A DNA stretch of 24,000 bases, from the NCBI GenBank assembly GCA_016716635.1, contig JADJVZ010000011.1:1448585-1472584 (forward strand), written 5' to 3'. The position numbers and the translations under genes were made by a program. This DNA comes from Micropruina sp. (lineage in GTDB: Bacteria; Actinomycetota; Actinomycetes; Propionibacteriales; Propionibacteriaceae). The notes under the pieces are model-generated. The model was not told the DNA's origin. It saw nothing but the letters and a program-made list of their open reading frames with translations, and did no database searches. Shown piece by piece: positions 1 through 24,000 of this stretch (position 1 is its first letter; every line of letters starts with the position of its first letter).

Positions 1-456
1 TTGGTCGAGGTCCGAACGGGCCACCTGATACACGGTGCCGACCGGGTCGGACGGCGCCTCGACGCTGAGCCCGGTATCCGCGGCGAGCGCCTCGGTGACC
101 CCGCGCAAATCGGTGGCGTCCAACAGGCGGGTGAACTGGCGTTTGCGCAGGCGGTGCAGGGCGTCGTAGGCGCGGATCCGAAGCTGGCGTCCGGTGTCGG
201 CGCGGTAGCTGTACTCGACGACCGTGACCTCGCCCACGAAGAGGGGTTCGCGGTGCCCCCCGATCTCGATCCGCAGGGCGTCGCCGGTGCCGGGGTCGAC
301 GCCGAGGGTGTCGTCCGCGGCCCACGACACCTGGCACTGCGTCGGCTGTGCCAGGGCCGAGGAGACCCGGATGCTGATGATCCGCGCGGTGTCGGCGGGG
401 GCCAGTCGCCGGTCGCCCAGCCGGACGATCAGCTCGGGGAGCCCCTGGACCTGCAT
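1..456 (-). CDS. Contractile injection system baseplate hub/spike, phage late control gene D (gpD)/VgrG-like; N-terminal part only, continues past the left edge
   Basis: Absent from the ORF track because it runs off the window. My translation of the minus strand from ATG 454-456 reads MQVQGLPELIVRLGDRRLAPADTARIISIRVSSALAQPTQCQVSWAADDTLGVDPGTGDALRIEIGGHREPLFVGEVTVVEYSYRADTGRQLRIRAYDALHRLRKRQFTRLLDATDLRGVTEALAADTGLSVEAPSDPVGTVYQVARSDLDQ and stays open to position 1. ATGA overlap with the stop of the upstream LysM/tube gene (TGA 456-458). The sequence pattern and the position after a LysM tube-like gene fit gpD/VgrG-type hubs of P2-like tails and eCIS. Confidence 0.55.
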   Translation of the reverse strand, partial: MQVQGLPELIVRLGDRRLAPADTARIISIRVSSALAQPTQCQVSWAADDTLGVDPGTGDALRIEIGGHREPLFVGEVTVVEYSYRADTGRQLRIRAYDALHRLRKRQFTRLLDATDLRGVTEALAADTGLSVEAPSDPVGTVYQVARSDLDQ

Positions 457-1196
457 CAGCGCGCCCCCTCGCCCACGAACGGCACGGCCAGCGGACCGAT
501 GAAGTCGAGGGGGTCATCGATGCCGTTGTAGGCAAGGAGTTCCTTCCATTGGAAGGGGTTGCCGAACGCCTCAAGGCTGAACAAGCCGAGCCGGGTGGGG
601 TTGATCGTGGCGGCGCCCTCTCCTCCGGCCGGGACGCCTTCGTCGACGACCTCCAGGGCGGTCGCGGGCGGCGCGCTCAGGTCGATGGGCGGGAGCCGTT
701 GGGCCAGCGCCCAGGCCTCGCCGCCCTCCTTGTCGGCCGCCGCCCCCACACGGACGAACGTCAACCGCAGCCACGAGCGCAGCGGCGACCCGTCCGTGGC
801 GAACCGGTCGAACCGCTCAGCCACCTCGGTCACGATGCCCGGCACCGACCAGGCCTGCCCCCACAGCAGCTGCACCATCGGCGGCCGGTGCTGGCGCTTC
901 ACTTCGGCGGAGTTCTCGGCCAGCGCCCAAATGCGCCGGGTCAACTGCCGGACGTCGTGGGCTTCGATGTGCGCGGGCAGCAGGTCGATGTCAAAGAGCA
1001 GATCGAGCTTGAGCTCCGTCCGGCCGCCCCCGGTGAAGAGCAAAGGGTCGTCCGCCAAGCCCGACCCCGTGAGCCGTCCCCCGGACGATTGCCGCGCCTC
1101 GACGCCCGCCGTGCGGGTCACCACCAGCGTCTCGGGGTTCAACAGGCAGTAGATCTGCTCCCCCGTCGCTTCGATCAAGAAGGCCACACGTTCCAT
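456..1196 (-). CDS. CIS tube-like protein with C-terminal LysM-like domain (tube initiator / Afp7-like class)
   Basis: 246-aa ORF. The N-terminus MERVAFLIEATGEQIYCLLNPETLVVTRTAG...TELKLDLLFDIDL resembles CIS tube-fold proteins. The C-terminus RLGLFSLEAFGNPFQWKELLAYNGIDDPLDFIGPLAVP resembles the LysM/tail-protein-X motif (yGdp..W..ia..N.i.dP..l..G..l.iP). It sits between the tube/Pro-rich genes and the gpD-like hub. Confidence 0.7.
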   Translation of the reverse strand: MERVAFLIEATGEQIYCLLNPETLVVTRTAGVEARQSSGGRLTGSGLADDPLLFTGGGRTELKLDLLFDIDLLPAHIEAHDVRQLTRRIWALAENSAEVKRQHRPPMVQLLWGQAWSVPGIVTEVAERFDRFATDGSPLRSWLRLTFVRVGAAADKEGGEAWALAQRLPPIDLSAPPATALEVVDEGVPAGGEGAATINPTRLGLFSLEAFGNPFQWKELLAYNGIDDPLDFIGPLAVPFVGEGAR

Positions 1197-1197
1197 G

Positions 1198-2088
1198 TCA
1201 GGTCGCCGCCTGTTCGTTCGCGAGCCGCGCCCGCCGCAGCAGCGTCACCGTGGGGTCGAGAGCGGCCGGACGAGCGTCCGGGCGCAGCGGCAACGCGGGC
1301 CACAGGGCCTCCGGCAACACCGGCGGCGGCCAGACGGTGTGTACCGGCCCCGGGACGAGCGGACGAGTGGCCTCGGGGACCTCGGCCTGGACCAGTGGGT
1401 TCACCCGGGGTCCCGGCTGAGGGGCCGGACGCGGAATCGGCCGGACAGCAGGAGGCTTGGTCTCCACCGTCGACCCCCCTCTGCGCGTCTCCCGGGACAC
1501 CTCGCCTCTCGACGGGCCTTCCTCCGACGCCGCCTTTCGCGCCCGAGGCCGCACGAGGGGCACGTCCGGCGCCCCGGCGCGGGGTGGGGTTCGCGGCGGG
1601 GTCCGCGGCGGGAGGAGCGTGGGCCGCGTCGATTCCGGCGGCTCGGCGCGTCCCACGCTGGGTGCCGAGGACGGCCGGACCGGCGCCGGGAGGGCCTGAG
1701 TCCGGGAACCCGAATGCACTGGCTCCCCCGCCGGGGTCACCTTGGGCTCCTTGGGGGCAGCCATAGGTGGCGGGGGCGGTGCCGCTGCCGCGCCGGGTGT
1801 CGCAGCCCGTGGCGCGGTGCGGGGCGGGACCTCGGCGGGACGGGGTGCGGCGGCGCGGGGCGCGCTCTCATCCATGCTCCACCGCACGGGACGGAACTCC
1901 TCGCCGCGGCGCTTAGCCTGGCGCGCGTCGGCGCGAACACGCTCGGCCCAGAAGGCCGGCGCGCCGTCCAGGTCGAGACCCGCCGGCGCCGGATCGATCG
2001 CCTCGGCGGCGCCACGCAGCAGGCCCGCGAGCCGGCTACGCCATGGGTGTCGGGGTCGCTGCGGAAGGCGTGGGTGCTGCGGAGGCAT
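1198..2088 (-). CDS. Proline/arginine/alanine-rich hypothetical protein at the tape-measure/assembly position of the CIS operon
   Basis: 296-aa ORF, same strand as the operon. Its stop (1198-1200) lies 1 nt before the next start. ATG 2086-2088 is the first start after an in-frame stop at 2119-2121 and overlaps the tube gene by 53 nt. The middle about 170 aa are low complexity (PPRTPPRTPPR, AAAPPPPPMAAP). The termini look ordered (AFWAERVRADARQAKRRGEEF; ALDPTVTLLRRARLANEQ). The functional assignment is by gene position only. Confidence 0.45.
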   Translation of the reverse strand: MPPQHPRLPQRPRHPWRSRLAGLLRGAAEAIDPAPAGLDLDGAPAFWAERVRADARQAKRRGEEFRPVRWSMDESAPRAAAPRPAEVPPRTAPRAATPGAAAAPPPPPMAAPKEPKVTPAGEPVHSGSRTQALPAPVRPSSAPSVGRAEPPESTRPTLLPPRTPPRTPPRAGAPDVPLVRPRARKAASEEGPSRGEVSRETRRGGSTVETKPPAVRPIPRPAPQPGPRVNPLVQAEVPEATRPLVPGPVHTVWPPPVLPEALWPALPLRPDARPAALDPTVTLLRRARLANEQAAT

Positions 2089-2542
2089 CGTCGAGCTCCA
2101 ACCGGTCGTAGGCCAAGGTCAGGGATTCGATGGCGATCTCATTGCCGCCGGCGTTGAGATTCGGGGCGGCGAGCTTGCAGGGCCAGGCGCCGATCAGGTT
2201 CATGCGGCGAACCTCGCGGGAGCTGGAGTCGTCCAGGATGGCGATCGACACGTTCTCGCGGCGGACGCGCCCCTGCAGGGCCTCGAAAAGCCAGCGGATC
2301 ATCGTCGTGGAGTCCGTGAGCCCGTACCGCAGGGTGACGGGCGCGTACTCGACCCGTCCGGGGATGGCCCGCACCTGGGCGTGCTCACCCCCGGCGCGAT
2401 AGAGGATGCGCTCGATGCTCACCCCGAGCCCCTCGATGGTGACGAAATGCGCCTGCACGGCCCCTTGGAACTCGAACTTGAAGTTGTACGCCCGGTACGG
2501 GTCTTGCGGCATTCCCGGGGAATTGACGGCTTGGGTGGTCAT
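2036..2542 (-). CDS. Phage tail tube protein (T4 gp19-like / eCIS Afp1-class inner tube)
   Basis: 168-aa ORF with DPYRAYNFKFEFQGAVQAHFVTIEGLGVSIE...PGRVEYAPVTLRYGL...WPCKLAAPNLNAGGNEIAIESLTLAYDRLEL, the typical conserved phage tail tube pattern. ATGA overlap with the sheath stop (2539-2542). Confidence 0.85.
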   Translation of the reverse strand: MTTQAVNSPGMPQDPYRAYNFKFEFQGAVQAHFVTIEGLGVSIERILYRAGGEHAQVRAIPGRVEYAPVTLRYGLTDSTTMIRWLFEALQGRVRRENVSIAILDDSSSREVRRMNLIGAWPCKLAAPNLNAGGNEIAIESLTLAYDRLELDDASAAPTPSAATPTPMA

Positions 2543-3780
2543 CGCGCACCTCCTGCGGCTTGAACGGCGGCCTGGTCAGCCGATTGGCTCAGCTGGAAGA
2601 CGACGAACTCGGCCGGTTTCACCGGCGCGATACCGATCAGGGTCACGACGCGTCCGGCATCGCGGACCTCCTGCGGATTGGTCTCGGCGTCGCACTTCAC
2701 GAAGAACGCCTCCTGCGGGGTCTCCCCCACCAGGGCACCGGATCGCCAGACGTTTGTGAGGAAGGCCGTGACATCGCGTCGAAGTGCCGCCCACAAGGGG
2801 TGATGGTTGGGTTCGAAGACCGCCCAGCGAGTGTTCTTCAGCACCGTTTCTTTGATCATGTTGGTGAGCCGACGGACGTTGATGTAGCGGAACTCGCTGG
2901 CCTCAGCGTCGAGCGTCCGGGCTCCCCACACGAGGATTCCCTCACCGGGGAAGAAGCGGATGCAGTTGACCCCCGCGGGGTTCAGCAGTTCCTGCTCGCC
3001 CTTGGAGACGGGCCGCACCAGGCCGAGGGCACCCGCGACCCCCGTGTTGGCGGGCGCCTTGTGGACGCCGCGGGTGGCGTCCGTCCGGGCCCAGACCCCG
3101 GCGAGATGCCCCGAAGGCGGGGCCGTCACGTGCTGCCCGGTGATCGGGTCGGTCACGATGAGCCAGGGGTAATAGGTGGCCGCATACCCACCCTGGGCGA
3201 TCGGCGGACGCAAGCCCTTGGTCACCGGCGCGGGCTGCGCAGGGGGTCCGTCACCACCGGCCGAGGGTGGTGGCGCCACAGTGCCCGTCCCCACCTGCGT
3301 GAGAAGCCCCACGTCGTCCACGTCTTCGACCGTGTCGAGGATCGCCACCCGGTCTTGCCGGAGCACGTCTTGGCAGTGGTTGATGAGGGCGTCGTAGGAG
3401 GCCGGATCGGTGAAGCCGGGCGCCGCCACGATCGCCACGTCATCGACGGCCTCCAGCAACGTGAGCCCCGTCGGCTTCTTCGCGGTGCCCGTGAGGCTGG
3501 TGCCCGCGCCGATGTTCACGACGTAGGCGCGGCTGCCCCCGTTCTGGAAGAAGCCGAACACGGCGGTGCTCAGGTGGGTGCCTGCCGTCGCATCACCGAC
3601 GAAGATGCGGACGAACTGCGTCCAGTTATCGATCGGCACGACGACATCGGCGGGGGCGGTCGGGCTGGGTGCCCGTCCGATGATGCCCAGGCTGCTGGTG
3701 CCGACCTGGCCGAAGGGTCGGGTACCACCCGGCACTTCCTCGACGTAGACCCCTGGCGCGCGGTAGTTCGGCATGGTCAT
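2539..3780 (-). CDS. Phage tail sheath family protein (contractile sheath)
   Basis: 413-aa ORF. The N-terminus YRAPGVYVEEVPGGTRPF and the C-terminal block GVNCIRFFPGEGILVWGARTL...FRYINVRRL are hallmark sheath motifs. ATGA overlap with the upstream gene stop (3777-3780). Confidence 0.9.
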   Translation of the reverse strand: MTMPNYRAPGVYVEEVPGGTRPFGQVGTSSLGIIGRAPSPTAPADVVVPIDNWTQFVRIFVGDATAGTHLSTAVFGFFQNGGSRAYVVNIGAGTSLTGTAKKPTGLTLLEAVDDVAIVAAPGFTDPASYDALINHCQDVLRQDRVAILDTVEDVDDVGLLTQVGTGTVAPPPSAGGDGPPAQPAPVTKGLRPPIAQGGYAATYYPWLIVTDPITGQHVTAPPSGHLAGVWARTDATRGVHKAPANTGVAGALGLVRPVSKGEQELLNPAGVNCIRFFPGEGILVWGARTLDAEASEFRYINVRRLTNMIKETVLKNTRWAVFEPNHHPLWAALRRDVTAFLTNVWRSGALVGETPQEAFFVKCDAETNPQEVRDAGRVVTLIGIAPVKPAEFVVFQLSQSADQAAVQAAGGAR

Positions 3781-4232
3781 CCCCTTTGTTGGGTGGGTGG
3801 GACGAGGCGCAATCCGGTGGATTCCGCAGGAGTTAAGGGATGGACGTCCACCACGACCTCGCGCACCGGCGGACCGGTCGGTTCGAGGACGTCCAGGCTG
3901 ACTCCCACACCGATCACCAGGCCGAAGCCGGACCGGTTCTCGGGGAGGGGGTCGAGGCGCGTGTGCGGCAGCGTCTCGGCGATGAGCAGGAGCTGCTCGG
4001 TGATATCGAAAATGGTCTCCCCGGAGGCCTCCACCGCCACCATGAGCTCGAGATCGAGCAAGGACCCGGCGCGGCGCGAGCGTCCGACGCGGGTGAGGGT
4101 GAGGGGGCTGAGCACCACGTTCGGCTGGTCAGTGGGCATCGACGCACCTGGTCGGACGACGGCGACCTTCGCCCCCGGAATGCGGGAGAAAGCCTCAACC
4201 AGGCCGTCCAAAGCCCTCTGCGTGGCACTCAT
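3777..4232 (-). CDS. First gene of the CIS operon; DUF4255/Pvc16-like (tail terminator/cap-related) candidate
   Basis: 151-aa ORF coupled to the sheath gene. The pattern VVLSPLTLTRVGRSRR...LDLELMVAVEASGETIFDITEQLLLIAETL loosely matches the DUF4255 layout that precedes sheath genes in many actinobacterial eCIS loci. The family call is tentative; the CDS itself is well supported by operon context. Confidence 0.5.
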   Translation of the reverse strand: MSATQRALDGLVEAFSRIPGAKVAVVRPGASMPTDQPNVVLSPLTLTRVGRSRRAGSLLDLELMVAVEASGETIFDITEQLLLIAETLPHTRLDPLPENRSGFGLVIGVGVSLDVLEPTGPPVREVVVDVHPLTPAESTGLRLVPPTQQRG

Positions 4233-4423
4233 GGTGACACGCTGAAAAAGGAACTGAACGGTGCCATCGGACGACCTCGTTATTGGGGGGCAAATCGGAC
4301 ATTAGCCCTTGTGAACCCGCACGCGATAGGGAACCCGGCGGGGTACAACTGCCCAACAATTCCATGTATTTTGGCGCCACTTTGCCGCTCAACAAAAGCC
4401 CCCTATTAGCGGGCCAACGAGGC
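4233..4423 (-). promoter_or_regulatory. AT-richer intergenic region: likely promoter and long leader of the CIS operon
   Basis: 191 bp with no credible ORF and visibly lower GC than its surroundings (for example ttccatgtattttggcgcc, aacaaaagccccctattagc). A weak hairpin plus T-run (minus strand GCCCgctaatagGGGC-TTTTGTT, plus coordinates 4391-4415) follows the VOC gene stop. I could not place -35/-10 hexamers confidently. No obvious SD precedes ATG 4232. Confidence 0.4.
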
Positions 4424-5104
4424 TCAGTCGCGGTCTTCCCACGTGCACAGGCACACCGCATTGCCCTCGGGATCGGCGAGCACCCAAAACGCCCGGGCCT
4501 CGCGGTCGTAGAGCAGCGACCCCCCGACGGCCAGGGCGGCGGCACGTCGTGCGTCGGCCACGTCGTGGGGCACGGCGATGTCGAAGTGGATCCGGTTGTG
4601 CTTGGAGCGCGGGGTCTCCAGTTGCTGGAACCAAATGGTGGGGCCCTGGTCGCGCGGATCGACGATCGGATCCGTGGGACCGGCCGGCTGACCCTCGTCG
4701 TCGTAGTCGAGCAGCGCCTTCCAGAAGGGCCGGATCGCCGCCGCGTCCATGGTGCCGATAGCGATTTCCATCATCTGGGTGCCGGAGGGCTCGCAGCGCC
4801 AGCCTCGAGCGGTCAGCGCGCGGGTGAGTCGCTCCACGAGCTCGACATCGAAGGGGGTCACGTAGCCCAGCGACCGGCTGCGCACCGACGCGATCACCCG
4901 ATCGGCCCGAATATCGAGCCAAAGATGCTCATCGGCGTCCGCACCCGCCTCGGCAGTGACCAGCGCGGCGACCTGCATGGCCTCGGCCAATGACCGAACC
5001 GGGACGTCGGTCCGCGCCAGGTGGTTGAGGTATCGCCAGCCGTGGCCGCTCACGCCGTCGGAGGCCTCGGTTCTGGTCAGTTTGTCCATGCGCGCGTCCC
5101 TCAT
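4424..5104 (-). CDS. Fusion protein: pterin-4a-carbinolamine dehydratase-like N-domain + VOC/glyoxalase-like C-domain
   Basis: The track ORF 4424..5203 reads through a tRNA, so I trimmed it to ATG 5102-5104 (alternative ATG 5087-5089). GWRYLNHLARTDVPVRSLAEAMQVAALVTAEAGADADEHLWLDIRADRVIASV resembles PCD/PhhB-type proteins. MEIAIGTMD...IHFDIAVPHD...FWVLADPEGNAVCLCT resembles a VOC/glyoxalase fold. Confidence 0.65.
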   Translation of the reverse strand: MRDARMDKLTRTEASDGVSGHGWRYLNHLARTDVPVRSLAEAMQVAALVTAEAGADADEHLWLDIRADRVIASVRSRSLGYVTPFDVELVERLTRALTARGWRCEPSGTQMMEIAIGTMDAAAIRPFWKALLDYDDEGQPAGPTDPIVDPRDQGPTIWFQQLETPRSKHNRIHFDIAVPHDVADARRAAALAVGGSLLYDREARAFWVLADPEGNAVCLCTWEDRD

Positions 5105-5127
5105 TGGCCGAGCGTACGCGCTGCCGG

Positions 5128-5209
5128 TACCGAAGAAGGGACTTGAACCCTCACGCCTTGCGGCACAGGAACCTAAATCCTGCGTGTCTGCCAATTCCAC
5201 CACTTCGGC
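5128..5209 (-). tRNA. tRNA-Leu, anticodon TAG (type II, long variable arm)
   Basis: Minus-strand sequence: GCCGAAGTGGTGGAATTGGCAGACACGCAGGATTTAGGTTCCTGTGCCGCAAGGCGTGAGGGTTCAAGTCCCTTCTTCGGTA. Hand-folded elements:
- acceptor GCCGAAG/CTTCGGT
- anticodon stem CAGGA/TCCTG with loop TT-TAG-GT
- long variable arm
- T-arm GAGGG-TTCAAGT-CCCTT
- discriminator A
CCA is not encoded. The ORF-track peptide VELADTQDLGS is the usual tRNA-Leu read-through artefact. Confidence 0.85.
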
Positions 5210-5222
5210 TAGCCGGACCAGT

Positions 5223-5804
5223 CTAGAGGGTCAGGCTCGACGGCAAGGGGGTGGTCAGTATGTCGTCGGCACCGCGGAGTGCCTGGACGACCTCTGGGGC
5301 GGGCGAGGCATAGAGGCGCGGATAGTCGCACTCGCCGACACTCTCGTCGATTGGAAAGGCGAGGCGCTCGACGTCGAGCGAGAACTGGGCATCGATCCCC
5401 ATCTTGTTGCCACGCGGGTCCTGTCGATGCCAGGCGCCGTCCAACCAGAGCGCAACGAGGCCATGAACAACAAACCCCTCGTGTGGGTTCCCGAGGCGCT
5501 GGTAACACAATCCAGCGGGGACACCTTGAGAGCGAAGCAACGCTGCAAGCAGGACGGACTTCGCGTAGCAGAGCCCTACTCGTTCGCGAAGGACCTCGCC
5601 TGCGGCAAGAGTCACGCGCGAATCCTGCCCATCGTAGGAGTGACCGACGTTGTCCCTGACCCAATCGAAGGCGGCCCGCGCGAAGTCCACATCCGCGGAA
5701 TGCTCGGCCCGCAACTCGGTGGCTAGCCTCCTGACCGCTGGGTGGGCACTCTGCACCAGGTCGTCGTTGCCCAGAAACAAACTGGCATCGTCCGAAACGA
5801 ACAC
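5223..5804 (-). CDS. Transglutaminase-like (papain-fold cysteine protease superfamily) domain protein
   Basis: The core motif VGLCYAKSVLLAALLRSQGVPAGLCYQRL...HGLVALWLDGAWHRQDP fits the Cys...His...Asp arrangement typical of bacterial transglutaminase-like proteins. The track ORF (to 5987) overlaps the upstream gene. I prefer GTG 5802-5804, preceded by AGGGGAG at 5-nt spacing. The alternative is GTG 5817-5819, a GTGA overlap with the NRDE gene stop. Confidence 0.65.
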   Translation of the reverse strand: MFVSDDASLFLGNDDLVQSAHPAVRRLATELRAEHSADVDFARAAFDWVRDNVGHSYDGQDSRVTLAAGEVLRERVGLCYAKSVLLAALLRSQGVPAGLCYQRLGNPHEGFVVHGLVALWLDGAWHRQDPRGNKMGIDAQFSLDVERLAFPIDESVGECDYPRLYASPAPEVVQALRGADDILTTPLPSSLTL

Positions 5805-5815
5805 GATTTCTCCCC

Positions 5816-6487
5816 TCACCCCGGTCCGATGGGCACCCACGGGAGCGGGTCGGCGGGCAGGGGCATGGCGACGTGGGCTTCGAGACCGTCCTGCCAAAGT
5901 CGGACGGCCGTCACGCCGACGGTGCCGTACCAGCGGCCCTCGAACTGGCGCGGGGGCATGACCGCGGCCTTCATCACGGGCTCCCACGAGCGTGGATCCG
6001 AGTCAATTTGGGTTGTCTTCAGGGCTTCGTGGACAGCTGCGGCCCGTTCGTCGAAGGGGACGTCCAGGCCGGCGTTCACCAGGACGTGATCCCCCGAGGT
6101 CAGGCGCGTGTGAGAGGCCTCGCCGTCGACCCAGCCGCGGACGTCAGCGCCGTCGAAGCGCGCGTTCACCAGGTAGAAGGGTGCCGTCCGACGCAGTTCG
6201 TCCGGGCTGCGGAAGCGACCGCGCAGGGCGTCCAAGGGGAGAAACCCACGGGTGAGCAGCGCAGGGTTGGGCGGCTCCGGCGGACCATTGACGACGCACG
6301 CGAGCCGTCCGTCGAAGTCCAGCGCCGCGGCGGTGCCACCGGCCTGCAGATCCTGCGAGCCGTACACCCGCGCACCATTGTCGGGCCACCACGGCCCATA
6401 CCCCGTCGTCGGACGATCGAGCAGCTCATCGCGGACCAGCAGTGCCCACAGCGTGGTGGGCATGAAGCGCAGAACGACGGTGCACAT
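5816..6487 (-). CDS. NRDE family protein (TANGO2 homologue, DUF833)
   Basis: 223 aa starting MCTVVL (conserved N-terminal Cys). LLVRDELLDRP aligns with the NRDE motif region, and GGTAAALDFDGRLACVVNG with the GGTWLGI...GKLAALTN block of TANGO2-type proteins. Confidence 0.65.
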   Translation of the reverse strand: MCTVVLRFMPTTLWALLVRDELLDRPTTGYGPWWPDNGARVYGSQDLQAGGTAAALDFDGRLACVVNGPPEPPNPALLTRGFLPLDALRGRFRSPDELRRTAPFYLVNARFDGADVRGWVDGEASHTRLTSGDHVLVNAGLDVPFDERAAAVHEALKTTQIDSDPRSWEPVMKAAVMPPRQFEGRWYGTVGVTAVRLWQDGLEAHVAMPLPADPLPWVPIGPG

Positions 6488-6561
6488 GGCCGAATGGTCC
6501 TTCCTCGAGAGCGGGCCATCTCATGCCTCGCCGCTTACCCGAACGAGTGTGACAATGCCGT

Positions 6562-7443
6562 ATGGCCACCTTTGTTTTACCCCAAACCGGCGTCTTCGCG
6601 CTGGGCACCCCCATCCAAACGTTCTACGAGTTCGACCTCGCCGAGCCCCGCCCCGACGCGGCGACGCTGCTCAACGTCGTCCGGTCGCTGATCGTGGGGG
6701 TGAAGACCGGGCAAGGCAGCAACGTCGTGGTCGGCGTGCGTCCGAGCCTGCTGGCCACCATCCTCCCCGCGCAGTGCCCGAGCGGCGTCCACGACTTCGA
6801 CGCGGACGTCGTGGGCGACGATGGCTTCACGATGCCCGCGACCCAGCACGACCTTGTGGTGTGGGTGCAGTCCGGACGCCTCGACGCGGCCTTCGACGAG
6901 GGCCGGCGCGTCCTTGGCCTGGTGGCGCCCATCGCGACCCTCAAGCACGAGAACCGCGGCTGGAACTACCACGGCAACATCGACCTCACCGGCTTCGTCG
7001 ACGGCACGGAGAACCCGGCGATCGTCCCAGCCGCGGAGATTTGCCTGGTGCCGGACGAGCCCGGACGGGGCGCCTCGATCCTGTTGCTGCAAGCCTGGCG
7101 GCACGACATGGCGGCCTGGGAGGCGGCCGGCGACAAGGTTCAAAGCGAGGCGATCGGCCGCGACAAGGCCACGGACGACGAGCTCTTCCCCAAGCCCGCG
7201 AACGCGCACAACGCCCGCACTGATCAGGACGAGGTCGGCAAGATCCTGCGCAAGAACGTGCCCATCGGCGGTGCCACCGACCCCGGCACCCTGTTCATCG
7301 GCCTCTGCGCCAAGCAGTCGACCCTGCACACGATGCTGCAGCGCATGGCGGGCATGAACGGCGAGCCGCGCGACGCCCTCACCTACTACACGACCGCGAC
7401 CACCGGCGCCTACTACGTGCTCCCGGCGCTCACTGATCTCTAG
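6562..7443 (+). CDS. Dyp-type (dye-decolorizing) heme peroxidase
   Basis: 293 aa with the DyP signature DLTGFVDGTENP (GXXDG), a distal region FTMPATQHDLVVWV and the C-terminal FIGLCAKQSTLHTMLQRM...YYTTATTGAYYVLP. No encapsulin-targeting-like C-terminal tail is visible. Confidence 0.85.
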   Translation: MATFVLPQTGVFALGTPIQTFYEFDLAEPRPDAATLLNVVRSLIVGVKTGQGSNVVVGVRPSLLATILPAQCPSGVHDFDADVVGDDGFTMPATQHDLVVWVQSGRLDAAFDEGRRVLGLVAPIATLKHENRGWNYHGNIDLTGFVDGTENPAIVPAAEICLVPDEPGRGASILLLQAWRHDMAAWEAAGDKVQSEAIGRDKATDDELFPKPANAHNARTDQDEVGKILRKNVPIGGATDPGTLFIGLCAKQSTLHTMLQRMAGMNGEPRDALTYYTTATTGAYYVLPALTDL

Positions 7444-7451
7444 TTGTTGCT

Positions 7452-7480
7452 GGCCAGGAGGTTGTTGTCGGGGCCTGGCC
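7452..7480. terminator. GC-rich hairpin between convergent DyP and TetR genes (possible bidirectional terminator)
   Basis: GGCCAGG (7452-7458) and CCTGGCC (7474-7480) form a perfect 7-bp inverted repeat with a 15-nt loop. It lies in the 54-bp gap between two convergent stops. There is no U-tract and the loop is long, so support is weak. Confidence 0.3.
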
Positions 7481-7497
7481 TCGCGGGCTGAGCCGGG

Positions 7498-8073
7498 TCA
7501 TTGGAGTATGCGGTCGACGAACTCATCGATGGCGGCGTCGACGGATAGTCCGGTATCGATGGGCGTGGTGAGGTGATCGAGCATGAGCCCGTCGATGGCG
7601 TAGTGAAACAGGGCGATCTCGGACCGCCCCCCTGGCAGGCCAGCGCCGTCGTTGAATCTGACATCCTCCTCGAAAGCTCGCTGTCGCCACGCCCCAAGCG
7701 CCTTGGCGACGGCAGGACGCCGTGCGGCTTCTAGCCGCAGCTCGAAGAGCGCGAGTGACACGTGCGGGTCAACACTGAGTCGCCGGACGACGTCACGCAG
7801 GTATTCGGCGAAAAGCTCCCGGTCGGGAGTCCGAGCAGTGCGTGAAGAAGCAGCCTCGGGTTCGGGTGTGAGTCTCTCTCCGATGCGGTCGACGAGCGCG
7901 GAGATGAGATCGTCGCGGGTCGGGAAGTAGTTCGAGGCAGTGCCGCGCGGCGTGCGGGCGGCGGCGTCAACAGCACGGTGAGTGAGGCCGCGGGCTCCTT
8001 GCTCGGCCAGCACTCGGATCCCGGCGTCGGCGAGAGTGGAGCGTCGTTCGTCGTTGCGAGCCATGTCGCCCAT
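7498..8073 (-). CDS. TetR/AcrR family transcriptional regulator
   Basis: 191 aa. The N-terminal HTH is RRSTLADAGIRVLAEQGARGLTHRAVDAAARTPRGTASNYFPTRDDLISALV. The start could instead be ATG 8062-8064. Divergent from the DHFR-family gene. Confidence 0.85.
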   Translation of the reverse strand: MGDMARNDERRSTLADAGIRVLAEQGARGLTHRAVDAAARTPRGTASNYFPTRDDLISALVDRIGERLTPEPEAASSRTARTPDRELFAEYLRDVVRRLSVDPHVSLALFELRLEAARRPAVAKALGAWRQRAFEEDVRFNDGAGLPGGRSEIALFHYAIDGLMLDHLTTPIDTGLSVDAAIDEFVDRILQ

Positions 8074-8108
8074 GCTAGCTAAACCACGACTCCTGTTGTA
8101 CTTTAACT

Positions 8109-8122
8109 ACGACATGTGTCGT
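8109..8122. promoter_or_regulatory. Candidate TetR operator in the divergent intergenic region
   Basis: ACGACA-tg-TGTCGT has 6-bp perfect inverted arms. It lies 14 nt upstream of ATG 8136 and about 40 nt from the TetR start. A further CACGAC half-site is at 8085-8090. Confidence 0.3.
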
Positions 8123-8135
8123 GATTGGAGATGCT

Positions 8136-8711
8136 ATGAGGAACCTCGTCTACTACGTCGCCGTCAGCATCGACGGATACATCGCTGACCCGACGGGCGG
8201 GTTCGATGCGTTCCTGGTCGAAGGTGACCATGCGTCGGTCGTGTTCGGGGAGTACGCGGATGCGCTGCCGGTGCACGCGCATGCGGCGCTGGGAATTGAA
8301 CCGCCGAAAACGCGATTCGACACGGTGATCATGGGGTGGAACACGCTCACCCCCGCCCTCAATCTCGGAATCTCAAGCCCCTACCCCCATCTGCGTCAGA
8401 TCGTTGCGAGCCGCCACCCACGCGACGTCGACCCGGCAATCACCGTTACTGACGATCCCCTCGCCATGGTCCGCAGCCTGAAGCGGGAAGACGGTTTGGA
8501 CGTCTGGGTCTGCGGTGGTGGCGAGCTCGCAGGTTCGCTTCTGTCGGAGATTGACCGCCTCGTCATCAAGCGCCACCCCGTCGTTTTCGGCGCTGGCATT
8601 CCCCTGTTCGGCAACGCCCCCTACGATCCGCACGCGTTCGCTTTGACCGGAACCCGCTCCTTCGAGTCGGGTGTCGTGATCGAGGAATACGACTCCAGCG
8701 GCCGAGCGTGA
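8136..8711 (+). CDS. Dihydrofolate reductase family protein (RibD C-terminal domain type)
   Basis: MRNLVYYVAVSIDGYIADPTGGFD...VIMGWNT...DVWVCGGGELAGSLL...IDRLVIKRHPVVFGAGIPLF is the typical RibD_C/DHFR-like pattern. I chose ATG 8136 (GGAG at 8127-8130, 5-nt spacer) rather than the track GTG 8121. Confidence 0.75.
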   Translation: MRNLVYYVAVSIDGYIADPTGGFDAFLVEGDHASVVFGEYADALPVHAHAALGIEPPKTRFDTVIMGWNTLTPALNLGISSPYPHLRQIVASRHPRDVDPAITVTDDPLAMVRSLKREDGLDVWVCGGGELAGSLLSEIDRLVIKRHPVVFGAGIPLFGNAPYDPHAFALTGTRSFESGVVIEEYDSSGRA

Positions 8712-8770
8712 GCACCGTGACCACGCGGAGGCCAGCGCACACCAACGCTCCCTCTGACGCCTGAAGGCCG

Positions 8771-10096
8771 CTACATCGAGACTGTCGGCCGCTCGTAACG
8801 GTGCAGGTCCGCATCGTCGATGGCGAAGGTCCGGACGGGGCCGGGGCCGGTGTCGCGGGTTTCGAAACGGACGGTGACGCGGCCGAGCCCGGAGCCCCAG
8901 ACCCAGCCCTGGCCGAGGGTGTCGTGGACGACGTCTTGCCCGGCGTACCAGCCGCTGCCCCGCCGCGGCGCCGCCCCGGACACCTCGCGCACGGTGTCGT
9001 CGGTCACCTTGCCGCCGCCCACATCGAGGTCGAAGAGCGCCTCCTGCGCGACGTCGGTGAACCCGGCGACGCCGACGCCGAGCAGCCGCACGCCCGCGCT
9101 GTGATCCACGCCGCGCAAGAGCTCGGTGGCGACCGCGGCGATCACCTCGGGGCGATCCGTGGCGCCGTCCAAGGTCCGCGAGCGGGTATACGTCGTGAAA
9201 TCGGGCAGGCGGACCTTGAGCTGGATCGTCCGCGCGAACCAGCCGTGCGCAGTGACCCGCTCGGCGACGGTGCCGGCATCGCGGACGATGATCCCGGCCA
9301 ACTCGGCGTCGTCGGTGATGTCGATCTGGAAGGTGTCCTCCACCGAGATCGACTTGGTCTCGCGCTCGGCGCTCACCGGACGATCGTCCCGGGCGTGGGC
9401 GAGCGCGTGCAGGTTCTCCCCCATCGCCTTGCCCAACTCCCGCACGAGCTCTTTGACGCTCAACGCTTGGACATCGGCGACGGTGGCCACTCCCAGTTTC
9501 GACAGTCGATCCATGGTGGCCGGACCGACGCCCGGGATGGCCCGGGCGGGCAGCGGAGCGATGGTGGCAACCTCGCTGCCGGGAGCCACGAGATGTTGGC
9601 CGTTCGGTTTGGCGAGTTCCGAGGCGACCTTGGCCATGAACTTCGACGACCCCATGCCCACCGAGGCGGTGAGTCCCCCCGTGGCCTCAGTCAGGCGGGA
9701 GCGTAGATCCGCGGCGAGGGCCTCGATCGCGTCGGCTTCCAGGGAGCGGTTGGGGTCAGTCGCGAGGTCGACGAAGGCCTCGTCCAGGCTCAACGGCTCG
9801 ACCAGCGGCGACAGTTCCCGCAGCAGGCCCATGACGATGTCGGACGCCTCGCGGTACGCCCCGAAGCGTCCGCCGAGATAGGCCGCGTTCGGGCACTTGC
9901 GACGGGCTTCCGCCGTCGGCATCGCCGAGTGGACGCCGAACACCCGCGCCTCGTACGACGCGGTCGAGACCACCCCCCGCAGGCCGATGCCCCCGACGAT
10001 GACGGGTTTTCCGCGTAGGGAGGGTTTGTCCCGCTGCTCGACGGAGGCGAAGAACGCGTCCAGATCGAGGTGCAGGATCGAGGCGGTCGAGCGCAT
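8771..10096 (-). CDS. dinB: DNA polymerase IV (Y-family translesion polymerase) with C-terminal extension
   Basis: 441 aa. ILHLDLDAFFASVEQRDKPSLRGKPVIVGG and SIDEAF-like LSLDEAFVDL are catalytic motifs. The last about 90 aa (GQDVVHDTLGQGWVWGSGLGRVTVRFETRDTGPGPVRTF) look like the small G..V.H..fG.G.V domain seen on some actinobacterial repair proteins. ATGA overlap with the folA stop (10094-10098). Confidence 0.9.
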   Translation of the reverse strand: MRSTASILHLDLDAFFASVEQRDKPSLRGKPVIVGGIGLRGVVSTASYEARVFGVHSAMPTAEARRKCPNAAYLGGRFGAYREASDIVMGLLRELSPLVEPLSLDEAFVDLATDPNRSLEADAIEALAADLRSRLTEATGGLTASVGMGSSKFMAKVASELAKPNGQHLVAPGSEVATIAPLPARAIPGVGPATMDRLSKLGVATVADVQALSVKELVRELGKAMGENLHALAHARDDRPVSAERETKSISVEDTFQIDITDDAELAGIIVRDAGTVAERVTAHGWFARTIQLKVRLPDFTTYTRSRTLDGATDRPEVIAAVATELLRGVDHSAGVRLLGVGVAGFTDVAQEALFDLDVGGGKVTDDTVREVSGAAPRRGSGWYAGQDVVHDTLGQGWVWGSGLGRVTVRFETRDTGPGPVRTFAIDDADLHRYERPTVSM

Positions 10097-10611
10097 CAGC
10101 GCCGAACGTAGATGACGAAGTCGAAGCCCGTTCGCGGCTCGCGGGATTCCTCGACCCAGACCTCCGGATCGATGGCGGGGAAGAAGGCGTCCCCCTCGGG
10201 CTCAGCGTCGACCTCGGTGATGTCGAGGCGGGTCAGACGTGGCCAGGCGAGCTTGTAGACCTCGGCGCCTCCGCCGATGTAGACCGGCAGTTGCGGATCA
10301 GCGACGGCCAGCGCCTCGTCCAGGGTGGAGACCCACACCGCGGAGGTCCCGGGCGCCAACGCCCCCGGATGCTGCGCGCGAAACGCCTGCTCGGCCCCGT
10401 CCGGATCACGCGTCAACACGATGGACGCCCGCCCCGGCAGCGGCTTGCCGATGCCGTCGAACGTCCGCCGCCCCATGATGAGCGAGGTGCCCTTGGTGAC
10501 GGCTTTGAACCGCTTCCAATCCTCCGGCAGGTGCCACGGGATGTCGTTCGCACTGCCGATGACGCCGTTCCGCGCGACGGCGGCGATTGCGGTGAGCTCC
10601 ATGGCCCCCAC
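10096..10611 (-). CDS. folA: Dihydrofolate reductase
   Basis: LTAIAAVARNGVIGSANDIPWHLPEDWKRFKAVTKGTSLIMGRRTFDGIGKPLPGRASIVLTRD...VYIGGGAEVY is the canonical FolA pattern. The start is GTG 10609-10611 or ATG 10600-10602. Confidence 0.85.
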   Translation of the reverse strand: MGAMELTAIAAVARNGVIGSANDIPWHLPEDWKRFKAVTKGTSLIMGRRTFDGIGKPLPGRASIVLTRDPDGAEQAFRAQHPGALAPGTSAVWVSTLDEALAVADPQLPVYIGGGAEVYKLAWPRLTRLDITEVDAEPEGDAFFPAIDPEVWVEESREPRTGFDFVIYVRR

Positions 10612-10633
10612 CCTAGTTAAGAATCCTGATTCC

Positions 10634-10680
10634 GTGACGTCGCAGACTTCCTGACGACATCCAGCAAGTCAGGGCGTCAC
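10634..10680 (+). promoter_or_regulatory. Nested inverted repeats (candidate operator) in the folA / unknown-gene divergent region
   Basis: The outer repeat is GTGACG (10634-10639) / CGTCAC (10675-10680). The inner repeat is CCTGAC (10650-10655) / GTCAGG (10668-10673). An extended -10-like TGgTATATT follows at 10695-10703, only 7 nt before ATG 10711, which implies a leaderless or near-leaderless transcript. Confidence 0.3.
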
Positions 10681-10710
10681 AAACGTCGAACCGGTGGTAT
10701 ATTTTCCGGC

Positions 10711-11319
10711 ATGAAACCCTATCCGCTTGCGTCTGACGTAGTCAGCGACCTTGGCCAAGAGTTCCTGCGAGCCTTCGTTGAGGCCGTTGAAGGTGCCGAG
10801 CGGGATCGTCTTGATCATATGGCAGAGCATCCTGACTGGTACGGCACCTACCTGCAGCGTCACGTGGCGTCCTTCCTCCACGAGCGAATCTGGGGGCGGT
10901 TGCTGCCCACGCTGAGCGGGATGGCAGGGGTGACGATGATCGACTTGGAGCCGGAGCGCAGCGTCGCGATCGGGAGCCGGTACCACGTTCGTTTCAAGCG
11001 GCATCGGATCGACGGTGCGATCAGCACCTTCCGCACGGACAGTGCACTTCGGTTCTGGAGCAACCGTGTCGAGCCTCTCTCGCCTGACATGGAGGTCTGG
11101 TCGCTTGCCTTGGGCTACCTATGGGATGACGACCGCATCCAGTACCCACTGATTTCGCTCCGCGAGTCGATGGACAAGATCGTGTGGGTCCGTCCCCTCC
11201 AGGTCGCTGCCGACGGGGCAGGCGGGCAAGAGGTGACCGCGCTCACGGTCGAGACCGTGGACCTGCCGGACTTCGACCTCACCACGTTGACCGACGAGGA
11301 CATTGCCGAGGCGGAATGA
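10711..11319 (+). CDS. Hypothetical protein, 202 aa, no recognisable motif; partner of the XRE-ImmA/IrrE gene
   Basis: An ORF with a clean ATG behind a strong -10-like hexamer. Its stop TGA 11317-11319 overlaps the ATG 11316-11318 of the next gene. Hand-counted GC is about 60% over rows 10681-11160, against about 68-70% in neighbouring genes. The C-terminal tail is acidic (DLPDFDLTTLTDEDIAEAE). Confidence 0.6.
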   Translation: MKPYPLASDVVSDLGQEFLRAFVEAVEGAERDRLDHMAEHPDWYGTYLQRHVASFLHERIWGRLLPTLSGMAGVTMIDLEPERSVAIGSRYHVRFKRHRIDGAISTFRTDSALRFWSNRVEPLSPDMEVWSLALGYLWDDDRIQYPLISLRESMDKIVWVRPLQVAADGAGGQEVTALTVETVDLPDFDLTTLTDEDIAEAE

Positions 11320-12368
11320 ACACCATCGGCGATGCCATCAAGGCGGCTCGCAGATCGCTGGGGCTTACTGGTGGACAGTTGGCCACAGCCATCGGCGTCA
11401 CCCAAGCGGCCGTATCCCGCTACGAGAATGGAGAGCGCGAACTCGACCCTCCCACGCTTCAAGCGGTCGCGGATGCCCTCAAGGTCACACCCGAGTTCCT
11501 GAGGGCTGGACAAGGCTTGGAGGGGCCCATCGCAATCGACGCTCACATGCGGCGCCGAGCGACCAGCAAAGTCTCAGACTGGCGGCGTGCTGAAGCTCAA
11601 GTGAACCTTCTGTGGTTGCAGGCCAACAGGGTGGCCGAGGCGACCGAGATGACCCCGAAATTGATGCTGCCCGTCGTCGACCCGTTCGACACCTCCCCCG
11701 AGGCGGCCGCCCGGTTGACCCGCGGGCAATGGCACATGCCATTGGGGCCGGTCCGAGGGCTTACGCGCTGGGTTGAGGCGGCGGGAGTATTCATTGTTGT
11801 CAGGGACCTTGGCACCCCCCGCATCGACGGAATGTCCCAACGGCGCGGGGCCGTGTCGGTGATCCTGCTGAACTCGACGGCCCCCGTTGATCGTCGGCGC
11901 CTGACGCTCGCACACGAACTCGGACATCTCGTGCTTCATGGTGAGTACGCCGAACCCGACATGGAAACCCAGGCCAACCAGTTCGCCGCGGAACTGCTGA
12001 TGCCCGAAGCTGCGATCAAGCCGTTCCTGCACGACCTGACCCTGGCCCGCCTCGAAGCACTCAAGCTGGAATGGGGCGTGTCCATGCATGCCCTCATCCA
12101 GAGGGCCGTGGCCCTCAGGACCATGGATCGGCCCCGTCAAACCGCTCTATACAAGCAACTCTCGTCACGGGGTCAACGAGTCCGGGAACCAGGCTCGGAC
12201 CGACTCCCCGACGAGCCACCACAGATGATCGCCGGTCTGGCGACCAACCTCCGCTCACAAGGGGTCTCAGAGGCCCGGATCGGGGGGCTTATCGGGATCG
12301 CCGACTTCCTACACCCCGCCTCGCTGTTCCCACCGCCACCCGGTCCGGTTCTGTCCCGCGTCAAATAG
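11316..12368 (+). CDS. XRE-family HTH fused to ImmA/IrrE (COG2856) zinc metallopeptidase
   Basis: I trimmed the track ORF (11184..12368) to ATG 11316. The N-terminus IGDAIKAARRSLGLTGGQLATAIGVTQAAVSRYENGERELDPPTLQAVADALKV is an XRE HTH. HELGHLVLH (HEXXH) followed by ETQANQFAAELLMPE is the ImmA/IrrE signature. Confidence 0.8.
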   Translation: MNTIGDAIKAARRSLGLTGGQLATAIGVTQAAVSRYENGERELDPPTLQAVADALKVTPEFLRAGQGLEGPIAIDAHMRRRATSKVSDWRRAEAQVNLLWLQANRVAEATEMTPKLMLPVVDPFDTSPEAAARLTRGQWHMPLGPVRGLTRWVEAAGVFIVVRDLGTPRIDGMSQRRGAVSVILLNSTAPVDRRRLTLAHELGHLVLHGEYAEPDMETQANQFAAELLMPEAAIKPFLHDLTLARLEALKLEWGVSMHALIQRAVALRTMDRPRQTALYKQLSSRGQRVREPGSDRLPDEPPQMIAGLATNLRSQGVSEARIGGLIGIADFLHPASLFPPPPGPVLSRVK

Positions 12369-12402
12369 CAGCAAGACGCCCAGGATGAGCGTCCGACTTG
12401 AG

Positions 12403-13080
12403 TCACCGTGCCAAGCTGTGCACCCAACGGTGGATCAACCGGTGCACGCCGGGATCCATCGTCGGGCCGAAATGGCCCCCGACCCCGAGTTGGATGTTGG
12501 TCGCCCCCTCCAGGTGCGAGCCCCCCGTCACCACCTGGTCGTACCTCGGGCTCAACGAGACGATCCGGTCGGTCCCTTCCGGGCTCGGCTGAGGGCGGAA
12601 CATTCCGAATGGCGTTCTCTCGGCCCAGTTGGGGACCAATGCGGTGCCGTGCCAGGGCGTGCACGTGGTGATGCCCCCCGCGAGGCGCGGCGCGAGGGCC
12701 GGGTCGCGGAGCGCGGACTGGGCGATGAGCCCACCTTTGCTGTGGCCCACGAGGGTCACGTTCTGCAGGTCGTGGGCGATCAGGACGTCGGCGACGGCCC
12801 GCACCGACGGCTCGATCGCGCGCAGGTTCCAGCCGAGCGCCGGTAGGACGTAGACCGGATGCCCGGCGGCGCGCAGCGAACGCGCGAGGGGCAGTAAGAA
12901 CCGCCACGGCTCCAGCACCCCCGGGATCATCACCACCGGACGCGCCGCGCACGCCGCGTCCGCCCCCGCGGGAACGATCGCCAACGCCTCGGGGGGCGTC
13001 CGATCGAGCACGCCTGCGACCCGGCGCCACAGGGCGCGCCCCCAGTCGACCAGCGCCGGACCGGCGTCGCGCGCCTCCAT
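12403..13080 (-). CDS. Alpha/beta hydrolase (lipase/esterase-like), translationally coupled to thyA
   Basis: The real CDS is the 3' part of the track ORF 12403..13695. ATG 13078-13080 overlaps the thyA stop TGA 13080-13082. The nucleophile elbow is VTLVGHSKGG (GxSxG), preceded by PVVMIPGV (oxyanion region). Confidence 0.7.
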   Translation of the reverse strand: MEARDAGPALVDWGRALWRRVAGVLDRTPPEALAIVPAGADAACAARPVVMIPGVLEPWRFLLPLARSLRAAGHPVYVLPALGWNLRAIEPSVRAVADVLIAHDLQNVTLVGHSKGGLIAQSALRDPALAPRLAGGITTCTPWHGTALVPNWAERTPFGMFRPQPSPEGTDRIVSLSPRYDQVVTGGSHLEGATNIQLGVGGHFGPTMDPGVHRLIHRWVHSLAR

Positions 13081-13874
13081 CAGACCGCGATGGGGGCCTT
13101 GATGCCCGGGTGCGGGTCGTAGCCCACCAACGAGATGTCGTCGAGGGTGAAGGCGTCGAGCTCGGTGACGGCCGGGTTCAGCTGCAGGGTCGGCAGCGAA
13201 CGCGGCTCGCGCGTGAGCTGCAGCCGCGCCTGGTCGAGGTGGTTGGAGTAGAGGTGCGCGTCGCCGAGGGTGTGGACGAAATCGCCGACCTCGAGTCCCG
13301 TCACCTGCGCGACCATGTGGGTCAGCAGCGCGTAGGACGCGATGTTGAACGGGACGCCGAGGAAGACGTCCGCGCTGCGCTGATACAGCTGGCAGGAGAG
13401 GCGTCCGTCCGCCACGTAGAACTGGAACAGCGCGTGGCAGGGCGGCAGCGCCATGTCGTCGAGCTCGGCCACGTTCCAGGCGCTGACGATGTGACGCCGA
13501 CTGTCGGGGTTGGACTTGATCGCCTCGACGATCTGCGTGATCTGGTCGACCGTCGTACCGTCGGGCTTCGGCCAACTGCGCCATTGGTGGCCGTAAATCG
13601 GGCCGAGTTCGCCCTCTTCGTCGGCCCACTCGTCCCAGATGGTGATGTTGTTGTCGTTCAGCCAGCCGATGTTGGTCGAGCCTTGCAGGAACCACAACAG
13701 CTCGCCAAAGACGCTGCGGGTGTGGATCTTCTTCGTCGTGACAAGGGGAAATCCCTTCGTCAGGTCGAAGCGCATCTGGTAGCCGAACACGCTGCGGGTG
13801 CCGGTTCCGGTGCGGTCGGACTTCACGGCGCCGTCGTCCAAGATGTGCTGGAGCAGGTCGAGGTACTGCTTCAC
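13080..13874 (-). CDS. thyA: Thymidylate synthase (ThyA)
   Basis: 264 aa with [31 protein letters not shown]...[12 protein letters not shown]...[15 protein letters not shown], the canonical ThyA pattern. The GTG start 13872-13874 overlaps the rdgB stop (GTGA). Confidence 0.95.
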
Positions 13875-14488
13875 TGGTCGTCCCCCGCGTTGAGTTGGTG
13901 GATGTAGGCGACCATGGCCCGCACTGCCTGGCCGCGGTGGCTGATGGCGTCCTTCTCGCCCGGCGACAACTCGCCGTTGGTCACGTCGTGCCCTGCGGCG
14001 ATGAACGCCGGATCGTAGCCAAAGCCGTTGGTGCCGCGGGCCTCGCGCCCGAGACGGCCGGGCATCTCGCGGACGATCACGTGCTCACCGACATATGGCT
14101 GCACGAGCGCCATGGCGCACACGAACTTGCCGGTGCGGTGCGGATCATCGACGTCCGCCACCTGGCGCAGCAGCAGGTCGAGGTTCTGTTGATCGGACGA
14201 ATCGGGTCCGGCCCAGCGCGCCGAGCGGACGCCGGGCATGCCGTTAAGAACGTCCATGGCGATGCCCGAATCATCGGCCAGCGAGGGGAACCCCGTCCGC
14301 GCCGCCGCCTCGCGGGCCTTCAACAAGGCGTTGCCCTCGAAGGTGAACTCGGTCTCGGCCGGCTCGGGGTAGGCGGGCAGATCGTCCAACCCCAGCACCT
14401 GAACCTCCAGCCCACTGTCGGCCATGATGCGGCGCAGTTCAGCCAGCTTCTTGGCGTTGTGGGTCGCCAGCACGAGCTGCTCGATCAT
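13871..14488 (-). CDS. rdgB: Non-canonical purine NTP pyrophosphatase (RdgB/HAM1, dITP/XTP)
   Basis: [18 protein letters not shown]...[10 protein letters not shown]...[23 protein letters not shown]...[12 protein letters not shown]...SHRGQA. I trimmed the track ORF to ATG 14486-14488, which overlaps the rph stop (ATGA). Confidence 0.9.
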
Positions 14489-15210
14489 CGGGCGAGGGCC
14501 TCGGCCTGCATCCGCGTGAGGTCGGCGCAGCCGGCGACCCCGAGGTCGAGCAGCGCGTCGAGGGTGGCGCGCTTGAACGTGCCGTGTTCGGCGGTGCCCT
14601 GCACTTCGACGAACTCCCCCGCGCCGTTGACGACAATGTTCATATCGACCTCGGCGGTGGAGTCTTCGGTGTAGCAAAGATCCAGCATCGGGATGCCGTC
14701 CACGATGCCAACGCTGACAGCCGCGACCGAATCGAGCAGCGGTTCGCCGGCCAGGGCGCCCTTGGCGCGCAGCCAGGACACGGCGTCCGCGAGAGCCACG
14801 TAGGCGCCGGTGATCGAGGCCGTGCGGGTGCCGCCATCAGCCTGCAGCACGTCGCAGTCGAGGACGATGGTGTTCTCCCCGAGCGCCTTGTAGTCGATGA
14901 CAGCGCGCAGCGAGCGTCCGATGAGGCGGGAAATCTCGTGCGTGCGTCCGCCGATCTTGCCCTTGATGCTCTCGCGGGCAGACCGGTCGTGGGTCGCACG
15001 CGGCAGCATGGCGTACTCCGAGGTCACCCAGCCGAGGCCCGAGCCCCGCCGCCACGGCGGGACGCCGACGGTGACGCTCGCGGCGACCAGCACGCGGGTC
15101 TTGCCGTATTCGACGAGCACCGATCCCTCGGCGTGGTCGAGCCAGTTGCGCGTGATGGTGATGGGGCGGAGCTGATCGGGACGGCGACCGTCCGCGCGAG
15201 TTTCGGGCAT
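14485..15210 (-). CDS. rph: Ribonuclease PH
   Basis: [42 protein letters not shown]...[14 protein letters not shown]...[16 protein letters not shown]...[20 protein letters not shown] trimmed the 425-aa track ORF to ATG 15208-15210. Confidence 0.9.
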
Positions 15211-15258
15211 GGGGTTGAGCTTACTTGGCCGCCCGCCCAGGGCGGCTAAGGTGACGCC

Positions 15259-15843
15259 GTGGCGACGTTCACCAGGGCCCAACTCGAGGCCACCCGCGAT
15301 GCTGTGCTGCCGGACATCCTTCCGGACGGTCCGCTGCGGCTGCTGTTCGTCGGCATCAATCCCGGGCTCTGGACGACGGCGGCCCAAGCGCCCTTCGCGC
15401 GTCCGGGCAACCGGTTCTGGCCCGCGCTCGCGGCCGCCGGACTCACGTGCCACCTCGTCGACGCGTCCGGCGGGCTCTCCCCTGTCGACCGCGCCGACTT
15501 GCTCGGACGCGGGATCGGCTTCACCAACATCGCGCCCCGGACGACCGCACGTGCGGACGAACTGACGCGTGAGGAACTGCGGGCCGGGGGCGAGGCGCTG
15601 CGGTCGTTGGTCAGAACGCGGCGCCCGGCCGTTGTCGCCGTCCTCGGCGTGACGGCGTATCGCACGGCGTTCGGCGTCGCCGTGAAGCAAGGGCGCCAGG
15701 ACGAACCCTTCGAGGGCTCGGTGCTGTGGGTGCTGGGCAATCCGTCCGGGCTCAACGCCCACGAAACGGTGGCCTCGCTCGCCGCGACCTACGGCGCAGC
15801 GGCCAGAGAAGCGGGCGTTCTGCCGGAGTCAGCCGCGGTGTAG
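15259..15843 (+). CDS. mug: G/U mismatch-specific uracil-DNA glycosylase (UDG family 2, Mug-like)
   Basis: [27 protein letters not shown] and [11 protein letters not shown] are the family-2 UDG motifs (GINPG, NPSGLN). GTG start at 15259. Its 3' end overlaps the convergent HAD gene by 15 nt. Confidence 0.8.
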
Positions 15844-16503
15844 CCGCGCGAGCAGCTGTTCCAGGGTTGCCGCGGGGTCGCCCAGGTAGCCATTCGTGAT
15901 GGCGGTCGCCTCGGCGGGCAGAATCTTGAGCCCGCTCTGGCGGGCCAGCGTCACCGCCCCGGCCGCACGTCCGGCCGCGAGGCCCTGGCGGGAATCTTCG
16001 ATCACCAGGCAGCGGCGAACATCGGCGCCGAGCGCGCGGGCCGCGCCGAGAAAGACGTCCGGCGCTGGCTTGCTGGACAGGGCGGAGCCACTGAAACTCA
16101 GGTCGAAATACGGCGCGAGGTGGAACGTCTTGAGGGCCAGAGCGATGTTCGTGAGGTCGGCCGAGGAGGCTACGGCCTGCGGAATGCCGCGTTCTTGCAG
16201 CCAGGCGAACCAGCGCTCGACGCCGGGAAACGGCTTGGTTTCTGTGGCCATGCCCGCGCGGAAGAGCTCCTCCTTTTCGGCGCTCAACTCGTGCGCCAGC
16301 TCGGGTGCCACCGGCCCACCCAAGAAGATCTCGAGGCTGCCGGCGTTGTTCATCCCGAAACAGCGGACGAAGAGGGCGCGGTCGAAATTCGGCGCTCGTC
16401 CGCGGAGGGTCGTCCGCCAAGTCTGGAAGTGCCACTCTTCGGTGTCGATGAAGGTGCCGTCCATGTCCCAGAGCACCGCGGTGCGGCGGGGCGAGGAAGA
16501 CAT
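15829..16503 (-). CDS. HAD-superfamily hydrolase (beta-phosphoglucomutase-like subfamily IA)
   Basis: VLWDMDGTFIDTE (DxDGT motif I), AVASSA (motif II region) and KPAPDVFLGAARALG...CLVIEDSRQGLAAGRAAG (motifs III/IV). I trimmed the track ORF to ATG 16501-16503. Confidence 0.8.
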   Translation of the reverse strand: MSSSPRRTAVLWDMDGTFIDTEEWHFQTWRTTLRGRAPNFDRALFVRCFGMNNAGSLEIFLGGPVAPELAHELSAEKEELFRAGMATETKPFPGVERWFAWLQERGIPQAVASSADLTNIALALKTFHLAPYFDLSFSGSALSSKPAPDVFLGAARALGADVRRCLVIEDSRQGLAAGRAAGAVTLARQSGLKILPAEATAITNGYLGDPAATLEQLLARLHRG

Positions 16504-16535
16504 GGCGGTCAGCCTACGACACGCTTTGCCGCACG

Positions 16536-16551
16536 ATACCCCCCGGGGTAT
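16536..16551. promoter_or_regulatory. Perfect palindrome overlapping a -10-like hexamer, upstream of the small Cys-rich gene
   Basis: ATACCCC-CC-GGGGTAT has 7-bp perfect arms. Its right arm overlaps TATATT (16549-16554), which is 35 nt upstream of ATG 16589. It lies in the 85-bp divergent region shared with the HAD gene. Confidence 0.35.
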
Positions 16552-16588
16552 ATTTGGCGAAACGTTACCCCACCATCTGGAGTCGAAA

Positions 16589-16759
16589 ATGTGTCGTCCG
16601 GTCGCCTGTCGTACCTGCGGAAAGACCACCTGGGCCGGTTGCGGCCAGCACGTCGCGATGGTGAAGGCCTCCGTGCCCGCCTCCCAATGGTGCTCGGGTC
16701 ACGCCAACGAAGCGCCCGCAGCCTCCGGCGGCATGTTCAGCAAACTCTTCGGCCGGTGA
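16589..16759 (+). CDS. Small cysteine-rich protein (56 aa), conserved actinobacterial hypothetical
   Basis: MCRPVACRTCGKTTWAGCGQHVAMVKASVPASQWCSGHANEAPAASGGMFSKLFGR. Cys at positions 2, 7, 10, 18 and 35; His at 22 and 38. GGAG (16578-16581) lies 7 nt before the ATG. The stop TGA 16757-16759 overlaps the GTG 16756 of the rhodanese gene. I recall MCxPxxCxTCGKTTWxGCGxHV-type N-termini in other actinobacteria, but this is unverified. Confidence 0.55.
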   Translation: MCRPVACRTCGKTTWAGCGQHVAMVKASVPASQWCSGHANEAPAASGGMFSKLFGR

Positions 16760-17193
16760 GGTCCGCCCGGGCGTTTGCCGGGATCGCCGTCGCGTTAGCG
16801 CTCGCCTTGGCGGGGTGCTCCCCCGCGGCCACAGTCGGCACCACGTCCGGGCCCACCGCCACCGCAGCCCCTAGCGTCGGAGCGGCGCTCCATGCGTCCG
16901 ACTTTGCGGCGGCCTTGAAGCGTTCCGGCACGGTCCTGATCGACGTCCGCACACCCGCCGAGTTCGCGTCGGGGCACCTGCCGGGAGCCATCAACCTCGA
17001 CCTCACCGGCGGTACGTTCGCGGCGCAGTTGGGCTCGCTGGCAAAGGACACCACCTACGCCCTCTACTGCCACAGCGGAAACCGGTCAGGCACGGCCTTG
17101 TCCATGATGACCAGCTCCGGCTTCACCTCGGCCTACCACTTGGCCGGTGGCATCACCGCCTGGACCAACGCCCACGGCGACACCGTCACCTAG
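16756..17193 (+). CDS. Rhodanese-domain lipoprotein (sulfurtransferase-like)
   Basis: The real CDS is the 3' part of the track ORF 16120..17193, starting at GTG 16756. Signal/lipobox FAGIAVALALALAGCS. Rhodanese body VLIDVRTPAEFASGHLPGAINLD with active-site loop YCHSGNRS. Confidence 0.8.
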   Translation: MRSARAFAGIAVALALALAGCSPAATVGTTSGPTATAAPSVGAALHASDFAAALKRSGTVLIDVRTPAEFASGHLPGAINLDLTGGTFAAQLGSLAKDTTYALYCHSGNRSGTALSMMTSSGFTSAYHLAGGITAWTNAHGDTVT

Positions 17194-17409
17194 GCAGCGC
17201 TGAGCCTGGCCTCGGTCAATGATCCTTCGGCCGGGGACGGACGCCAACAACGAAACGGCGTTGGTCGACAAGCTGGCACCCACCGCCGTGTGCCGCTGAC
17301 AAGCGGTGATGAGAATGGCCGCAGCGACGAGTGCGGCACATCCGTTGCTGGCGGCCTGCAAGGCGCGCGCAGGGCCTGGTTTGGCACCACCAGATGGAAC
17401 AGTGGCTTC

Positions 17410-18033
17410 ATGGAGCCGTGGCACGTCACTTACTTGTATCCCGATGGGTACCTGCAAGCTGTCGTGCCCTTCTGGGGCCTCCACCGCGACGGCGTGATTG
17501 CCGGGTGGACGATCGACGGGAGCCGGATCCAATACTGGGCGACGACCGACGGGAACGACCCGAGATCGGTGCCGTTGAAGGAACGCTTCGGGCCTGATCT
17601 CACCTCCGCACCCCGTACGTGGACCGGCACGATGTTCCGCCTCTTTCGTCCTCACGAACCGTGGCAACTGCTGCACTTCTTCGCCCCGGACGGCACTTTC
17701 AGCCATTGGTACGTCGACTTCGAGACGCCCAAGACTCCCGACGGCCACGGCGGGTGGAGGACAACCGACCTCGAACTCGACCTGGTCATTCGCCCGGACC
17801 TCAGTGCGGAGTGGAAGGACGAGGACGAGTTCGCCGTCGCCCGACAGCAGGATTACCTGGACGAAGTGGCTGTCGCGGCCATGCTCCCCGTGGCGGAGGC
17901 GATCTTCCGCGATCCCGGGACCTTCATCCGATCGCTCCCCGATTGGCGCGACTTCCCAGGATCAACCGGATTGCCACCCTTGGACCTGCCGCCCGACGCG
18001 GCTTGGCAGCCTCTCGTTCGCCCGCGCCCCTGA
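17410..18033 (+). CDS. DUF402 domain protein (FomD/nucleoside di/triphosphatase-like family)
   Basis: HWYVDFETPKTP...TTDLELDLVIRPDLSAEWKDEDEFAVARQQDYL is the typical DUF402 core. I prefer ATG 17410 (MEPWHVTYLYPDGY). The track start GTG 17290 would add 40 aa with no recognisable character, but I cannot exclude it. Confidence 0.6.
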   Translation: MEPWHVTYLYPDGYLQAVVPFWGLHRDGVIAGWTIDGSRIQYWATTDGNDPRSVPLKERFGPDLTSAPRTWTGTMFRLFRPHEPWQLLHFFAPDGTFSHWYVDFETPKTPDGHGGWRTTDLELDLVIRPDLSAEWKDEDEFAVARQQDYLDEVAVAAMLPVAEAIFRDPGTFIRSLPDWRDFPGSTGLPPLDLPPDAAWQPLVRPRP

Positions 18034-18036
18034 TCG

Positions 18037-18891
18037 CTACTTGGTAACGAGGGCGAAGAGTTCCCCAACGGCCAGCGTGCTGTTGCCCGTATGGGTCGCC
18101 GTGATCACGCCCGTCTCGCCGGCTGCCGTCCACGTCACTCGCCACCGCGTGGTCGCTGACACCGGATAGTCCGGCCCAGGCCGCGACGGCTCCGCGTAGG
18201 TGTACCCACACGTCGGAGATGCCGACCCCGGCGCGACCGATGCGGTGTACGGGGTCACGGCCGTGCACGTTTGGCTGTGCCCATCGCCCAGCGTGAACAC
18301 CGTCGACGTCCGCTCCGCCCGCAGCGTGAACGTGTACCCATACGCCTGCGTCGTTGCCGACAGGTCGTCGGGACCCTCCGTCCACAGCCACACCGGATAC
18401 CCCACCGGTATCATCTGCCACTCGTTCGCTGACGGATCCGGACCCACCTGCGGCGTCGGATCCGGCAGCTTCAGCCGGACCACAACCATCCGCGCCACCT
18501 CCGCCACCGATGGACCCACGGGAGTCGGACCAGCCGTGGCGACCGGGATGGGCGCGTCCGGAGGCAGCGGCAACTGCGCACACTCCGCATACCTCGCCCA
18601 CACGGAGTTGTTGGTGCAATCCCCCGACGAACCCGCCGGAATCACCAATTCGTCCCTCAATGCAGAGACCGGCCCGGTCTCCCTCGTAGGTCGTGTCGAG
18701 TCGGAATTCCCCGACGGATTGTTGCCCGATTCGGGCAAGGTACCCCATGCGGCGAGGCCTGAAAGGTTGCCTCCCTGGTTTGAAATCTCCGTCTTAACGG
18801 GAACGGTCGGATCTGCGATTGCCGTGCTCGGCGAGAACACGGTCCCCGCAAGCAGGACGCAAGTACCCACGACTGTCACGCGCCAACGCAT
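18037..18891 (-). CDS. Secreted hypothetical protein (signal peptide; low-complexity linker; Cys-containing beta-rich C-terminal domain)
   Basis: Start chosen at ATG 18889-18891, giving MRWRVTVVGTCVLLAGTVFSPSTAIA (Sec signal, AxA). The C-terminal part is PVGYPVWLWTEG...FTLGDGHSQTC...SPTCGYTYAEPS...TTRWRVTWTAAGETG. Overlaps the upstream lipoprotein gene by 16 nt. Hand-counted GC is about 63%. Confidence 0.55.
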   Translation of the reverse strand: MRWRVTVVGTCVLLAGTVFSPSTAIADPTVPVKTEISNQGGNLSGLAAWGTLPESGNNPSGNSDSTRPTRETGPVSALRDELVIPAGSSGDCTNNSVWARYAECAQLPLPPDAPIPVATAGPTPVGPSVAEVARMVVVRLKLPDPTPQVGPDPSANEWQMIPVGYPVWLWTEGPDDLSATTQAYGYTFTLRAERTSTVFTLGDGHSQTCTAVTPYTASVAPGSASPTCGYTYAEPSRPGPDYPVSATTRWRVTWTAAGETGVITATHTGNSTLAVGELFALVTK

Positions 18892-19463
18892 GTCGTCACC
18901 CCAGAACCATCCGCGCCCCAAACCTTGAGGGCCCCATCCAGCTTCACGAAGTACAACACGTCTCTTGTCATTGTCCCCGGCGTCATGGGCGTAGGCCCCT
19001 TGTAGGCAGTCCCCTTGGTCTGGTCAGTGCAGGACACTAGCGAAACCACTGACGCGCCCTTGGACACCCCTGGATTCCGGCGGAGGACCGCCAAAGAAAC
19101 TTCCCCCCGAACCTCCCAACCACTCTCGGCTTGTTGCTTGAACTGTCTTAAGTTGTCGTCCTTGAACGGTCCGGTCGTCACCTCGTCAAGGACTGGAGTG
19201 CTGGTCAAGGTCCCACCTGACTTCCAAAGCCGGACTCGCTCGTCGAAGTACTTTCGGTAGACCGCCTCGGCTTCGGCGTAGAGGGCGTCCTTGGCGACCA
19301 TGGCGTCGTGGTCGGCCTTGGAGCAGGGAGCCGGAGGGCCGCCGGCCTCGGGGGTGCATTGGAGGACGGGCGTTGGCGAGGCTGTCACTGCGGGCGTCGG
19401 GGTGCAGGCGGCGAGCATTCCCAAAGCGACAAGGACGATCGGCAACGATCTGACTCTCGGCAT
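18876..19463 (-). CDS. Lipoprotein, hypothetical (possible NTF2-like C-terminal fold)
   Basis: MPRVRSLPIVLVALGMLAACTP carries the lipobox LAAC. GAGGAG lies 8 nt upstream of the ATG. The layout TTGPFKDDNLRQFKQQAESGWEVRGEVSL...VVSLVSCTD...RDVLYFVKLDGALKV resembles NTF2-like lipoproteins; this is inference only. Hand-counted GC is about 53-62% per row, the lowest coding GC in the window. Confidence 0.55.
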   Translation of the reverse strand: MPRVRSLPIVLVALGMLAACTPTPAVTASPTPVLQCTPEAGGPPAPCSKADHDAMVAKDALYAEAEAVYRKYFDERVRLWKSGGTLTSTPVLDEVTTGPFKDDNLRQFKQQAESGWEVRGEVSLAVLRRNPGVSKGASVVSLVSCTDQTKGTAYKGPTPMTPGTMTRDVLYFVKLDGALKVWGADGSGVTTCVGA

Positions 19464-19570
19464 GGGGGGTGCTCCTCGAGACGAACCAGTGGCCCGAGTT
19501 TGGCACGCAAGAGTGTCGCCATGCCCCTCCTTCCAAGAAATCTGTGGATAACTAAGGAAGGAATGCGCAA

Positions 19571-20388
19571 TTATTCGGCGGTGGTCGTCCAGATCTGCTC
19601 GACGTCGCGGACGAAACCGTCCATGAGCCGACGGCCGAGGGTCTCGAAGCGGTCCGCATTACCGGTGGTGAGGAACTCTCGGGATGCTCGCCGCGGCTCG
19701 TCATGCAGCAAATGGGCGTCCGTGAGCTCGTGGTAGGTCGAGCGCGCACACTCGTCCGCGGACGACACCAGCGTCACGTCATCGCCCATCACGTATCCGA
19801 TCACGCCCGCCAACAGGGGGTAATGGGTGCAGCCCAGAATGAGGGTGTCGACGCCTTCGCGTTTCAACGGTTCGAGATAACCGCGCGCCACCTGCAGCAA
19901 CTCCGGACCACCGGTCACCCCGCGCTCGACGTAATCGACGAACAGCGGGCAGGCGCCGTGAACAACTCCACCCCGGGCACCGCGGCCACGGCGTCGTCGT
20001 AGCTCTTCGACGTCGCGGTCGCCTCGGTGCAGACGACCCCGATGCGGCCGTCACGGGTGGTGCGGACGGCCCGCCGCGCCGCCGGCAGAATCACCTCGAC
20101 CACCGGGACCTCGTAGCGCTCGCGGGCATCGCGAAGCACCGCCGACGACGCCGAGTTGCACGCGATAACGAGGGATTTCACGCCGCGATCCACCAGGTGA
20201 TCCAGGCATTCGAGGGCGTATTCGCGCACCTCCGAGATGCTGCGGACGCCGTAGGGGGCCCGGGCTGTGTCGCCCAGATAAATGATGTCCTCGTTCGGCA
20301 GCTGGTCGACGATCGCGCGCGCCACGGTGAGGCCGCCGAAGCCGGAATCGAAGATTCCGATCGGCAGGTCGAGGCGGGGTTCGGTCAC
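19571..20388 (-). pseudogene. murI: Glutamate racemase interrupted by a 1-nt frameshift (two ORFs: 19915..20388 and 19571..19918)
   Basis: The N-terminal ORF has [17 protein letters not shown]...[12 protein letters not shown]...[10 protein letters not shown] (first catalytic Cys). The C-terminal ORF has GVDTLILGCTHYPLL (second catalytic Cys). The conserved [20 protein letters not shown] block is encoded in the downstream frame upstream of that ORF's GTG. The minus strand reads TTC ACG GCG CC TGC CCG CTG, so one base is missing near plus coordinates 19951-19957. Confidence 0.8.
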
Positions 20389-20398
20389 GGGCCGAAGT

Positions 20399-20707
20399 CT
20401 AGTCGCGGACGTCCGCCGCGGACGCTCGCCGCAGCGTCAACGCCACCAGCACCGGCCCCGAGCGATCCTTGGACGGTCCGCTCGCACCGCACCCGGGGGC
20501 ATCGTCCACGCCGGACGCACAACTGCCGCAGCCCCCCGAGGGGCACCCCACAGACAGTTGTTTGGCCTCCAAGCGCCCCATGCGGACGAGGTGATCGACG
20601 GACGCCGACACCACCGACGGCGCCAGGCCGGTGCGCTGCGCCACTTCGGCCAGGGAGCCAGCACCGCCCGCGAAGGCGTCCAACACGGCGGTTAACGGCT
20701 TGCTCAC
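20399..20707 (-). CDS. feoC: FeoC-like winged-helix protein with Cys cluster
   Basis: The real CDS is the 3' part of the track ORF 20399..21319. GTG 20705-20707 overlaps the feoB stop TGA 20704-20706. [44 protein letters not shown] forms the wHTH, followed by [19 protein letters not shown] (4 Cys), as in Fe-S-binding FeoC proteins. Confidence 0.6.
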
Positions 20708-22749
20708 CAGAACATCCGTCCGATTTGGAAGGTCAGCACAGCAAGCGTCCAGGCCACGCTGAGTTGCAGCGCCACCCCGAAGATCGTCCACCGCAACCCG
20801 ATCTCGCGGCGCTGCGCCGCCAGGGTCGCCACGCAGGGGGTGTAGGCGAGCAGGAAGATCAAGAACGCCCAGACCGCCGGCAACGTATGGCCGCCCGAGG
20901 AGGCCGCGAAGTCGATCTTGATCTTGTCGCCCAGCGCCGACGGACCGGTGCCCGAAGGGTCGTCCAACGCGTAGGTCTGCGCCCACGAGGAGATGACGCC
21001 CTCCTTGGCCACGAAGCCGACGGCCAGCGCCGAGGTCGTCTGCCAGGAGGCGAAGCCGGTGGGCTCGAAGACGGGCGTGATGGCCTGGGCGGCCACGCCG
21101 TAGACCGAATCGACCACGGGCACCTTGCCGAACTCGCCGCCGTGCGCGGGGATGGCCTGGAACAACCACACCAGGCACACGGTGGTGACGATGATGCCGG
21201 AGGCGGTCTTGAGGAAGCCCTTCACCCGCACCCAGGTCACGGTCGCCGTCAGCCGCGCGGTCGGCAGTTGGTAGGGCGGCAGATCGATGAGCAGCGGTTC
21301 GGCGCCCATCGTCCGCCACAGGGTACGGCGCAGCGCCAGCCCCACGAGCACCACCAGCACGATCGAGATCACGTACATGGCGAACACGACGGTGCCGGCG
21401 TAGGAGCCGAAGAAGGTGGTGGCGATGAGGACGTAGACGGTCAGGCGCGCGGTGCAGGACGTGAACGGGACGAGCAGCGCCGTCAAGATGCGCTGCCGCG
21501 CACCGCCCAGGATCCGCGTCGCGGCGATGGCCGGCACGTTGCAGCCGAAGCCGACGATGAGCGGCAAGAAGGCGCGTCCGGGAAGCCCAATGCTGCGCAT
21601 CAGGCGATCGGTGACCACGGCGGCGCGGGCCAGGTAGCCCGAATCCTCCAGCAGCGCCAGCAGCAGGAACATCATCGTCATCAACGGGACGAACGTCAGC
21701 AGCATGCCGACGCCAGCGATCAGGCCATCAACGAGGAGCCCCTCGACCCAGGTGCCGCCCAAGCCAATCGCCCCGACGAGCCAGCGTGCCGAATCGGAGA
21801 CCGGACCGGCGAAGAAGTCCCCCAGCACCTCCTGCAGGGGGGCGGCGACGGTCGTGGTGAGTTGGAAGACCAGCCACATCACGCCCAGGAAGATCAGCGG
21901 GCCCAAGACCGGGGCGGTGACGATCCGATCGACCTTGTCCGACCACGAGATGCGGCCCTCGCCGGAGCCTGTTGTGCCGGCGGCAGCGGCGGCTTCGACC
22001 CAGCCGAAGCGTTCGTCCTCGCCTGCCAACTCCGGACCGACGGCCGCGACCTCGTCGGCGTCGATGGTCCGCGGGCGGCGGGCGGGGGCGGGGCCCGCCA
22101 AGGCCACGTCCACCGCCTTAGCAAGGTTGACCAGCCCCGACCGGCGGCGCGGATCAAGCGCGACCACGGGCACCCCGATGCTCTCGGCGAGGGCGTAGGT
22201 GTCGAGTTCGATGCCCTGGGAGGCGGCGATGTCCAGCATGCTGACCGCGACGATCACCCGCAGCGGACGCTCGCGGAGCTGCGCAACGAGGTACAGCGAA
22301 CGGGCCAGGTGCGCGGCGTCCACCAGCACGACCGTGAGGTCGGGTGCCTGGGAGGGATCGTCCATCAGATCGCGCGTCAGGGCCTCATCGGGACTCTCCG
22401 GATCGAGGCTGTAGGCGCCTGGCAGATCAATGACCGTGAGATCGCGCTCGTGGCTGGTGTCCTCGCAGGTGCACTCTTGGCAGTCGCAAGTCTTGCCGTC
22501 CCAGCGGATGCGCCAGGTGCCCTTGGCGACCTCGACAGTGGTGCCGGGCCAGTTGCCCATGGTGACGCGGGCGCCGGTGAGAGCGTTGAACAAGGTGGAC
22601 TTGCCGACGTTCGGGGCACCCACGAGGGCGACCGTGGGGGCGCCGACGACCCCACCATCACCGCCTTCGCTGTGGCAGGAGGGCGCGACCGAGGTCGAAG
22701 CGTCGATGCGCGCGAGGGGCAGCTTGCGAAGGTTCAGTCCCGTGGTCAC
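20704..22749 (-). CDS. feoB: Ferrous iron transport protein B
   Basis: 681 aa. G-domain VALVGAPNVGKSTLFNALTG...GNWPGTTVE...VIDLPGAYSL, then a polytopic membrane domain. The GTG start overlaps the feoA stop (GTGA). It carries an N-terminal extension of about 35 aa and a Cys-rich insertion in the G domain (see findings). Confidence 0.9.
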   Translation of the reverse strand: MTTGLNLRKLPLARIDASTSVAPSCHSEGGDGGVVGAPTVALVGAPNVGKSTLFNALTGARVTMGNWPGTTVEVAKGTWRIRWDGKTCDCQECTCEDTSHERDLTVIDLPGAYSLDPESPDEALTRDLMDDPSQAPDLTVVLVDAAHLARSLYLVAQLRERPLRVIVAVSMLDIAASQGIELDTYALAESIGVPVVALDPRRRSGLVNLAKAVDVALAGPAPARRPRTIDADEVAAVGPELAGEDERFGWVEAAAAAGTTGSGEGRISWSDKVDRIVTAPVLGPLIFLGVMWLVFQLTTTVAAPLQEVLGDFFAGPVSDSARWLVGAIGLGGTWVEGLLVDGLIAGVGMLLTFVPLMTMMFLLLALLEDSGYLARAAVVTDRLMRSIGLPGRAFLPLIVGFGCNVPAIAATRILGGARQRILTALLVPFTSCTARLTVYVLIATTFFGSYAGTVVFAMYVISIVLVVLVGLALRRTLWRTMGAEPLLIDLPPYQLPTARLTATVTWVRVKGFLKTASGIIVTTVCLVWLFQAIPAHGGEFGKVPVVDSVYGVAAQAITPVFEPTGFASWQTTSALAVGFVAKEGVISSWAQTYALDDPSGTGPSALGDKIKIDFAASSGGHTLPAVWAFLIFLLAYTPCVATLAAQRREIGLRWTIFGVALQLSVAWTLAVLTFQIGRMFW

Positions 22750-22973
22750 GCGACCACGACCCGCAGTTGACGCAGCAGCGTTTCGCCGAGAGCCAGGCGC
22801 GACGACCCGAGCGCCACCAGGCGCCCGCCGCCCGTGGTGCGCTGGGCGAGGGTCAGTTGGGCGCCCGGTCGAAGCCCCAACGAGGCTAAGCGGGCCCGCA
22901 TCGCGTCCGGTACTTCCACCAAGGTGAGGGGCACCGAAAGGGGTGCGCTCAACAACGCCATGCGATCATCCAC
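22746..22973 (-). CDS. feoA: FeoA family protein
   Basis: 75 aa. LTLVEVPDAMRARLASLGLRPGAQLTLAQRTTGGGRLVALGSSRLALGETLLRQLRV is the SH3-like FeoA pattern. The alternative start is ATG 22959-22961. Confidence 0.8.
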   Translation of the reverse strand: MDDRMALLSAPLSVPLTLVEVPDAMRARLASLGLRPGAQLTLAQRTTGGGRLVALGSSRLALGETLLRQLRVVVA

Positions 22974-22978
22974 GCGTG

Positions 22979-22997
22979 TAAGGGTAGCCTAACTTGA
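22979..22997. promoter_or_regulatory. Candidate DtxR/IdeR-type iron box upstream of feoABC
   Basis: TAAGGGTAGCCTAACTTGA matches the 19-bp DtxR-type consensus TTAGGTTAGCCTAACCTAA at 15/19 positions in my hand alignment. It ends 5 nt upstream of the feoA ATG at 22973. Confidence 0.35.
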
Positions 22998-23093
22998 ACG
23001 ATTTACGAACCGTCCGCGTTTCGGAAATAGCTCAGCGCTCGATCGCGTCCAACACCATGGCCAAGAGCTCTCCCAGCCACTCGTAGACCTCGA

Positions 23094-23564
23094 TCACAAA
23101 GCCGCACGTGGATCGTCGCGGCGGACGGCCGCCAACGCGGCCTCATCGCCCGGTTGGACGACCCCGAGCCGCGAGGCCAACGTCAACCGCAGGGCGTTCA
23201 ACGTGCGCAGGAGGGCCCCGATGGCCGCCTCGTCGAGCACCACCGGGGGCACGTCGTCCAGCAACGTCCGGACCTGCTGTGCCTCGGTCAACTTGCGGCG
23301 CAAGGCGTCCGACTCGGCGAAACGGCGATACTCGGCGTCGGCCTCGGAATCGATCCGGTAGGCGGGCGGGAACAAGCGCTGGATCACCGGATCGCTGTCG
23401 TCCAATCCCGGACGCTCGAACGTCGGCCAGGGCGCGGCGACGGGCGCGGCCTCTGGCCGCAACAGCTCGATGAACTGGTCCACCAAGGACGCCAGGAGCT
23501 CCATTTCGACGTCGGGCAGGTTGAGTTCGACCTGCCCGCGACGACGGCGGACGCGACGCCTCAC
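23094..23564 (-). CDS. DUF2017 domain protein (conserved ClpS neighbour in actinobacteria)
   Basis: The start is set at GTG 23562-23564, which overlaps the clpS stop TGA 23561-23563 (the track start is 23585). VRRRVRRRRGQVELNLPDVEMELLASLVDQFIELL...LFPPAYRIDSEADAEYRRF...LNALRLTLASRLG. The family call rests on my recollection of the clpS-DUF2017 pairing plus the sequence style. Confidence 0.6.
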   Translation of the reverse strand: MRRRVRRRRGQVELNLPDVEMELLASLVDQFIELLRPEAAPVAAPWPTFERPGLDDSDPVIQRLFPPAYRIDSEADAEYRRFAESDALRRKLTEAQQVRTLLDDVPPVVLDEAAIGALLRTLNALRLTLASRLGVVQPGDEAALAAVRRDDPRAAL

Positions 23565-23869
23565 TGATGCTCCAAGCTGGCCCACAAGCCGTAGGCGTGC
23601 ATGGCCTCCACGTGGCGTTCCATCTCTTCGCGCGACCCCGACGCCACAACCGCTTTGCCCTCGGTATGCACCTGCATCGTCAGGCGCTCGGCGCGCTCGC
23701 GCGGGAACCGGAAGTAGCTCTCAAACACGTGAATGACGTAGCTGAACAAGTTGACCGGATCGTCCCAGACGATCGTGACCCAGGGCACAGTCGCGGCTGG
23801 CGCCTCGGCTGCGCGCTCGGCGACCATGGTGTCCCCGCGGGGCCCGGTCGGCGTCTCTGGGACTGTCAT
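23561..23869 (-). CDS. clpS: ATP-dependent Clp protease adaptor ClpS
   Basis: PWVTIVWDDPVNLFSYVIHVFESYFRFPRERAERLTMQVHTEGKAVVASGSREEMERHVEAMHAYGLWASLE is the canonical ClpS core. The N-terminal start is uncertain (ATG 23869 or 23827). Confidence 0.9.
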   Translation of the reverse strand: MTVPETPTGPRGDTMVAERAAEAPAATVPWVTIVWDDPVNLFSYVIHVFESYFRFPRERAERLTMQVHTEGKAVVASGSREEMERHVEAMHAYGLWASLEHQ

Positions 23870-23909
23870 TCCTCCATTCTCGCATCCGGCCGACCGCTAC
23901 GCTCAGCCC

Positions 23910-24000
23910 GTGCAGAAGTCGACGGCCTTCCTGACCGACCATTACGAGCTGACGATGGTCCGCGCGGCCCTCGGCAGCGGCACCGCGCGGCGCCGCTCCG
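23910..24000 (+). CDS. pncB: Nicotinate phosphoribosyltransferase, first 30 codons (continues past the right edge)
   Basis: My translation from GTG 23910 reads VQKSTAFLTDHYELTMVRAALGSGTARRRS. The LTD.YELTM...AL..G motif is typical of PncB N-termini. Divergent from clpS, as in other actinobacteria. Not in the ORF track. Confidence 0.6.
   Translation, partial: MQKSTAFLTDHYELTMVRAALGSGTARRRS

Follow-up and report, generated by a model that had tools for sequence, protein, structure and literature searches.

A horizontally acquired 1.8-kb insertion in Micropruina sp. that probably carries a Rosmer-type toxin-antitoxin cassette with a toxin candidate of unrecognised family

The window analysed in this work (a stretch of 24,000 nucleotides from Micropruina sp., used at its full length) raises the question of why two plus-strand genes, one coding for a protein of no recognisable family (gene 1) and the other for a fusion of a DNA-binding domain with a Zn-peptidase (gene 2), are present between folA and the coupled hydrolase and thyA genes, all of which are on the minus strand. 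The preliminary description of this DNA, whose coordinates and gene order our analyses reproduce (Table 1), proposed that the pair is an XRE-COG2856 cassette of toxin-antitoxin or defence type with an uncharacterised partner, and that its neighbours pointed to a trigger linked to DNA damage or thymine starvation. The first of these proposals is borne out by the RmrA homology of gene 2, by the strict linkage of the two genes and by their phage, plasmid and defence-island contexts; the second is not. In our assessment the segment is, with a probability of about 0.7, a toxin-antitoxin cassette of Rosmer type (RmrT/RmrA) that arrived by horizontal transfer and belongs to the kind acting in anti-phage defence in a manner resembling abortive infection. 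In the window itself, the pair is flanked by housekeeping genes and not by defence genes.

Table 1. Features of the gene pair and its surroundings (positions are those of the window)
Feature	Position	Strand	Basis or remark
folA	10096-10611	minus	flanks the gene pair on the gene 1 side
Inserted segment, 1.8 kb	10618-12418		comparison with the empty site of L051
Candidate operator, imperfect palindrome CCTGAC-N12-GTCAGG	10651-10674		core of inverted repeat I1
Predicted promoter: -35-like GTCACA, 16-nt spacer, extended -10 TG-G-TATATT	10676-10703	+	promoter scan
Minimal cassette (-10 box, gene 1, gene 2)	10693-12370	+	nucleotide homology to other loci
Gene 1	10711-11319	+	202-aa ORF
Gene 1 tail motif x-D-L-P-D-F-D-L (residues 183-190)	11257-11280	+	family alignment
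ATGA start/stop overlap of gene 1 and gene 2	11316-11319	+	sequence
Gene 2	11316-12368	+	350-aa ORF
Gene 2 HELGH zinc-binding/catalytic motif (aa 200-204)	11913-11927	+	followed by QANQFAAELLMPE
Alpha/beta hydrolase gene	12403-13080	minus	flanks the gene pair on the gene 2 side; coupled to thyA
thyA	13080-13874	minus	coupled to the hydrolase gene

The origin of the gene pair is revealed by comparison with a close relative (locus L051), in which the string thyA'-hydrolase-folA-dinB' is found without the pair and the stop codon of the hydrolase gene (its product 89% identical in aa sequence to that of the window) lies 10 bp from the folA start. Since this empty site is 90-91% identical to the window at the nucleotide level, the boundaries of the insertion could be mapped by blastn, in which L051rc 1-778 corresponds to window positions 9840-10617 (91.4% identity) and L051rc 796-1825 to positions 12419-13448 (90.3% identity). 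The insertion stands in place of 17 bp of the empty site in L051, among which are the final ~5 codons of the hydrolase gene. The gene pair, as the preliminary description had supposed, is a horizontally acquired and self-contained 1.8-kb insertion, and it is absent from this site in relatives. Transposon-like ends were considered, but neither a target-site duplication nor a terminal repeat longer than 7 nt is present at the insertion ends, and Rfam and tRNA scans found no RNA elements nearby. The genes that are parted here are usually adjacent, as had been noted earlier: thyA is 9-60 bp from folA in 9/9 metagenomic loci with folA relatives, and dinB continues this string in 3/9 of them (a metagenome scan with the hydrolase as query gave no matches). 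The lower GC content ascribed to the pair holds against most of its neighbours and is clear at GC3 (0.78 for gene 1 and 0.74 for gene 2, versus 0.88-0.93 in dinB, folA, hydrolase, thyA, rdgB, and rph). In total GC, gene 1 (62.6%) and gene 2 (64.6%) are to be compared with dinB (70.2%), folA (69.4%), hydrolase (72.6%), rdgB (67.8%), and thyA (65.0%), the earlier figure of 68-70% being wrong for the last of these. Values as low as those of the gene pair are found elsewhere in the window, namely in tetR (7498-8073) and in a gene with a RibD_C domain (8121-8711).

Within the insertion, a minimal cassette is delimited by nucleotide homology to two other loci, L008 (88%) and L005 (76%), which spans exactly 10693/10694 to 12369/12370 and ends 1-2 nt past the gene 2 stop, the flanks of these loci being unrelated to those of the window. 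This core of 1.68 kb, with the -10 box at one end and the stop codon of gene 2 at the other, is shared by chromosomes, temperate actinophages and plasmids, and it moves as a unit between them. The contexts in which the pair is found (viz. chromosomes, temperate Gordonia and Mycobacterium phages, and Rhodococcus plasmids) are unrelated to each other, and defence genes are often located beside it. Its neighbours in other loci include an MmeI-type type IIG restriction-modification enzyme, a resolvase, and AbiEi together with a primase-polymerase; in the Gordonia phage Howe the pair (gp35/gp34) adjoins integrases, a VapBC pair and the immunity repressor, and a copy on a Rhodococcus plasmid adjoins IS256 and IS481 transposases. 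A PADLOC search of 102 neighbouring ORFs from 21 loci gave matches to models for MADS, type IIG RM, AbiEi, AriA, HamA/HmaC, a type I methyltransferase, MkoC, and SoFic, of which HamA/HmaC and MkoC are components of Hachiman and Mokosh, respectively.

The linkage of gene 1 homologues to COG2856/XRE genes, which had been put forward as a point to be checked, is strict: a gene of the RmrA type is present directly 3' of the gene 1 homologue in every locus examined (>30), and, in comparisons between loci, the sequence identities of the gene 1 and gene 2 proteins rise and fall together (r=0.95). A tblastn search of GenBank phages identified 8 records with gene 1 homologues, and these are exactly the phage records that have gene 2 homologues of >45% identity. 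In two loci (L030 and L031), both metagenome-assembled genomes in which assembly errors are possible, gene 1 is frameshifted or N-terminally deleted and gene 2 is intact, while the converse was never seen among the loci examined; such one-sided decay is, as an indirect indication, the pattern expected if gene 1 codes for a toxin.

Gene 2 was described earlier as a fusion of an XRE HTH with a COG2856 Zn-peptidase, and both domains are recognised by Pfam past gathering thresholds, viz. HTH_3 (E=7e-16; aa 4-62) and Peptidase_M78 (E=5e-20; aa 154-263), followed by a C-terminal region. The protein matches the PADLOC RmrA model PDLC03949 over residues 8-322 (E=6.3e-52) and 13 more RmrA models below 1e-19, its HELGH motif is identical in 23/23 extracted homologues, and the motif QANxFAAE(L/F)LMP is conserved in the same 23. 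Gene 2 is, as judged from these matches, a homologue of RmrA, the antitoxin of the RosmerTA class, with its HTH and HEXXH peptidase intact. With a score of 93 bits against the NCBIfam model for the spr1629-family antitoxin, whose cut-off is 335 bits, it does not qualify as an equivalog of RipB.

For gene 1, Pfam, NCBIfam, PADLOC and PHROG searches gave no family match, in line with the earlier failure to recognise one, and the profile searches place the protein in no housekeeping family. Its own family is nevertheless sizeable, with at least 234 cluster representatives (50% identity clusters) at E≤1e-3, and it is present on actinobacterial chromosomes, on plasmids and in temperate Gordonia and Mycobacterium phages; the genome scan for homologues used a 10-sequence alignment as its query, a word-index search with an 86-sequence alignment retrieved 11 proteins and added nothing, and none were found in viral contigs (IMG/VR). 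The AF2 model (pLDDT 92, pTM 0.84) consists of a helical N-terminal part (7-68), a seven-stranded beta part (74-177) and the acidic C-terminal tail already described, and it has no transmembrane segment and no recognisable toxin domain. A Foldseek search of the model against PDB and BFVD (viral) gave no significant fold match, and the family profile has no match among PDB sequences at E≤10. The near-invariant residues of the family are R50, H57, D/E58, R83, R94, K96, H98, T109, G135, Y136, W138, and W159, and the conserved Arg/His/Asp/Lys/Thr cluster among them suggests an enzyme that acts on a phosphate-bearing substrate. In the acidic tail, residues 181-200 are modelled with lower confidence (block-mean pLDDT ~74-76), and D184, L185, D189, and L190 are conserved in close relatives; position 186 is P in 84/86 family members, and position 183 is P in 78/86 and V in the window protein. 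Speculatively, this motif may be a docking or cleavage site.

Several more specific assignments for gene 1 were considered and laid aside. Relaxed Pfam scans of the 86 family members gave scattered singletons only; the commonest match was to the Rv0078B antitoxin model, yet it was found in 4/86 members at E≥0.007 and was judged to be noise. R50 and H57, six residues apart in a helix, resemble a HEPN-like Rx4-6H motif, which has no fold or profile support. For a PD-(D/E)xK nuclease, which would have a restriction-endonuclease-like fold with a conserved acidic/lysine catalytic motif, the restriction-endonuclease matches are weak and the acidic motif is not conserved.

The expression signals of the pair are consistent with a single compact operon. 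Scanning for promoters gave 1 site where 0.4 would be expected, and its extended -10 box ends 7 nt upstream of the gene 1 ATG. The arrangement TGGTATATTTtctGGc-ATG is kept in 25 loci, among which the remaining upstream sequence is unrelated, and the position of the conserved box so close to the start codon indicates that the operon mRNA is, by prediction, leaderless. The upstream repeats pointed out in the preliminary description do include an inverted repeat (I1, 20-nt arms at 10636-10655 and 10668-10687), which is weak, its arms being 70% complementary. The palindrome at its core lies just 5' of the -35-like hexamer, and CGAC-N10-GTCG is found at the equivalent position in L008 and L025, where both arms are changed and the symmetry is kept; it is a candidate operator, present as a palindrome in these three loci only. 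The ATGA overlap of the two genes is present as described, and a 4-nt overlap (ATGA or GTGA) is seen in 23/23 loci with a correctly read junction, implying that the translation of gene 1 and gene 2 is coupled.

On the toxin-antitoxin reading, gene 1 occupies the position of RmrT and would be the candidate toxin, gene 2 would neutralise it, and the pair would protect against phages. The conserved extended -10 promoter would give a leaderless bicistronic mRNA, and translational coupling would fix how much of one protein is made relative to the other. Gene 2 may repress the pair's own promoter through its HTH, possibly at the palindrome upstream of it, while the remainder of the gene 2 protein would hold its partner in an inactive state. 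The Zn-peptidase would switch the system in response to a trigger, for which a phage product is the likeliest candidate; if it acts as in ImmA/ImmR and IrrE/DdrO, it would do so through cleavage of either the HTH part of gene 2 itself or the complex. The gene 1 protein that is set free, a soluble protein of ~200 aa and perhaps an enzyme acting on nucleic acid or nucleotides, would then bring about cell arrest or death.

It is unlikely that the pair is instead a regulatory switch without a toxin, in which gene 1 is a sensor, a co-regulator or a substrate of the HTH-peptidase (e.g. an anti-repressor-like partner); the pair would in that case govern its own or other genes and the cell would not be killed. 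The lack of a toxin domain, transmembrane segment or fold match in gene 1 suits such a role, the conserved motif in its flexible acidic tail could serve the protease for docking or cleavage, and the most familiar M78 peptidases, such as ImmA and IrrE, have regulatory roles (PMC10440598, PMC12828697). However, a 1.68-kb cassette that moves alone among phages, plasmids and chromosomes carries nothing else to regulate, its strict pairing, 4-nt coupling and one-sided decay of gene 1 are better suited to an addiction or defence module, and the closest relatives of gene 2 are validated antitoxins.

A bolder version of the toxin reading, which we consider improbable, makes gene 1 the founder of a new toxin class with an unseen fold and a new activity, whose DLPxFDL tail would be bound or cleaved by the M78 peptidase, so that the toxin would be a protease-gated effector and the pair would differ from classical toxin-antitoxin systems that work by sequestration. 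The residues R50, H57, D58, R94, K96, H98, and T109 are the proposed core of the activity in this version.

We regard it as very unlikely that the insertion is an immunity remnant of a prophage or integrative element, or that gene 2 regulates metabolism in the way of XRE-M78 proteins of the RamB/PrpR type and gene 1 is a passenger with no relation to it. Temperate Gordonia phages do carry homologous pairs in their lysogeny region, and gene 2 matches phrog_2439, annotated as a 'transcriptional regulator', at 2e-69. However, the insertion is of 1.8 kb only and has no integrase, att-like repeats or other phage genes, and phage Howe has a separate immunity repressor (gp45), hence its gp34 is not that repressor. 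Metabolic regulators of the RamB/PrpR type consist of XRE and M78 domains followed by a C-terminal DUF2083 and have a fixed metabolic gene context. Gene 2 does not fit this description, as it has no third domain of the DUF2083 type (Pfam, E≤0.1) and its genomic context varies between loci. In the loci examined, gene 1 is never found apart from gene 2.

The least probable explanation by our estimate is a DNA-damage switch like IrrE/DdrO or ImmA/ImmR that controls dinB, folA or thyA or senses thymine starvation: the pair adjoins these genes and M78 peptidases do cleave repressors upon damage in Deinococcus and ICEBs1 (PMC6868357, PMC10440598), but none of the ~30 other loci has dinB, thyA or folA within 8 kb of the pair, the close relative L051 has the whole thyA-hydrolase-folA-dinB string without it, the fusion of the HTH to the peptidase leaves no separate repressor gene in the cassette, and nucleotide homology among copies is confined between the -10 box and the gene 2 stop, so that the adjacency is best regarded as incidental.

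The locus is useful in several respects. Because the gene 1 family lies outside the RmrT models tested, defence finders that need matches to both RmrT and RmrA would miss the cassette, and the addition of this family to the models would improve the annotation of defence systems in Actinomycetota. With its confident predicted structure, no detectable relative and invariant polar residues, gene 1 may prove to have an activity new among toxins, and, were the protease-gated version true, the pair would provide a tractable model for how RmrA peptidases control toxins. The empty and filled sites, together with the minimal core, illustrate how cassettes land amid housekeeping genes without a recombinase of their own.

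Among known systems, ImmA/ImmR of ICEBs1 and IrrE/DdrO of Deinococcus share with the gene pair the combination of an M78/COG2856 HEXXH Zn-peptidase and an XRE-family HTH, and the pair, like them, probably works by proteolysis that inactivates a part which binds DNA or neutralises the partner. It differs from them in having the HTH and the peptidase in one polypeptide, with no separate XRE repressor gene within the 1.8-kb insertion, and in bringing with it neither an element nor a regulon that it could control. The Xre-COG2856 modules of Makarova et al. (2009) are likewise mobile gene pairs of a COG2856 peptidase and an Xre HTH with variable partners, described at the level of prediction as a type II TA-like class, and the gene 1 family was not found named in that work, its family lists apart (PMC2701414).

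The RosmerTA class has already been named and validated (Millman et al., 2022, 10.1101/2022.05.11.491447; Ernits et al., 2023, PMC10440598); its RmrA antitoxins have diverse and unrelated RmrT toxins as partners and act in anti-phage defence (PMC10440598; 10.1101/2022.05.11.491447). RipAB (Spr1630/Spr1629) of S. pneumoniae, whose toxin targets DnaN, is a Rosmer TA (PMC12795458), and the RmrT of Gordonia phage Kita depolarises membranes (PMC10440598). The gene pair extends this known class and brings in no new principle. It differs in that gene 1 is predicted to be soluble, unlike the Kita toxin, and lies outside all PADLOC RmrT models tested, which match neither the window protein nor the 86 family members nor Howe gp35, whereas the upstream proteins (~200-220 aa) of Gordonia phage Malibo (gp35, 3e-12) and E. 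coli phage Tritos (Tritos_40, 7.5e-10) are recognised by them. Comparison of the gene 1 family profile with Malibo-type and Tritos-type RmrT alignments by hhalign gave a probability of <1%, and distant homology is unproven despite short co-linear resemblances such as PTxxAxxF in Malibo gp35, a similar length and an acidic tail. Such divergence does not exclude the pair from RosmerTA, since RmrT toxins are diverse and unrelated (PMC10440598). It resembles the class in that gene 2 is homologous to RmrA over its full length, with HTH and M78 peptidase, that a ~200-aa partner is encoded directly 5' of the antitoxin gene in a coupled two-gene operon, that gene order and start/stop overlap are as in Malibo gp35/gp34 and Tritos 40/41, and that cassettes of this type are mobile and occur in phages, plasmids and defence islands.

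Our analyses have identified a real and well delimited feature, a cassette of two coupled genes (gene 1 and gene 2), that constitutes an insertion in a thyA-folA-dinB string. This order is the usual one, since thyA lies 9–60 bp from folA in 9/9 metagenomic loci with folA relatives and the run continues into dinB in 3 of them. A close relative with an empty site (L051, whose hydrolase is 89% identical) shows the order thyA'-hydrolase-folA-dinB', in which the folA start lies 10 bp from the hydrolase stop. In blastn comparison, L051 matches positions 9840–10617 (91.4% identity) and 12419–13448 (90.3%) of the window, and these match limits therefore delimit the insertion to the base, viz. 10618–12418 (1801 bp) in place of 17 bp in L051, the last few hydrolase codons included. 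The insertion has altered the C-terminal end of the hydrolase, whose last residues are not those of the protein in L051 (12403–12418; 225 aa compared with 227 aa); the right junction therefore falls within the hydrolase reading frame. The insertion ends carry neither a target-site duplication nor a terminal repeat of more than 7 nt, and the insertion encodes no recombinase. The nucleotide homology of the window to the two closest copies of the cassette (L008, 88%; L005, 76%) extends exactly from 10693/10694 to 12369/12370, and these common limits correspond to the -10 box and to 1–2 nt beyond the gene 2 stop.

Coordinates of the cassette and of other features in the window
Feature	Position	Strand	Remarks
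Phage-tail-like tube (T4 gp19 family) and contractile sheath (Phage_sheath_1) genes	2036-2542, 2539-3780	-	Pfam marks on identical public contigs
tRNA-Leu	5126-5209	-	Only Rfam/ARAGORN match in the window; distant from insertion
tetR (TetR family)	7498-8073	-	GC3 0.72; divergent from RibD_C gene
RibD_C-domain gene	8121-8711	+	GC3 0.78
dinB	8771-10096	-	Flank on folA side
folA	10096-10611	-	Flank, gene 1 side
Gene 1	10711-11319	+	ORF, 202 aa
ATGA overlap of genes 1 and 2	11316-11319	+	Read from sequence
Gene 2	11316-12368	+	ORF, 350 aa
Alpha/beta hydrolase	12403-13080	-	Flank, gene 2 side; overlaps thyA end
thyA	13080-13874	-	Followed by rdgB and rph

The total GC content of gene 1 and gene 2 is 62.6% and 64.6%, respectively, compared with 69–73% in dinB, folA and the hydrolase gene; thyA has only 65.0%. 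Third-position GC (0.78 and 0.74 against 0.88–0.93 in six neighbouring housekeeping genes) separates the pair cleanly from its surroundings. The exact gene 2 protein is recorded as "XRE family transcriptional regulator" in Micropruina sp./Propionibacteriaceae MAGs from wastewater, and the same locus is present on >20 contigs.

The alpha/beta hydrolase gene is likewise a guest in the string, confined to certain lineages: it is absent from 9 more distant loci, lies between thyA and folA in the window and L051, and follows folA in a more distant, 48%-identical relative (L052/L053; thyA-folA-hydrolase-dinB). Its GC3 of 0.90 is native. The tetR and RibD_C genes, with GC3 as low as that of the cassette, may be another acquired pair adjoining dinB, and the tube and sheath genes probably represent an extracellular contractile injection system or a prophage remnant.

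A gene 2 homologue directly follows the gene 1 homologue in every locus examined (6 protein look-ups, 18 Actinomycetota species genomes, and GenBank phages and plasmids), and the 4-nt overlap is retained in all 23 loci with a correctly read junction. The pairwise identities of the two proteins co-vary (r=0.95), and in phages the gene 2 homologues with >45% identity are found in precisely the 8 records that have gene 1 homologues; those of 24–30% identity occur in other phages. None of folA, thyA, dinB or the hydrolase gene was found within 8 kb of the pair in these loci. Together these observations support a fixed pair. The general idea of the preliminary description, a self-contained acquired module, holds. 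Its suggestion that dinB/thyA/folA tie the pair to DNA damage does not, because the adjacency is accidental: the pair occurs elsewhere without these genes, and L051 has the string without the pair.

Copies of the pair adjoin diverse genes, viz. an MmeI-type type IIG restriction-modification enzyme, a resolvase, and AbiEi with a primase-polymerase. Others are found in Gordonia phage Howe (gp35/gp34, in an integrase/VapBC/immunity-repressor region), in the M. abscessus prophage prophiGD44-1 (gp28/29), and at the end of linear plasmids of Rhodococcus, with IS256 and IS481 as neighbours. PADLOC analysis of 102 flanking ORFs from 21 loci identified MADS components, type IIG RM, AbiEi, AriA, HamA/HmaC, a type I methyltransferase, MkoC and SoFic; ordinary metabolic genes were also present. 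In Howe (L055, 225–1282), an annotated VapBC pair and a small metallo-protease gene lie <4 kb from the cassette copy. The whole group has the immunity repressor to one side and the integrases to the other, and resembles a small defence/TA cluster carried by a temperate phage.

Gene 2 contains HTH_3 (7e-16; aa 8–62) and Peptidase_M78 (5e-20; aa 154–263) Pfam domains, and is matched over its full length by PADLOC RmrA models (best 6.3e-52). It also matches phrog_2439 (2e-69); the NCBIfam spr1629-family antitoxin model scores 93 bits, under its 335-bit cut-off. HELGH and the downstream QANxFAAE(L/F)LMP are kept in all 23 extracted homologues. RmrA is the antitoxin of RosmerTA, of which pneumococcal RipAB (Spr1630/Spr1629), whose toxin acts on the sliding clamp, is a member (PMC12795458).

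The gene 1 protein from the window has no match in Pfam, NCBIfam, PADLOC or PHROGs, and no consistent family match was obtained for 86 family members. An exhaustive profile search recovered 234 cluster representatives at E<=1e-3 (74 at E<=1e-30), which indicates a real and sizeable family. A confident AlphaFold2 model (86-sequence alignment; pLDDT 92, pTM 0.84) predicts helices at 7–68, seven strands and one helix at 74–177, and then an acidic tail of lower confidence. Foldseek searches with this model gave no significant match in PDB (best E=0.06, TM<=0.30) or BFVD, and a family profile search of PDB sequences retrieved nothing at E<=10. Residues R50, H57, D/E58, R83, R94, K96 (100%), R/K97, H98, T109, G135, Y136, W138 and W159 are nearly invariant, and conservation extends to a tail motif around P183 and P186; the basic/His/Asp/Thr cluster probably forms an active or substrate-binding site. 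Public gene calls begin gene 1 at M37 (166 aa), leaving out 10711–10818, and place a 49-aa opposite-strand ORF (10669–10818, -) over the true N-terminus. The 202-aa reading is correct, since the first 36 residues are conserved among homologues and a conserved promoter precedes the ATG at 10711.

This promoter is a 16-nt box (TGGTATATTTtctGGc) immediately before the ATG, and it is conserved across 25 loci that otherwise have unrelated upstream sequences. In the window the box can be read as an extended -10 (TG-G-TATATT, 10695–10703), accompanied by a -35-like GTCACA. The extended -10 ends 7 nt before the ATG, a geometry that fits a leaderless mRNA with a predicted transcription start. Leaderless mRNAs are common in Actinomycetota. 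The upstream repeats noted earlier amount to a weak inverted repeat (core CCTGAC-N12-GTCAGG, 10651–10674); at two other loci CGAC-N10-GTCG takes its place, and because both arms have changed with symmetry kept, the palindrome is a tentative candidate operator. In the 25 loci, DNA conservation from -17 to +9 of the ATG (window 10694–10719) continues past the -10 hexamer, through TTTTCTGGC into ATGA(A/T)TTCA. This holds even for copies that share a protein identity of only ~36%. Such DNA conservation exceeds the needs of a promoter or first codons and could reflect an additional operator or some demand of leaderless initiation.

In two MAG loci (Dermatophilaceae and Nostocoides), gene 1 is damaged with gene 2 and the promoter box intact: in L030 (3056–3660) it is frameshifted near codon 37, and in L031 (7996–8460) it lacks roughly residues 10–70. 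The reverse was seen in no locus examined. Such one-sided damage is what one would expect of a toxin gene, an indirect sign from two MAGs in which assembly error is possible.

The best-supported reading is that of a Rosmer-type toxin-antitoxin/defence cassette whose partner family was previously unrecognised as such. By analogy with validated Rosmer systems and ImmA/IrrE, we propose that genes 1 and 2 would be expressed from a leaderless, coupled transcript autorepressed by the gene 2 HTH, and that the gene 1 protein, a putative enzymatic toxin, would be neutralised by RmrA until a phage cue led to its peptidase-mediated release.

As positive controls, the upstream partners of two other phage RmrA genes match PADLOC RmrT models of 212–227 positions, near the length of gene 1 (Malibo gp35 from a Gordonia phage, 3e-12; Tritos_40 from an E. 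coli phage, 7.5e-10). The same models match neither Howe gp35 nor any of the 86 gene 1 family members, and profile-profile comparison against small alignments of the Malibo and Tritos types gave probabilities <1% for this family. Therefore gene 1 holds the RmrT position with no demonstrable sequence kinship to these families, which it resembles in length, acidic tail and a co-linear PTxxAxxF stretch, a likeness that is not significant. The cassette belongs to a known class and adds no new principle. Its use lies in the annotation of defence systems in Actinomycetota, and its uncharacterised toxin candidate, with an unmatched predicted fold, may have a new toxin activity.
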